From Eubacteriales bacterium (GTDB taxonomy: Bacteria > Bacillota > Clostridia > Oscillospirales > RGIG5299): a DNA stretch of 59,622 nucleotides. This document shows, piece after piece, positions 1-59,622 of the stretch (its first letter is position 1; each line of letters starts with the position of its first letter). The stretch is taken from assembly GCA_045542315.1 (NCBI GenBank), contig JAZQKU010000060.1:1-59622 (forward strand), given 5' to 3'. The notes under the pieces were generated by a model, which worked only from the letters and a program-made list of their open reading frames with translations, searched no databases and was not told the DNA's origin. Made by a program: the position numbers and the translations under genes.

Positions 1-4
1 ACTT

Positions 5-35
5 AACTTCACTGCGGCAACGCCGCAACATCACT
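5..35. repeat. Partial REP-like unit (linker-hairpin-linker) at the window edge
   Basis: AACTTCACT-GCGGC aac GCCGC-AACATCACT; same design as the array at 41187-41355. Confidence 0.5.
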
Positions 36-68
36 CCCAATGCTCCACCCCACTTTCCCGCAAACGCC

Positions 69-97
69 TTGCAATCTTCACGATTTTATGCTATAAT
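69..97 (+). promoter_or_regulatory. sigmaA-type promoter
   Basis: TTGCAA-N17-TATAAT with extended TG. Confidence 0.6.
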
Positions 98-131
98 AAT
101 CTAAAGAAATAATGCCCAAAGGAGAAAGCGT

Positions 132-518
132 ATGATTCAAAAATTGATCACAAGGAAAAATCTCATGTTGATTATTTATGCTGCCGTTTTACTTGTGTCT
201 TGGATATTAGCATTGATATTCGGTAACAGAGAAGACAAGTTGATGGTTCTTATCCTTTCTCTCATTATCCCCTTGGTTGTATATGGCTTTGTTCGTTTGA
301 TGTATAAAGTGGTACATATAAATGCTTCGCCCAAGATGATGTCTTTTTTCTACTACTTTTTCTTGGTAGGCGGATTGCTTGGAACAGTTATGATGCTTGT
401 TGAATTTATCGGTGGATTTCCCAACGGCTTATCTCCAACACTCGGTGCTTGCGGTGCTATGATTATTGCAACCCTTGACAGCGCAAAGAAAACGATTGAA
501 TTTGAAAGCAAAAAGTAA
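132..518 (+). CDS. Hypothetical membrane protein (about 4 TM)
   Basis: 128 aa, hydrophobic segments, AAGGAG RBS, own promoter. Confidence 0.75.
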   Translation: MIQKLITRKNLMLIIYAAVLLVSWILALIFGNREDKLMVLILSLIIPLVVYGFVRLMYKVVHINASPKMMSFFYYFFLVGGLLGTVMMLVEFIGGFPNGLSPTLGACGAMIIATLDSAKKTIEFESKK

Positions 519-550
519 TGTCATCTATTTCGGTCGCGTAACACAAAAAA

Positions 551-577
551 ACAAACCACCCAAACGGGTGGTTTGTT
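551..577 (+). terminator. Hairpin / probable intrinsic terminator
   Basis: ACAAACCACCC aaac GGGTGGTTTGT. Confidence 0.55.
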
Positions 578-647
578 CGTTTTTAAAAAAGAAGGATTCG
601 AACTGCGAATAGGAGCAGCTGCGAGAGAATCCTTTATAAAGCTCATC

Positions 648-677
648 AAAAACCACCCTCCTTCGAGGGTGGTTTTT
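648..677 (-). terminator. Intrinsic terminator of clpC (bidirectional)
   Basis: AAAAACCACCCTC cttc GAGGGTGGTTTTT. Confidence 0.7.
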
Positions 678-682
678 CTTAG

Positions 683-3127
683 TTATATCTCCTTAAACTC
701 ATAAACCGTCTTGCCGTTTTCCTCGGTTGCAATCATCTCGTAGCTTTTTTCCCTTGAAATCTCACGGGAGAGCAGCTTGTTTGCAATAAGGTCCTCGACC
801 TCGGTCTGTATCGCCCGACGAAGCGGTCTTGCACCGTAAAGCCTGTCAAAGCCTGCCTTGGAAACTGCGGCAACGACGCTTTCGTCAAACCTCACCGAAA
901 CGGGAAGCTCCGAAAGCCTTTCGGAAACGGAAGAAAGCATATTTCGTGCGATCGCCCTGATATTTTCCTCGTCAAGCTGCTTAAAAATTACGATTTCGTC
1001 GATCCTGTTTAAGAATTCGGGTCTGAAATCCTTTTTTAGCTCGCCCATTACCGCCGACTCTATTTTTCTTTGTGCCTCCTCAAAATCGGCGCTGCTTCCC
1101 GCAAATCCGAGGGTCTTCGGCTCGGTAATAAGCCTTGCACCTGTGTTGGAGGTCATAATTATAACGGTGTTTTTAAAATCCACCCGCCTGCCGTGGGAGT
1201 CGGTGAGAACGCCGTCGTCGAGTATCTGGAGCAGGATATTGAAGACGTCGGGGTGCGCCTTTTCTATTTCATCGAACAAAATAACGGAGTAGGGACGCCT
1301 GCGCACCCTTTCGGTAAGCTGACCGCCGTCGACGAAGCCGACGTATCCGGGCGGCGAGCCGATAAGCTTGGAAACGGCGTGCTTCTCCATATATTCCGAC
1401 ATATCTACCCTTATCATATCTCTTTCGGTGCCAAACATTGCCTCGGCAAGTGACTTTGAGAGCTCGGTCTTTCCAACGCCGGTGGGACCTAAAAAGAGAA
1501 AGGAGCCGACGGGTCTTTTTGGGTCTTTAAGCCCTATTCTTCCGCGTCTTACGGCGCGTGCGACGGCTGACACCGCCTCGTTTTGCCCTATAACTCTTTT
1601 ATGGATTATCTCCTCAAGACCCGCAAGACGCTTTTCCTCCGTTTCCTCAAGCCTTGAAACGGGAATGCCCGTCTGGGTGGAAACGGTTGCGGCAATATCG
1701 GCGGCGTCAACGCATTTGCCGCTTTCGGAAAGACGGCTCTTTTTTATTTCGTCAAGCCGCATAAGAATTTCCTTTTCCTCGTCGCGAAGCTTGGCGGCAC
1801 GCTCAAACTCCTGATTTTTAACAGCGGACTCCTTCTCGATAATAACTCTTTTTCGCTCCTTTTCAAGCTTTTCCGCCTCGGGAGACGAGACACTTTCGGA
1901 AAGTCTTACCCGTGATGCCGCCTCGTCCATAAGGTCGATTGCCTTATCGGGCAAAAATCTGTCCTGAATATATCTTGCCGAAAGCTTAACGGCCTCTTCG
2001 ATAGCGGCGTCGGTGATCTTCAGCTTGTGGTGCGCCTCGTATCTGTCGCGAAGTCCTTTCAAAATAAGCACGGCGTCCTCCTCCGAGGGCTCCGAAACGG
2101 TTACGGGCTGAAATCTTCTTTCAAGTGCCGCATCCTTTTCAACGTTTTTGCGGTATTCGTTGATGGTAGTTGCACCGATTACCTGAAGCTCGCTTCTTGC
2201 AAGAAACGGCTTTAAAATATTTGCGGCGTCAACTGCGCCCTCGGCGGCTCCCGCACCGACGATAGTGTGGAATTCATCAATAAACAGAATGATATTTCCC
2301 GATCTTTTTACCTCGTTTATAACGTTTTTGAAACGTTCCTCAAATTCACCGCGGTATTTTGCGCCCGCAAGCATTGAGGCTATGTCAAGAGTAAATACCT
2401 TTTTATCCTTCAGAACGTCGGGGACGTTTCCGTTTATGATCTCGGTCGCCAGAAGCTCCGCGATAGCGGTCTTTCCAACACCCGGCTCACCTATAAGGCA
2501 GGGATTGTTTTTGGTGCGGCGCGAAAGTATCTGTATGACCCTTTCAAGCTCCTTGTCCCTTCCGATAACGGGGTCAAGCTTTCCCGATCTTGCAAGACGG
2601 GTGAGGTCTCTTCCGTATTTTTCAAGGCTGTCTCCGCCCTTTTGCGAGGGCTTTCCGGAGTAGCTTCCTCCCTTGGGAACGGGATCGGTTTCAAGCCCCA
2701 TTGCATCGTAAAGCGCATCTGTAAGGGCGTCGGCATCTACGTTTAATTTAAGAAGTATCTCATACGCCTTCGAATCCTCGTCGGAAAGAAGGGCAAGCAG
2801 CAGATGCTCGGTGCCGATATAGCCCGAATCGAGCCTTGCCGACACTGCGGCTGCTCCCTCGATTATCTTTTTTGCTCTCGGGGTGAGGTCGTGAGCCGAA
2901 ACCGAGGTGGGAATGCCGGTGCCGATGATATCGCACACGACCTCAAGCACCTCTGAAACGGTGACGTTTGCCTCCTTCAGGGTGGCGTAGGCAAGCCCAC
3001 CCTCAATGCGAAGAAGTCCGAGTAAAATATGTTCACTTCCAACGTAGCCGTGCCCAAGCTCCTTTGCGGTCTCAACAGCGGACTGCAAAACAGAGGCGGC
3101 CTTTTCGGTAAAGCTGTTTTCATACAT
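683..3127 (-). CDS. clpC: ATP-dependent Clp protease ATP-binding subunit ClpC
   Basis: Two Clp-N repeats (GSEHILLGL, GTEHLLLAL), Walker A GEPGVGKT and GPTGVGKT, UVR-like middle domain, GYVG pore loop, GARPLRR; start moved to ATG 3127 by RBS. Confidence 0.95.
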   Translation of the reverse strand: MYENSFTEKAASVLQSAVETAKELGHGYVGSEHILLGLLRIEGGLAYATLKEANVTVSEVLEVVCDIIGTGIPTSVSAHDLTPRAKKIIEGAAAVSARLDSGYIGTEHLLLALLSDEDSKAYEILLKLNVDADALTDALYDAMGLETDPVPKGGSYSGKPSQKGGDSLEKYGRDLTRLARSGKLDPVIGRDKELERVIQILSRRTKNNPCLIGEPGVGKTAIAELLATEIINGNVPDVLKDKKVFTLDIASMLAGAKYRGEFEERFKNVINEVKRSGNIILFIDEFHTIVGAGAAEGAVDAANILKPFLARSELQVIGATTINEYRKNVEKDAALERRFQPVTVSEPSEEDAVLILKGLRDRYEAHHKLKITDAAIEEAVKLSARYIQDRFLPDKAIDLMDEAASRVRLSESVSSPEAEKLEKERKRVIIEKESAVKNQEFERAAKLRDEEKEILMRLDEIKKSRLSESGKCVDAADIAATVSTQTGIPVSRLEETEEKRLAGLEEIIHKRVIGQNEAVSAVARAVRRGRIGLKDPKRPVGSFLFLGPTGVGKTELSKSLAEAMFGTERDMIRVDMSEYMEKHAVSKLIGSPPGYVGFVDGGQLTERVRRRPYSVILFDEIEKAHPDVFNILLQILDDGVLTDSHGRRVDFKNTVIIMTSNTGARLITEPKTLGFAGSSADFEEAQRKIESAVMGELKKDFRPEFLNRIDEIVIFKQLDEENIRAIARNMLSSVSERLSELPVSVRFDESVVAAVSKAGFDRLYGARPLRRAIQTEVEDLIANKLLSREISREKSYEMIATEENGKTVYEFKEI

Positions 3128-3220
3128 AAAAATCATTCCTTTCCTAAAAATCAAGGGATTGCCTCGCAATCCCTTTTTGCAATATAATTATAGACAAAAC
3201 CCAAAGAAAATATTAACCGC

Positions 3221-3673
3221 TTAAGCCGATTTCTCGGAAAACGCCTTTATTTTATCGCGAATGACGGCGGCGTCCTCGTATCTTTCCTCGGAAATTGCCC
3301 TTTTAAGCTGCTTTTTAAGGATCTGCAGTTCGTTTTTGGGTAATACCTTTTCTTCTTTTTTCTCTGTCTTTTCTGCCTTTGAATCCTTCTTTTCGGAGTC
3401 GGTTATGAAAAGGGGAGTGAAAGCTCTTTCGGAGAAAAAGCTTTTGTCAAAGGAATTCATAAGGGAAAAAGCGTCATCGAAAAAGCTTCTTTCGAAGGCC
3501 TCGAAGGGAGAAAAAAAGCTTTTTCCGAAAAATCCCGAAAGCTCGGGTATCCTTACCTTGACGCCGAGCTTTTCGGCGCATTCATTACACAAATAAGCCT
3601 CGGCCTTTTTGCCGTTTACCGTTTCACTGTAAAAAACGTTGGCTTCATTTTTCTTACAACAGTTGCATTTCAT
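3221..3673 (-). CDS. mcsA: McsA-like protein (N-terminal Cys motifs, C-terminal UVR domain), shortened
   Basis: CNCC and CNEC motifs; LKRAISEERYEDAAVIRDKIK; lies between ctsR and clpC. Confidence 0.8.
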   Translation of the reverse strand: MKCNCCKKNEANVFYSETVNGKKAEAYLCNECAEKLGVKVRIPELSGFFGKSFFSPFEAFERSFFDDAFSLMNSFDKSFFSERAFTPLFITDSEKKDSKAEKTEKKEEKVLPKNELQILKKQLKRAISEERYEDAAVIRDKIKAFSEKSA

Positions 3674-3689
3674 AATAAATTATCCTTTC

Positions 3690-4148
3690 TTATCTTTTTG
3701 AATTTAAAAGAGCGGCAAGCATATTTTTGAATATTCTTGCGCGGAGTCTGTCTTTGTCGGGGTTTATTATTCCCGCAAGCGAGCTTTCGGAAACGGCAGA
3801 GGCAATTATCGCCGCCTCCGACTCGGTAATATAACCCGAGGAGAGCATATTGGAAAGAAAGATCCTCAAAGTATTACCGTCTATTGAAGAGCCCACGGAA
3901 TTTATAATGTGCATAAGAGCTTCGCCCTTCGTCATAGAAACGCGCCTTATCATAATGTAACCGCCGCCTCCTCGCACGCTTTCAACAAGGTAGCCCTGCT
4001 CCGGAGTGAAACGGGAGGAAACCACGTAGTTTATCTGGCTCGGCACGACGTTAAAGCGGCTTGCAAGTTCGTTTCTTCGGAATTTAACGCCCTCTTCCTC
4101 GTCGGCAAGCTCCTTTAAAAATTCATAAATGATATCACTTGAACGCAT
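3690..4148 (-). CDS. ctsR: Class III heat-shock repressor CtsR
   Basis: RNELASRFNVVPSQINYVVSSRFT and ESVRGGGGYI tetraglycine loop. Confidence 0.95.
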   Translation of the reverse strand: MRSSDIIYEFLKELADEEEGVKFRRNELASRFNVVPSQINYVVSSRFTPEQGYLVESVRGGGGYIMIRRVSMTKGEALMHIINSVGSSIDGNTLRIFLSNMLSSGYITESEAAIIASAVSESSLAGIINPDKDRLRARIFKNMLAALLNSKR

Positions 4149-4174
4149 AAGCAACCTCTTTCACATCATGTTGT

Positions 4175-4197
4175 TTTGACTTTGACTATCTTTGACC
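4175..4197 (-). promoter_or_regulatory. CtsR operator downstream of the -10
   Basis: Minus strand GGTCAAA-GAT-AGTCAAA plus an extra GTCAAA; matches the CtsR heptad repeat RGTCAAA-NAN-RGTCAAA. Confidence 0.9.
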
Positions 4198-4208
4198 TTT
4201 ACAACCAT

Positions 4209-4237
4209 ATTATACGCCGTCTCTCAAAAAATATCAA
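4209..4237 (-). promoter_or_regulatory. sigmaA promoter of the ctsR operon
   Basis: TTGATA-N17-TATAAT on the minus strand. Confidence 0.75.
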
Positions 4238-4254
4238 GGTCAAAGAAGGTCAAA
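4238..4254 (+). promoter_or_regulatory. Second CtsR operator, opposite orientation, abutting the -35
   Basis: GGTCAAA-GAA-GGTCAAA. Confidence 0.85.
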
Positions 4255-4336
4255 AAACAATAAGAGATTTTGAAATATCTCTCAAAATCTCTTAAAATCT
4301 CATTTATTCAAAGTTTTTCTGACTTTTTTGAAAAAT

Positions 4337-4364
4337 AAAAACGGCGGTAAAAACCGCCGTTTTT
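4337..4364 (-). terminator. Intrinsic terminator
   Basis: AAAAACGGCGGT aaaa ACCGCCGTTTTT. Confidence 0.7.
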
Positions 4365-4373
4365 AAATTATAT

Positions 4374-7300
4374 TCAGTCAAAGAATTTGATCTTAACAGG
4401 AGCGAGAATGCCGTTTACCGTCTTCTGTCTCATAAGGTTTCCGTAGGGCGAGGTGGTTTCAATAACAAGCTCGTTTACGCCGTCCTTAAGACCGATAAGC
4501 TCTGCAACGCCGGGCTTCCAAAGTCTTTTTGCAATCTCCTTGCCGTTTAAGTAAACGGTGAAGGCGTCGTCGGTCTCAACCGAAACGAATGCCTTTTTGC
4601 AGGGAAGCGCTTCGAAGGTGTAGCTGTAGCGGGCATCGCCGGTGCAGTATTTAAGACCCTGAACAGAGAAATCTCCGTAGGTTATCTTTTCAGCCTCGAA
4701 GGGAATAAGCTCGTCGTTTTCGCCGAGAGCGAAATCACCGAAGATCATAGTGTTGGGAATGGTGTGGAAGGCGTTGTAATCGGGAATTACGCATTCGAGA
4801 ATAAGCTCGTTTTCTCCCTCCTTGACGTAATCGGAGATGTCAAGCAGGCAGTTTTCGGGGCCCCAAAGCCTGTAATTTTCCTTAAGCTTAAGCTTTTTGC
4901 CGTTAAGAGTTGCCTTTTTAATGCACTCAAGCTCGGTGAAAAGCTCTATTCTGCCCTTGTAGCCGTTTAAGGTGAAGGTCGATCTTGCGGCGTATTTGTC
5001 GCCGCAGCAGATAAAGTCGCGTCCCTCGAACATTGTGAAGTTAACGGCCTTCTTGTAGCCGAAATCGTTTTTCTTGAATTTGTATTCAAAGGGACAGATA
5101 AATACGTTATTATCTGCCTTGAAGTCAAAGCTTTCAAGAGAGATCTCACGGTCTGCCGCCTTATCATAAACGTTCCAGAGGTCTGCTCCGTTATCGGTGG
5201 TAACCGCATTGATAGCGCCGTTTTTCTCGGAAATTACCATAACAAGCTCAAAGTTGTTAAGGACAAGCTCGGCGCGGCCGCCGTTTACGGTAAAGGGACG
5301 GTCCTCCTTGGTAAGAGGCGAGATGATTCTCATTTCGGGCAAGAGGTCAAAGGAGACCTTGACCGACTTATCGTCATCGTTGTCGATAAACAAAACGGTG
5401 GTATCATCGTTTTCGCGAAGCGCGGTATAGACCTTGCCGTCTTCGGCCTTGAAGTTGAGAACGTTGTGGTCGCCTACAAGCGCCTTAAGCTCTGAAACGA
5501 GGTCGGAAACGGTTGCGCCCTCCTTGATGATCTCGTAGATATCCTTGCCCTCGTATTTGTAAAGCTCCGCACCCTCGGCGTTTGAGCCTTGCTTAACGAG
5601 CTTTGCGGCATCGGGAAGCGCCTTTTTGCAGTCAATTTTATTCTCAAGGAAGCCGTTTATGAATATCTGCAAAACGTCGGTGTCGTAAAGCATATTTGCA
5701 AAGTCGGCGATCTTTTCGTCGTAGTTTTTAACCGCGGGGAAGATAACGGTATCGTATTCGTATTTCCCTATAACCGCCTTGCCGTCAGCCTTTTTGAAAT
5801 CCTTTAACATAAACTCGGAGATGATATCAAACTCAACGTGAAGCTCCAAAAGGGCGTTGACGAGATTCTCATAGAGAATATCGGTACGGTTTGCCTCGGT
5901 GTCTGCGCTGGTGGGGAAGTGGGCAAGGTCGATGCCCTGCTTTATGTGGGTAAGAGGCGCGATAACGGCAACCTTGCCTGCGGGGTGGGTTTTTGCCGAA
6001 ACGTACTGCGCCGCTCCGATATAGTCGGAGAATATCTTGTAGTATTTTGCCAAGGGGTTATTGTAGCTGTGCGAGGGCGGATAACCCATCGGCTGCTCCT
6101 TGCGGTTGCCGTTTAACGAGTAGTAGGCGCCCATATACTGAATGAAGTTGCCTCCCATCGTTATAATACGGTTTGCAATTCTCTTAAGAAGATCAAAGTG
6201 GGTGTCCCAGCCGCTGCAGGTGTATGCCTCGCAAAGGATTCTGTCGCGCTCGCAAAGCTTTGCAACGGAGGAGACCATCTTTCCGGCGTTGTTGAAGTTT
6301 GTGTCGTTTATTTTGACAGAGGAGGCTATCGAGTCCATGCCGGGACGGTGCAAAAGGGTAAGCGCCTTTTGCATATCGCCGGTTTCCATAAGCGACCACT
6401 GAAGATGCTCCTCACCGCCGAAGTGGCCGGTGAACATAAGGTTGTTTTCAACGCACCAGTCGCTCATCTGCTTGATGAAGTTTTCAAGATAAAGGTCGGT
6501 AACGAGATTCCAGAAATCGTTTCTTACCTTTCTGTGCTCCTCGGTAACGGGCGGGAAATAGAGCCAGTTTATCTGCGCTCCGAGATCGTAGCCGTATCTC
6601 TTTTTGAATTCCTTTTCGGTGCAATCGTTGAATACCACCGCTCCCGATTTTATGATATCGCCGACGGCGCACATTGTGGTCTCGTCGGTAAATACGCCTC
6701 TTACGGTGGTGCCGAATTCCTTGCCGATGTATTTCTTATAGCGCTCGTGGGTAAGCTCAATATATTTTCTTACCGCCTTGGGGTTGAAGGTATCGATATA
6801 TCCGGGCACCTCGTGAAGACCGTTTGCCCAGTGAGCCGATGCGAGAAGGGTATCCTGATATTCTATGAAATAGAAGTCAAGCACGGTGACGTTTATGGAT
6901 TTGTTAAGATAGGTCGCCTTGGTGGTAATACCGTCGGTCTCAACCTTGATCTCCTTGGTAACGTCAACGAAATGAACGCTTCCGTCATCGATATTCTCAA
7001 CGAAAGCCTTGTAGAAAACACCGTTTGCAACGTGAGAGACGGGCTGAGTTGAGCCTACCGCAAGCTGATAGCGTCTTAATATCTTTCCTCTGGCCCAGGG
7101 GTATCTCTCAAGGAGCTTGCCGCCTGCGGTGCCGGAGGGCCAGTTATATTCGTCGTAGATCCAGAACTTCATTCCGAGCTTTTTGGTAACCTCAATAGCA
7201 AAAGCTATAAGCTCCATAAACTCGTCCTCAAGGTAATCGTCGCGAAGACCGAACATGGGATGGATGAAGTATTCGTAAATACCCATTTTTTTGAACTCGC

Positions 7301-7412
7301 CGAGCTGGAATTCGATTTCCTTTTTCGTGGTAATGTCCATCCAATACCACATAACGACGGGATTATATTCGTCGCCCATAAGCTTGAAATCATAGATAAC
7401 GTTGTTGCTCAT
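4374..7412 (-). CDS. Glycoside hydrolase, GH106 (alpha-L-rhamnosidase)-like
   Basis: PVVMWYW, FWIYDEYNWPSGTAGG, YIELTHERYK, GVFTDE, LCEAY motifs; C-terminal beta-sandwich region. Confidence 0.75.
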   Translation of the reverse strand: MSNNVIYDFKLMGDEYNPVVMWYWMDITTKKEIEFQLGEFKKMGIYEYFIHPMFGLRDDYLEDEFMELIAFAIEVTKKLGMKFWIYDEYNWPSGTAGGKLLERYPWARGKILRRYQLAVGSTQPVSHVANGVFYKAFVENIDDGSVHFVDVTKEIKVETDGITTKATYLNKSINVTVLDFYFIEYQDTLLASAHWANGLHEVPGYIDTFNPKAVRKYIELTHERYKKYIGKEFGTTVRGVFTDETTMCAVGDIIKSGAVVFNDCTEKEFKKRYGYDLGAQINWLYFPPVTEEHRKVRNDFWNLVTDLYLENFIKQMSDWCVENNLMFTGHFGGEEHLQWSLMETGDMQKALTLLHRPGMDSIASSVKINDTNFNNAGKMVSSVAKLCERDRILCEAYTCSGWDTHFDLLKRIANRIITMGGNFIQYMGAYYSLNGNRKEQPMGYPPSHSYNNPLAKYYKIFSDYIGAAQYVSAKTHPAGKVAVIAPLTHIKQGIDLAHFPTSADTEANRTDILYENLVNALLELHVEFDIISEFMLKDFKKADGKAVIGKYEYDTVIFPAVKNYDEKIADFANMLYDTDVLQIFINGFLENKIDCKKALPDAAKLVKQGSNAEGAELYKYEGKDIYEIIKEGATVSDLVSELKALVGDHNVLNFKAEDGKVYTALRENDDTTVLFIDNDDDKSVKVSFDLLPEMRIISPLTKEDRPFTVNGGRAELVLNNFELVMVISEKNGAINAVTTDNGADLWNVYDKAADREISLESFDFKADNNVFICPFEYKFKKNDFGYKKAVNFTMFEGRDFICCGDKYAARSTFTLNGYKGRIELFTELECIKKATLNGKKLKLKENYRLWGPENCLLDISDYVKEGENELILECVIPDYNAFHTIPNTMIFGDFALGENDELIPFEAEKITYGDFSVQGLKYCTGDARYSYTFEALPCKKAFVSVETDDAFTVYLNGKEIAKRLWKPGVAELIGLKDGVNELVIETTSPYGNLMRQKTVNGILAPVKIKFFD

Positions 7413-7623
7413 TTGTTCATCCGCCTTTTTATAGGGATTTTTTTAAATTATACACTATTTAATTTATAAAAGCAATAACAAAACGGAAAAAACAATGTCA
7501 AAAAATTGCTGACATTTATTGTTTTGAAAAAATATAGAACAATTATCGGAAAAACGGTTGGCAAAAGGCATAAAAGATGATATAATCTATTAGTATTAAA
7601 AAAACGAAAGGAAAACGTGATAT

Positions 7624-8457
7624 ATGAACAAGAAAAACGTATTTCTTTGGATAGTCTGGATACTTGAAGGAATGATAGTCGGCATCGGCGCAATACTTCC
7701 GGGAGTAAGCGGCGGAACGCTTTGCTATGCCTTCGGAATGTATAATCCTCTTCTCGAGGTGCTTTCAAACCCCTTTAAGAACCTTAAAAAATACTGGTTT
7801 ATGCTTGCGTTTTTCGTAATAGGAGCCGGTATCGGATTCGTAGCCTTCGCAGGCGTCACCAACTGGCTTTTGAATACCTTTGAAAGCGCGGTGCTCTGCG
7901 CCTTCGTGGGTCTTATCATCGGCACGGTGCCCGACCTGTGGAAGGAAGCGGGCGAGCAGGGAAGGACCAAGGGCTCGATAGCTGCAATGGTAATAAGCTT
8001 CCTTGCAATTTCGGCGGTTTTCTATATCTTCAAAAACGTCTGGCAGCTCACCATCGCTCCTACCTTTATCGGTTACCTTATCTGCGGTATCGTATGGGGA
8101 CTCAGCTTCATCGTGCCGGGCTTTTCTTCATCTACACTCCTTCTCTTCTTCGGAATCTACGAGCCTATGTCGGAAGGTATCTCAAAGCTCGATTTTTCAG
8201 TCATCGTTCCCATCGGAATCGCAATGGTAATATGCTTCCTTCTCCTCTCCAAGGTGATGAAGCTTATATTCGATAAATACCATAACATCGCATCTCATTC
8301 TATCCTCGGCTTTGTTATTGCAACCACGATAATGGTAATTCCTTTTGACAAATTCCTCGATTCGTGGCTTGTAAACTCCGTTTGCATAATCGGCGGTATA
8401 ATCGCGGCGCTCGGCTTTACCGCTCTCTGCGGCTTTCTCAAGAAAAAAGCAGAGTAA
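7624..8457 (+). CDS. DUF368-family membrane protein
   Basis: ILPGVSGGT and IVPGFSSS repeat motifs, multi-TM. Confidence 0.8.
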   Translation: MNKKNVFLWIVWILEGMIVGIGAILPGVSGGTLCYAFGMYNPLLEVLSNPFKNLKKYWFMLAFFVIGAGIGFVAFAGVTNWLLNTFESAVLCAFVGLIIGTVPDLWKEAGEQGRTKGSIAAMVISFLAISAVFYIFKNVWQLTIAPTFIGYLICGIVWGLSFIVPGFSSSTLLLFFGIYEPMSEGISKLDFSVIVPIGIAMVICFLLLSKVMKLIFDKYHNIASHSILGFVIATTIMVIPFDKFLDSWLVNSVCIIGGIIAALGFTALCGFLKKKAE

Positions 8458-8460
8458 ATA

Positions 8461-8489
8461 TTGACAATATTATAATAATATGTTAAAAT
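8461..8489 (+). promoter_or_regulatory. sigmaA promoter
   Basis: TTGACA-N17-TAAAAT with extended TG. Confidence 0.8.
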
Positions 8490-8500
8490 AGCTTCGTCAA

Positions 8501-8594
8501 ATATGGGGGAGTAGCAAGCGAAACCATCGTAGCACGTCCAACACCACTGCTCTTTTAAAGAGTCTGGACCTGCTTTAAATTGCAAGACTCATGT
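8501..8594 (+). ncRNA. yybP-ykoY (Mn2+) riboswitch, copy 1
   Basis: GGGGAGTAGC...GTCCAACACC...CTGGAC...GCAAGACTC pattern, followed by a terminator. Confidence 0.8.
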
Positions 8595-8628
8595 GCTTAC
8601 ATGGGGCTTGTTTAACAGTAAAAAAACG

Positions 8629-8660
8629 GTCCCGAGAAGTCTGTCTTCTTGGGACTTTTT
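8629..8660 (+). terminator. Riboswitch expression-platform terminator
   Basis: GTCCCGAGAAG tctgt CTTCTTGGGAC TTTTT. Confidence 0.75.
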
Positions 8661-8697
8661 GTTAAAAAACAGCCAAGCCTCAAGGAAAGGAATCTGT

Positions 8698-8839
8698 ATG
8701 ACTGTTTTTGACGTGTTATCCCTTATCGGCGGCCTTTGCCTTTTCCTCTTCGGAATGAGCATTATGGGCGAGGCGCTTGAGCGACGAATTCAAGAAAAAA
8801 TACACGGCTTATGCCGAAAAATATAAAATAGAAAGATAA
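8698..8839 (+). pseudogene. Internally deleted Na/Pi cotransporter gene remnant
   Basis: MTVFDVLSLIGGLCLFLFGMSIMGEALE resembles the N-terminus of 14696-16450; a shifted frame reads SDEFKKKYTAYAEKYKIER*, resembling its C-terminus. Confidence 0.7.
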
Positions 8840-8849
8840 GTGAAGAAGA

Positions 8850-10124
8850 ATGATCTACGCTCTTATTTTGTTTGCCGTAACCTACGTGGCAATGCTGGTA
8901 TTCAGCAAATACCGCCCCTATATTGCCCTCGGCTCGGCTCTCATCTTCATCGTAACGGGAATGCTTCCCTTAGGTGAGATATTCACCTCGATAGACTTCA
9001 ACGTCCTTATGATGATAGCCGGCACTATGGGACTCGTTGCCCTTTTTATCGAAAGCAAGATGCCCGAGCTTTTGGCAGATCTCGTTATGGAAAAGGTCCC
9101 CAACGTAATGTGGGCGGCGGTTGCCCTTTCGCTTTTTGCAGGCGTTATTTCGGCATTCGTGGATAACGTTGCAACCGTTTTGATGGTTGCCCCCGTAGCG
9201 CTTGAGATATGCAAAAAGCTTAAGACAAACCCCGTTCCCTTTATCATCGGCATCGCCGTTTCCTCAAATCTTCAGGGCGCGGCGACCCTTGTGGGTGACA
9301 CCACCGCCATAATGCTCGGCTCCTACGCCGATATGAGCTTCCTTGATTTCTTCTGGTATAAGGGTAAGCCCGGCATATTCTTTGCCGTTGAGATAGGCGC
9401 TGTTGCAGCTGCGATCATACTTGCCTTCATTTTCAGAAAGGAAAAGGGCAAGGTGGAGAAAACGGGCGTTCGCACAAAGGTCACCGATTACGTTCCGTCG
9501 GTTCTTCTCTGCGGCACCGTTTTGCTTCTCATTCTGGCTTCATTCATTCCCAATAAGCCCGCCGTAACAAACGGTGTTATCTGCCTTTCGCTTTTTGCAA
9601 TCGGTATAATCTACACCGTTATCAAAAACAAAAGAGAGGGCGTAAGATCGGCTGTCGAAAGTCTTAAGGCGATCGACTTTGAAACCATCGGGCTTCTTTT
9701 CGGACTTTTCCTCGTCATCGGCGGTATAACCAATATGGGAGTAATCGACGAGATAGCCAACCTCTTAAAGAGCTTTGGCGGCGGAAACGTTTTCGTGCTC
9801 TACACCGTAATCGTATGGGGCTCGGTCCTGATCTCCGCATTTATAGATAATATTCCCTACGTTGCAACGATGCTTCCCGTAATCACGGGTCTTGCGGCGG
9901 CACTTGAGGTCGATCCCACTCTTCTTTATTTCGGACTTCTTTCGGGCGCGACCCTCGGCGGCAACTGCACGCCCATCGGTGCCTCGGCAAATATCACGGG
10001 TATAGGAATACTTCGAAAAGCAGGCTACGAGGTGAAGTCAAAGGACTTCTTCAAGATAGGCATTCCATTTACCTTCGCGGCAATAATCCCCGCCTATATC
10101 TACATCTGGTTCTTCTTCGCATAA
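8850..10124 (+). CDS. ArsB/NhaD/SLC13-family (IT superfamily) permease
   Basis: SAFVDNVATVL, SNLQGAATLVGD, SAFIDNIP, GGNCTPIGASAN. Confidence 0.85.
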   Translation: MIYALILFAVTYVAMLVFSKYRPYIALGSALIFIVTGMLPLGEIFTSIDFNVLMMIAGTMGLVALFIESKMPELLADLVMEKVPNVMWAAVALSLFAGVISAFVDNVATVLMVAPVALEICKKLKTNPVPFIIGIAVSSNLQGAATLVGDTTAIMLGSYADMSFLDFFWYKGKPGIFFAVEIGAVAAAIILAFIFRKEKGKVEKTGVRTKVTDYVPSVLLCGTVLLLILASFIPNKPAVTNGVICLSLFAIGIIYTVIKNKREGVRSAVESLKAIDFETIGLLFGLFLVIGGITNMGVIDEIANLLKSFGGGNVFVLYTVIVWGSVLISAFIDNIPYVATMLPVITGLAAALEVDPTLLYFGLLSGATLGGNCTPIGASANITGIGILRKAGYEVKSKDFFKIGIPFTFAAIIPAYIYIWFFFA

Positions 10125-10141
10125 AATTTACAGTTATTTAA

Positions 10142-10170
10142 TTGACAAAATCAAATCGTTGTGATATCAT
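10142..10170 (+). promoter_or_regulatory. sigmaA promoter
   Basis: TTGACA-N17-TATCAT with extended TG. Confidence 0.75.
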
Positions 10171-10177
10171 AATCACA

Positions 10178-10263
10178 GTGAGGGAGTAGCAAGCGAAACC
10201 GTCGTAGCAAGCCAACATCATGGCTCTTTTGAGTCTGGCCTTGCTTTAAATTGCAAGACTCAT
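10178..10263 (+). ncRNA. yybP-ykoY (Mn2+) riboswitch, copy 2
   Basis: GAGGGAGTAGC...GCCAACATC...CTGGC...GCAAGACTCAT; upstream of a P-type ATPase, a known context for this class. Confidence 0.85.
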
Positions 10264-10301
10264 GTTTTACACATGGGAATTTTGCAAAAATACGAAAAAA
10301 T

Positions 10302-10339
10302 ATCCCGTGTGTAGTATATACTATACTCGGGATTTTTTA
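10302..10339 (+). terminator. Riboswitch expression-platform terminator
   Basis: ATCCCG...GTAGTA TA TACTAT...CGGGAT followed by a T run. Confidence 0.7.
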
Positions 10340-10355
10340 TTAAGGAGAGATAAAA

Positions 10356-12974
10356 ATGTTATTTCACGGAAAAACGGCAAAGGAAACGCTCGAAGCGCTT
10401 GAAACAGACGTAAAAAGCGGTCTTTCCGTCGCACAGGCAGAGGAAAAACGCGCAAAATACGGCTTTAACCGCTTAAACGAAAAGAAAAAGAAATCCACTC
10501 TTTTGCGATTTCTTGAGCAGTTTAAGGACGTTATGATACTCATACTCATCGCGGCGGCGATAGTATCCTTTACGGTTGCCTGCGTTGAGCAAAACCCCAA
10601 GGAGTTTTTTGAACCCGCTCTTATACTTCTCATCGTTATCGTAAACGCGGTAATGGGCGTTTATCAGGAGGGCAAGGCGGAAAAGGCACTCGATGCCCTT
10701 AAAAATATGTCGGCTCCTCACGCAAGAGTAATAAGAAACGGTGAGGAAAGGATAATCGAAGCCGTGGAGCTTGTTCCCGGCGATATCATCAAGCTTGAAG
10801 CGGGCGATTTCGTTCCCGCCGATGCCCGCCTTATCCAAAGCGTAAGCTTAAAGAGTGAGGAATCTGCTCTTACCGGCGAATCGGTCCCCTCGGAAAAGGA
10901 TGCCGACGCCACGGTAAAGGAGGATTCTCCTTTGGGAGACCGTGCGAATATGGTCTTTTCGGGTTGCAGCATAACCTACGGCACTGCCACAGCGGTAGTC
11001 ACCGCAACGGGAATGGATACCGAAATGGGCAAGATCGCAAACCTTCTTTCCGATGAAAACGAAACACAGACCCCCTTGCAGAAAAAGCTTGCACAGCTTG
11101 GAAAATACCTCGGCATAGTAGCACTTGCGGCGTGCGCGGTAATATTCGTTGTCGGCATGGCAAGCGGCACTCCTCCCATGGAGATATTTATGGTTGCCGT
11201 ATCTCTTGCGGTATCGGCAATACCCGAGGGCCTTCCCGTAATAGTAACCATCGTGCTTTCAATAGGCGTTCAGCGCATGGTAAAGAAACACGCCCTTATC
11301 AGAAAGCTTCCCGCGGTCGAAACGCTCGGAAGCGCCTCTATAATCTGCTCCGATAAAACGGGAACCCTTACCCAGAACAGAATGACTCTCGTAAAGGCAT
11401 ACCTCGACGGCGGTGCCGATACCGAGGATATAACCGATTCGGTATCGGAGAATACGAAAAAGCTTCTTTGCTACGGCGCACTTTGCTGCGACGGCTCGGT
11501 GGTATTCAACGGCGACAAGGTCGAGCATCTCGGCGACCCCACCGAAACGGCAATCGTTTACGCCGCTCATAAAAACGGAATGCCCAAGGAGGAAATAAAC
11601 GAAAAATACCCCCGAATTGCAGGCATTCCCTTTGATTCCGACAGAAAGCTTATGTCCACCGTCAACGTAATCGACGGTAAAAAGACGGTAATAGTAAAGG
11701 GCGCATTCGATATGATGGCAGAGCGCTGCATATCGGGCGACCTTGAAAAGGCAAAGGAATACACCGAAAAAATGAGCGAAAACGCTCTCCGCGTTCTTGC
11801 GGTAGGTTATAAGATTATAGACGAATTGCCCGAAAATCTCACCTCCGAGGAACTTGAAAGCGGTCTTACCTTTATGGGACTTGTAGGTATGATAGATCCT
11901 CCCAGACCCGAGGCGAAGGTTGCCGTTGCCACCTGCAGAAGAGCGGGAATAAAGCCCGTTATGATAACGGGCGACCACGTTGTAACCGCAAAGGCGATAG
12001 CAAAGGAGCTCGGAATCTTCGAGGAGGGCGACAGGGCGATAACGGGCGCCGAGCTTGACAGAATAACCGATAGCGAATTCGATAACGTGATCGAAACGAT
12101 CTCGGTTTACGCCCGCGTTTCCCCCGAAAACAAGATAAGAATAGTAAGAGCGTGGCAGAGAAAGGGCAAGGTCGTTTCGATGACGGGCGACGGCGTCAAC
12201 GACGCACCCGCCTTAAAGGCTGCCGACATCGGCTGTGCTATGGGCATAACAGGCACCGACGTTGCAAAGGGCGCCTCCGATATGACCCTTACCGACGATA
12301 ACTTCGCAACGATAGTCGATGCGGTAAAAGAAGGAAGAGGCATATACGCAAACATCAAAAAGGTTGTAGGCTTCTTGCTCGGAACCAATATCGGTGAGGT
12401 CATCACTGTCTTTGCGGCAATGCTTTTATGGCAGAAAACGCCCCTTCTTTCAATGCAGCTTCTCTGGATAAACCTTGTCACCGACTCTCTTCCCGCAATA
12501 GCTCTCGGAATGGAGCCCGTTGAAAGCGACGTAATGGATAAGGCTCCCAAGCCCAAAAACGAGGGCATTTTTGCTCACGGACTCGGAATAAGAGTAGTGC
12601 TTCAGGGCTTTATGTTTGCCGTGCTCACCCTTATCGGCTACGTTATAGGAGAGGGCTTCGGCGGCGAGGCGGCGGGACAGACGATGGCGTTTGCCGTGCT
12701 TGCTCTTTCCCAGATAGTTCAGGCCTACAATATGCGCTCCGATCACTCCCTTTTCAAAATCGGAGTATTCACAAACGCAACCCTTAATAAGGCCTCGCTC
12801 GTATCCCTTGCACTTATGCTGCTCGTTTTGTTCACTCCCGTCGGCATCGCATTCGGACTTGTTATCTTACCGTGGTATTATTACCTCATAATTCTCGGAC
12901 TCGTTCTCGTGCCGTTGGTGATAATGGAGATCTCCAAGCTTTTGGGATTTATTAAGGCGCATAATCACAAATAA
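10356..12974 (+). CDS. P-type IIA cation (Ca2+/Mn2+)-transporting ATPase
   Basis: TGES, PEGL, DKTGT, MIDPPR, TGDGVNDAP, LWINLVTD motifs. Confidence 0.93.
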   Translation: MLFHGKTAKETLEALETDVKSGLSVAQAEEKRAKYGFNRLNEKKKKSTLLRFLEQFKDVMILILIAAAIVSFTVACVEQNPKEFFEPALILLIVIVNAVMGVYQEGKAEKALDALKNMSAPHARVIRNGEERIIEAVELVPGDIIKLEAGDFVPADARLIQSVSLKSEESALTGESVPSEKDADATVKEDSPLGDRANMVFSGCSITYGTATAVVTATGMDTEMGKIANLLSDENETQTPLQKKLAQLGKYLGIVALAACAVIFVVGMASGTPPMEIFMVAVSLAVSAIPEGLPVIVTIVLSIGVQRMVKKHALIRKLPAVETLGSASIICSDKTGTLTQNRMTLVKAYLDGGADTEDITDSVSENTKKLLCYGALCCDGSVVFNGDKVEHLGDPTETAIVYAAHKNGMPKEEINEKYPRIAGIPFDSDRKLMSTVNVIDGKKTVIVKGAFDMMAERCISGDLEKAKEYTEKMSENALRVLAVGYKIIDELPENLTSEELESGLTFMGLVGMIDPPRPEAKVAVATCRRAGIKPVMITGDHVVTAKAIAKELGIFEEGDRAITGAELDRITDSEFDNVIETISVYARVSPENKIRIVRAWQRKGKVVSMTGDGVNDAPALKAADIGCAMGITGTDVAKGASDMTLTDDNFATIVDAVKEGRGIYANIKKVVGFLLGTNIGEVITVFAAMLLWQKTPLLSMQLLWINLVTDSLPAIALGMEPVESDVMDKAPKPKNEGIFAHGLGIRVVLQGFMFAVLTLIGYVIGEGFGGEAAGQTMAFAVLALSQIVQAYNMRSDHSLFKIGVFTNATLNKASLVSLALMLLVLFTPVGIAFGLVILPWYYYLIILGLVLVPLVIMEISKLLGFIKAHNHK

Positions 12975-12985
12975 GAAAAAATTAA

Positions 12986-13015
12986 AAAAGACTGCGGAAT
13001 TTTCCGCAGTCTTTT
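12986..13015. terminator. Bidirectional terminator
   Basis: AAAAGACTGCGGAA tt TTCCGCAGTCTTTT between convergent genes. Confidence 0.75.
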
Positions 13016-13033
13016 AATTTTTTTGGGTCGATT

Positions 13034-13909
13034 TCAATCAAGCGTCTTTACAAATTCCTTTAAGTATTCCTTGAATTCATTGCCGATATCCTCGTGGTTT
13101 ACCGCCGTTTCAACGGCAGCCTGCATAACGCCGAGCTTATTGCCCATATCGTAGCGGGTGCCCGAGAAGATAACGCCCGTCATACCAACGGTGTTTGCAA
13201 GCACCTTCATAGCGTCTGTAAGCTGTATCTCGCCGCCTGCACCGGGAGGGGTGACGTCGAGAATATCGAATATTTCGGGAGGAAGCACAACTCTTCCCAA
13301 AATCGAAAGATTGGTAAATTCCTCTCCTTTTTTTGGCTTTTCAATCATATCGGTAACGGAATAAAGACCTTCCTCAAGCTTGTCTGCCTTCATTGAGCAA
13401 TATCTCGAAAGCTGCTCGGTGGGTACTTCTTTAAGTCCGCAAACGCCCTTGCCGTATTTCTCGTAAGCCTCGCAAAGCTCCTTGGTTGCGGGGGCTTTTC
13501 CGCCCATAATAACGTCGTCGCCGTAAAGCACCGCAATAGGCTCGCCTGCGGCAAATCCTCTTGCATAGCTTATAGCGTGACCGAGACCCTTTACCTCCTG
13601 CTGGCGCACGAAGGTTATCTTTGCAAGGCCGCAGGGATCGAGGTAAGCCTTAAGCTCCTTTTCCTTTTTACCTGCGATAAGACGGTCCTCAAGCTCAACG
13701 TGGCGGTCAAAATGGTCCTCGATGGCGCTTTTGCCTCTCGAGGTGATAATAAGTATCTCCTCAATACCGGAGGCGGCAGCCTCTTCAACGATATATTGAA
13801 TGGCAGGCTTATCCACGATGGGTAAAAGCTCCTTCGGAATAGCTTTGGTTGCGGGAAGCATTCTCGTACCGAAGCCTGCGGCGGGAATAACTGCTTTTCT
13901 TACTTTCAT
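13034..13909 (-). CDS. galU: UTP--glucose-1-phosphate uridylyltransferase
   Basis: KAVIPAAGFGTRMLPATKAIPKE, GLGHA, GGEIQLTDA. Confidence 0.95.
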   Translation of the reverse strand: MKVRKAVIPAAGFGTRMLPATKAIPKELLPIVDKPAIQYIVEEAAASGIEEILIITSRGKSAIEDHFDRHVELEDRLIAGKKEKELKAYLDPCGLAKITFVRQQEVKGLGHAISYARGFAAGEPIAVLYGDDVIMGGKAPATKELCEAYEKYGKGVCGLKEVPTEQLSRYCSMKADKLEEGLYSVTDMIEKPKKGEEFTNLSILGRVVLPPEIFDILDVTPPGAGGEIQLTDAMKVLANTVGMTGVIFSGTRYDMGNKLGVMQAAVETAVNHEDIGNEFKEYLKEFVKTLD

Positions 13910-13922
13910 AGTAAATTTCCTT

Positions 13923-14465
13923 TCATTTTTTGTTTATAAACGATATAAATCGGTATTTGTTAAGCATTATGCATAAAACCGTGCCCAAAACGAAGCAGGA
14001 TAAAGCCTCGGAGCAAAAAAACGGCAAAAACGCCGCCGTATATGCGGCGAAAAAACCGCCCTCTGCCACTGCCGAGAAGGCAATGACGGCAGGTATCATA
14101 AGACTGTTGAACAAAACAGGGGGAAATGCGGCAAGGAAATATTCGAAGCAGCTTATTTTCATAATTCCGCTTTGATATCTCTTTCTGTATCCCGCGCCGA
14201 AGGCCGATGTGAGGATTCCGCCCAAAAGAGTTGCGATCGGACCTACTATCAGATCAACGGCACCGTAGCCCGAAAGCAGATTTGCAAAAAAACAGCCAAC
14301 CGTCAACGCAGCCGCCGCGGGCGGAAAGAAAAACGGTAAAACGGTGAGCGCTTCGGATATGCGAAGCTGGATAGGGGAGTAAGCGATGGGGAGCGTTACC
14401 CATGTGAGGGCAACGTAAAGCGCGGCAATAACGCCTGCGAGTGTGAGGGACTTGATGCTTTTCAT
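13923..14465 (-). CDS. queT: QueT-family queuosine precursor transporter (ECF S-component)
   Basis: AGVIAALYVALT, IQLRISEALTVLP, GCFFANL; preQ1 riboswitch upstream. Confidence 0.88.
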   Translation of the reverse strand: MKSIKSLTLAGVIAALYVALTWVTLPIAYSPIQLRISEALTVLPFFFPPAAAALTVGCFFANLLSGYGAVDLIVGPIATLLGGILTSAFGAGYRKRYQSGIMKISCFEYFLAAFPPVLFNSLMIPAVIAFSAVAEGGFFAAYTAAFLPFFCSEALSCFVLGTVLCIMLNKYRFISFINKK

Positions 14466-14482
14466 TTTGAATTTTCCTTTTC

Positions 14483-14519
14483 GTAGTTTTTATTAAGGTC
14501 GGGATTTTGCGAACCGACC
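14483..14519 (-). ncRNA. preQ1-I riboswitch
   Basis: Minus strand GGTCGG-TTCGCAAAATC-CCGACC-TTAATAAAAACTAC just upstream of the RBS. Confidence 0.85.
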
Positions 14520-14525
14520 GATAAT

Positions 14526-14554
14526 AATATACCATTAAATTTCCGTTTCGTCAA
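14526..14554 (-). promoter_or_regulatory. sigmaA promoter of queT
   Basis: TTGACG-N17-TATATT with extended TG. Confidence 0.7.
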
Positions 14555-14695
14555 CTCCAAAAAAAGACAAAGTTAAAATAAAAACGCTGTTTTTTGCCAA
14601 AAAAGCGCGGCACCCCTTGAAATCTGTCGAAATTTATTATATAATAAATTGAGAAAAAATGAGCTTCATCACAAAAACGACGGAGTAGTGATAAA

Positions 14696-16450
14696 ATGGA
14701 TATTTTTCAATTCTTTATGTTGCTCGGCGGTCTTGCCTTTTTCCTTTACGGAATGACGGTAATGTCGGGCGGTCTTGAGAAGGTAGCGGGCGGAAAGCTT
14801 GAGCGTACCCTTCGCAAGATGACGTCAAATCCCATAAAAAGCATAGGGCTCGGAATGGGTATAACCGTTGCAATTCAGTCCTCGTCTGCAATGACGGTAA
14901 TGCTCGTAGGACTTGTCAACTCGGGAATTATGGCTCTTGAGCAGACAGTCGGCGTTATAATGGGCTCCAATATCGGCACCACTCTTACCGCGTGGTTGCT
15001 CAGCTTAAGCGGTATCGACGGAGAAAATTTCTTCGTTCAGATGTTAAAGCCCACCTCGTTTGCGCCCATAGTCGCCATTATCGGCGTTATTCTTATGATG
15101 ACGGGCAAGGGCAAAAAGGCAGACGTTGGAAGCGTACTCGTAGGCTTTGCCGTTTTGATGTACGGTATGAGCTTTATGTCCGATGCGGTCAAGCCCTTGG
15201 CAGAGCTTCCCGAATTCAGAGAAATACTCGTTGCATTTACCAATCCCATACTCGGCCTTTTGGTCGGTGCGGTATTTACCGGCATAATCCAGAGCTCCGC
15301 GGCAACGGTAGGTATCGTTTTGGCCTTTGCGGGCACCGGTAACATCACCTTCGCAATGGCAATTCCGATAATTTTGGGCTCCAACATCGGCACCTGCGTA
15401 ACTGCACTTCTTTCGTCAATAGGCGTTAACAAAAACGCAAGACGTGTTGCGGTTATCCACATAATGTTTAACGTAATCGGCTCTGTTGTTGCTCTTATTC
15501 TCCTTTACGGCGTAAACCTCTGCTATCCCCTTGAATTTTTAAACGGCACCGTAAACGAGGTGGGCGTTGCAATAGTTCACACTGTATTTAACGTATTTAC
15601 CACCGCACTCTTGTTACCCTTCTCCAAGATGCTTGTAAGATTTGCAAACGTAGTTATCAAAGCCAAAAAGTCCGAAGAGGCTTATGAAATCCTTGACGAG
15701 CGTCTTATGCGCTCTCCTGCATTTGCAATTGCCGAAAGCCGCAACGTAACCAAAAAGATGGCTTCGCTTGCAAAGGAAAACCTTGAAAAAGCAATATCTC
15801 TCTTTAGCGAATACAATCCCAAGGTATCCCAAGAGGTAACCGACGTTGAGGAGAAGATCGACCAGTATGAGGATAAGCTCGGCACCTACCTTGTAAAATT
15901 GAGCAGCTATGAGCTTTCGGAGCAGGAAAGCAATAACGTTTCCGAAATACTTCACACGATAGGCGACTTCGAAAGAATAGGCGACCACGCCGTGAATATT
16001 CAGGAGCTTGCCGCCGAAATGCACGATAAGGAGATATCCTTCTCCGAAAGCGCAATGGAGGATCTGAAGATAGTCGTTGCCGCAGTAAACGAGATAGTTT
16101 CGATTACTATGGAATCGTTTGATAAAAACGACAGTGAGCTTGCAAAACAGGTCGAGCCTCTCGAGCAGGTAATCGACGGACTTATTTCCGAATCCAAAAA
16201 CCGCCATATTGAAAGACTTACCAACGGAAACTGCACCATCGAGCTCGGATTTATCCTTTCCGATCTCCTTACAAACTTCTCCCGTGTTTCCGACCATTGC
16301 TCAAACGTCGCCGTTGCGATAATCCAGATAAAGGATTCCGCATTCGACACTCACGGCTACTTGAATGAGCTCAAGCGCGGTGAGGAGCCCACCTTCCATA
16401 AGAAGTTTGAGGAATATAAAGAAAAATATCAGCTCCCCAAGGGAGAATAA
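14696..16450 (+). CDS. Na/Pi cotransporter with C-terminal PhoU-like domains
   Basis: Two QSSS/QSSA...GSNIGT repeats; DFERIGDHA and RVSDHCSN motifs. Confidence 0.92.
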   Translation: MDIFQFFMLLGGLAFFLYGMTVMSGGLEKVAGGKLERTLRKMTSNPIKSIGLGMGITVAIQSSSAMTVMLVGLVNSGIMALEQTVGVIMGSNIGTTLTAWLLSLSGIDGENFFVQMLKPTSFAPIVAIIGVILMMTGKGKKADVGSVLVGFAVLMYGMSFMSDAVKPLAELPEFREILVAFTNPILGLLVGAVFTGIIQSSAATVGIVLAFAGTGNITFAMAIPIILGSNIGTCVTALLSSIGVNKNARRVAVIHIMFNVIGSVVALILLYGVNLCYPLEFLNGTVNEVGVAIVHTVFNVFTTALLLPFSKMLVRFANVVIKAKKSEEAYEILDERLMRSPAFAIAESRNVTKKMASLAKENLEKAISLFSEYNPKVSQEVTDVEEKIDQYEDKLGTYLVKLSSYELSEQESNNVSEILHTIGDFERIGDHAVNIQELAAEMHDKEISFSESAMEDLKIVVAAVNEIVSITMESFDKNDSELAKQVEPLEQVIDGLISESKNRHIERLTNGNCTIELGFILSDLLTNFSRVSDHCSNVAVAIIQIKDSAFDTHGYLNELKRGEEPTFHKKFEEYKEKYQLPKGE

Positions 16451-16456
16451 AAAAAG

Positions 16457-16485
16457 AAAAAACCGCCGTTTTCGGCGGTTTTTTT
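16457..16485 (+). terminator. Intrinsic terminator
   Basis: AAAAAACCGCCG tttt CGGCGGTTTTTT. Confidence 0.75.
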
Positions 16486-16566
16486 ATAATTATATATAGA
16501 CAACTCTATGTAAAATTTGGTATAATAAAATAAGATTATTATAACTATCGATTTCAGGTGCTTTTT

Positions 16567-17760
16567 ATGCTTTTCAAAAACTGCTTTGTAAACGGAAAAC
16601 CAACCGATATCGCCGTTAAAAACGGCGTTATTACCGACGGCGAATACGACGGTGAAATTATAGATATGGGCGGTGCTGCTGCCACCTACGGCTTTCTCGA
16701 TATGCATTGCCATTTGAGAGATCCGGGCTACACTCATAAGGAGGACGTTGAAACGGGACTTTCTGCGGCGGCAAAGGGCGGCTTTACAACCGTTATGCCT
16801 ATGCCCAACACGAATCCCGTAACCGATAACCCCGAAACTCTTTCATACCTTTCGGAGAAGGCCTCGCGCTTTTATGTAAACGTTCTTCCCGTTGCGGCGT
16901 CAACGGTAGGGCAGAGGGGTGAGGCACTCACCGATTGCAAGGCACTTGTCGCATCGGGCGCCGCCGCATTTTCCGATGACGGCTATCCCGTCGTTAACGA
17001 CGAAATGGCAAAAGCGGCAATAATCTCCGCATACGGTGCGGGAACTGTCTTTATCTCTCATTGCGAAACGCCCTCGCTTAACCAAAACGGCAAGGTCACT
17101 CCCGAATCGGAGGAGGCAATGATAGAACGCGACCTTAAAACCTCTCTGGAAACGGGCGCAAGGCTCCATATTGCTCACGTAAGCACCAAAAGGGGCGTTG
17201 AGCTGATAAGAGCGGCCAAGAAAAAAGGAGCTCCCGTTACGGCGGAAACCTGCCCTCACTACTTTTGCTTTAACGAGGATGCCGTAAACGGCAACACCAA
17301 CTTCAAAATGAATCCGCCGCTTCGCTCCGAGGAAGACCGACAGGCTATAATCGAAGGACTTAAGGACGGCACCCTCGACGTCATCTCCACCGACCACGCT
17401 CCGCACGCGGTATCGGAAAAGGCAAGGGAATTCAAAGCGGCTCCGAACGGAATTTTGGGCTTTGAGACCGCCTTTTCGGCAGGCTACACGAGCCTTGTGA
17501 AAACGGGCAGGCTTTCACTTTCGGAGCTTCTTTATAAAATGTCGGAAAGACCCTATGAGATCATGGGTAAAAAGGGCGGCAAGCTCGAAGCGGGCAATCC
17601 TGCCGATATCGCTTTTTTAGACCTTGAAAAACAGTTTATATACACCGAGGAAGAGATCCGCTCAAAATCGAAAAACTCTCCGTTTATAGGAAAAACCCTT
17701 TTCGGGAGAGTAATTATGACGGTAGTAAACGGTAAAATAATTTATTCTGAAATTAACTAA
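16567..17760 (+). CDS. pyrC: Dihydroorotase
   Basis: DMHCHLRDPG, MPNTNP, KMNPPLR, TDHAPH. Confidence 0.93.
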   Translation: MLFKNCFVNGKPTDIAVKNGVITDGEYDGEIIDMGGAAATYGFLDMHCHLRDPGYTHKEDVETGLSAAAKGGFTTVMPMPNTNPVTDNPETLSYLSEKASRFYVNVLPVAASTVGQRGEALTDCKALVASGAAAFSDDGYPVVNDEMAKAAIISAYGAGTVFISHCETPSLNQNGKVTPESEEAMIERDLKTSLETGARLHIAHVSTKRGVELIRAAKKKGAPVTAETCPHYFCFNEDAVNGNTNFKMNPPLRSEEDRQAIIEGLKDGTLDVISTDHAPHAVSEKAREFKAAPNGILGFETAFSAGYTSLVKTGRLSLSELLYKMSERPYEIMGKKGGKLEAGNPADIAFLDLEKQFIYTEEEIRSKSKNSPFIGKTLFGRVIMTVVNGKIIYSEIN

Positions 17761-17771
17761 GGAGAAGTAAA

Positions 17772-18629
17772 ATGGACAGACTCATATCACTCATTGAAAA
17801 GAAAAATAACCCCTCGGTAATCGGACTTGACCCGGTAGTTGATTATATTCCTGCATTTTTAAAGGAAAAGCACGAGTCTGTAACGGAGGCTATCCTTGAA
17901 TTCAACTTAAATCTTATCGACTCCTTTTCGGACGTCGTAGCCGCAATCAAGCCCCAGCTTGCCTATTATGAGATATTCGGAAGCAAGGGCATAGAGGTTT
18001 ACGAAAAGACCGCGGCATACGCAAAGGAAAAAGGACTTTATATAATTGCAGACGGCAAAAGAAACGATATCGGCTCAACAGCAGGTGCCTACGCCGAGGC
18101 GTATCTCGGTGAGAAAGGAAGCGCCGATGCCTTAACTGTAAACGGCTACCTCGGAATCGACGGCGTCAAGCCCTTCCTCGACAAGGCGGTTGCTTTTGAT
18201 AAGGATATATTCGTTCTTGCAAAGACCTCGAACCCTTCCTCGGGCGAGCTTCAGGACTTAAAGCTTGAGAGCGGTGAGATGATCTGCGAAAAGATGATGG
18301 AGCTTCTCACAAAATGGGGAAGCGAAACGGTAGGTAAATACGGCTACTCAAGAATAGGCGCGGTAGTCGGAGCAACCTATCCCGAGCAGCTCTCCTCCTT
18401 CAGAGAAAAATTCAACGAGATATTCTTCCTCGTTCCCGGCTACGGCTTCCAGGGCGGCGGCGCAGAGGGCGTAAGAGGCGGATTTGATAAAAAGGGATTC
18501 GGCTCTGTTGTAAACTCCTCCCGCGCGGTAATGCTTGCCTATAAAAAAGAAGGCGACGAAACCAAATACGCCGAGGCGGCAAGAAAAGAAGTGCTCCGAA
18601 TGAGAGACGAGCTCAATTCGGTAAGATAA
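17772..18629 (+). CDS. pyrF: Orotidine-5'-phosphate decarboxylase
   Basis: GLDP, DGKRNDIGST, LVPGYGFQGG, VNSSR. Confidence 0.93.
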   Translation: MDRLISLIEKKNNPSVIGLDPVVDYIPAFLKEKHESVTEAILEFNLNLIDSFSDVVAAIKPQLAYYEIFGSKGIEVYEKTAAYAKEKGLYIIADGKRNDIGSTAGAYAEAYLGEKGSADALTVNGYLGIDGVKPFLDKAVAFDKDIFVLAKTSNPSSGELQDLKLESGEMICEKMMELLTKWGSETVGKYGYSRIGAVVGATYPEQLSSFREKFNEIFFLVPGYGFQGGGAEGVRGGFDKKGFGSVVNSSRAVMLAYKKEGDETKYAEAARKEVLRMRDELNSVR

Positions 18630-18639
18630 GAGGTTAAAG

Positions 18640-19407
18640 ATGGAAAAGTTTGTTGATCTTGCAAAAATAGTAAAGCTTAAGGAGCTTCGAAGCGGCCTTT
18701 TTCTCCTTTCATTTGAAAGCGCAAACATTGCAAAAAAAGCAAAATGCGGCCAGTTTGTTCACATAAAATGCTCCGAGTCGCTTTATTTAAGACGTCCCAT
18801 AAGCATTTATAACGTCGAGGGCGCCGTTGTTTCGGTCATCTTCGAGGTAAGAGGAAAGGGCACAAAGGCACTTTCCGAAATGAAGGAGGGCACCGTTATA
18901 GACGTGCTCGGCCCCTTGGGAATAGGCTACTCTCTTTCGGAATATAAGGGTAAAAAGGTCTGGCTTATCGGCGGCGGCATAGGAGTATTTCCGCTTTATA
19001 TGGCGGCAAAGGAATATAAAGAAAATTCCAAGGTGATATTAGGCTTCAAAAACGCCGCGGCCATTGCAACCGATAAGGAATTTGCGGCTACGGGCGCACC
19101 CACCTACGTCGTTACCGATGACGGAAGCAACGGTGAAAAGGGCTTTGTTACCGATAAATTCAAGGAGCTTTTAAAAGAAGAAAAGCCCGACGCGGTATTT
19201 TCCTGCGGCCCTATGGGAATGCTCAAGGGCGTTTACGAAATATGCAAGGAAAACGGAATCGACTGCGAGGTTTCCCTCGAGGAGAGAATGGGATGCGGAC
19301 TCGGCGCCTGCCTTTGCTGCGTAACTCCCGTCAAGGTTGCGGATACCACCGAAAACCTCACCGTCTGCAAGCACGGCCCCGTTTTCAAAGGCTCGGAGGT
19401 GTTTTAA
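18640..19407 (+). CDS. pyrK: Dihydroorotate dehydrogenase electron transfer subunit
   Basis: LRRPISI, GGGIG, EERMGCGLGACLCC...VCKHGPVF. Confidence 0.93.
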   Translation: MEKFVDLAKIVKLKELRSGLFLLSFESANIAKKAKCGQFVHIKCSESLYLRRPISIYNVEGAVVSVIFEVRGKGTKALSEMKEGTVIDVLGPLGIGYSLSEYKGKKVWLIGGGIGVFPLYMAAKEYKENSKVILGFKNAAAIATDKEFAATGAPTYVVTDDGSNGEKGFVTDKFKELLKEEKPDAVFSCGPMGMLKGVYEICKENGIDCEVSLEERMGCGLGACLCCVTPVKVADTTENLTVCKHGPVFKGSEVF

Positions 19408-20316
19408 ATGATCGATATGTCGGTAACTATTGCGGGTGTCACTCTTAAAAATCCCGTGATCGTATCCTCCGGTTGCTTTGCATTCGGAAGGGAATATAAC
19501 GAATTTTATCCCGTTTCGGAGCTTGGCGCCATTGCGTCAAAGGGTCTTACCTATCAGAAAAGGCTCGGAAATCCCGCGCCGAGAATTGCAGAGACCCCTA
19601 TGGGACTTCTCAATTCGGTAGGCCTTCAGAATCCGGGTATTGAGGATTTTGTAAAATACGAGCTTCCCTTTATGGAGGAGGCGGGAGCAACCGTTATTGC
19701 AAACATTGCGGGAAAGACGGTTTCGGAATTTGCCAAAATGGCGGAGATCCTTGACGAAACCTCCGTTTCGATGATAGAGCTTAACGTTTCCTGCCCCAAC
19801 GTTGCGGCAGGCGGAATGGCATTCGGCGTAAGCTGTGACGCCGTTTCCGAAATAACCGCGCTCGTAAGAAAAAGCACCAAAAAGCCAATAATCGTAAAGC
19901 TTTCCCCCAACGTCACCTCGGTTGCCGAAATAGCCAAGGCGGCAGAGGGTGCGGGAGCGGACTGTATCTCTCTTATAAATACTCTTCTCGGAATGAGAAT
20001 AAATATAAATACCCGCCGTCCCGTTTTGAGAAACAATACGGGCGGTCTTTCGGGACCTGCTGTATTTCCCGTTGCGGTAAGAATGGTAAGGGACGTATAT
20101 AAGGCCGTAAAGCTCCCGATAATCGGTATGGGCGGTATTTCAACAGCGGAGGATGCCGTTGAAATGATGATAGCGGGCGCCACGGCAATATCGGTGGGAA
20201 GCGCCAACCTTGTTGATCCCTACGCCGCATATTCCGTCGTAAACGACCTTAAAGAGTATTTTGAGAAAAATAACTTAAAGCCGTCTGACCTGACGGGAAG
20301 TCTTATTGAATACTGA
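19408..20316 (+). CDS. pyrD: Dihydroorotate dehydrogenase 1B catalytic subunit
   Basis: NSVGLQNPG, ELNVSCPN, KLSPN, GGLSG. Confidence 0.95.
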   Translation: MIDMSVTIAGVTLKNPVIVSSGCFAFGREYNEFYPVSELGAIASKGLTYQKRLGNPAPRIAETPMGLLNSVGLQNPGIEDFVKYELPFMEEAGATVIANIAGKTVSEFAKMAEILDETSVSMIELNVSCPNVAAGGMAFGVSCDAVSEITALVRKSTKKPIIVKLSPNVTSVAEIAKAAEGAGADCISLINTLLGMRININTRRPVLRNNTGGLSGPAVFPVAVRMVRDVYKAVKLPIIGMGGISTAEDAVEMMIAGATAISVGSANLVDPYAAYSVVNDLKEYFEKNNLKPSDLTGSLIEY

Positions 20317-20324
20317 GGCGTAAA

Positions 20325-21251
20325 ATGATATACACATTTACTTTAAACCCCTGCATAGATAAGACCTATACCGTTGAAAATCTGAAGGAGGGAGGCTTTA
20401 CGCGAGCCGTCTCCTCCCGTGTGGATTTAAGCGGAAAGGGAATAAACGTATCCTTGGATCTTGCGGTGCTCGGCTTGAAAAGCGTTGCCACCGGTTTTAT
20501 GGGAGAGGCAGATATACCCCGTTACAAAAAGCACCTTGAAAGCTACGGCGTTACTCCTGCCTTCGTTCCGATAAACGGCGAGGTGAGAATAAACTGCAAG
20601 ATAATCGACAGAAAAAGCGGAATGCAGACCGACGTAAACGAGTCGGGTGTCGGAATAACCGACGGTGACAAGCAAAAGCTTTACGATTTCATTTCGGGCA
20701 TATCAAACGGCGACACTGTAATAATCTCCGGCTCTGCCCCCTTTGGATTTACCCCCCGCGACCTCGATGCATTTGTCACGCAGTTTAAGGCGCGCGGCAC
20801 AAGGGTAATAATAGATATGGAGAAAAAAGGGCTTGAGATCGCCGAGAAGCACGGCGTTTTTGCAATCAAGCCAAACTATAACGAATTTTGCGAATATATC
20901 GGCATAGAGCCCGACAGCTTAAACGAAATAGCCGCTGCCGCAATGAAAAAGGCAGAGAGCATTTCAAACGTAATCGTTTCTCTCGGCGAGGAGGGCGCGG
21001 TTTTCGCAACGAGGACCGAGGCCTATCACGCAGCGGCCAAGGACGTAAGCTGCCTTTCCACAACGGGTGCGGGCGATGCGCTTCTTTCGGGCTTTATCTA
21101 CGGCGCTTTTTCGGGAAAAAGCTATAAGGACAGCGTAAAATGGGCTGTTGCCACTGCATCTGCGAAGGTCGGCGAGGAGGGCACAAGACCTCCCGAATTT
21201 GAAAATATCGAGAAATTTCTGAATAACGTAACCGTAACTCAAATAAGATAA
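20325..21251 (+). CDS. 1-phosphofructokinase-family (PfkB) hexose kinase
   Basis: TLNPCID, GKGINVS, IKPN, TTGAGD. Confidence 0.9.
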   Translation: MIYTFTLNPCIDKTYTVENLKEGGFTRAVSSRVDLSGKGINVSLDLAVLGLKSVATGFMGEADIPRYKKHLESYGVTPAFVPINGEVRINCKIIDRKSGMQTDVNESGVGITDGDKQKLYDFISGISNGDTVIISGSAPFGFTPRDLDAFVTQFKARGTRVIIDMEKKGLEIAEKHGVFAIKPNYNEFCEYIGIEPDSLNEIAAAAMKKAESISNVIVSLGEEGAVFATRTEAYHAAAKDVSCLSTTGAGDALLSGFIYGAFSGKSYKDSVKWAVATASAKVGEEGTRPPEFENIEKFLNNVTVTQIR

Positions 21252-21265
21252 AAGGAGAGCCTGCA

Positions 21266-22204
21266 ATGAACTTACCTTCACTTTTCGTTAAACTTTCAGA
21301 GGTAGCAAAGGAATTTGAATTAAAGGGAATAGTCCTTCCCGAAAATTGGGAGGAAATAAAGGTAACCACGAGCGAGGTAAACCGTCCCGGCCTTGAATTT
21401 GACGGATATCTCGGGCACTTCGACAGCCTCCGACTTCAGATAGTCGGCAGCGTCGAGCACTATTATTTAAAGGAGCTCACCCCCGAAAAACGTTATCAAA
21501 GCTGCCTCACGCTTTTTAAGCAGGGCTTTCCCGCCCTCATCATCACAAGTGAAAGAGAGCCCTTCCCCGAGATGATTCAGGCGGCAACCGAAACAAACAT
21601 TCCTCTCTTTACCGTAAAAAATACGGCGTCGGAGCTTATGGCAAACATTATTTCGAGCCTTCGTGTAAAGCTTGCCGAAAGAATAACCCGCCACGGCGTT
21701 CTGGTTGAGGTTTACGGCGAGGGAATACTCTTACTCGGCGAAAGCGGCGTAGGTAAAAGTGAAACGGCAATGGAGCTTTTGAAAAGAGGTCACCGCCTTA
21801 TCGCCGACGATGCGGTTGAGATCAAAAAGGTTTCAAACAAAACTCTCGTAGGCTCCTCGCCCGATATAATCAGACATCTTATTGAGCTTCGCGGAATAGG
21901 AATAGTTGACGTGCGCCGCCTTTTCGGTATGGGTGCCGTAAAGGAAAGCGAAAAGCTCGACCTCGTTATAAACCTTGAAATATGGGACGAAAACGCTCAC
22001 TATGACCGCTTCGGTCTTGAGGAGCAATACACCGAGATACTCGGCTTGAACGTTCCCAGCCTTAAAATCCCCGTGCGTCCCGGCAGAAACCTTGCTATGA
22101 TAATCGAGGTAGCCGCTATGAACAACCGACTCAAGAAAATGGGCTATAACTCCGCACAGGAGCTCAATAAAAGACTTATGGCGGAGTATGAATCAAATCT
22201 CTGA
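21266..22204 (+). CDS. hprK: HPr(Ser) kinase/phosphorylase
   Basis: NRPGL, GESGVGKSE, LIADD, ELRGIGI, PVRPGRN. Confidence 0.96.
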   Translation: MNLPSLFVKLSEVAKEFELKGIVLPENWEEIKVTTSEVNRPGLEFDGYLGHFDSLRLQIVGSVEHYYLKELTPEKRYQSCLTLFKQGFPALIITSEREPFPEMIQAATETNIPLFTVKNTASELMANIISSLRVKLAERITRHGVLVEVYGEGILLLGESGVGKSETAMELLKRGHRLIADDAVEIKKVSNKTLVGSSPDIIRHLIELRGIGIVDVRRLFGMGAVKESEKLDLVINLEIWDENAHYDRFGLEEQYTEILGLNVPSLKIPVRPGRNLAMIIEVAAMNNRLKKMGYNSAQELNKRLMAEYESNL

Positions 22205-22223
22205 TAAAAACGGGTGACTGTAA

Positions 22224-23111
22224 ATGTCATATGCCACAATATTACAAACAAACGGAATAGCATTTTTGGAAAATGAGCCTTCATTGACACACGTGTCAAT
22301 GAAAGCGGGCGGAAAAATAAAATATTTCGTTATCCCGAAAACCGTAGATGAGGCAGTTTACGCCTTTTCTGCCGCAGCTGCGGCAGATGTAAAGGCAATG
22401 TTTTTCGGAAACGGAACCAACACCGTCTTTTCCGATAACGGCTTTGACGGCGCGGTTATCTCGACCAAGGAGCTTAAAGAGATAACGGTAAACGGCAACG
22501 AAATAACCGCCGAATGCGGTGCGCTCCTTTCGCGTCTTGCAACCGTCGCGGCAGATGCATCTCTTACAGGTCTTGAATTTGCCCACGGAATCCCCGGCTC
22601 GGTAGGCGGCGCGGTCTTTATGAATGCAGGCGCCTACGGCGGCGAAATGAAGGATGTTTTAAAATCCGTTACACTTTTCGACGGAAGCAACGTGAAAACC
22701 GTAAATGCCGATGAAATATTCTTCGGCTATCGCGAAACCGATTTTTCCAACCACGGCTGGCTCGTGCTTTCGGCAACCTTTTTGCTGAAAAAGGGTAATC
22801 AAACCGAAATAAAGGAAAAAATGAAGGAGCTTGCCGCTCTTCGCCGTGAAAAGCAGCCGCTTGAGCTACCGTCCTGCGGGTCGGCGTTTAAGCGACCCGA
22901 GGGGCATTTTGCGGGAAAGCTTATCGAGGACGCAGGCTTAAAGGGCTTTACTGTCGGAAATATGCAGGTTTCAAAAAAGCACGCGGGCTTTATCGTCAAT
23001 ATCGGCGGCGGCACCGAAACGGAGCTTGAAGAGATAATAGAAAAAGTAACGGAAAAGGTATATGAAAAATTCGGGGTAACACTTAAGCCTGAAATAAGAA
23101 TTATAAGATAA
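22224..23111 (+). CDS. murB: UDP-N-acetylenolpyruvoylglucosamine reductase
   Basis: GIPGSVGGAVFMNAGAYGGE, PSCGSAFKRP, KHAGF. Confidence 0.95.
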   Translation: MSYATILQTNGIAFLENEPSLTHVSMKAGGKIKYFVIPKTVDEAVYAFSAAAAADVKAMFFGNGTNTVFSDNGFDGAVISTKELKEITVNGNEITAECGALLSRLATVAADASLTGLEFAHGIPGSVGGAVFMNAGAYGGEMKDVLKSVTLFDGSNVKTVNADEIFFGYRETDFSNHGWLVLSATFLLKKGNQTEIKEKMKELAALRREKQPLELPSCGSAFKRPEGHFAGKLIEDAGLKGFTVGNMQVSKKHAGFIVNIGGGTETELEEIIEKVTEKVYEKFGVTLKPEIRIIR

Positions 23112-23137
23112 ACGCACAGGAAAAGGACTGACAAATT

Positions 23138-23995
23138 ATGAAGCTTGTTATTATAACGGGAATGTCGGGAGCGGGAAAAAGCCGCGCCGTTGAAGCAATG
23201 GAGGATATGGACTTCTATTGTGTTGACAATATGCCGCTTGACTTTCTTCTGAAATTCACCGAAATATGTCTTGGCTCGCAGGATAAATTTTCAAAGGTAG
23301 CGCTCGTTACCGACATTCGCTCGGGTAACGATTTTGAAACCTTTATAAGTGACCTCTCTGCAATAAGAAAGATGGGTGTCGATTACAACCTTCTTTATAT
23401 AGATGCCGACGATGAAACGATAGTAAAGCGCTATAAGGAAACCCGCCGCCGCCATCCGCTTGAAATAGACGGTGCAAAGGGCGGAATAAGAGAGCTTATT
23501 GCAAGCGAGCGTAAGATCCTTATGCCCCTTTACGATCACGCCGACAAGATACTCGATACCTCCTATTACACACCTGCGCGTCTTAAGGAGGAAATACTCA
23601 ATATCTACTCCGACGGCGAAAACAAGATAGTAATAAACGTCAGCTCCTTTGGCTATAAATACGGCATACCCACCGAGGCGGATATGGTTTTCGACGTAAG
23701 ATGCCTCCCCAATCCCTACTACGATTACAACCTCAAATACAAAACGGGACTTGAGAAGGAAGTAAGAGATTTCGTAATGGGCTACAGCTGCTCAAAGCGT
23801 TATTTCGATAAGATCTGCGATATGGTGACCTTCTTGAAGCCTCTCTTCAAGGAAGAGGGAAAATCGGTAATAAATATAGCAATAGGCTGTACCGGCGGAA
23901 AACACCGTTCTGTAACCTTTGCAAGGCTTCTTTGCGATTACCTCACTGAAAAGGGTAACGCGGTAAGCGAGATACACAGAGATATATCAAGATAA
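23138..23995 (+). CDS. rapZ: RNase adapter RapZ / YvcJ P-loop protein
   Basis: GMSGAGKS, RYKETRRRHP, SFGYKYG, DVRCLPNP, GCTGGKHRS. Confidence 0.95.
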   Translation: MKLVIITGMSGAGKSRAVEAMEDMDFYCVDNMPLDFLLKFTEICLGSQDKFSKVALVTDIRSGNDFETFISDLSAIRKMGVDYNLLYIDADDETIVKRYKETRRRHPLEIDGAKGGIRELIASERKILMPLYDHADKILDTSYYTPARLKEEILNIYSDGENKIVINVSSFGYKYGIPTEADMVFDVRCLPNPYYDYNLKYKTGLEKEVRDFVMGYSCSKRYFDKICDMVTFLKPLFKEEGKSVINIAIGCTGGKHRSVTFARLLCDYLTEKGNAVSEIHRDISR

Positions 23996-24006
23996 GGAAA
24001 GATAAA

Positions 24007-24909
24007 ATGACGTTTTCGGGAAGATTAAAGGAAGAGCTTTCAAAATCTCACGCGAAAACCTGCTGCAAAACGGCAGGTCTTTTCGGTATGCTTTTATTCT
24101 CCTCCGAGTTTTCCGAAAAAAAGCTTCGCACGGTAACCGCATCAAAGACGGTTGCAAAAAGAATGTGCGACGATATGAAGGTGCTTTTCGGATTTACTCC
24201 GGAGGTAAAGAGGTCGGCAAGAAAAGATAAGGATTACTATATCGTCACCGTAAGCGACGAAGCCAAGCTTTCCGCAATGATGAAGAAGTTTTACCCCGGC
24301 GACGTTAAAAAGGGCGGCATAAACTATATGCTCTTGCAAAACGAATGCGATAAGCTTGCATTTATACGCGGCGCCTTCTTAACGGGCGGCACCGTAACCG
24401 ACCCCGCAAAAAAGAACTATTATTTGGATTTCACAACCTCGAGCTTAAAGCTTTCGGAGGAGCTTGTAACGCTTCTTTCGGAATACGAGCTTTCCCCGAA
24501 GACGCTTCTTCGCCGCGGTGTGAGAGTAATATATTTCAAGGGCGGCGAAAATATCGAGGCTGTGCTTCAGACTATGGGTGCCTTCCAAAGCTATTTTGAA
24601 TTCGTTAACACCCGAATAGAAAAGGATATGCAAAACGATTTGAACCGCGTAATGAACTGCGACAGCGGCAACACCAAAAAGAGCCGCGAGGCATCTCTTA
24701 AGCAGATAGAGGCAATAAATCTTTTGAAAAAGACAGACCGCCTTTCGGGACTTCCCGACGACCTTAAAAGCCTTGCTCTTTTGCGACTTGAAAACGAGGA
24801 TTTAAGCATAACGGAGCTCGGAAAGCTTTGCGACCCGAAGCTCTCGAAAACCGCGGTATATACAAGACTTTGCCGCCTCGTTGAGATTGCCTCCAAAATA
24901 TCACAGTAA
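24007..24909 (+). CDS. whiA: DNA-binding protein WhiA
   Basis: FIRGAFLTGG, NRVMNCDSGN, C-terminal HTH; follows rapZ. Confidence 0.9.
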   Translation: MTFSGRLKEELSKSHAKTCCKTAGLFGMLLFSSEFSEKKLRTVTASKTVAKRMCDDMKVLFGFTPEVKRSARKDKDYYIVTVSDEAKLSAMMKKFYPGDVKKGGINYMLLQNECDKLAFIRGAFLTGGTVTDPAKKNYYLDFTTSSLKLSEELVTLLSEYELSPKTLLRRGVRVIYFKGGENIEAVLQTMGAFQSYFEFVNTRIEKDMQNDLNRVMNCDSGNTKKSREASLKQIEAINLLKKTDRLSGLPDDLKSLALLRLENEDLSITELGKLCDPKLSKTAVYTRLCRLVEIASKISQ

Positions 24910-24921
24910 AGGGAAAGAAAA

Positions 24922-27900
24922 ATGAAGGATTTCGTTCATCTTCACGTTCACAGCGAATTTTCATTGCTTGACGGCGCCTGTAAAACAGACAGGCTTATTT
25001 CCCGTGTAAAGGAGCTCGGACAGAAGGCTGTGGCGGTAACCGACCACGGCGTAATGAACGGCGCCATCGAGTTTTATAATCTTGCGAAAAAAGAGGGAAT
25101 AAAGCCCATAATCGGTTGCGAGGTCTACGTTACTCGCGGAAGCAGACACGACAGAAAAATCTCCCGCACGGGCGACTATAACCATTTGATACTCCTTGCA
25201 AAAAATATGGAGGGCTATAAAAACTTGATTCGCCTCGTGTCACTCGGCTTTACCGAGGGCTACTACTATAAGCCCCGCGTCGATAACGAGTTACTTTCAA
25301 AATATTCAAACGGAATAATCTGCTCATCTGCCTGCCTTGCAGGCGCAATTCCGCAGTATCTTCTCTCAAATAACTACGAAGAAGCAAAAAAGCAGGCGGA
25401 GCTTTACGCAAATATATTCAAGGATGGCTTCTACCTCGAGCTTCAAGACCATAACTATCCCGAGCAAAAAGAGGTAAACACAGGGCTTATCCGCCTCTCG
25501 AAGGAGCTTTCGCTCCCTCTTATTGCCACCAACGACGCTCACTATATAAGCAAATCCGATGCAAGGCTTCAGAATATTCTGCTTTGCGTTCAAACCGGCA
25601 AAACGGTTGAAGAAGGCTCCGGAATGGGCTTTATGACCGACGAATTTTATTTAAAATCCACCGAGGAGATGAGCGAGCTTTTTGCCGCAACTCCGGAGGC
25701 GATAGAAAACACCGCAAAAATTGCCGACGAAATAGAGCTTGAGCTTGATTTCAAAAAGGTCTACCTTCCGAAATTCCCCCTGCCCGATGGGGTCGACAGA
25801 AACAGTCACTTCCGCGAGCTTTGCGAAAAGGGGTTAAACGAGCGCTACGGAGAGGAAGCAAAAGAGCATAAGGCGCGCCTTGATTATGAAATATCCGTAA
25901 TTGAAAAGATGGGCTACGTTGACTATTTTCTCATCGTTGCCGATTATATAAACTACGCAAAATCCAAGGGAATACCGGTAGGCCCCGGAAGAGGCTCGGC
26001 GGCGGGAAGCATAGTTTCCTACTGTATGAGGATAACCGATATCGACCCAATAAAATACAACCTCCTTTTTGAACGGTTTTTAAACCCCGAGCGCGTTTCG
26101 ATGCCCGATATTGACGTTGACTTTTGTGAAAGCCGCCGCGAGGAGGTATTGAAATACGTCGCCGAGAAATACGGTGAGGACCGCGTTGTGCAGATTGCAA
26201 CCTTCGGCACAATGAAGGCGCGAAGCGCGGTGCGCGACGTAGGCAGAGTTTTGGGAATGCCCTATCAGGACGTTGACACCGTTGCAAAAATGATACCCAA
26301 CGAGCTCGGTATGACTATTGAAAAGGCACTCAAAATGCCAAACTCCGACCTGAAAAAGGCAACGGAGGAAAGCCTTGAGGTAAACTCCCTCGTCACTGAC
26401 GCAATGGCGCTTGAGGGAATGCCCCGAAACATCTCAACCCACGCCGCAGGCGTGGTAATGGCAGATAAGCCCGTTTACGAGTACGTTCCCCTTATGCTTT
26501 CGAAGGACGCAACCGTAACCCAGTTCGCAATGGGCACCCTTGAAAAGCTCGGACTTCTTAAAATGGACTTTTTGGGTCTTCGAAACCTCACGGTAATAGA
26601 TAATGCCGTCAAGGAGATAAGAAAGACCGTTCCCGATTTCGATATAGCAAAGATACCCTTTGACGATAAGGCCACCTTTGAAATGCTTTCGCAGGGTCTT
26701 ACGAAGGGCGTCTTTCAGCTCGAGCAAGGCGGTATGACCAAAACCGTCGTAAGCTTCAAGCCCAAAACGCTTGAGGATATAATCGCGGTAATCGCGCTTT
26801 ACCGTCCCGGACCGATGGACTCTATTCCGAGATACCTTAAAAACCGTGAAAACCCCGATGAAATAGTCTATAAGCATCCGCTTTTGAAGCCGATACTCGA
26901 GGTCACCTACGGCTGCATCGTCTATCAGGAGCAGGTTATGCAGATCGTTCAGCGCCTTGCGGGCTACAGCTACGGCAGAGCCGACCTCGTGCGCCGAGCA
27001 ATGTCTAAAAAGAAGGCGGACGTAATGGTCGCCGAGCGTAAAAACTTCATTGAGGGCATAACCGATGAAAACGGCAACGTAACGGTAATGGGCACCCGCC
27101 GAAACGGCATACCCGACGACGTTGCAAACAGCATCTTCGATGAAATGGTATCGTTTGCCGAATATGCCTTCAATAAATCTCATGCCGCGGCATACGCATA
27201 TATTTCTTATCAGACGGCATATCTCAAACGCCACTTTATGAAGGAATATTACGCCGCACTTATGACGAGCGTCGTCGATAATCCCGATAAGATAATGCTT
27301 TACGCCGAGGAATGCAAGAGCTTCGGAATCGAGCTTTTGCCGCCCGACGTAAACGAATCGGAAAAGGTTTTTGCCGTTTCGGGTAAAAATATCCGCTTCG
27401 GCCTTGCCGCAATCAAAAACGTCGGTGAGGGCTTCGTTGAATCTATAATAAGAGAAAGGCGCCAAGGCGGACGTTACACGGATTTTTACGATTTTTGCCG
27501 CCGACTTTCGGGAAGCGAGATAAACAGTAAGGCGGTAGAGTGCTTAATAAGATGCGGCACCTTTGATTCGCTTCCGCAAAACCGCCGTCAGCTTATAGAA
27601 ACCTATCTGAAGATACTTTCCGATATCTCCCGCTCAGGCAGGGAAAACGCCGACGGACAGATGGACCTTTTCGGAGGCGGCGAGGGAATGACCCTTTCGG
27701 GAGTTGACTACCCCGATAAGCCCGAATACAGCCTTATCGAAAAGCTCACGATGGAAAAGGAGCTTACGGGACTTTATCTTACGGGTCACCCGATGTCCGA
27801 TTTTATCAAGGACGCTTCCAAAATAAAAACAGTCGGTATCGGCGCGGTGGTCGAGGCACTTTCGGGTGACGAGGAAGGCGGAGAGATAAGCTCCGAATTC

Positions 27901-28413
27901 AAGGACCGCGACAGAATTTCCGTTTGCGGCTTTATTACTTCTCTCAATATAAAGCTCACGAAGTCGGGCGGCAAAATGGCAATAATCCGACTTGAGGACC
28001 TTTCGGGCGGCATTGAAGCAATAATCTTCCCAAAGGTGCTTGAGAAATATTCGGGAATAATGCGCGCAGGCATTGCAATAAGAGCGCGCGGCGAGCTTTC
28101 GGTAAGAGAAAACGAGCCTCCGAAGATCATGATAAACGAGCTTGAAAGGCTTTTGAAAAACGAGGAGGTAGCCGACGAGCCTTCGTCGGAGCCCGAAAAG
28201 ACTCTTTACCTCCGTTTTACCAAAGAGGACTCTCCCGAATTCAAAATGGCATCGGAGCTTATTTGCGAGAGTAAGGGCAAAACAAGAGTCGTTGCGGTAA
28301 TAACCGAGCCCGAGCGAAAGAAGATAGCCTTCGGCGCAAGGGTGGAACCGAATGAGCTTTTGATAAGCCGTCTGAAGCAGATTTTGGGCGAATCGTCGGT
28401 AGTTTTGCAATAA
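24922..28413 (+). CDS. dnaE: DNA polymerase III alpha subunit
   Basis: HLHVHSEFSLLDG PHP domain, GRGSAAGS, MPDIDVDF, AFNKSH, OB fold. Confidence 0.97.
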   Translation: MKDFVHLHVHSEFSLLDGACKTDRLISRVKELGQKAVAVTDHGVMNGAIEFYNLAKKEGIKPIIGCEVYVTRGSRHDRKISRTGDYNHLILLAKNMEGYKNLIRLVSLGFTEGYYYKPRVDNELLSKYSNGIICSSACLAGAIPQYLLSNNYEEAKKQAELYANIFKDGFYLELQDHNYPEQKEVNTGLIRLSKELSLPLIATNDAHYISKSDARLQNILLCVQTGKTVEEGSGMGFMTDEFYLKSTEEMSELFAATPEAIENTAKIADEIELELDFKKVYLPKFPLPDGVDRNSHFRELCEKGLNERYGEEAKEHKARLDYEISVIEKMGYVDYFLIVADYINYAKSKGIPVGPGRGSAAGSIVSYCMRITDIDPIKYNLLFERFLNPERVSMPDIDVDFCESRREEVLKYVAEKYGEDRVVQIATFGTMKARSAVRDVGRVLGMPYQDVDTVAKMIPNELGMTIEKALKMPNSDLKKATEESLEVNSLVTDAMALEGMPRNISTHAAGVVMADKPVYEYVPLMLSKDATVTQFAMGTLEKLGLLKMDFLGLRNLTVIDNAVKEIRKTVPDFDIAKIPFDDKATFEMLSQGLTKGVFQLEQGGMTKTVVSFKPKTLEDIIAVIALYRPGPMDSIPRYLKNRENPDEIVYKHPLLKPILEVTYGCIVYQEQVMQIVQRLAGYSYGRADLVRRAMSKKKADVMVAERKNFIEGITDENGNVTVMGTRRNGIPDDVANSIFDEMVSFAEYAFNKSHAAAYAYISYQTAYLKRHFMKEYYAALMTSVVDNPDKIMLYAEECKSFGIELLPPDVNESEKVFAVSGKNIRFGLAAIKNVGEGFVESIIRERRQGGRYTDFYDFCRRLSGSEINSKAVECLIRCGTFDSLPQNRRQLIETYLKILSDISRSGRENADGQMDLFGGGEGMTLSGVDYPDKPEYSLIEKLTMEKELTGLYLTGHPMSDFIKDASKIKTVGIGAVVEALSGDEEGGEISSEFKDRDRISVCGFITSLNIKLTKSGGKMAIIRLEDLSGGIEAIIFPKVLEKYSGIMRAGIAIRARGELSVRENEPPKIMINELERLLKNEEVADEPSSEPEKTLYLRFTKEDSPEFKMASELICESKGKTRVVAVITEPERKKIAFGARVEPNELLISRLKQILGESSVVLQ

Positions 28414-28520
28414 AATGGCAAAAAAATAAAAATGTGGCTTAATTTTCACAGAAATTTCTTTTACTTGTAATAAAATATGTTGTATAATTATATATAAAGC
28501 AACAACGAAGGATGATAAAT

Positions 28521-29492
28521 ATGGCAGACAAAAAAGCAATAGCAGTACTCACAAGCGGCGGTGACGCACCCGGAATGAACGTAGCGGTACGTTCTGTGGT
28601 CCGCACGGCAATCGCAAAGGGCTTTACCGTTTACGGCGTAAAAGAAGGCTACTTCGGCCTTGTAAACGATATGTTTGAAGAGCTCACCTTGCGTTCGGTT
28701 TCCGACATTATAAACAGAGGAGGAACCTTCCTTCGCTCGGCACGTTGCCTCGAATTCAAAGAGGAATGGGCAATGCAGCAGGCAATCGAAAACTGCAAAA
28801 AGAGAAATATACTCGGACTTGTGGTTATCGGAGGCGACGGCTCCTTCCGCGGCGCAAAGGATCTTTCCGAAAGAGGTCTTCCCGCTGTCGGAATTCCCGC
28901 AACAATTGATAACGATATAAGCGCAAGTGAATATTCAATAGGCTTCGATACCGCGATAGATACCGTAATGGAAATGGCAGACAGGGTAAGAGACACCTCG
29001 GATTCCCATCTCCGTTGCGCCGTGCTCGAGGTTATGGGCCGCCACGCAGGCTGGCTTGCACTTGAAAGCGGTATCGCCGTAGGTGCATCGGCGATAGTGG
29101 TAGCCGAGGTCCCCTTTGATTTTGAAAAGGATATCGTAGAACCCTTCAAGAAGCATATTGCAAACGGCAAGCAGTGCTTTATCGTAGTAGTTGCCGAGGG
29201 TGTAGGCGGAAGCACCGAGCTTGCAAAGAAGATCGAAGCAGCAACGGGCATTGAAAGCCGCGCAACCATTCTCGGCCACGTTCAGCGCGGAGGCTCTCCC
29301 ACCGCAAAGGACCGTATCATTGCAACAAAGATGGGCCACTATGCGGTAGGACTTCTCGAAAAAAGAATCGGCAAGAGAGTAGTTGTAATGCGTGAGAACA
29401 AGATCACCGACCTTGATATTTTCGAAGCATTATCAATGAAAAAGCCCTTTGATATAGAGAGCTATAACATTGCAAAAGAAGTAAATATATAA
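28521..29492 (+). CDS. pfkA: 6-phosphofructokinase
   Basis: TSGGDAPGMN, GGDGS, TIDND, EVMGRH, GHVQRGG; start 28521 chosen by RBS (alternative 28512). Confidence 0.96.
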   Translation: MADKKAIAVLTSGGDAPGMNVAVRSVVRTAIAKGFTVYGVKEGYFGLVNDMFEELTLRSVSDIINRGGTFLRSARCLEFKEEWAMQQAIENCKKRNILGLVVIGGDGSFRGAKDLSERGLPAVGIPATIDNDISASEYSIGFDTAIDTVMEMADRVRDTSDSHLRCAVLEVMGRHAGWLALESGIAVGASAIVVAEVPFDFEKDIVEPFKKHIANGKQCFIVVVAEGVGGSTELAKKIEAATGIESRATILGHVQRGGSPTAKDRIIATKMGHYAVGLLEKRIGKRVVVMRENKITDLDIFEALSMKKPFDIESYNIAKEVNI

Positions 29493-29493
29493 A

Positions 29494-30174
29494 ATGAAGA
29501 AAAAGAATCTGACTTTATTTTTAATAACAATCGGATATTTTCTGCTTTCGGTGGGCGCCGTTTTTCTGGCATACTTTAACTTTCCGATAATGGAAATGTA
29601 CCGCATCGGCTACGTCGGTGTGTCGGATAGCGACGGCGTTCTTCTGCAGCTTTTGCTGATGCCTCTTTCGGCAATCCTTCTCACTCTCGCAATACGGAGC
29701 GAGAAAGCGCGCTTCAAGGTGCCCGCCGTGTTGGCAACTTTCGTGCTTGCGGTATTTCGCTTCATTTGTTATATGGGCGTTTTCAATGAAAACGAGATCG
29801 GAAAGATACTCACGGGCGGCTTCAACTCCGTAATGTACGTTATTTTCACCGCTTCGTCGGTATTTCTCGTAATAACGGCGTTTATGTCGCTTTTCGAGGG
29901 CGAAAAATTCTTGAATATCTATAAAAAGATAACCTTTATAGGCGGAATAATATTCACCGCGTTTTTTGCGCTTTGGTTTTTCCTTTCCCTCCTTTTCTGC
30001 CTCGGTGAAGCCGAGGGCGTTGAAAACCTCTGGCTGCTTGCAGTGTCCTGCTTCATCGATGGCGTTTATTTCATAATATTTGCCCTCATTTGCAAAAACA
30101 GAGCCGATATTGCGCTCGAGGAGCTAAACTACTTCAGAGAGCTTATGAAATCGTCAACACCCTTTAAAGAATAA
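29494..30174 (+). CDS. Hypothetical membrane protein
   Basis: 226 aa, about 6 TM, starts 1 bp after pfkA. Confidence 0.7.
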   Translation: MKKKNLTLFLITIGYFLLSVGAVFLAYFNFPIMEMYRIGYVGVSDSDGVLLQLLLMPLSAILLTLAIRSEKARFKVPAVLATFVLAVFRFICYMGVFNENEIGKILTGGFNSVMYVIFTASSVFLVITAFMSLFEGEKFLNIYKKITFIGGIIFTAFFALWFFLSLLFCLGEAEGVENLWLLAVSCFIDGVYFIIFALICKNRADIALEELNYFRELMKSSTPFKE

Positions 30175-30176
30175 AC

Positions 30177-30203
30177 AAAAACTCCTTCGAAAGAAGGAGT
30201 TTT
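30177..30203 (+). terminator. Intrinsic terminator
   Basis: AAAACTCCTTC gaaa GAAGGAGTTTT. Confidence 0.75.
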
Positions 30204-30274
30204 AATTTTTTTTGTAATAAAACGGCATGAATCACTCATAAACTTTTTAAAAAGAAAAGAAAGGAATTTTTCTT

Positions 30275-31456
30275 ATGAAAAGATTTATGCTGTTTGTAAC
30301 CGTATTCGTTATCCTCTTTTCCTTTGCTGCCTTTGCGGGGGGCGGCAGCTCGGAATGGGAAAACACCGAAACAGAAGATAGCGTGCCCACCGTCGGCGCT
30401 CTATCGGAGCTGTCTGCCGCCGCCGCAATACTTATCGACGCCAAAACCGGCACGGTGCTTTACGAGCAGGCTGCCGACGAGAGAAGAAGCCCCGCAAGTA
30501 TCACTAAAATAATGACTCTCATTATAATAATGGAGGAGCTTGAGAAGGGGAATCTGAAGCTTACCGACACCGTCACCGCCTCAACCGCCGCATCCCAAAT
30601 GGGCGGCTCGCAGATATACCTCCGTGAGCACGAGCAGATGACCGTCCACGAGCTTTTGAAGGCAATTACCGTGGTTTCCGCAAACGACGCGGCATTCGCA
30701 ATGGCGGAGCATATAGCGGGAAGCGAGGAGGCATTTGTATCGAGAATGAACGAAAATGCCAAAAGGCTCAAAATGGAAAACACCCATTTTGTAAACTGCA
30801 CGGGACTTGACGCCGAAGGCCACCTCACAACTGCCCGCGATATCGCAATAATGTCCTTGGAGCTGTTAAAATACGATCTCATACGCGAATATACCGCCAT
30901 ATGGACCGACAGCCTTCGCGACGGGAAATACAGCCTTGTAAACACAAACCGCCTCATTCGCTTCTACGACGGCGCCACCGGCCTCAAAACCGGCTCAACC
31001 GACCTTGCGGGAAGCTGTATTTCCGCTTCGGCAATGAGAGAGGGCACAGAGCTTATCGCGGTAATACTCGGCGCAAAATCGGGCGATGAGCGGTTCGAGG
31101 AAGCAAAGAAGCTTTTGAATTACGGCTTTGCAAACTATAAGCGCGTCACGCTGGACACCGCATCGGGCCCCTTGGAGGTCACCGTAAAAAAGGGAGTTGC
31201 AAAGCTCGTTACCGGCAAGGTAACGGGAAGCCACGAGCTTCTTTTGGAAAAAGAAAAAATACCGTTGATAAAAAGAGAAATAGTGCTTCTTGAAGCTCTT
31301 GAAGCACCCGTTTTGCAAAATCAGACTGTCGGCGAAATGGTCTTTTCGATTGACGGTGAGGTTATTGCAAAAATTCCCATAACGGCAGAAAAAGAGGTAA
31401 AAAAAGCGGGACTTTTCTTCTATTTTGCCGTCATCTGGAAGGTAATTTCAGGATAA
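30275..31456 (+). CDS. D-alanyl-D-alanine carboxypeptidase (S11, DacF-like)
   Basis: Signal peptide, PASITK (SxxK), SAN, KTG, PBP5-like C-terminal domain. Confidence 0.9.
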   Translation: MKRFMLFVTVFVILFSFAAFAGGGSSEWENTETEDSVPTVGALSELSAAAAILIDAKTGTVLYEQAADERRSPASITKIMTLIIIMEELEKGNLKLTDTVTASTAASQMGGSQIYLREHEQMTVHELLKAITVVSANDAAFAMAEHIAGSEEAFVSRMNENAKRLKMENTHFVNCTGLDAEGHLTTARDIAIMSLELLKYDLIREYTAIWTDSLRDGKYSLVNTNRLIRFYDGATGLKTGSTDLAGSCISASAMREGTELIAVILGAKSGDERFEEAKKLLNYGFANYKRVTLDTASGPLEVTVKKGVAKLVTGKVTGSHELLLEKEKIPLIKREIVLLEALEAPVLQNQTVGEMVFSIDGEVIAKIPITAEKEVKKAGLFFYFAVIWKVISG

Positions 31457-31517
31457 ATTGCAGTAAATTGCAGTAATTTCACTGTAAAATAATAAAAAAA
31501 GAAAAGGAGAAATTACC

Positions 31518-32444
31518 GTGCAATATCAACTTAACGATTATCCCAGACTTCCCGAGGACCTTGTCTGTGTGACCACTTACTTCACCGACGAGGAGGAATA
31601 CAAAAAGGAGTTCGGAACCCATCACTACGCTATGGATATGGCCTACACCAACAGATGGAAGGGCGGAGTAAAATATATTTACGCCGCGGCCGACGGCGTT
31701 ATAAAATGGCGTCAGAACGCCACTCAGACGGCGGCAAACGCCCTTCGCATAGAGCATTACGGACTTATCGACGGCAAGACCGTTCACACCCGCTACTTTC
31801 ATATGGAATCAATAGCGGAGGGAATGACCGTCGGCAAGGAGGTTAAAAAGGGGGATATCCTCGGAGTAGAGGGAAAGACCGGAAATGCAACGGGCCCGCA
31901 CCTTCACTTTGAGTTTTTAATATGTCCCACCGATTATAAATTCAAATCGGCAGACGTCCCCAAATACGCCGCCGACCCCCTTCTTTACTGCTATCTCTAT
32001 CCCGATCAGAATATAGGTCATGACCCGAAAAACGAGGTGCGAGCCCTTCCTGAAACCGAATATATGAAAACCGAGCTTCAAAAGGGCACAATATTCAGGG
32101 TTCTCCGTGACCGCTCTCTTTATTACCGAAGCGCACCCGAAATTAAAAGTGAAACACGGGTCGGATTTTTGCCCGCAGGCGATTACGAGGCGCATTACAC
32201 CGTGGAAAACGACGGTTACAGTTGGGTAAATATCACAAAGGACGGCGAAACGGTCTTTGCCGCAATCTATGATGAGCTTTCCTTTTTGGTGATCCCCGAC
32301 ACCTTCGAGGCGCTTTATAACGAAGAAAAAGCAAAAAATGCAGCTCTCACCGAGACTTTGGAAAAATCCGAATCTGAAAAGCGGCTTCTTTCGGAAAAGC
32401 TTTCCGAAATAAAAGCTGCTCTCGATTTTTTGAAGTCTGTTTAA
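31518..32444 (+). CDS. M23-family metallopeptidase with SH3-like and coiled-coil C-terminus
   Basis: HYAMD (HxxxD), TRYFH, GKTGNATGPHLHFE; GTG start with AAGGAG RBS. Confidence 0.8.
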   Translation: MQYQLNDYPRLPEDLVCVTTYFTDEEEYKKEFGTHHYAMDMAYTNRWKGGVKYIYAAADGVIKWRQNATQTAANALRIEHYGLIDGKTVHTRYFHMESIAEGMTVGKEVKKGDILGVEGKTGNATGPHLHFEFLICPTDYKFKSADVPKYAADPLLYCYLYPDQNIGHDPKNEVRALPETEYMKTELQKGTIFRVLRDRSLYYRSAPEIKSETRVGFLPAGDYEAHYTVENDGYSWVNITKDGETVFAAIYDELSFLVIPDTFEALYNEEKAKNAALTETLEKSESEKRLLSEKLSEIKAALDFLKSV

Positions 32445-32506
32445 ACGATATTATAGACAAAGCTCCGAAAAGGTGCTATAATAAATAAAAAAACGGAAAT
32501 TTCGGA

Positions 32507-33049
32507 ATGAAAAGAAAAGTGATTACAGAATACGGAGAGGTCGAATACGAGCTTATCCGTAAGAGAGTGAAAAATATAAATATCCGTATCACCCCAAAAG
32601 GAGAGGTAAAGGCGTCGGCACCTCACTTTGTGCCGCTTGGTTCGGTTGATGCACTTGTTGTAAAATGCGGCTTTAAAATCGCAAAAATAAAGGAAAAAGC
32701 AAGCTCTGCACCGATTGCGGAAATTACCGCCGAGGAAAGAGAGAGGCTTTTTAAGACGGTAACAGATCTTTCGGCAGAGCTTTTTCCTCTTTTTCCCGAG
32801 GTGAAAACTCCCTTTCCAACCGTTAAAGTGAGAAAAATGACGTCACGCTGGGGAAGCTGTAACGTCCGCACAAATACTCTGACCTTTTCCACCGAGCTTG
32901 CCGCAAAGCCGTTTGACCTGGTTTACTACGTCGTTGCTCACGAGCTTTGCCATCTCGTTGTAGGCGACCATTCAAAAAAATTCTGGGAGCGGCTTGAAAG
33001 GGTAGTACCGAATTGCAAGGCGGCAAGAAAAAGACTTAACTCAAAATAA
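32507..33049 (+). CDS. YgjP/DUF45-like zinc metallopeptidase
   Basis: MTSRWGSC, YVVAHELCHL, HSKKFW. Confidence 0.85.
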   Translation: MKRKVITEYGEVEYELIRKRVKNINIRITPKGEVKASAPHFVPLGSVDALVVKCGFKIAKIKEKASSAPIAEITAEERERLFKTVTDLSAELFPLFPEVKTPFPTVKVRKMTSRWGSCNVRTNTLTFSTELAAKPFDLVYYVVAHELCHLVVGDHSKKFWERLERVVPNCKAARKRLNSK

Positions 33050-33053
33050 AAAA

Positions 33054-33081
33054 CACCCTTTCGGAAAGATCCGAAAGGGTG
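33054..33081. terminator. Hairpin between convergent genes
   Basis: CACCCTTTCGGA aaga TCCGAAAGGGTG. Confidence 0.65.
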
Positions 33082-33089
33082 AAAATTTT

Positions 33090-34019
33090 TTATTCGTCAA
33101 AAAGGGGAGTGGAGAAATAACGCTCTGCCGTGTCGGGGAGTACGGTGACCACCGTCTTTCCCTTGCCGAGCTTCCTTGCAAGACGGAGCGCTGCCGCAAC
33201 GTTGGTGCCGCTGCTTATTCCGCACATAATGCCTTCCTTTGAGGCAAGCTCCTTCGAGGTCTTGAGCGCCTCCTCGTCCTTGATTATGCAAACGTCGTCA
33301 AATATTTTTGTATTAAGAATTTCGGGAATTATTCCGTCGCCGATGCCCATCTGAAGATGGGTGCCTATCGAACCGCCCGAAAGAATAGCGGCGTTTTCGG
33401 GCTCGACCGCCCAGATGGTCATATCGGGATTTGCTTCCTTTAAGACCTCTCCGATTCCGGTGATCGTTCCGCCGGTGCCGATACCCGAGCAAAATCCGTG
33501 AATGGGCTTATTTACCTGCTTAAGGATCTCTGCGGCGGTGCCTTTTCTTTGAATTTCGGGATTTGCGGGATTTTCAAACTGCTGCGGCACGAAAACGTTT
33601 TTGTTCTCCGCCTTCATTTTAAGGGCAAGCTCAAGGCACTCTTCAATGCAAAGACCGATATTTCCCGCATCGTGAACCAAGATGACCTCGGCGCCGTAAT
33701 GCTTTACAAGCTTTCTTCTTTCCTCACTTACAGAGTCGGGCATAATGATTTTTACCTTATAACCCTTTACCGCCCCTACGAGTGCAAGACCGATACCCTG
33801 ATTGCCGCTCGTGGGCTCAACGATAATGCTGTTTTCGTTAAGAAGTCCCTTATTTTCTGCATCTATGATCATATTGTAGGCGGTGCGGGTCTTTATCGAA
33901 CCGCCGACGTTTAATCCCTCGAACTTCACGAGGATCTCCGCATCGTTTTCCGAGGTCATATTGTTAAGCTTTATAATGGGCGTATTGCCGAGCGCCTCTA
34001 AAATATTGTTGTAAACCAT
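33090..34019 (-). CDS. cysK: Cysteine synthase
   Basis: GGSIKTR (PLP lysine), EPTSGNQG, GIGTGGT, GISSG, PDTAERY. Confidence 0.88.
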   Translation of the reverse strand: MVYNNILEALGNTPIIKLNNMTSENDAEILVKFEGLNVGGSIKTRTAYNMIIDAENKGLLNENSIIVEPTSGNQGIGLALVGAVKGYKVKIIMPDSVSEERRKLVKHYGAEVILVHDAGNIGLCIEECLELALKMKAENKNVFVPQQFENPANPEIQRKGTAAEILKQVNKPIHGFCSGIGTGGTITGIGEVLKEANPDMTIWAVEPENAAILSGGSIGTHLQMGIGDGIIPEILNTKIFDDVCIIKDEEALKTSKELASKEGIMCGISSGTNVAAALRLARKLGKGKTVVTVLPDTAERYFSTPLFDE

Positions 34020-34139
34020 TTGTGCTGTTATCCTTTAAAAGTCGTTATTGTATTATATTATAACACACTCGAAAAGGTTTTTCAATATAAAATAAAGGTC
34101 CGCAACTAAAAAAGCGCGGACCTTTTACTGTTTTTATAA

Positions 34140-34748
34140 TTATTTTTCGGAAATGTCGGCGTCTTCGCCGTTTAATTTTGCCTCGGGTGCCTCGGGTGCG
34201 ACTGCTTCGGGAACGAATTCCGCTTTTACTTCGGTCGCGGGAGCCTTGGATATTGAAATGCCCGCCATTATACCGACTATGAGAATATAGATGATCCATG
34301 CGTGAAACGCCACGTCAATAACGGTGTAGATATCGAAGCTTGAGAAATCAAAGCCGAGGACCATCAGTACAGTGTCTATCGCAAAGAAAACGAGGGCGGC
34401 GATAAGGAAGCCGTATCTGTTTTTGTTTGAGAAGATCCAGCAGATAAAATAGAGCGCTATAATAACTGCCGCAATGGCGATAGCAACGTAAAAGACCGAT
34501 TCGGGGAGAAATTCTATCTCAAGGCCCTCGTAATACTCGTCGGGCATCATTCCGCAAAAGAGCTTCATGTATACCACGAGGGTATAGGGAATGTAGGCGC
34601 TGAAGAGGAAATAAAGATCGGCGTCTAACGTTAACAGAACAACGTTTGCAAGGGTGAAAATAATTGCGATTAACAGATTGCTCCTCGCGGTAGCATATTT
34701 CGCAGCGGGTGACTGAGCAACTGTTTTTGTTTGATTGAATAATGCCAT
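34140..34748 (-). CDS. Hypothetical membrane protein
   Basis: About 5 TM, acidic Pro/Ala tail, RBS upstream, terminator at 34094-34126. Confidence 0.75.
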   Translation of the reverse strand: MALFNQTKTVAQSPAAKYATARSNLLIAIIFTLANVVLLTLDADLYFLFSAYIPYTLVVYMKLFCGMMPDEYYEGLEIEFLPESVFYVAIAIAAVIIALYFICWIFSNKNRYGFLIAALVFFAIDTVLMVLGFDFSSFDIYTVIDVAFHAWIIYILIVGIMAGISISKAPATEVKAEFVPEAVAPEAPEAKLNGEDADISEK

Positions 34749-34826
34749 AATTACTGTCCTTTCATATCTGATTTAATATAATTATAGCATATTCACACGA
34801 AAAATCAATAGATTTGCCGAAAAATA

Positions 34827-35261
34827 TTACAAAAATCTTCTTATATCAATGGCGAGCTTTTCCTCGAGATCAATAAGCCGCTTGGCTATTTCCTTTGACC
34901 TTTCGTCTGCGGCGCCGTATTGATTAAGATATCGGTTAAGCGACTTTACTCCCATATTACAGCCGTCGGTAATGATCTCCGCGACGTTTGCGTCGGAGCT
35001 GTCAACGGTGAGTTTCACCTTGGTTTCAAGCCACGACATTCCCTTCGCGATGGGACTCGGCGCCTTGCCCTCGTCGCCGTAGCTGTCAAGAAGGGCACGA
35101 AGATCTCTGTCAAGCTCCTCGTGCTTTGCTTTGTTTTGTTCAAGCATTGATTTAAGCGCATCTGCCTTGACGTAGGGAAGCACCTCGTCAATAGCCGAAA
35201 CACCCATTTTAACTCCCGCATCGCATTCGTGAAGAAGCCGTATCGTATCGTTGTTTATCAT
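34827..35261 (-). CDS. Conserved hypothetical helical (ferritin-like) protein
   Basis: ECDAGVKMG, DGCNMGVKSL; start 35261 by AAGGAG RBS. Confidence 0.7.
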   Translation of the reverse strand: MINNDTIRLLHECDAGVKMGVSAIDEVLPYVKADALKSMLEQNKAKHEELDRDLRALLDSYGDEGKAPSPIAKGMSWLETKVKLTVDSSDANVAEIITDGCNMGVKSLNRYLNQYGAADERSKEIAKRLIDLEEKLAIDIRRFL

Positions 35262-35317
35262 AATAATTCTCCTTTTTAAAGCTATTATGCCCAAAAAAGG
35301 AGAAAATATTAAAAAAA

Positions 35318-35345
35318 ACAGAAGCTCTCTTTTGAGAGCTTCTGT
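35318..35345 (-). terminator. Intrinsic terminator
   Basis: ACAGAAGCTCTC tttt GAGAGCTTCTGT with T run on the minus strand. Confidence 0.75.
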
Positions 35346-35350
35346 AATAT

Positions 35351-36304
35351 TTATTCGCAGCAAATATCTGATTTTTTGGCCTTTGCGGGCTTTGCGGCTT
35401 CCTTGGTAACGTCGCCAAGACCGGTGGTTTCGGAGAATATAACGTTTGCCTTCGTCATATTGACCGCATCGGTGGGGACGATGATCTTCGAAGCGGTGCC
35501 GTTTGACATATTGATAAGAGCCTCGTACTTCTTAAGCTCCAAAACAGCCTCGTCAACGCCTGCGGCTTTAAGTGCGGCAAGACCGTCGGCCTCTGCCTGC
35601 TTTGCAAGAAGGATAGCCTTTGCCTCACCCTCGGCTCTTGCGATTCTTGCATCTCTTTCACCTTCTGCGGCAAGTATCATAGCCTGCTTATCGCCCTCTG
35701 CGCGGGTGATAACTGCGGCCTTATGACCTTCAGCCTCCAAAAGTGTCTCACGGCGGTCACGCTCTGCCTTCATCTGCTTTTCCATCGCATTCTGAATTTC
35801 TGCGGGAGGAATAATGTTTTTAAGCTCAACACGGTTTACCTTAATGCCCCATTGGTCGGTTGCCGAATCGAGAATTTCGGTCATTTTACCGTTAATGGTG
35901 TCACGCGAGGTGAGGGTATCGTCAAGCTCAAGTTCACCTACGATGTTACGGAGAGTGGTTGCGGTAAGATTTGAAAGAGCACTTATGGGATTTACCGCGC
36001 CGTATGTAAAGAGCTTTGCATCAAACACCTTGAAATAAACCACGGTATCTATCTGCATAGTAACGTTATCCTTGGTGATAACGGGCTGGGGCGGTGAATC
36101 GAGCACCTGCTCCTTAAGGGTAACTTTTTTTGCAATGCGGTCGATAACGGGAATCAGCACGTGAAGACCTGCTTCCCAGGTCCTTTTGTATTTTCCGAGA
36201 CGCTCGATAACGTATTCGGTTGCCTGCGGTACGACCTTAAGGTTTGCGAGAATAATTATCAAAACGATAACTGCAATTATTGCCAATACTATCAACGGAT
36301 CCAT
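35351..36304 (-). CDS. SPFH/band 7 domain membrane protein
   Basis: N-terminal TM, VIERLGKY, QPVITKDNV, TTLRN, KQMKAER. Confidence 0.92.
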   Translation of the reverse strand: MDPLIVLAIIAVIVLIIILANLKVVPQATEYVIERLGKYKRTWEAGLHVLIPVIDRIAKKVTLKEQVLDSPPQPVITKDNVTMQIDTVVYFKVFDAKLFTYGAVNPISALSNLTATTLRNIVGELELDDTLTSRDTINGKMTEILDSATDQWGIKVNRVELKNIIPPAEIQNAMEKQMKAERDRRETLLEAEGHKAAVITRAEGDKQAMILAAEGERDARIARAEGEAKAILLAKQAEADGLAALKAAGVDEAVLELKKYEALINMSNGTASKIIVPTDAVNMTKANVIFSETTGLGDVTKEAAKPAKAKKSDICCE

Positions 36305-36368
36305 AAAAATACCACCTTTTAATTTGTTTATTTTATTATATCACGGCGAAAGAACCGTGTCAATAATT

Positions 36369-37235
36369 TTATGAGAAGGTAACGGAATTTGCCCATTTTT
36401 GAAAATCGTCGGCGTAGTCATCGGCATCATCGATATCGGTTCCGAACTGAACGAACCAAAATGCATCATCCGTTTTGTAAATAACACAAAAATAGTAAAA
36501 GTTTTCTGCTTGATAGCTTATTGAATAGCTATCACCGAACGGCTTTAGGGTAACGGTGGGATCAAATTCGCCCGTTTCCAAAACTAAAAGTCCGTATTCC
36601 TCGTTTGTGTAATCGGCAATCTCGGGGAATAGCTCAAAGCTGTCTTTGCTACCGAAAACAGCGACCTTTTGTGAGGAATATAAGAAATCGAAACCCTCAA
36701 CTTCCTGCGCCTTGAATTTTGTGGTAAGGGTAATGGAAATGCCTGCTTCTGAAGTAAAGGTCTTATCGGTTTGATAGAGAGTAAAAAAGAGAGCGACAAA
36801 GAGAATTGCCATTGAAATCAACGATACCGTTAAGGTGTAAGAAAGTTGGGCACGAGATTCCCTTTTTTTATATTGTTTCTTTTCCTCTTCAGTAATATTT
36901 CCGTCGAAAACAAAGGTTACCGCCTTAAAAACAGAGGAAAGGAAATAGACACTTCCGCTTAACATAACGTCCTCTGTACCTGCGGGAACTACGTAAGGCT
37001 CGGAAATATTTGATTTCTGCATAGAGCGGGGAGTGACGGCGTAGATCTTCTGCTCGCCGTCGGGAATTGAAACGGTAAGGCTTCCTCCCGATTTGACGAA
37101 ACCGAGAAAACGGCAGCTCTTTTCGTCAACAGTAATGGTATTGTGGTCGTTTGAGGCGGCGTCCTCAATGTAAATCGCAACGGGCATTGCAATTCCGACA
37201 AATCTTTTGCTTCGTGTTACAGTCAGTGTTCTCAT
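36369..37235 (-). CDS. Hypothetical single-pass membrane protein
   Basis: N-terminal beta-rich domain, one TM, C-terminal domain; AAGGAG RBS. Confidence 0.7.
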   Translation of the reverse strand: MRTLTVTRSKRFVGIAMPVAIYIEDAASNDHNTITVDEKSCRFLGFVKSGGSLTVSIPDGEQKIYAVTPRSMQKSNISEPYVVPAGTEDVMLSGSVYFLSSVFKAVTFVFDGNITEEEKKQYKKRESRAQLSYTLTVSLISMAILFVALFFTLYQTDKTFTSEAGISITLTTKFKAQEVEGFDFLYSSQKVAVFGSKDSFELFPEIADYTNEEYGLLVLETGEFDPTVTLKPFGDSYSISYQAENFYYFCVIYKTDDAFWFVQFGTDIDDADDYADDFQKWANSVTFS

Positions 37236-37304
37236 GAAATTCTCCTTTGCAATTTATATAGTATGGCTACTGATATTTATAGGGCAGAGCCGTAAATTTT
37301 CTTT

Positions 37305-39380
37305 TTAAATGATCGGGAGTCTCGGAATTCTCTTTTTATTTTTAAGCTCCTTTTTCATTTTCTTGTAATCGGGGTGATTTTCGGGATCGGCTATTCTCAT
37401 CGCATATCGCATATAGTCGCCTATCACCGAAAGCAGATGATTGCCGTTTACCTCCGCCTCGCCGTCGAAGTTGACGACGGTAAGCCAAAGCCCGGTAACA
37501 GCCTCCTGTGAAGCGGAAAGAGCGGGCTGTAGGTAACTGAAGTCGAGCCTGCGGAAATTGAATTTATTCCAGAAATAGAGATACTTTTTAACGCTTGCCT
37601 GGCTGTATTCGGGAGAATCTATCTCACAGAAAATGTTTTTGAGACCTTCCTTGCGATGCATAAAAGCGTCCTCGGAAACTATCTTAATAACCTCTTTATA
37701 AATAATTGAACCGATTCCGCCTGACTGAATATCGGATCTTACCGCAATAAACTCAATAACTGCAGAATTTGACGCCTTGAAATAATCGAATATTGCGCCT
37801 GCAACAACGTTTCCTTCATTGTCCTTTGCAACGATAATGTGATAGCTGTAATTCGTAGCCGATTCAGCATCTTTCAAGTAAGAAAGTAAGCTGTCAAACG
37901 TTTCGCGCTCGTTTTTATCGGGGAAGCACTCCATATATATCTGGGTGTAAAAGGTCGCGAGATCGGTAATCGAATTTTTGTCGGAGAGCGATATTTCTTC
38001 GAAGGTAAGCTTATCGTTTTGCTCAAAGAAATCGTCAAATGCCGCAAAAACATCGGCAGGACGGTGCTTGGACTCTAAAATAATGCGCTCCTTGAAGCTG
38101 ACGGCAAGGGCATCGTTGCCGTTGGCGCGTTCTGTAAGCCTTGCAATAAGTTCCTTTGTTATGCGATCGTTCATAGAGCAGATAAATCGGTATTTTCTTT
38201 TTGCGAGAAGCTCGTTTGAGAAAACCGATTCAAAGTGCTTTATGCATTTGTCAATGAGAGTGGAAATAAGGAAATGGTAGGTGGATTCGTCGGTAAGATT
38301 TGCATGCTCGAAAAAGGCCACGCTCTTTTCGGGCTTGAATTCAAACTCTCCGTCCTCTTGCTCAAAAAGCACCCAAACGTAAGCGGTGCAGTAATATTTT
38401 TGGGCCTTATAGCTTTCACAGGGACTGAAATTATCAATCTGAATTGCAAACGACTGGCTACCGTCGGATATCTTGTCATAAAAGTAAGACTCCGCAGGAA
38501 GCGCCGACTCCTTGAGCGAATTGTAGTATTCCTTGTTTTTAAAGACAGATACGTCGGCGGAGATAAGCGCGCCGTATCGGCGTCCCGTGTTGGAATTTAT
38601 ACGGGCAAGCAGACGATTTGCAACGTCAGAGTTTCTATCGGCAACGGCGGGGACGGAGTTGCTCTCATCGCCGAATGATATCTGACAAAGACCTGTCCAG
38701 TAATCCTTGTGATTCAGCTCGTAGCTGGGCCCCCACAAAAGCCACGCGAAGGTGAAATAGAGCTCATTGGAAAGAATATCGTTGAATTCCACGGTGTCGG
38801 ATTCCGAAATGTAAGCTGTGGAAACGAATCTTTTGATGAATTCGCTCCAACTCTCTTCATATTTTGAAAGCAGGCCGGTGAGCAGACAGGTGGGAGTAAC
38901 GTAGGCGTCTTCGATACGAAGCTTGGTTACCCAAGCGATCCTGTCGTCGTGAATACCGAAGGTATCACGGGCTTTCTTGGAGGAAAAGAAGGTGAAATAT
39001 CTTTCCGTGACCTCAGAAAACTCTTCGCTTATTAAACAGGTGCAGTTCGGTATGATGTAGAGCTGCTCACTCTGTCCCTCCTGGTAATATGCCTTGAATT
39101 CATTTATAATACTGTGCCATTTTGACGGAACGGAGGCATAACCCTGTGTCTTCATAATAGCAAACTCAATAAAAGCTCTCTTTTTCACAATAGAGCTTCT
39201 GCAAATAACGAGAACTCTTATTCTCGGCCAAAGGCTTAATCCCGAAGGACCGAGAATTATCTTTAATGCTTTTGAATACTGATTAAGCATCAAAATAAAA
39301 AAGGTGCCAACCGAAGCGGCGAGAGCAGCAAACTCAAGTCCGTTTAAGAAAAATTCAAGATATTGAAAGAAAATTTCCAA
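37305..39380 (-). CDS. Membrane-anchored unknown domain fused to a C-terminal GNAT acetyltransferase
   Basis: N-terminal TM; IEFIAVRSDIQSGGIGS (GNAT motif A), FWNKFNF, YLQP; TTG start, AAGGAG RBS, TTGACA-N18-TATAAT promoter at 39411-39440. Confidence 0.75.
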   Translation of the reverse strand: MEIFFQYLEFFLNGLEFAALAASVGTFFILMLNQYSKALKIILGPSGLSLWPRIRVLVICRSSIVKKRAFIEFAIMKTQGYASVPSKWHSIINEFKAYYQEGQSEQLYIIPNCTCLISEEFSEVTERYFTFFSSKKARDTFGIHDDRIAWVTKLRIEDAYVTPTCLLTGLLSKYEESWSEFIKRFVSTAYISESDTVEFNDILSNELYFTFAWLLWGPSYELNHKDYWTGLCQISFGDESNSVPAVADRNSDVANRLLARINSNTGRRYGALISADVSVFKNKEYYNSLKESALPAESYFYDKISDGSQSFAIQIDNFSPCESYKAQKYYCTAYVWVLFEQEDGEFEFKPEKSVAFFEHANLTDESTYHFLISTLIDKCIKHFESVFSNELLAKRKYRFICSMNDRITKELIARLTERANGNDALAVSFKERIILESKHRPADVFAAFDDFFEQNDKLTFEEISLSDKNSITDLATFYTQIYMECFPDKNERETFDSLLSYLKDAESATNYSYHIIVAKDNEGNVVAGAIFDYFKASNSAVIEFIAVRSDIQSGGIGSIIYKEVIKIVSEDAFMHRKEGLKNIFCEIDSPEYSQASVKKYLYFWNKFNFRRLDFSYLQPALSASQEAVTGLWLTVVNFDGEAEVNGNHLLSVIGDYMRYAMRIADPENHPDYKKMKKELKNKKRIPRLPII

Positions 39381-39454
39381 AATAAAAAACTCCTTTTACG
39401 TCATAGTCAAATTATATCATAATACGACACAAACTGTCAATAAATGAGGAAAAA

Positions 39455-40543
39455 TTACTCCTTTTCCTCAAGCTGCTTCCTTTTGGCGCGCCTTACGCGA
39501 TTGATGTGCCGCTCGAAATCACCGTTGTTTATAAGCTCGGTAAGCACGTACTGAATAAAGGTCGGTACCGTGCAGGAATAAAAGCCGAGCTTCTCCTCAA
39601 ACTCCTTTACAAGATGAAGCGGCAGCACCATATATCCCACACGAAGCGACGGCGAAATAGTAATTGAAAAGGTATTTAAATATATAACGTTATCCTTTTC
39701 CGAAAGGGAAAAGAGAGTTTCAACCGGCTTTGCCGAAACGGAAAACTCCGATTCGAAATCGTCCTCAATGATATAGCGCCCGCTTTTGCTTGCCCAACGG
39801 ATATATTCGTGACGCTTTGAGGCGCTCGCGGTAACACCGCTCGGGTAGCTTCTGAAGGGTGTTGTGTGTAAAACACTCGCACGTGTTTTTGAAAGGGCGC
39901 CGCTTTCGATTCCCTCCCTTGTAAGCGGAAGCGACTCGTAAGCTATATCCTCCGCTCTGTATACCTGCTCGATTTTTTTGTAGGAGGGTGCCTCAATGGC
40001 GTAGATCCGCTGTCTCCCCAAAAGCTCAACGATAAGACCGTATAAATACTCCGAGCCGGAGCCTATAACTATTTGCTCTGTGGTTACGTGAAGCGCTCTG
40101 TTTCTGGCAAGATAGCGCCGTAACGCCTCGCGGAGCGCTACAACACCGCGGTTGGGCGATTTTTCAAGAAGACTGTCGCCCTGATCGGTAACCACCCTTC
40201 TCATCGTCTTGCTGATTACCGAAAGGGGAAAGTCGGGACGGCTTTTTTCAACCTGCCTCACGCTATGCTCTGTGTGGCGCTCTTCCACGGCGGCAAAGCC
40301 GTCGGTCTGCCTGAAAATAACCACAAATCCGCTTCGCTCTCTTGCTTCGACGTATCCCTCGTCACAAAGAAGGGCGTAGGCATGCTCAACCGTAACGGTG
40401 CTGACGCCAACCTCCTCGGCAAGACTTCTCTTTGAGGGGAGCTTTGAATTATATGGGTAGTTTTCGGCAATTATATCCTCCCTTATCTGCCTGTAAAGCT
40501 GAAGATAGACGGGACGCTTTTCTTTATCGACTGTATAGTTCAT
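39455..40543 (-). CDS. MocR/PdxR-family GntR regulator with PLP aminotransferase-like domain
   Basis: KLPSKRSLAEEVGVSTVTVEHAY HTH, IIEDDFESEF, PSLRVGY. Confidence 0.9.
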   Translation of the reverse strand: MNYTVDKEKRPVYLQLYRQIREDIIAENYPYNSKLPSKRSLAEEVGVSTVTVEHAYALLCDEGYVEARERSGFVVIFRQTDGFAAVEERHTEHSVRQVEKSRPDFPLSVISKTMRRVVTDQGDSLLEKSPNRGVVALREALRRYLARNRALHVTTEQIVIGSGSEYLYGLIVELLGRQRIYAIEAPSYKKIEQVYRAEDIAYESLPLTREGIESGALSKTRASVLHTTPFRSYPSGVTASASKRHEYIRWASKSGRYIIEDDFESEFSVSAKPVETLFSLSEKDNVIYLNTFSITISPSLRVGYMVLPLHLVKEFEEKLGFYSCTVPTFIQYVLTELINNGDFERHINRVRRAKRKQLEEKE

Positions 40544-40591
40544 CTGGTTATATAAAATACTCCTTAATTGGTGATTGTTATATTATCAGAT
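40542..40591. promoter_or_regulatory. Candidate MocR/PdxR operator (inverted repeat)
   Basis: ATCTGGTTATATAA (40542-40555) vs TTATATTATCAGAT (40578-40591), 12/14 inverted match. Confidence 0.5.
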
Positions 40592-40636
40592 TTATTATAC
40601 ACTATTTAAGTAAAAAAGTAAAGGAGTAAATTTAAA

Positions 40637-41137
40637 ATGCAATCCAAAACAAAAAAGATAGTAATAGCGGCTTTGATTGCCGCACTTGCCTGCGTGGCAA
40701 CAATGATAATCAAGATACCCTCACCGTTAAAGGGCTATATCAACCTCGGCGACTGTATAGTACTTACAGCGGGCTGGATGCTTTCACCCGCCTACGGCTT
40801 CCTTGCCGCGGGAATAGGCTCGGCACTTGCCGACGTTTTCTCGGGATATCTGGTCTATGCTCCCGTAACCTTTGCCATAAAGGGTGCAATGGCGATTATC
40901 GCATTTTACGGCTTTAAGCTTTTAAACAAAAAATCTCCCGATCTTCTTTCAAAAATAATAAGCGGCCTCCTTGCCGAAACATTGATGATAGCGGGATATT
41001 ACCTCTTCGAGGGCTTCCTCTACGGCTTCGGAGCGTCGCTTGTAAATATCCCCGCAAATGCGGTTCAGGGTGTTGCGGGACTGATATTCGGCATAATCCT
41101 CATCAAGATCTTTGAAAAAAGCAAAATAGCGAAATAA
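40637..41137 (+). CDS. ECF transporter S component, probably vitamin B6
   Basis: GYINLGD, GIGSALAD, TFAIKG; divergent from a MocR regulator. Confidence 0.82.
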   Translation: MQSKTKKIVIAALIAALACVATMIIKIPSPLKGYINLGDCIVLTAGWMLSPAYGFLAAGIGSALADVFSGYLVYAPVTFAIKGAMAIIAFYGFKLLNKKSPDLLSKIISGLLAETLMIAGYYLFEGFLYGFGASLVNIPANAVQGVAGLIFGIILIKIFEKSKIAK

Positions 41138-41492
41138 AAAGATCCGCGGTGAATGGCGTTGTGTTCCTAAGGACACAACTCCAACTCTATTCGCCTGCGG
41201 CGAGTTATATTGCTACGCAGTGGTATTCGGCTTGCGCCGAGTGATATTCGCTTCGCGAGTTTATTGGGGGCGAATAGAATATAACTGCTCTGCTTGCAGA
41301 GCAATATCACTTTTGCACAGCAAAAATATCACGCTGTCGAAGACAGCATATCACTAAAAACTGTCAGGAAATGCGCACTTACTCACCATTGTATGTGTCA
41401 GCGCAACAGAAAAGAGCCGATACGGAATAAACTCCATATCGGCTTTTTTCATTGTCCTTTAGCACCCGAGGCTATTTCACCGCGGATCTTTT
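41137..41492. mobile_element. Putative non-autonomous element bounded by a long inverted repeat
   Basis: AAAAGATCCGCGGTGAA (41137-41153) vs TTCACCGCGGATCTTTT (41476-41492); internal hairpin array; no credible ORF. Confidence 0.45.
41187..41355. repeat. REP-like array of short palindromes joined by AGTGATATT/AATATCACT linkers
   Basis: Four hairpins in one orientation, three in the opposite. Confidence 0.75.
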
Positions 41493-41509
41493 ATTTTATC
41501 TTGCAATAT

Positions 41510-41571
41510 GAAAAAATTTATGATAAAATAAAAACAGAAAGTGAGGAATTAAAAATGAAATGTAACAACTG
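41510..41571 (+). repeat. 62-bp direct repeat, copy 1 (-10, RBS, first codons)
   Basis: Identical to 42326-42387. Confidence 0.9.
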
Positions 41572-42271
41572 CACAAACGAAGCAGAGAAAAAAGTGCTAA
41601 ATGCGCTTAAAAGTCCCTTGTTTTTTGCAATTACCATTTTGCTCACTGTCTTTGCGGCATTCAGGCTTTTGTCAGGTAAATTTTCTGTTATAGCTATATT
41701 GTTGGCGATTTTTGCGTGGATAGTATATTTAAGAGCAACAAAGGATATTTGCGATGTTAAAAATTTAAGAGTTTTAAGCGGTGTAATTTTTGCCGATTTC
41801 ATTAAAGGATTGGTTGGTTCTGTCATTCGTGCCATAACAGGCGTATTTATAATAATATCAAAGGACGCTCTTTTACAAAATTCCGAATTCCTGAATTATG
41901 TAAAAGAAGCTATGGAAACGAATGGAGGAAACTTTATTTTTGACAATTTGGAAATTGCAGTTGAGATAATTAGTGTATTGTATTTGATTTTCTGTATATT
42001 CGAGATTCTTATAAATCTGTTTGGCGTAAAATCTATTCATAGCTTTGTGAAATCTGTTTATAAGGGAGTAGAATCGGGAAAAATTGAAATTAAAAAAAGA
42101 AAAACCGCACAAGTTTGGCTTATGATATTCGGAATAATTTCTGCAATTGGTGCGTTAGCGACACTTATTACAACCGGATTCAGTGACTTTATTGGTTTTA
42201 TTGAACCGGGCGCATTTGCCGCAACTTGCATCTGCCTTTCCGTTTTTATCAAAAAGAATTTCAATAAATAA
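41555..42271 (+). CDS. Hypothetical membrane protein, paralog of 42371-43234
   Basis: Start MKCNNC with GAGG RBS; shared KSPLF, NLR.LSGV.FA, KS.YKGVE.G, WLM.FG, IKKNF. Confidence 0.8.
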   Translation: MKCNNCTNEAEKKVLNALKSPLFFAITILLTVFAAFRLLSGKFSVIAILLAIFAWIVYLRATKDICDVKNLRVLSGVIFADFIKGLVGSVIRAITGVFIIISKDALLQNSEFLNYVKEAMETNGGNFIFDNLEIAVEIISVLYLIFCIFEILINLFGVKSIHSFVKSVYKGVESGKIEIKKRKTAQVWLMIFGIISAIGALATLITTGFSDFIGFIEPGAFAATCICLSVFIKKNFNK

Positions 42272-42278
42272 ATATCCC

Positions 42279-42311
42279 AATCCCCGTCTTTTCAATAAGA
42301 CGGGGATTTTT
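42279..42311 (+). terminator. Intrinsic terminator
   Basis: AATCCCCGTCTT ttcaat AAGACGGGGATT followed by T run. Confidence 0.75.
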
Positions 42312-42325
42312 ATGTCTTTACAAAC

Positions 42326-42387
42326 GAAAAAATTTATGATAAAATAAAAACAGAAAGTGAGGAATTAAAAATGAAATGTAACAACTG
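42326..42387 (+). repeat. 62-bp direct repeat, copy 2
   Basis: Identical to 41510-41571. Confidence 0.9.
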
Positions 42388-43234
42388 TGGCTATGAAGAA
42401 GCTTCAAGCTTCAATTTCTGTCCCAAATGCGGAGCTCTCGCTCCAAAGGAGGAAGCACCCGCTTCGGAAGCGGCACCTGCTCCCACGGCAACCTCGTCTC
42501 CCTTCGTAACTCCAAAGCCCGTAAACGCGGCTGCACAAAAGGCTTTAACGGCAGTTAAAAGCCCGCTGTTTCTTGCTCTTTGCATTCTCGTTTCCGCTTC
42601 AACCGCGCTGGGAATGATAACAGGCGGTTTTAACGTTCTCGGCATTCTGGCAACCATTTTCCTTTGGCTTAGCTATGCCGCTGCCGTTAAAAACGAGTGC
42701 AGTGTCAGCAATCTCCGCTGCTTAAGCGGCGTCACCTTTGCAAACTTTGTAATACAGCAGGTGGTATACGCAATTTTTATATTTGTCGGCGCAATCGGTG
42801 CTTTCGCGTTTGCGATCGCCGGCGCAAGCTCCGAAATGTATGATAAAATAATCGAGGCTGTGGAGTTTGATGCTGCTACAGCGGAAATTATTGCGGCTAT
42901 GCAGGCTGCCGGAATTGGATTTTCCTTCTTTTTCATTTTGTTTTTTGCAATTTTTGCAATCGTCGGCATTGTCGGAACCGTAATCAACATTTTTAGCTGG
43001 AAAAAGATCCATAACTTCACAAAATCCCTTTATAAGGGTGTTGAAAATGGCGAGCTCGAGCTTAAAAGCACAGGCGCCGCAACCGCATGGCTTATGGTAT
43101 TCGGCGTGCTTAACGCGATCTCTGCGGTATTCTCGATCGGAGGTCAGGATATAATCCTTACCTTCCTTGCAACAGGCTCAACCGCCGCAGCACTGATAAT
43201 CGCTTCAATACTTATCAAAAAGAACTTCAAATAA
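42371..43234 (+). CDS. Zinc-ribbon membrane protein
   Basis: CNNCG...FCPKCG, Pro/Ala linker, about 6 TM. Confidence 0.8.
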   Translation: MKCNNCGYEEASSFNFCPKCGALAPKEEAPASEAAPAPTATSSPFVTPKPVNAAAQKALTAVKSPLFLALCILVSASTALGMITGGFNVLGILATIFLWLSYAAAVKNECSVSNLRCLSGVTFANFVIQQVVYAIFIFVGAIGAFAFAIAGASSEMYDKIIEAVEFDAATAEIIAAMQAAGIGFSFFFILFFAIFAIVGIVGTVINIFSWKKIHNFTKSLYKGVENGELELKSTGAATAWLMVFGVLNAISAVFSIGGQDIILTFLATGSTAAALIIASILIKKNFK

Positions 43235-43244
43235 TAACTGTCAA

Positions 43245-43281
43245 TAAAAATCCGCGGTGAATTTCACCGCGGATTTTTTTA
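43245..43281. terminator. Bidirectional terminator
   Basis: AAAAATCCGCGGTGAA t TTCACCGCGGATTTTT. Confidence 0.75.
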
Positions 43282-43294
43282 TTGTAATTTAAAG

Positions 43295-43936
43295 TTATTT
43301 CGTTCCGAAAATTCTGTCGCCCGCATCTCCCAAGCCGGGAAGAATGTAGCCGTGCTCGTTTAAGCATCTGTCGAGAGTGGAAACGTAGATCTTTACGTCG
43401 GGATGAGCCTCTGCTACTCTTTCAATGCCCTCGGGAGCGCCGATAATAGCCATAAAACGGATATTGGTGCAGCCGCGCTTTTTGAGCATCGAAATAGCGT
43501 CGCAGGCGCTTCCGCCTGTTGCGAGCATCGGGTCAACGAGCAAAACGAGCTTGTCCTCAATGCCCTCGGGGAGCTTGCAGTAGTATTCGCAGGGCTCGAG
43601 AGTCTCCTCGTTTCTGTAAAGACCGATATGACCGACCTTTGCCGAGGGGAAGAGAACGTGAATACCGTTTACCATACCGAGACCTGCTCGCAAAATGGGA
43701 ACGATGGCGATGGAATTGTCCTTTACAACGGTCTGGGTGCAGACCTCAAGGGGAGTTTTAACCTCTTTTTCAACCATCGGGACGCCTTCCTTAAGGCATT
43801 CGTAGGTCATAAGAGTAGTAATCTCCTCAATAAGCTCGCGAAATTCCTTCATGCTCGTTTTCTCGTCACGAAGAATTGCGATCTTATGGTTAATAAGAGG
43901 ATGATTAAAGATAGTAACGTTTGAAAACTCTTTCAT
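43295..43936 (-). CDS. upp: Uracil phosphoribosyltransferase
   Basis: PILRAGLGM, DPMLATGGS, GYILPGLGDAGDRIFGTK. Confidence 0.97.
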   Translation of the reverse strand: MKEFSNVTIFNHPLINHKIAILRDEKTSMKEFRELIEEITTLMTYECLKEGVPMVEKEVKTPLEVCTQTVVKDNSIAIVPILRAGLGMVNGIHVLFPSAKVGHIGLYRNEETLEPCEYYCKLPEGIEDKLVLLVDPMLATGGSACDAISMLKKRGCTNIRFMAIIGAPEGIERVAEAHPDVKIYVSTLDRCLNEHGYILPGLGDAGDRIFGTK

Positions 43937-43940
43937 TTAA

Positions 43941-45341
43941 TTATTTCTCCTCGGAGCCGCTCTTCTTGAACCTGGTAAGAACGATGTTGGTGATGATACC
44001 GAGAATAAGAGCGCAAGCGATGGTGGTGATGGTGATATCTCCGAAGGAAAGAGTAAGACCGCCGATACCGGGGATAAGGATAGATGAAACGACGAAGAGG
44101 TTTGCATTATCGTTAAGATCAACCTGCTGGATCATCTTAAGACCGGAAACAGCGATGAAGCCGTAAAGTGCTACGCAAACGCCGCCCATTACGCAGTTGG
44201 GAATGGAGGCAAGGAAGGTAACGAAGGGACCGAAGAAGGAGATGACGATAGCCATGATAGCGGTGGTGGTGATGGTGATTACCGATGCGTTTCTGGTAAT
44301 TGCAACGCAGCCTACCGATTCACCGTAGGTGGTGTTGGGGCAACCGCCGAACAATGCGCCTGCGGCAGAACCGATACCGTCGCCGAGCAAGGTGCGATGC
44401 AAGCCGGGCTCTGCAAGAAGGTCGCTGTCAATGATGGAGGAGAGGTTTTTGTGGTCGGCAATATGCTCTGCAAAAACAACGAATGCAACGGGAATGTAGG
44501 CAACTGCAATGGTTGCGATGAAGGAGCCGTCGATTTCCTTAACTCCCTTTATAGCCTCAATGAAGGTGAAATCGGGCACTGCAAAGATAGTCATATCCTT
44601 GAATGCGGAGAAGTTGATGACCTGAAGAGCAACGTTATCGGTAGCAATACCGATTACGGTGAAGATGGAGGCAACAACGTAGCCTGCGAGAATGCCGAGA
44701 ATGAAGGGGATAAGCTTTGCCATCTTTTTGCCGTAAACGGAAAATGCGAAAACAGCAAAAAGGGTAACAAGACCGCAAATAAGAGCAACGTAGGGGCTGC
44801 AGCCGGAAACCATGGAGATCTTATCGACGATCGCGCCGTTTTCGATTACCTGCTCAACCTTTTCAACCAAAACCTTGCCTGCGGAAAGGTCGTTGACCGC
44901 ATTGACTGCGAGAGAAAGACCGATAAGAGCAACGGTAGGACCGATAACAACGGTGGGCATAAGCTTGTTTATCCAGTTAACGCCCGCAAACTTAACGATG
45001 AGAGCTATAACCACGTAAACAAGACCTGCAAATGCTGCACCGATGATAAGGCCGAGATATCCCGCAGAAGCGGAAGCGGCGCCGCCGAAAGCGGCAAACA
45101 TAGAGCCTATAAAGGCAAATGAGGAACCGAGGAAAACGGGGCTCTTGAATTTGGTAAAGAGCTGATAAACGAGGGTACCGATACCTGCGCCGAAGAGTGC
45201 GGCGGACTGGCTCATACCGTTACCGATGATGGCGGGAACCGCAATGGTTGCCGCAAGAATGGCAAGCACCTGCTGGAAAGCAAAGATGAGCAAGCTGCCG
45301 AATTTGGGTTTGTCCTTGATGTCATAGACAAGGTTTTTCAT
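43941..45341 (-). CDS. uraA: Uracil permease (NCS2)
   Basis: PVFLGSSFAF, EHIAD, PNTTYGE; adjacent to upp. Confidence 0.9.
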   Translation of the reverse strand: MKNLVYDIKDKPKFGSLLIFAFQQVLAILAATIAVPAIIGNGMSQSAALFGAGIGTLVYQLFTKFKSPVFLGSSFAFIGSMFAAFGGAASASAGYLGLIIGAAFAGLVYVVIALIVKFAGVNWINKLMPTVVIGPTVALIGLSLAVNAVNDLSAGKVLVEKVEQVIENGAIVDKISMVSGCSPYVALICGLVTLFAVFAFSVYGKKMAKLIPFILGILAGYVVASIFTVIGIATDNVALQVINFSAFKDMTIFAVPDFTFIEAIKGVKEIDGSFIATIAVAYIPVAFVVFAEHIADHKNLSSIIDSDLLAEPGLHRTLLGDGIGSAAGALFGGCPNTTYGESVGCVAITRNASVITITTTAIMAIVISFFGPFVTFLASIPNCVMGGVCVALYGFIAVSGLKMIQQVDLNDNANLFVVSSILIPGIGGLTLSFGDITITTIACALILGIITNIVLTRFKKSGSEEK

Positions 45342-45458
45342 GTTTGACCTCCGATATTATTTTTTTCGTCAAAAAACACAGTTTTTCGACCCATTAGAAA
45401 TATTTTATCATATATTAAACTCTGTTTCAAGAAGAATTTTAATAATTTGTAAAAAAAT

Positions 45459-45484
45459 TACGGCGCCCGAAATCGGACGCCGTA
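45459..45484 (-). terminator. Intrinsic terminator
   Basis: TACGGCGCCCGA aa TCGGACGCCGTA with T run on the minus strand. Confidence 0.65.
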
Positions 45485-45492
45485 TAATACCT

Positions 45493-45720
45493 TTATATTC
45501 CCGATTTTTCTCTTGCTTCCTTCCAAAAGGAAACATAACCGCCCTTGTCGCTATCATGGAAAATGCCGGTACCAAGCGCCATAAACGGCATTCCCTCAAG
45601 ACTTGCTCCGAAATCGGTAAGCGAAAGCGCCTCGGCAAAAACGTCAACACCCTTCGGCGCGCAGGAAGACGCGCCAAAAAGTAGCGCCGCCGCAATAAAA
45701 ATACAAGCTAACCTTTTCAT
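45493..45720 (-). CDS. Small putative lipoprotein
   Basis: MKR + hydrophobic core + GASS-C; GGAGG RBS; followed by a terminator. Confidence 0.55.
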   Translation of the reverse strand: MKRLACIFIAAALLFGASSCAPKGVDVFAEALSLTDFGASLEGMPFMALGTGIFHDSDKGGYVSFWKEAREKSGI

Positions 45721-45726
45721 TTTAAC

Positions 45727-46317
45727 TTATTCCTCCCTGAGGTTTCCCTTTAAAACGTTTTTCTCAATAATCCCCTTGGTAAGCTCCCAAAGCTCCTTCG
45801 AGCCCTTTTCGGTGCGACTTTGACGTGCCGTCACCTGTGCTTTTTTCACACCGTGAATCTTCCAATCGCCGCCGTTATTTGAATCGTTAAGCAAAAGCGG
45901 CTGTAAATTATCCATAGCCTTTGCGAATTTTGCCTCGGGTGTAACGCCTTCCTCAAACTCGTAAAAAAGAGAACGGAGCTCGTCGCGCTGGTCCTTCGGA
46001 AGAAGCCCGAAAATGCGCTTTGCCGCCTTTTCCTCTCTCTCGCTCTGACTTTTAAGCGCCATATCGTCGTAAGCATAGGTATCACCTGCGTCGATTTCCA
46101 CAACGTCGTGGATAAGCGCCATCATCATAGCTTTTCCAACGTCAAACCCCTCGTTTGCATATTCCTTTAAAAGCCATATCATAACTGCCATGTGCCATGC
46201 GTGCTCCGCGTCGTTTTCATACCGTGAAAAGCCGCTTATATGAGTCTGCCTGAAGACACTTTTTTCTTTATCTATCTCAAGTATAAATTCAAGCTGTTGC
46301 TTTAATCTTTCATTCAT
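45727..46317 (-). CDS. HD-domain hydrolase
   Basis: ENDAEHAWH, LIHDVVEIDAGDT, DNLQP; start 46317 by GGAGG RBS. Confidence 0.88.
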   Translation of the reverse strand: MNERLKQQLEFILEIDKEKSVFRQTHISGFSRYENDAEHAWHMAVMIWLLKEYANEGFDVGKAMMMALIHDVVEIDAGDTYAYDDMALKSQSEREEKAAKRIFGLLPKDQRDELRSLFYEFEEGVTPEAKFAKAMDNLQPLLLNDSNNGGDWKIHGVKKAQVTARQSRTEKGSKELWELTKGIIEKNVLKGNLREE

Positions 46318-46446
46318 AGAAAAAGCCTCCGCCCGTTTTGTTTTTTGGTAGTATAACACAAAAGAGCGGAGGTTGTCAATAACAGACCGATTTAACGGAC
46401 AAAAATCAATGTATAATAATGTTATAAAATATAAGGAGGGTAAAAA

Positions 46447-46623
46447 ATGAAACAGACCGACAACGAGATTGATGCTTTATTCGAGCGTTTAAGCCCTGAA
46501 GCAGCCCACGAGATCGACTGTCAGGGGGTGCCGACGTTGAAGAAAAGGGCAAAAGCGATTTCTCGCAAAAAGAAAATTGTGAAAAATACAGAATATACCC
46601 AAACTATCGCCGAAAAAAAGTAA
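46447..46623 (+). CDS. Small basic hypothetical protein (58 aa), not in the ORF track
   Basis: AAGGAGGG RBS, upstream TATAAT, downstream hairpin. Confidence 0.55.
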   Translation: MKQTDNEIDALFERLSPEAAHEIDCQGVPTLKKRAKAISRKKKIVKNTEYTQTIAEKK

Positions 46624-46650
46624 AATAAAAAATATTCCGACAAAACAAAG

Positions 46651-46679
46651 TTGAAGCCTTGCAGTACGCAAGGCTTCAA
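46651..46679. terminator. Hairpin between convergent genes
   Basis: TTGAAGCCTTGC agtac GCAAGGCTTCAA. Confidence 0.6.
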
Positions 46680-46685
46680 TCGTTT

Positions 46686-47237
46686 TTATAAAATATCCTT
46701 CTTAAAACAGATAGCTTCAATTTCACCGTTTGGGGTGATCAAAAGCTCTCCCTCTTTAAGAGAAGCATCAACGGTGGCTATTGAAAAATTATTCATCGTA
46801 ATTCCGCCGGTATGCGAGGAACCGTTTGCAAGGGTAAGAGAGAAGCTCATAAAAACTCTTGCATTTTCGTTTTCACCTGCCGCCGAAAAGCTTAAGGCAA
46901 CAGAGGTAACGTTTTTGAAAATGTTGTCTTGCCCTCCGGTACGAAAAATAAATTCGTTATTTTCGTTATAGAAAAAAGAAGCTCCGACAGACTCGTTTTT
47001 CACTTCATCAACCGTTTTTTGCTCCACTCCGTCTGCGGAAGGCAGGTCGCGAAGCACAAGACTTTGGAAAAGATTGATGTCAATACTGCTGTCTGCGGCG
47101 GCATAACCGTTTGAATAAAGCTTTTCTCCGGAAACGAGAAGTGCGACCACGGCGCCGGAAAGCATTACCAAAATAGCGCAACAGGCAATCAGTTCGGTGA
47201 GGGTGAACCCTTTTTTACTCTTCTTCGGCATCATCAT
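46686..47237 (-). CDS. Type IV minor pilin (PilW-like)
   Basis: Class III signal KKG/FTLTEL + hydrophobic helix. Confidence 0.8.
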   Translation of the reverse strand: MMMPKKSKKGFTLTELIACCAILVMLSGAVVALLVSGEKLYSNGYAAADSSIDINLFQSLVLRDLPSADGVEQKTVDEVKNESVGASFFYNENNEFIFRTGGQDNIFKNVTSVALSFSAAGENENARVFMSFSLTLANGSSHTGGITMNNFSIATVDASLKEGELLITPNGEIEAICFKKDIL

Positions 47238-47688
47238 AGTTAAACGCCCCCTGTGTGTTAGATGCATAGCCCTTGACTGTGACGTCACCGTAGGACAAGG
47301 TTATTTTCCAGCCGCGCAAGACTGTTTTGTTCTCCGTTGCGGAAATTACGTAAAAATCCTCCTCAAAGGAGATGCTGTCTTCTTCAAGCTCAAGGCGTGT
47401 TAAAAGCTTCTCAACTTCGATCTCAAACTCCTTAAAACCGTCGCCGTCATTGTCGGATGAAGTAACGTAACCTGCCTCGGTGCCGCCGGAAAGAAGGGTA
47501 ATGGCAGTATCGAGCTTTTGGTTTGCGGCACTTACCGCAAACGCTCTTTCGTAGTTATCGTCAATGGAATTGTTTGCCGAAATGAGAAGGGAAAGCACTC
47601 CGGTTGCAAAAAATGCCAAAATAACAGTACCGAAAACAACCTCTACAAGCGTTACGCCGCGCTTATTTTTCGAAGAAAAGATTTTCAT
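47215..47688 (-). CDS. Type IV minor pilin (PilV-like)
   Basis: KRG/VTLVEV + hydrophobic helix. Confidence 0.8.
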   Translation of the reverse strand: MKIFSSKNKRGVTLVEVVFGTVILAFFATGVLSLLISANNSIDDNYERAFAVSAANQKLDTAITLLSGGTEAGYVTSSDNDGDGFKEFEIEVEKLLTRLELEEDSISFEEDFYVISATENKTVLRGWKITLSYGDVTVKGYASNTQGAFNYDDAEEE

Positions 47689-50600
47689 TGCATTTTTCCT
47701 CCTCCGAATCCGCTTGCGGCGGCGTTATCGGTAAATATACCGGTATCTATAAAGGAATAACCGGTTGAACCGTCACGGTCTATGATTCCCGTGTAATCGT
47801 CAAAGGTGGTCTCGTCTGCATAATAATCACTTTGTTTGATATTGCCGTAATGCTCGTTTACTTCCTTTGCAAGATCAATAAGTCCAAATCCGTTGCCGTC
47901 GATCTCCTTGCCCTCAATGAAATAGAAGCCTTTTTTAATGGTATAGGTGTCATACTTCGCGTCGATAAATATACCGTCATTTCTTGTTTTATTTTTTATG
48001 ATTATATCGTCTTCAAAATAAATAAGCACGCCGGTATAAAATTCGGGATCGGGATAAGTGAATATAAAGAGATATTCTTTTTCGGTGTATCCGCTTTCCT
48101 GGTTAAAGAATTTAATATCGGTCTGACCGTCGGTATTTGCCAATGAGATCTCTTTTATGGTTTTATCGAATACAACGTAGTTTGCAAACAGCTTAAGAGT
48201 GTCGGGACGGTCGGTTATCAATCCGTGATATTTGTCGAGATCAAAAACTCCGTTACCGTCGTCACTTAAGCGGACGTATCTTTCCGCAATAGCGTATCTT
48301 TTGTTTTCGAGCTCGCTTGTTTTGTATTCGACCTCAAGATTTTGCTTATCGTCATCGGTAAGCGCCAAAAGATCGGTGCCGGTGTTATATCTTAAGATTT
48401 CGGGCTTTTGCTTTCGGGCGTTACCTTCATACTTTTCAGCGGAGTTTTCGTAATCGAAAACGTAGGTGGTCTGCTCAAAGTCCACCTGTAACGTTTGTGA
48501 GCTGTAATCGTCAACGTCAAAATAATCTCTTACTCCCGACCAAAGCGCTTCCCACCAATTTCCGGCTTCGTTTTTCTTTTCGGCTACGGTGTAGATCTCA
48601 AGCTTTGCGTTTGCCGTTTTTTGAGTGAGATAAAGGGTATCGAATGAAACGTAACGCGAGATAAGAGCCAGATCGTGAGAAATGTTTATTCCAACGTCCT
48701 TGCTTTCAAAATCGCCTACGGGTCTTTTCTTACCCGCTAAAAGAATTCGGTTTGCAATTCGGGTCGATTTTCCTTCGGTATCGGTAAAATATGCGCAAAC
48801 AACGTATTTGAGCTCTTTTTCACCGTTTATATTGTCGGGAGTTGAGCTGTTTCCGAGCATTTTTCCGTTTTTTGTCCAGCCTATTGCCTCGCCCGAAATA
48901 ATGTAGGCAAGCTGCTCCTGGCTTGCATAAGCAATGTCAAGGTTAATAACGGGATAATCGGTGCCCGATGCATCAATTACCTTTTGAGGGAATTTAACCG
49001 AAACAATGCTTTCGGGGTCGCCCTCCTTGCCTTCCTTGTAGATTATCTCGGTGCCGTCCGCATAGTTTCCTTCGGTGTCGCGCACCTTCCAACCGTCTGC
49101 CTGCTCCTTCGTTACTGCCAACAGATCAACCGTTTCGTATCTTGTGGGTATAATGTAGAAATTATAACCCTCGAAAATAACCTCGCCGTTAACGGCAATA
49201 TCCTTTACAAAGAATACGAGAGTGCCGAGATTATTCTTGTCAGAATAAGGCTTTAAAAATACAGAGCCGTTTTCTGCGATGTTTTTCGAGCCGATAACGA
49301 GAAGATCGGCTTCAAGGTAAATACGTGTATTGTTGGTGTCAAAGGCATATTCGCTTCCCATAAAGTAAAGCGATTCGCCCTTGATTCCGGAGCCAACGCG
49401 GTTATTTATCTCCTTGTCGTTTATCGTCAGCTTGCTGAGTTTAACAACGTGGGAATAACCGTTTTCGTCAAAGCTTGCAAAAACCTCGTAAACGCCCTCC
49501 ATAGGAGCGGTGGTGGAATTGAATTCGGGAATCGGGGAGTTATCAAGATATATCTTGAGATTTTCAAGCCCCGAAAGACCGCATTCACTTGTGTAAAGCT
49601 CCGTAATCTTTCCGAGGGTAATACCCTCATCCCTTGTAAAGCTCTTTTTGGTAATTGTTCTGTCTGCAATAGCCGCCTCTATTGCAGAGGTGTTACCCTC
49701 TTTTATTTCGTAAAAGTATACACTGCTGCTGCTTTCGGAATAACAGGAACTGTTTGCGGGATTTACGTAAAAATTTTTGCTTGCGGTTCCGCTGACTTGC
49801 TCACTGCCATTGACCACATTGTATTCATATGTTGTTATAAATAAAACTTTTTTTGATTCTTTTTTAAATTGTATTTCTTTGCTGTTATATGTATGAGTGG
49901 AGAAAAGAGTATTTCCCGAATAAGTAAATTCGGAGGGATCTCCGGTTGAAAGAGAATAAGTGAACTTTTCATCCATTTTCTTATAGGTGGTCTCAGGAGA
50001 GCTTTTGCTTGCACTCGGCGCAGAAGGGGTAGTGTAACTTACGTTGAAGTTGTTCGTAAGACCGACTCCGCCATAATAAAGCATATATTTGCTGTTGCCA
50101 AGGGGTGTTGCCGTCCATCCGGCAACGATACCGTCAATTCTGTCACTCGCATTGCTGTTTCTTACCAACGCGCCGTTTGACATAGTAAGATGATAACTGC
50201 CGTTGTTGCTGAAAATCGCGTATTTTTTGCCCGCCTCAAGAGTGGTTGCGGCGTAATTTTTGTTAAATTCCTGGTAGCTTCCAACGTATTTGACAGCCGC
50301 ATCGTATCTCACCTTGTGAGTAACCTCGTCAACGAAAGCGGGTATGTAACAGTAAAAATAAAGACCTGTATATTTTGCACTGTCGTCTATGCCCAAATCC
50401 TCGGGATAGAATTTGTTTGAATCCTGCCATATAACGTCGCTTCCGTCGGGACTCGTTGCAATTCCGTATTTTGCCTTCGCGTGGTCTACCTTGGTAAGCA
50501 TAATTTCAAAACGTTCATCTCGTCCGATAATTATACCGCCCAAATTAACCGTTTTCGCGTGCTCAATCTTGCAACTATCGGGTATCGCATAGGTGTCAAT

Positions 50601-51443
50601 AGACCATGTTGCATTTCCCGTTGAGGGGTTTGCAATGTCTCCGGTAACGGGAGGCGCGATTGCCGTGGTTTTGAAAACGGCGGGGAAGCTTAAAGCATCG
50701 CCCATAATTTTTCCGTCATTGAGAGAAAGCAACGTTTCTTTAAAATCAGCGCTGAATGCGGTAAAGCGCCCGTCGTTATTTTTTGAAAAGTAATTTGTGT
50801 AATTTAAACTGCCTCCCAAAAGGGTGCTTTGCCATACGGTAGAGGCTCCGAGCTTTCCGTCAACAAGCACGAAATCGTTTAAAGGAAGCGCCTTGCTCTT
50901 CTTATAGGATTCGGGATATATCATAAAGTTTGAGCTGGGAGGAGTGTAATCGACGGTGTAAGAGAAGGTGGAGGTGCCTTTATTAAAACACTCAATCGTA
51001 ATAATATATTTCTTATCGTTAGCCGAGGGTTTCTTGACGTGACATATCGCAACCACCCTGTCGCCGTTTTCGTCCCTCTTCGGAATTCCTCCCGTCTGCT
51101 CGGTGCCGTCAACGATAACGTATTGCTTATATCTGTCCTCGTCCTCGTTTTTTATAACCGTTTCAAAATCGAAATCCTCGTCGCCTTTTAAAACGGCAAA
51201 GTCTGTGGGGAGACCCGTGGTGACCATAACCGCAAGCTCGCTCTTTGCATACTCGATAACAGAGCGGGCGGCAACGTAATCGCCCTCGTAGCGAGCCGTC
51301 TGGTTTGCGGTAAGACTGTGCGCCGTCATAATGGGCATGAGTGCAATCGTCCACAAGACCACTGCGGTACCCACGGCAACGACCATAGGAAGCGAGGAGC
51401 CTTTCTTATTTCTATTAACTTTTTTAAATAATGTTTTTTTCAT
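47685..51443 (-). CDS. Very large PilX/GspK-type pilin-like protein, putative tip adhesin (1252 aa)
   Basis: KKG/SSLPMV class III signal without Glu5, then long beta-rich region; start 51443 by RBS. Confidence 0.72.
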   Translation of the reverse strand: MKKTLFKKVNRNKKGSSLPMVVAVGTAVVLWTIALMPIMTAHSLTANQTARYEGDYVAARSVIEYAKSELAVMVTTGLPTDFAVLKGDEDFDFETVIKNEDEDRYKQYVIVDGTEQTGGIPKRDENGDRVVAICHVKKPSANDKKYIITIECFNKGTSTFSYTVDYTPPSSNFMIYPESYKKSKALPLNDFVLVDGKLGASTVWQSTLLGGSLNYTNYFSKNNDGRFTAFSADFKETLLSLNDGKIMGDALSFPAVFKTTAIAPPVTGDIANPSTGNATWSIDTYAIPDSCKIEHAKTVNLGGIIIGRDERFEIMLTKVDHAKAKYGIATSPDGSDVIWQDSNKFYPEDLGIDDSAKYTGLYFYCYIPAFVDEVTHKVRYDAAVKYVGSYQEFNKNYAATTLEAGKKYAIFSNNGSYHLTMSNGALVRNSNASDRIDGIVAGWTATPLGNSKYMLYYGGVGLTNNFNVSYTTPSAPSASKSSPETTYKKMDEKFTYSLSTGDPSEFTYSGNTLFSTHTYNSKEIQFKKESKKVLFITTYEYNVVNGSEQVSGTASKNFYVNPANSSCYSESSSSVYFYEIKEGNTSAIEAAIADRTITKKSFTRDEGITLGKITELYTSECGLSGLENLKIYLDNSPIPEFNSTTAPMEGVYEVFASFDENGYSHVVKLSKLTINDKEINNRVGSGIKGESLYFMGSEYAFDTNNTRIYLEADLLVIGSKNIAENGSVFLKPYSDKNNLGTLVFFVKDIAVNGEVIFEGYNFYIIPTRYETVDLLAVTKEQADGWKVRDTEGNYADGTEIIYKEGKEGDPESIVSVKFPQKVIDASGTDYPVINLDIAYASQEQLAYIISGEAIGWTKNGKMLGNSSTPDNINGEKELKYVVCAYFTDTEGKSTRIANRILLAGKKRPVGDFESKDVGINISHDLALISRYVSFDTLYLTQKTANAKLEIYTVAEKKNEAGNWWEALWSGVRDYFDVDDYSSQTLQVDFEQTTYVFDYENSAEKYEGNARKQKPEILRYNTGTDLLALTDDDKQNLEVEYKTSELENKRYAIAERYVRLSDDGNGVFDLDKYHGLITDRPDTLKLFANYVVFDKTIKEISLANTDGQTDIKFFNQESGYTEKEYLFIFTYPDPEFYTGVLIYFEDDIIIKNKTRNDGIFIDAKYDTYTIKKGFYFIEGKEIDGNGFGLIDLAKEVNEHYGNIKQSDYYADETTFDDYTGIIDRDGSTGYSFIDTGIFTDNAAASGFGGGKMQ

Positions 51444-51502
51444 TATCAAAATCCCTTCCTCTCGGGAAAACCGAACTGCCATAAATAATATAATGACAGC
51501 TT

Positions 51503-51531
51503 ATTATATCATTTAACAGAAAAGAAGTCAA
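51503..51531 (-). promoter_or_regulatory. sigmaA promoter of the minor pilin operon
   Basis: TTGACT-N17-TATAAT with extended TG. Confidence 0.7.
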
Positions 51532-51633
51532 CAAAAGATGCTGAAAAAGTGGCTTTGAAAGGCGGATTATTATGTGAAAATTTATTAAAAATCAGCTTGA
51601 TTTTTAATATTGCAAATTTTTCGGGGTGGGGGG

Positions 51634-51662
51634 TTGACATTTTGGCTGAAATAGTGTATAAT
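51634..51662 (+). promoter_or_regulatory. Consensus sigmaA promoter of the major pilin
   Basis: TTGACA-N17-TATAAT. Confidence 0.85.
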
Positions 51663-51701
51663 AGCAAAGTCAAATTTTTAAAAACGAAAGGACACCTTGA
51701 A

Positions 51702-52187
51702 ATGAAAAAGAACAATAAAAAAGGCTTTACCCTTGTTGAACTCGTAATCGTAGTTGCCGTTATGGCAGTATTGGTTGCTGTTGCAATCCCCGTTATCGGA
51801 AACATCACCAACAGCGCACAGAATGCAGTTGATGATTCAAATGCCCGCGCAATTGAGAGCATGATCAAAATGAGCGAAGCAAAATTATCTTCTAAAGAAG
51901 TTGCAGCTATAGATGATGCGGATGATAACGTCACCTACGATTCTAACGGAGATGGTACTGCTGAAGAGTTTACCTATGCATCTTTCGTTGATGCAGAGCT
52001 TGAAGCTGCAAAACTCGGAATTACAAACAAGACCTTCTATTATGATATTTCTACCGGCAATTGCTCTTGGAAGACCGATAATCTTGTTACCGGCGACCTT
52101 CAGATTGCATTTGGTACAGATGGTACTGTAGAAGTTACTAAATATACTGCTGCAGGAGCTACTTCCGACGTTGGTTCAAGCAACTAA
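51702..52187 (+). CDS. pilA: Type IV major pilin
   Basis: MKKNNKKG/FTLVELVIVVAVMAVLVAVAIP; consensus promoter. Confidence 0.85.
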   Translation: MKKNNKKGFTLVELVIVVAVMAVLVAVAIPVIGNITNSAQNAVDDSNARAIESMIKMSEAKLSSKEVAAIDDADDNVTYDSNGDGTAEEFTYASFVDAELEAAKLGITNKTFYYDISTGNCSWKTDNLVTGDLQIAFGTDGTVEVTKYTAAGATSDVGSSN

Positions 52188-52383
52188 TTATACAGATAAC
52201 TTTTAGACCTTATCGGATTTGCCGTGGGGTTCTGCTTCGGTAGGATGCCGCTTAGTCTCCACCGTTTGCAAAACCTCACGGCATACGTTTTTTCAAGGCT
52301 TGCCCATCCGTGTCGGATTATAACGACGGATGGGTAGTTTGGATTTTAAGACAACCGCTATCCGAGGTTGATTGGAGGCAAAA

Positions 52384-53931
52384 ATGACTCATATTGCAGT
52401 AATGTTATACCCCGACCGCATAGGAATCGCACGTGTTGGAGCTATAGGCAAAAAGCCCTCTTACGCTCCGCCGATGTGGCTCGGAGATATAGACGTTTTA
52501 AAGCTTGTCGAGGAACCCGCGCGACTTGCCGCTCTTATCAGACAGGAGATAGGCGACGATGAAGTTGTAAGCGTTTACCTCCGCATATGGCCGGCGCTTT
52601 GCAATAATGTTTTGTTTTCACATGCAAAGCATAAGGCAAAGGAAATAGACCGTCTTCGATTTTCCGAGCTTGAAACGGTTTTTCACGGACGCCACGATGA
52701 GCAATACGTAACCGATTACCCTATAGATAACGGCAGATATTCATTTGCCGGCAAATCAAGACACGTTCTTTTCACAGCGCAACGTCGTACCGTTGACTCA
52801 TTGCGTCAGGCTTTTGAAGCAAAAAAGCTTAAGCTTTCCGCAATCGTTCCGATGAGTATTGCTTTCGTAGAGTCTGCAATGCGATACTGTGAAATGGCAG
52901 AGGGAACTACCGCGCTCGTGCTTTTTGACGATGCCTGCACCTCGATTGCGTTAGTCCGTAAAAAGAGTGTTTGCCTTTTGAGAACTCTTGCGCCCGGCGC
53001 GCAAAGCCTCCTTGAAAATTTCTGTGATATAACCGGACTTACTGCGGCGCAGTGCCGCAGGATAATCTGTGCTCCCGAATCCTCGGAGTTGGATAAGCTC
53101 CTCGATAAAGCTCCCATGCTCAAGGATGCGATATACGGCACCTGCAACCGTCTTTGTACCGAGCTTGAGAAGGCGGTTAAATCCATTGATGCCGATAATC
53201 CTCAAATTGATAAGATCATAATCGGCGGATCTCTTGTAGGAAATGAAAAGCTTGCCGCCTACATCGGAGCAAGCCTTGCAACGGAATGTGTAAACGTTGA
53301 AAGAGCAATGTCTGAAAAGAGTGCAAGCGAGCTTTGCATAAGAGAAGAGGACGTAACCGCCGTATTTACCCTTGGCGCGGCAACCTTCACAAGCTGTGAC
53401 CTCCTTTCAGAATGGAGAAAAAAGCAAACCGATAAAAAACAGCAGATAATAATGAGCGCGGCACTTGTTGTAATAGCGGGCGTGCTTATGGCAATAACTC
53501 CCTATCAGTTAAGCAGATTAAAGCAGGAAAAGGAAGCGGCAGAAGCAATTCTCAATCAACCCGAATACCTTTCCGTTCTTAACCTTCTTGACGACAGAAC
53601 TGAAGCAAACCGTGATAAAGCGGCTCTCGTAAAGGCAATAGAGGATCTGCCCTATAATACCTCAAAGGTCGTTTCAATGGTTGAGGAGGTCACTTACGTA
53701 ACTGAAAAATACGGCAGATTAAGCGAAATGAGCGTAAGCCGAAACAATAAAAAGATTTCGTTTACCTTTACTACCGAAAGCTTTGATACCTATCTTGAAT
53801 GGCAGGCAGAGCTTGAAAAAAGCGGAAGGTTTTCCTTCATATCGGTTCCCACCTTTGCGAGCGCCGGCAGCAGCTACGTCGTTCACGCAGAGGTAACCTC
53901 ACCCGATTTTGAATTAAAGGAGGCAAAATAA
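52384..53931 (+). CDS. PilM-PilN fusion alignment protein
   Basis: Divergent actin-like region (IIIGGS), TM, coiled coil, PilN-like C-terminus; GGAGG RBS before ATG 52384. Confidence 0.7.
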   Translation: MTHIAVMLYPDRIGIARVGAIGKKPSYAPPMWLGDIDVLKLVEEPARLAALIRQEIGDDEVVSVYLRIWPALCNNVLFSHAKHKAKEIDRLRFSELETVFHGRHDEQYVTDYPIDNGRYSFAGKSRHVLFTAQRRTVDSLRQAFEAKKLKLSAIVPMSIAFVESAMRYCEMAEGTTALVLFDDACTSIALVRKKSVCLLRTLAPGAQSLLENFCDITGLTAAQCRRIICAPESSELDKLLDKAPMLKDAIYGTCNRLCTELEKAVKSIDADNPQIDKIIIGGSLVGNEKLAAYIGASLATECVNVERAMSEKSASELCIREEDVTAVFTLGAATFTSCDLLSEWRKKQTDKKQQIIMSAALVVIAGVLMAITPYQLSRLKQEKEAAEAILNQPEYLSVLNLLDDRTEANRDKAALVKAIEDLPYNTSKVVSMVEEVTYVTEKYGRLSEMSVSRNNKKISFTFTTESFDTYLEWQAELEKSGRFSFISVPTFASAGSSYVVHAEVTSPDFELKEAK

Positions 53932-54467
53932 TGGATATTTTAAAGAAACTTAAAAAAATATCGTTGCTTCCCATAGTTGCAGTGTCGCTTTTGCTGATAT
54001 TGCTCGTATATTATTTTCAGTATATGGTCCCCGCTCAAGCTGAAATGAACCGATTAAATACGGAAATTGCCCTCCTTCGTGCGCAGGCAGCAACCGTCCG
54101 CGGCTATATCAATAACAGTGAGGGGCTTCAAAATGAAATAAATTCTACCCTGGACGAGATAGAGGAGCTTAACAAAAACGGCTATACAAATGCTTCAAAC
54201 GTCAATACCGTCATCAGCCGCGCAATAAAAGAAAACAATATAACTCTCCGCTCGATTCAGCTTGAAAAAACCACCGTTTCAGGCAATACAGAGATGCTTC
54301 CGATCCGAATAGATTTCATCGGAAAGAGCGAGGACGTATTCAATTTCATTGAATTTTTTGAGAAAAATACCGACGGCGCGTATATCGTCAACTCCCTGCA
54401 GGTTGAAAACACCTCAACTTATTGCACTGTAAGCGTTGTTTTGCATCTTTGCACACCAAAAAAATAA
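53931..54467 (+). CDS. PilO-like protein
   Basis: N-terminal TM, coiled coil, LPIRIDFIG...FIEFFE. Confidence 0.72.
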   Translation: MDILKKLKKISLLPIVAVSLLLILLVYYFQYMVPAQAEMNRLNTEIALLRAQAATVRGYINNSEGLQNEINSTLDEIEELNKNGYTNASNVNTVISRAIKENNITLRSIQLEKTTVSGNTEMLPIRIDFIGKSEDVFNFIEFFEKNTDGAYIVNSLQVENTSTYCTVSVVLHLCTPKK

Positions 54468-54478
54468 GGCGGTATTAA

Positions 54479-55195
54479 ATGGGATTTTTATATGCGGCAA
54501 TAGGTGCGGTTCTCGGCTTTTTTGCAGTATTTGTTTTGAATAAAATGCCGGAACATTCCTTTTGCGACTATGGAGAGGAACCAACGGAAAAGCATAAGGC
54601 ACCACGCTTCAGCTACCGTTTTTATGCGGTAATTTTGGCGTTTTTGGGTATAATAACGGGATATTTGCTATGGAACAACGTGGAAAATGCTGCAGTAAGC
54701 GTAATTTTGCTGTTATTTTGCTCTTTGCTTTTTGCAATTTCGGTGTCCGACAGTAAATATGCAATAATTCCCGACGAGCTTGTAATCGCAGGCGCGGTCC
54801 CCGCGTTGACAGTAGCAGTAATAACGGCTGCAATCGGCGGTAGCCTGATTTCATGGCTTTCACCGGTAATCGGCGCCGCAATCGGCGGCGGAACGGTAAT
54901 CGTAATAAACCTCGCAGGTCGTCTTTTTTATAAGCGTGACGCGCTCGGCATGGGTGACCTTAAACTAATGATAATAATCGGAGTTGCACTCGGCGGAACG
55001 GGAACGGCAATAGCACTTATCATAGGAATAATTGCAGCCGGTGTATGCTTTGCGGTTTTAATGCTTTTTAATAAAGCGAAGGGCGATGAATACCGTCCGC
55101 TTGGTCCGTATCTTGTATTCGGCGCAGTTGCGGCGATAACATTAAGACCTTATATAGACGCGGCAGTTTTGTGGTATATTTCACTGTTTAGCTGA
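54479..55195 (+). CDS. pilD: Prepilin peptidase (A24)
   Basis: SDSKYAIIPD, GMGDLKL, PLGPY. Confidence 0.85.
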   Translation: MGFLYAAIGAVLGFFAVFVLNKMPEHSFCDYGEEPTEKHKAPRFSYRFYAVILAFLGIITGYLLWNNVENAAVSVILLLFCSLLFAISVSDSKYAIIPDELVIAGAVPALTVAVITAAIGGSLISWLSPVIGAAIGGGTVIVINLAGRLFYKRDALGMGDLKLMIIIGVALGGTGTAIALIIGIIAAGVCFAVLMLFNKAKGDEYRPLGPYLVFGAVAAITLRPYIDAAVLWYISLFS

Positions 55196-55212
55196 AATGG
55201 AGGAGATTTGAA

Positions 55213-56796
55213 GTGAATCCGTTTAACAAGAAAAAGAACGATAATACCGAAGATTATGAAAAGATAACGACGGAGCAGACAAGTGCTCTAACCGTGCCCG
55301 ACGTTAAACAGGTCGATCTTTATAGCACGCGAGTTGTCGAGGAGGCACTGTCCCTTATTCCCGAGCATATCGCAAAGGCAAATAAAATGCTTCCGCTTTA
55401 TTTTTCAAAGGATAAAACTACCCTTTTTGTTGCAATGGCAGACCCGAAAAATGAGGATGCGGTAAACAATCTTGGCGTTTATACGGGCCTTCGTCTTGAG
55501 CCTATGCTTGCGCCTGAGGACGTTATTTTTGAAAAAATACGCGAGCTTTATACAACACAGCGCGCATTTTCTGCGGCAAAGGAGCTTGCGGCAACTACCG
55601 AAACGGTAAAGCAGGACGATCATTTAAACGATGAGTCGGTTCCGATAGTCCGTTTTGTAAATAATATGATAGAGCAGGCCGTTATAATGAAGGCGAGCGA
55701 TATTCATATAGAGCCTCACGAGAAGTTCTTGCGAATCCGCTTCAGAATCGACGGCGAAATGATAATCTACCTCGATACCGAGGCAGAGCTTGGCGCATCT
55801 GTTGCCTCGCGTATCAAATTCATTGCGGGTCTTAACATCGCCGAGCGCCGTATCCCGCAGGACGGACGTATTAACTATAATTACGGCAAGGGTATGGTTG
55901 ATTTACGTATTTCGATTCTGCCTTCTGCCTTTGGTGAAACGGTAGTAATGCGTATTACCACCGCCTTGAGCTTTGATCTTGATAAGAAATCAATTGGCTT
56001 CGATGAAGAAAATATGAAGCTTTTTGATAAAATTCTCGGCTATACCCACGGTCTTGTACTTCTCACAGGCCCGACCGGAAGCGGTAAGACCACCACACTT
56101 TACGCAGCTCTTTCGGAGCTTGATAAGCCCAACGTAAATATAATTACTGTTGAAGATCCTATCGAAATGATAATGCCAAACCTCGTTCAGGTTGAGGTAA
56201 ATAATAAAACGGGGCTAACATTTGCGAAGGTAATGCGTTCGATCCTCCGTCAGGACCCCGATATAGTAATGCTCGGTGAAATACGTGACGAAGAAACCGC
56301 AAGAATAGCAATGACGCTTTCCGTCACAGGTCACCTCGTTTTCAGTACCCTTCATACCTTCGACTCACCGAGCGCAGTAACACGTTTGCTTGATATGGGA
56401 CTCGAACCCTATATGGTATATTCCGCCCTTTCTGCGGTAATATCGCAGCGACTCGTAAGAAAGCTATGTCCGAAATGCCGTTACAGATATTTTGCCAAGG
56501 ATCTTGAAAAGGAATTTTTGGGAATTCCCCAGACCGAGCAGGTAGAGCTTTACGCCGCACACGGCTGCGAGCACTGCAATAACACCGGATTCAACGGACG
56601 TACCGCAGTTCACGAAATACTTATGATGTCTAATTCGATCCGTGATATACTTTCAAGCGGCGGCGGTGTTGAAGCTGTAAGAAAGGCTGCAAAAGCCGAC
56701 GGAATGAGAACTCTCCACGATAATCTCCGTCAACTCGTGTTAAACGGCACCACTTCACTTGAGGAAATGAGAAGCACCTACTCCGAATTTGTATAA
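55213..56796 (+). CDS. pilB: Type IV pilus assembly ATPase (GspE/PilB)
   Basis: ASDIHIEP, PQDGR, GPTGSGKTT, LRQDPD, GEIRD, STLH, CPKC/CEHC. Confidence 0.92.
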   Translation: MNPFNKKKNDNTEDYEKITTEQTSALTVPDVKQVDLYSTRVVEEALSLIPEHIAKANKMLPLYFSKDKTTLFVAMADPKNEDAVNNLGVYTGLRLEPMLAPEDVIFEKIRELYTTQRAFSAAKELAATTETVKQDDHLNDESVPIVRFVNNMIEQAVIMKASDIHIEPHEKFLRIRFRIDGEMIIYLDTEAELGASVASRIKFIAGLNIAERRIPQDGRINYNYGKGMVDLRISILPSAFGETVVMRITTALSFDLDKKSIGFDEENMKLFDKILGYTHGLVLLTGPTGSGKTTTLYAALSELDKPNVNIITVEDPIEMIMPNLVQVEVNNKTGLTFAKVMRSILRQDPDIVMLGEIRDEETARIAMTLSVTGHLVFSTLHTFDSPSAVTRLLDMGLEPYMVYSALSAVISQRLVRKLCPKCRYRYFAKDLEKEFLGIPQTEQVELYAAHGCEHCNNTGFNGRTAVHEILMMSNSIRDILSSGGGVEAVRKAAKADGMRTLHDNLRQLVLNGTTSLEEMRSTYSEFV

Positions 56797-56818
56797 TCTG
56801 CAGACTGGAGGAATTTAA

Positions 56819-58048
56819 ATGAAATTCAGATATGTGGCTGTTGATGCAGTCGGTAAAAAAGTCAAGGGCGTAATAGAGGCTGAAAACGAGAACAACGCCG
56901 TTTATTTTATTCATAAGCAGGACCTTACTCCCGTATCGGTAAAGCCCTATAAAGAAAAAGCGGCTAATTTTTGGGAAATGGAAATAATGGAACCCGACGT
57001 CCATAAGCTCAAAATGAAGAAAAAAGACATTATGCGCTTTGCCGATAAAATGTCTATAATGCTTAAGGCGGGCGTTAAGCTTTCAATGGCAATGGAAGTA
57101 ATCATTACCAGTGAAACGAACCATCGCTACAGAAAAATATTCAAGGCAGTAACGGAAGATCTTTATGCCGGCTCCTCTCTTGCCGAAAGTATGAGGAAAT
57201 TTTCCGCATTTCCCGAGGTCGTTGTTAATATGGTGGCATCGGGCGAAAAGAACGGCAAGCTCGACTGGGCGTTTTCCCGTATAGCCGAGATGTTTGAAAA
57301 GGAGATTGCGTTAAGCGGTAAGCTTTCTGCAGCCTTTACATATCCTCTTTTTCTCGTTTTTCTTATGATTGCTCTTTTTGTGGTAATGACAACATATGTT
57401 TTACCAAGGTTTTCAAATATGTACGAAACCTTTGATTCGGAGCTTCCGGGAATAACACAAGCGATGATAAACGTTTCCGATTTTCTTATTAAATACGGAC
57501 TGTTTATTGCTCTTTTCATCGCGGTAGCGGTAATTGTAACGGTAGTGCTTGTAAAGGCAATGCCTGCATTCCGTCGTCAGCTTTCCAAATTAAATCTTCA
57601 TGTTCCCGTTGTGGGAAGACTTCTCGTAGTAAGCAATTCCTCGAGCTTTGCCCGCATAGCATCAGCGCTTATTGAATCGGGTGTTGAGATAGTTGACGCA
57701 ATGAAGATTTCTGCCACTGTAATCAAAAATTATCATATGCATCAATCTGTGGTAGAGTGTCTTGACGATGTAAGACTCGGCGCTCCGTTGCATTCGGCAT
57801 TCGCAAAGCTGAAGATATTTGAGCCACTTTTCGTTTCGATGGTTGAAATAGGCGAGCAGTCTAGTATGCTCGACGAAACCTTTGGAAAGATGGCAGACCT
57901 TTACGAGGCCGAGAGCAACGATGCAACGAGAAAGCTCACTGCGGTAATTGAACCGGTGATGACGATGCTCATAGGACTTATGATAGCACTTCTCGTTATA
58001 TCGATAATTCTCCCTATGTTCAATATGTACGGAACCATTTTAGGTTAA
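56819..58048 (+). CDS. pilC: Type IV pilus platform protein (GspF/PilC)
   Basis: Two T2SSF domains (GEKNGKL, GEQSSML), YP and IEP motifs. Confidence 0.9.
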   Translation: MKFRYVAVDAVGKKVKGVIEAENENNAVYFIHKQDLTPVSVKPYKEKAANFWEMEIMEPDVHKLKMKKKDIMRFADKMSIMLKAGVKLSMAMEVIITSETNHRYRKIFKAVTEDLYAGSSLAESMRKFSAFPEVVVNMVASGEKNGKLDWAFSRIAEMFEKEIALSGKLSAAFTYPLFLVFLMIALFVVMTTYVLPRFSNMYETFDSELPGITQAMINVSDFLIKYGLFIALFIAVAVIVTVVLVKAMPAFRRQLSKLNLHVPVVGRLLVVSNSSSFARIASALIESGVEIVDAMKISATVIKNYHMHQSVVECLDDVRLGAPLHSAFAKLKIFEPLFVSMVEIGEQSSMLDETFGKMADLYEAESNDATRKLTAVIEPVMTMLIGLMIALLVISIILPMFNMYGTILG

Positions 58049-58051
58049 TAA

Positions 58052-58085
58052 AAAATACCGTTTTCCGAAAGGAAAACGGTATTTT
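58052..58085. terminator. Bidirectional terminator
   Basis: AAAATACCGTTTTCC gaaa GGAAAACGGTATTTT. Confidence 0.75.
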
Positions 58086-58097
58086 GTTTATAACGGA

Positions 58098-58721
58098 TTA
58101 TTTCTTCAAAACCGCAACAAGCTTTTTTATCGGAATGCCCTCTTGAGAAAACCTTGCCTCATACTCGGTTACGACGTTTTGAATGTTTTCACTGTGAAGG
58201 TCGCGCGTGAGATAGATTATCTCAAAGCCGTTTGAGGATATTTCCTCAACGGAGAAATCGAAAAGCTTATCGTTATCCGTCTTGAATTCTATTTTTCCGT
58301 CGGGCGTGAGAAGCTTTTTGTATATCTCAAGAAAGCTTCTGTGAGTAAGCCTTCTCTTTGCGCGGTTATTGGGCGGCCACGGATCGGAAAAATTCAAATA
58401 TACGGTATCTACCGAATGCTCCTTGAAATAATCGCAAAGCTCCGAGGCGTCAGCCATCAGAAGACGTATATTCTTCGCTCCGCATTCGTCGGTCTTAATA
58501 GCGGCGGTAGCAATAACGTCTGCCACCTTTTCAATTCCCACAAAAGACACGTCGGGCTCGAGTAACGCCGACTGCGAAACGAAAGCTCCCTTTCCGCAGC
58601 CTATTTCGATCTTTAATTTCTTGTTTTCAAAAAAGGCATCGTCACGGTTTTCCTTGTCAAGGAACAAGTAGGAATACTTCAAAAGCCTTTCGGGAGTGTT
58701 TTTCTTTTTTCTTGCTCTCAT
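58098..58721 (-). CDS. trmB: tRNA (guanine-N7) methyltransferase
   Basis: IEIGCGKG, LNFSDPWP, RRLT, FKTD, TEYE. Confidence 0.95.
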   Translation of the reverse strand: MRARKKKNTPERLLKYSYLFLDKENRDDAFFENKKLKIEIGCGKGAFVSQSALLEPDVSFVGIEKVADVIATAAIKTDECGAKNIRLLMADASELCDYFKEHSVDTVYLNFSDPWPPNNRAKRRLTHRSFLEIYKKLLTPDGKIEFKTDNDKLFDFSVEEISSNGFEIIYLTRDLHSENIQNVVTEYEARFSQEGIPIKKLVAVLKK

Positions 58722-58782
58722 TTCAACTTCTCTTTTCTTTGACAAATTGCTATTATATATTATAAGCCATTTTCCGAAAAAA

Positions 58783-59622
58783 TCAAGAGATAAGTGCTAT
58801 AATTTTTTTTGAAAGAGCATCGCTCACCGATTTGTCAAGGGCATCAACGTAATAAGATTCCAACTCGTCGTGAAGCTCCTTTGCTTTTGAAAGACGCTCC
58901 ACCGCCGCCTCCAGACTGCTTTTTTTCAAGATCTCGTAAAATTTCAGCCTGCCGTCAAACTCGGTTACCTCGGTTAAAAACCGTTCGCAGTTTATTTTTC
59001 TCGTGGAACCTTGCTTTTTTGAAGTAAATGCGATCCGAGCATTTGGAATTTTGATGTGTAAAAGTCTTGAAGGTGAAAGAGGCGAGTAAAAGGCGATCGC
59101 GTCAAGACCGCTTTCGGTAAACCTTCGTAAAAGAGCCGACATAACGGCGTCGCTTACGGCTCCGAATCTGTCGTCAAGACAAACGACCTCGTCGCAATCC
59201 GCCGATACCGAATCGAAATGGGTTATCCAACCCTTATGGCAAAGGGCATCGGCAAATCGGCGGGTAATTTTACCGCCATCACCTTTGACCGTTTTCCGCT
59301 TAACGAGGTTTTTCGCATATTCATCAATCCTTTCAAAGCAGATCTTTCCCTCAACTGCGCCGTAGATCAGCCCGTCAATCTCGCCCGCAGCATTGAGAAG
59401 GGAATAGGCGGCGCGGTACTCTGCCTTTATAGCGCCGTTTATCTCAAAAATTTTGTCCTTTTTAGCTGAAAGCTTCTTTGCGTCCCAATAATCTCCGGTA
59501 TTTATTATCATTCCCGCCGCACCCGGTACGGGCGGCTCCGCAAGATGCGGAGAGGTGCCGTCAAACAAAACGGTACCGTCGTTTAAAACGGCGCCGTCGA
59601 GAGAATCGGGGTCTGAGGAGCA
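58783..59622 (-). CDS. PRK06851-like putative ATPase, 5' end outside the window
   Basis: Frame open to the window end: CSSDPDSLDG...DGTSPH, and HDELESYY. Confidence 0.7.
   Translation of the reverse strand, partial: CSSDPDSLDGAVLNDGTVLFDGTSPHLAEPPVPGAAGMIINTGDYWDAKKLSAKKDKIFEINGAIKAEYRAAYSLLNAAGEIDGLIYGAVEGKICFERIDEYAKNLVKRKTVKGDGGKITRRFADALCHKGWITHFDSVSADCDEVVCLDDRFGAVSDAVMSALLRRFTESGLDAIAFYSPLSPSRLLHIKIPNARIAFTSKKQGSTRKINCERFLTEVTEFDGRLKFYEILKKSSLEAAVERLSKAKELHDELESYYVDALDKSVSDALSKKIIALIS

Follow-up and report, generated by a model that had tools for sequence, protein, structure and literature searches.

In the window (the whole analysed stretch of DNA, 59,622 nucleotides from a Eubacteriales bacterium), a gene for an ECF-transporter S component is followed by an intrinsic terminator that is split by a short gene-less insert, and this insert carries a two-armed array of mini-hairpins joined by a constant linker. 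The units, linkers and coordinates that the initial annotation had quoted for this array were all found in the sequence. The locus is organized as follows:

40637–41137, plus strand: upstream host gene for the ECF-transporter S component (open reading frame; PF07155, E 1.5e-35)
41132–41154, plus strand: 5′ half of the split intrinsic terminator (inverted repeat), ending in the left copy of the AT duplication (41153–41154)
41155–41473, no strand assigned: gene-less MITE-like element of 319 bp with terminal inverted repeats (TIRs) of family B (full-length copies elsewhere)
41155–41182, plus strand: left TIR of 21 bp (41155–41175), extended into an imperfect end hairpin (sequence)
41182–41252, plus strand: match to Rfam family Gut-1 (RF01706), corresponding to the left arm (46.7 bits, E 1.9e-07; gathering score 50)
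41187–41195, plus strand: 5′ side of the closing stem, doubling as the 5′ arm of hairpin 1 (sequence, fold)
41204–41265, plus strand: left arm, with heptamers at 41204, 41220 and 41241, a degenerate one at 41259, and mini-hairpins between them
41269–41277, plus strand: array centre, complementary to 41187–41195 (sequence, fold)
41279–41354, plus strand: right arm, with inverted heptamers at 41279, 41304, 41326 and 41348 and three hairpins between them
41409–41450, no strand assigned: internal terminator-like hairpin near the right end (inverted repeat; terminator score on the minus strand only)
41453–41473, minus strand: right TIR, matching the left TIR at 14 of 21 positions (counted by eye)
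41474–41497, plus strand: right copy of the AT duplication (41474–41475) and 3′ half of the terminator (inverted repeat)
43245–43283, no strand assigned: uninterrupted sister terminator that has the core in common with the split one, taken as a model of the empty target

The insertion target was the terminator of the ECF S-component gene, whose arms (41132–41153 and 41476–41497) enclose the insert, which thus occupies the terminator loop. This insert is MITE-like: it has TIRs, a target-site duplication, copies at unrelated sites and no transposase of its own, and an ORF and domain scan detected no real gene in its 319 bp. Full-length copies at 84–86% are present on contig C43 of the window's genome and twice in G002. 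The internal hairpin near the right end may substitute for the broken host terminator. No match was found for the insert among plasmids or for one array pattern among viral contigs; 4 + 25 viral loci were covered by the generic array scan only. G003 and G004 were considered as empty alleles, as neither has an array behind the ECF gene, but their terminators and next genes differ, so they are not true empty alleles. Because other genes follow the ECF gene there, the block 41132–43283 may itself be an insertion or duplication. Two membrane-protein paralogues (41555–42271 and 42371–43234) are each preceded by the same 81-nt repeat and are bracketed by two copies of one terminator, and the divergent pair of GntR/aminotransferase regulator and ECF S component (39455–41137) is kept in both G003 and G004.

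A scan for one right end of a related TIR family (A) recovered at least 119 stretches, at least 80 of them with long flanks and 31 with both ends. Among the matches listed, 30 of these 31 two-ended elements are bordered by a 2-bp duplication (left-side dinucleotides TT 21, AT 6, TA 2 and AA 2), and the flanks rebuild a stem of at least 8 pairs in 22 of 30 cases, as against 7% of swapped flanks. Other two-ended elements of the window's genome show the same picture (duplication in 9 of 10, stem rebuilt in 8 of 10). TIR variants differ among the sister elements, which are ~240 to 2370 bp long, and the same TIR ends enclose arrays, cargo genes or neither; in addition, these TIRs are missing from some arrays located 3′ of tRNA genes. 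The vehicle can thus be separated from the array, and the existence of array-less TIR elements indicates that the array is dispensable for the vehicle. Cargo of the sister elements includes four-helix-bundle genes as well as ORFs that we take, from their motifs, to be DUF559-like, RAYT-like and restriction-modification genes. For example, the 2368-bp element L106 has A-type TIRs, no array and two ORFs, presumably a restriction-modification pair. GTAG-footed REP-like hairpins are the cargo of four same-TIR elements (L082, L100, L084 and G000:C68:1329–2500), and the ORF in L082 and L100 is presumably RAYT-like, judging by an N-terminal motif.

Some copies appear with swapped flanks (G000:C43:25610–25929, C49:22641–22729 and C35:16329–16436; C57:11346–11697 and C96:2116), such that the left flank on one contig completes the terminator stem with the right flank on another, which reflects either recombination between copies or chimeric assembly. 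A different arrangement is seen at G000:C25:34276–35786, where three tandem arrays of the GTGAAAT type follow a tRNA-Ala gene and a partial duplicate of that gene's 3′ end. Each of these arrays stands behind a terminator hairpin and two are then followed by a small cargo gene, so that the locus resembles a cassette stack.

The combination of TIRs and a 2-bp duplication is a signature of DDE-type transposases. No autonomous element with these ends was found in the at least 80 long-flank loci or in the window's assembly (86.5% complete), and the long elements with A-type TIRs carry cargo only, among the 26 loci listed. A domain search of 50 + 399 genomes found no IS1182-type element bearing these ends. 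The domain PF13751 is missing from the window's genome; it was detected in 7 of 50 TIR-positive genomes, with ends of another type, and in 63 of 399 genomes of the class, where inspection of 30 loci gave no TIR match. Descent from an IS1182 element was rejected, the best TIR match in those 30 loci (some of them without both ends) having at least 8 mismatches in 21 positions and the ends differing also in 8 loci read by eye. Neither a tblastn search with seven PF13751 proteins against the loci and the genome nor a search for PF05598 (0 of 5) gave any match; PF00665 is missing from the window's assembly, and its only PF01609 gene is IS4-like and has different ends. Two further transposase loci were noted: at L207 (G200:C80), an IS1182-type transposase gene with ends of another type lies directly behind an octamer-type hairpin array, and at G000:C75:19932–21700 an IS200-like TnpA gene lies beside an intact-looking IS4-type transposase gene, unrelated to the array ends.

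Within the array, the linker had been described as a conserved 9-mer. Its conservation stands, but not its length: the constant part is a heptamer, and the flanking A/T pair belongs to the hairpin stems. The heptamers are spaced at variable intervals of 16 to 25 bases. The complementary 9-mers at 41187–41195 and 41269–41277 are present as claimed earlier; the sequence of the former varies by linker type, and its pairing partner varies along with it. The array region folds far better than its shuffled versions, both as RNA (z −4.11 on the plus and −3.88 on the minus strand, with 0 of 200 shuffles equalling it) and as DNA (z −3.50 on the plus strand, 0 of 200; z −3.16 on the minus strand, 1 of 200). 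On either strand, the inverted heptamers are predicted to be unpaired (0.75–0.89 versus 0.23–0.45). Five of the seven hairpins have a GNA or GNNA loop and two do not; in the left arm, these loops are found on the minus strand.

Although no named family had seemed assignable to this array, its left arm matches Gut-1 from end to end of the covariance model, with a score just below the gathering cut-off, and the right arm (41299–41363) gives a weaker match on the minus strand (33.5 bits). The array is a genuine member of Gut-1 carried in a MITE-like insert. Gut-1 matches number 44 in the window's genome, of which 19 pass the gathering score, same-type copies included, and a match is present in 29 of 151 genomes of the class; carriers of a sister terminal repeat are Clostridia MAGs. 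CRISPR arrays consist of constant repeats of 23–50 nt and unique, non-palindromic spacers. The array was rightly set apart from them: it has a 7-nt constant part, palindromic spacers and an inverted second arm, and no CRISPR family was among its Rfam matches. Gut-1, which Rfam classes as an sRNA, was described as a probable non-coding RNA from gut metagenomes only, according to the accessible part of that report (Weinberg et al. 2010, PMC2864571). It shares with the array in the window the three hairpins on a constant linker of the GUGA(A/U)AU type; its model covers a single arm, whereas the element in the window has two arms and a closing stem. The elements studied here also go beyond that description in being multicopy, lying in mobile-looking inserts, having more than 10 linker types and having a candidate protein partner. 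In 4 of the 7 RNA runs listed, contigs from RNA libraries contain only family copies of other organisms, in small shares, with strand, ends and level not given and with DNA possibly included; in the metatranscriptome contigs, depth is greatest over the left arm.

A generic scan yielded 81 two-armed arrays of many linker types, some loci being represented twice. More than 10 heptamer variants serve as linker; both arms of an array have the same type, which is independent of the TIR family. Parsing of 56 arrays gave 280 spacers, 241 of which form a stem of at least 3 pairs from their ends, as compared with 5.4% of shuffled spacers. A ladder of four-way junctions between the arms was considered and rejected: deviant left heptamers are rarely mirrored in the nested right ones (L3–R1 in 6 of 24, L2–R2 in 3 of 20 and L1–R3 in 1 of 15 cases), so a left-right ladder stem is unsupported. 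A closing stem of at least 7 pairs is present in 30 of the 56 arrays, its mean length being 7.4 pairs for an array's own sides, 7.9 for sides swapped within a type and 4.2 across types, a statistic that is mixed in that the parse took both orientations. The similar means for own and swapped-within-type sides, together with the lower mean across types, indicate that this stem changes between types and not within them.

Loop sequences are strongly biased to one strand. Among 770 distinct spacers there are 490 clean hairpins, the 280 unclean ones including chance chains. The strand reading the inverted heptamer has 156 GNA and 101 GNNA loops, versus 4 and 1 for the other strand (257 versus 5). 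The loops include 139 of the form cGNAg, and only 38 of the 156 triloops would correspond to cUNCGg RNA loops in the opposite strand. Mini-hairpins with GNA or GNNA loops are exceptionally stable in DNA and far less so in RNA, the comparison quoted in the accessible text being for a tetraloop (PMC13037366).

The initial annotation had offered three functions for the array, and of these the protein-binding scaffold is now the best supported, with PF05635 proteins (the S23p family) as candidate partners. On contig C12 of the window's genome, an array of the window's type precedes a PF05635 gene at about 10610–10966 (locus L243). Among 47 genomes positive for an array or TIR, 43 encode the domain (E 0.001), versus 125 of 399 genomes across the class (E 1e-15), a comparison in which the class-wide threshold is the stricter and related genomes are not independent. 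When repeated 7- or 8-mers were scored within 330 bases 5′ of the gene, scores of at least 7 were found upstream of 75 of 93 PF05635 genes in the discovery set and 48 of 59 in the held-out set (123 of 152 loci), the top score upstream of 150 random genes being 6.7. In a more distant PF05635 clade only 3 of 29 loci reached that score, and several of its genes proved on inspection to be flanked by inverted heptamer runs. In the Gut-1 types both arms lie upstream of the PF05635 gene. In the plain-tandem types the gene is flanked by one forward and one inverted arm, and such loci occur in Clostridia, viral contigs and plasmid records; the 6 plasmid records inspected, out of 31, are from Treponema, Nostoc, Planktothrix, Bernardetia, Monoglobus and Chlorohelix. 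The window's genome has 23 strict arrays and 3 PF05635 genes, and no protein matching the GTGAAAT-type arrays was found in its assembly (86.5% complete). A sister family has 8-nt linkers and a reversed arm order and is paired with a distinct PF05635 clade (L060, L323, L326 and L329–L332; L322, L324 and L327). PF05635 genes with heptamer arms were also seen within restriction-modification or DISARM-type plasmid operons (L483, L484 and L485).

The C12 protein is modelled with confidence (pLDDT 93.9) as four helices, and the model matches 2RLD (TM 0.92; five chains in the structure), 2GSC and Avd, the accessory protein of diversity-generating retroelements (4DWL, TM 0.80). Residue 4 (numbering of the C12 protein throughout) lies at the start of helix 1 and residue 65 early in helix 3, positions that would place both at the same end of the up-down bundle. 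In a structure of Avd with RNA, bases that are flipped out insert into clefts between the five protomers, according to the available text (bioRxiv 10.1101/2023.10.23.563531).

Two protein residues vary with two bases of the heptamer. The discovery set comprised 64 of the 93 loci, those whose array was of the hairpin type and could be placed in register manually; the remainder were tandem types, fragments and some weak arrays. In all 64 pairs, E or K at residue 65 goes with a pyrimidine at base 5 (34 pairs) and Q or H with A (30 pairs). This rule was fixed beforehand and then held in 44 of 44 usable pairs from 60 new loci, from which 1 locus too short, 12 tandem loci, 2 without an array and 1 of another architecture had been excluded; L416, one of the excluded tandem loci, was concordant on inspection. 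With 5 extra rows included, residue 65 tracks base 5 in 113 of 113 curated pairs over 5 changes on the tree. Similarly, residue 4 tracks base 1 (S with G, N or D with A) in 106 of 106 curated pairs over 7 tree changes, after exclusion of 7 rows that have a different base or residue. For each base a single column is free of errors, the next best having 10 and 13 errors; residue 55 (H/Q), tried as a code position, gave 10 errors and was discarded. The C12 protein has S4 and E65, the residues expected for the heptamer of the array in the window.

The putative code is a strong pattern with weak formal power, the phylogenetic test being underpowered. Independent pairs on starred branches of a quick tree are all concordant (3 of 3 for base 5, p 0.25; 4 of 4 for base 1, p 0.125), and all branches together give 5 and 7 independent pairs, respectively. 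Both columns were picked post hoc, residue 4 through a column scan, and held-out data served for the base-5 rule only; most of these held-out loci belong to the same clades, and the typing of the arrays was manual and not blind to the residue. Since array and gene are linked, matching at the level of clades could be explained by co-inheritance. The tandem array L485 (Chloroflexota) seems to break the rule, with E at residue 65 and A or G at base 5 in the assumed register. Because heptamer and two protein residues change together, the array is likely a binding site for a PF05635 protein, and we consider cognate binding by such a protein to be quite probable. The DNA-type loops and the predicted unpaired state of the inverted heptamers make single-stranded DNA the likeliest ligand and RNA its main rival: given binding, single-stranded DNA is favoured at rather better than even chances, RNA is a tentative possibility and double-stranded DNA a poor candidate.

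The array most likely functions as the cognate site of an Avd-like protein. In the reading that we prefer, and consider probable on balance, the two-armed Gut-1 copy in the terminator-splitting insert is a repeated recognition site for an Avd-like PF05635 protein, probably acting on single-stranded DNA. The protein would form a pentameric ring like those of 2RLD, 2GSC and Avd. Once a strand becomes unpaired, the mini-hairpins would fold out and expose 7-base stretches, four or five of them, for one subunit each, so that a pentamer could wrap one arm on the unpaired strand, with the inverted second arm providing the same site on the other strand. The weakest steps are the last ones, in which the complex might aid the spread or persistence of the module and a DDE transposase acting in trans might have moved the gene-less copy into the terminator loop.

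Four other explanations have to be weighed against this one, of which action as RNA deserves the most attention, although we regard it as rather unlikely. A structured transcript would arise by read-through, at the broken terminator or out of tRNA operons, and its heptamers could be bound by the PF05635 ring (for autoregulation or 3′-end protection) or its arms cut by RNase III, as in rRNA intervening sequences. Such a role would fit the sRNA class of Gut-1 in Rfam, insertion sites that are all at transcript ends, tandem arms that could pair across the gene they flank, and the family copies in metatranscriptome contigs with their depth over the left arm. It would also agree with RNA binding by Avd and with the heptamer repeats before the S23p gene and the RNase III-cut terminal stem of the Coxiella sequence, as far as the available text describes them (PMC4990558). 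However, the loop chemistry favours DNA mini-hairpins, the unmirrored deviant heptamers leave the ladder stem unsupported, many gene-bearing copies have a promoter-like site between array and gene, and the RNA contigs stem from copies of other organisms and may hold DNA. The heptamers could instead be double-stranded sites, either for a PF05635 repressor of the cargo promoter or as subterminal repeats for a transposase, with the palindromes secondary. Pairing of N, Q or H with adenine is common in the major groove, and arrays do lie just 5′ of promoter-like sites, but the variable heptamer spacing would ill suit a fixed reader of duplex DNA, most spacers close hairpins, and the heptamer type does not follow the TIR family; we judge this explanation very improbable.

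It is likewise improbable that the array is a functionless MITE hitchhiker, with stems kept by template-switch repair and the match to the protein reflecting shared descent only. The excess of gene-less copies over genes, the occurrence of the same TIRs without arrays and the small number of independent switches would all be expected of such a relic. Linkage alone, on the other hand, does not predict error-free tracking by one of ~120 columns through 5 to 7 flips, and template switching leaves the one-strand loop bias and the joint changes of the two arms unexplained. The least credible explanation, in our view a very remote one, is that of the initial annotation, in which the array serves a RAYT or IS200-type HUH nuclease in trans as a REP/BIME-like substrate. 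REP units have a conserved GTAG or GGAG foot before a conserved palindrome. The array has short hairpins with DNA-type loops, and some sister elements contain GTAG-footed hairpins with a RAYT-like ORF, but its own units lack a tetranucleotide foot and combine a constant heptamer with variable palindromes, the element ends are TIRs with a 2-bp duplication, and the co-varying partner is PF05635. Nor did the linked Y1/RAYT gene anticipated by that annotation materialize, the only Y1 gene of the incomplete assembly being an unlinked IS200-like TnpA (PF01797).

Among the known systems closest to these loci are the ORF-bearing intervening sequences (IVS) of 23S rRNA in Coxiella and Leptospira, which share the protein family (S23p/PF05635), the gene-adjacent heptamers and insertion at a hairpin, to judge from the accessible text (PMC4990558). 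In Coxiella, three or four heptamer repeats precede the S23p gene and the sequence is excised by RNase III; the repeats are not termed binding sites in the available portion of that source. The IVS layout, with a gene between inverted arms, was seen here in records from Clostridia, Treponema, Nostoc, Planktothrix, Bernardetia and Chlorohelix. The window differs from the rRNA IVS in that its site is the terminator behind an ECF gene and not rRNA, its heptamers are separated by mini-hairpins, its arms stand side by side with no gene in the copy, and long arm-to-arm pairing is supported neither by folding nor by variant matching. Avd (4DWL, 8UB7) has the same fold as the C12 protein (TM 0.77–0.80) at 13–14% identity, and is described in the accessible text as a pentamer that takes flipped-out bases between its subunits (bioRxiv 10.1101/2023.10.23.563531). 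In the ORF listings read, nothing next to the arrays stood out as a reverse transcriptase, a template or a variable repeat.

As vehicles, the elements resemble MITEs, minimal insertion cassettes and elements of the IS1182 family that target hairpins, among them IS1272/TnSha1, in being bounded by TIRs, lacking a transposase, carrying variable cargo and inserting into terminator hairpins. According to the available part of PMC4923244, IS1272 targets terminators and removes part of the stem without creating a duplication, whereas the elements here produce a 2-bp duplication in the loop, and their TIRs match no clostridial IS1182-type locus inspected. Bacterial heptamer repeats, namely the cyanobacterial STRR and the GGGAATC pairs of Xanthomonas, consist of about four 7-base units and often form inverted pairs just behind genes; in the accessible text they are plain tandem units without hairpins, unlike the array in the window, and that text names no link of the inverted pairs of Xanthomonas and Nostoc to PF05635 (PMC4692102). 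No publication joining Gut-1, PF05635 and a code was found in our literature search, subscription journals lying mostly outside its coverage.

More broadly, PF05635 proteins may be pentameric readers of single strands that span several phyla, each recognizing its own heptamer through a simple residue-to-base code. Gut-1 arrays, the arms of ORF-bearing rRNA IVS and many heptamer repeats would be their cognate handles, and protein and array together would form a mobility module that gene-less copies use in trans. We offer this generalization as a speculative one that may well prove wrong. Three orphans are brought together by the present findings: the Gut-1 'RNA' reported in 2010, the S23p/PF05635 proteins, which have solved structures but neither an assigned function nor a ligand, and the bacterial heptamer repeats. 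The terminator-loop-targeting cassettes with 2-bp duplications also move varied cargo genes among gut Clostridia, by means of an enzyme that was not found in our searches (the window's assembly being 86.5% complete). For the protein family, the proposal specifies a candidate ligand, a strand and two residues. If the code is true, these proteins would read single-stranded repeats in a compact and re-programmable way, and the classification of Gut-1 would have to change from a small RNA to a protein-binding element of mobile DNA.
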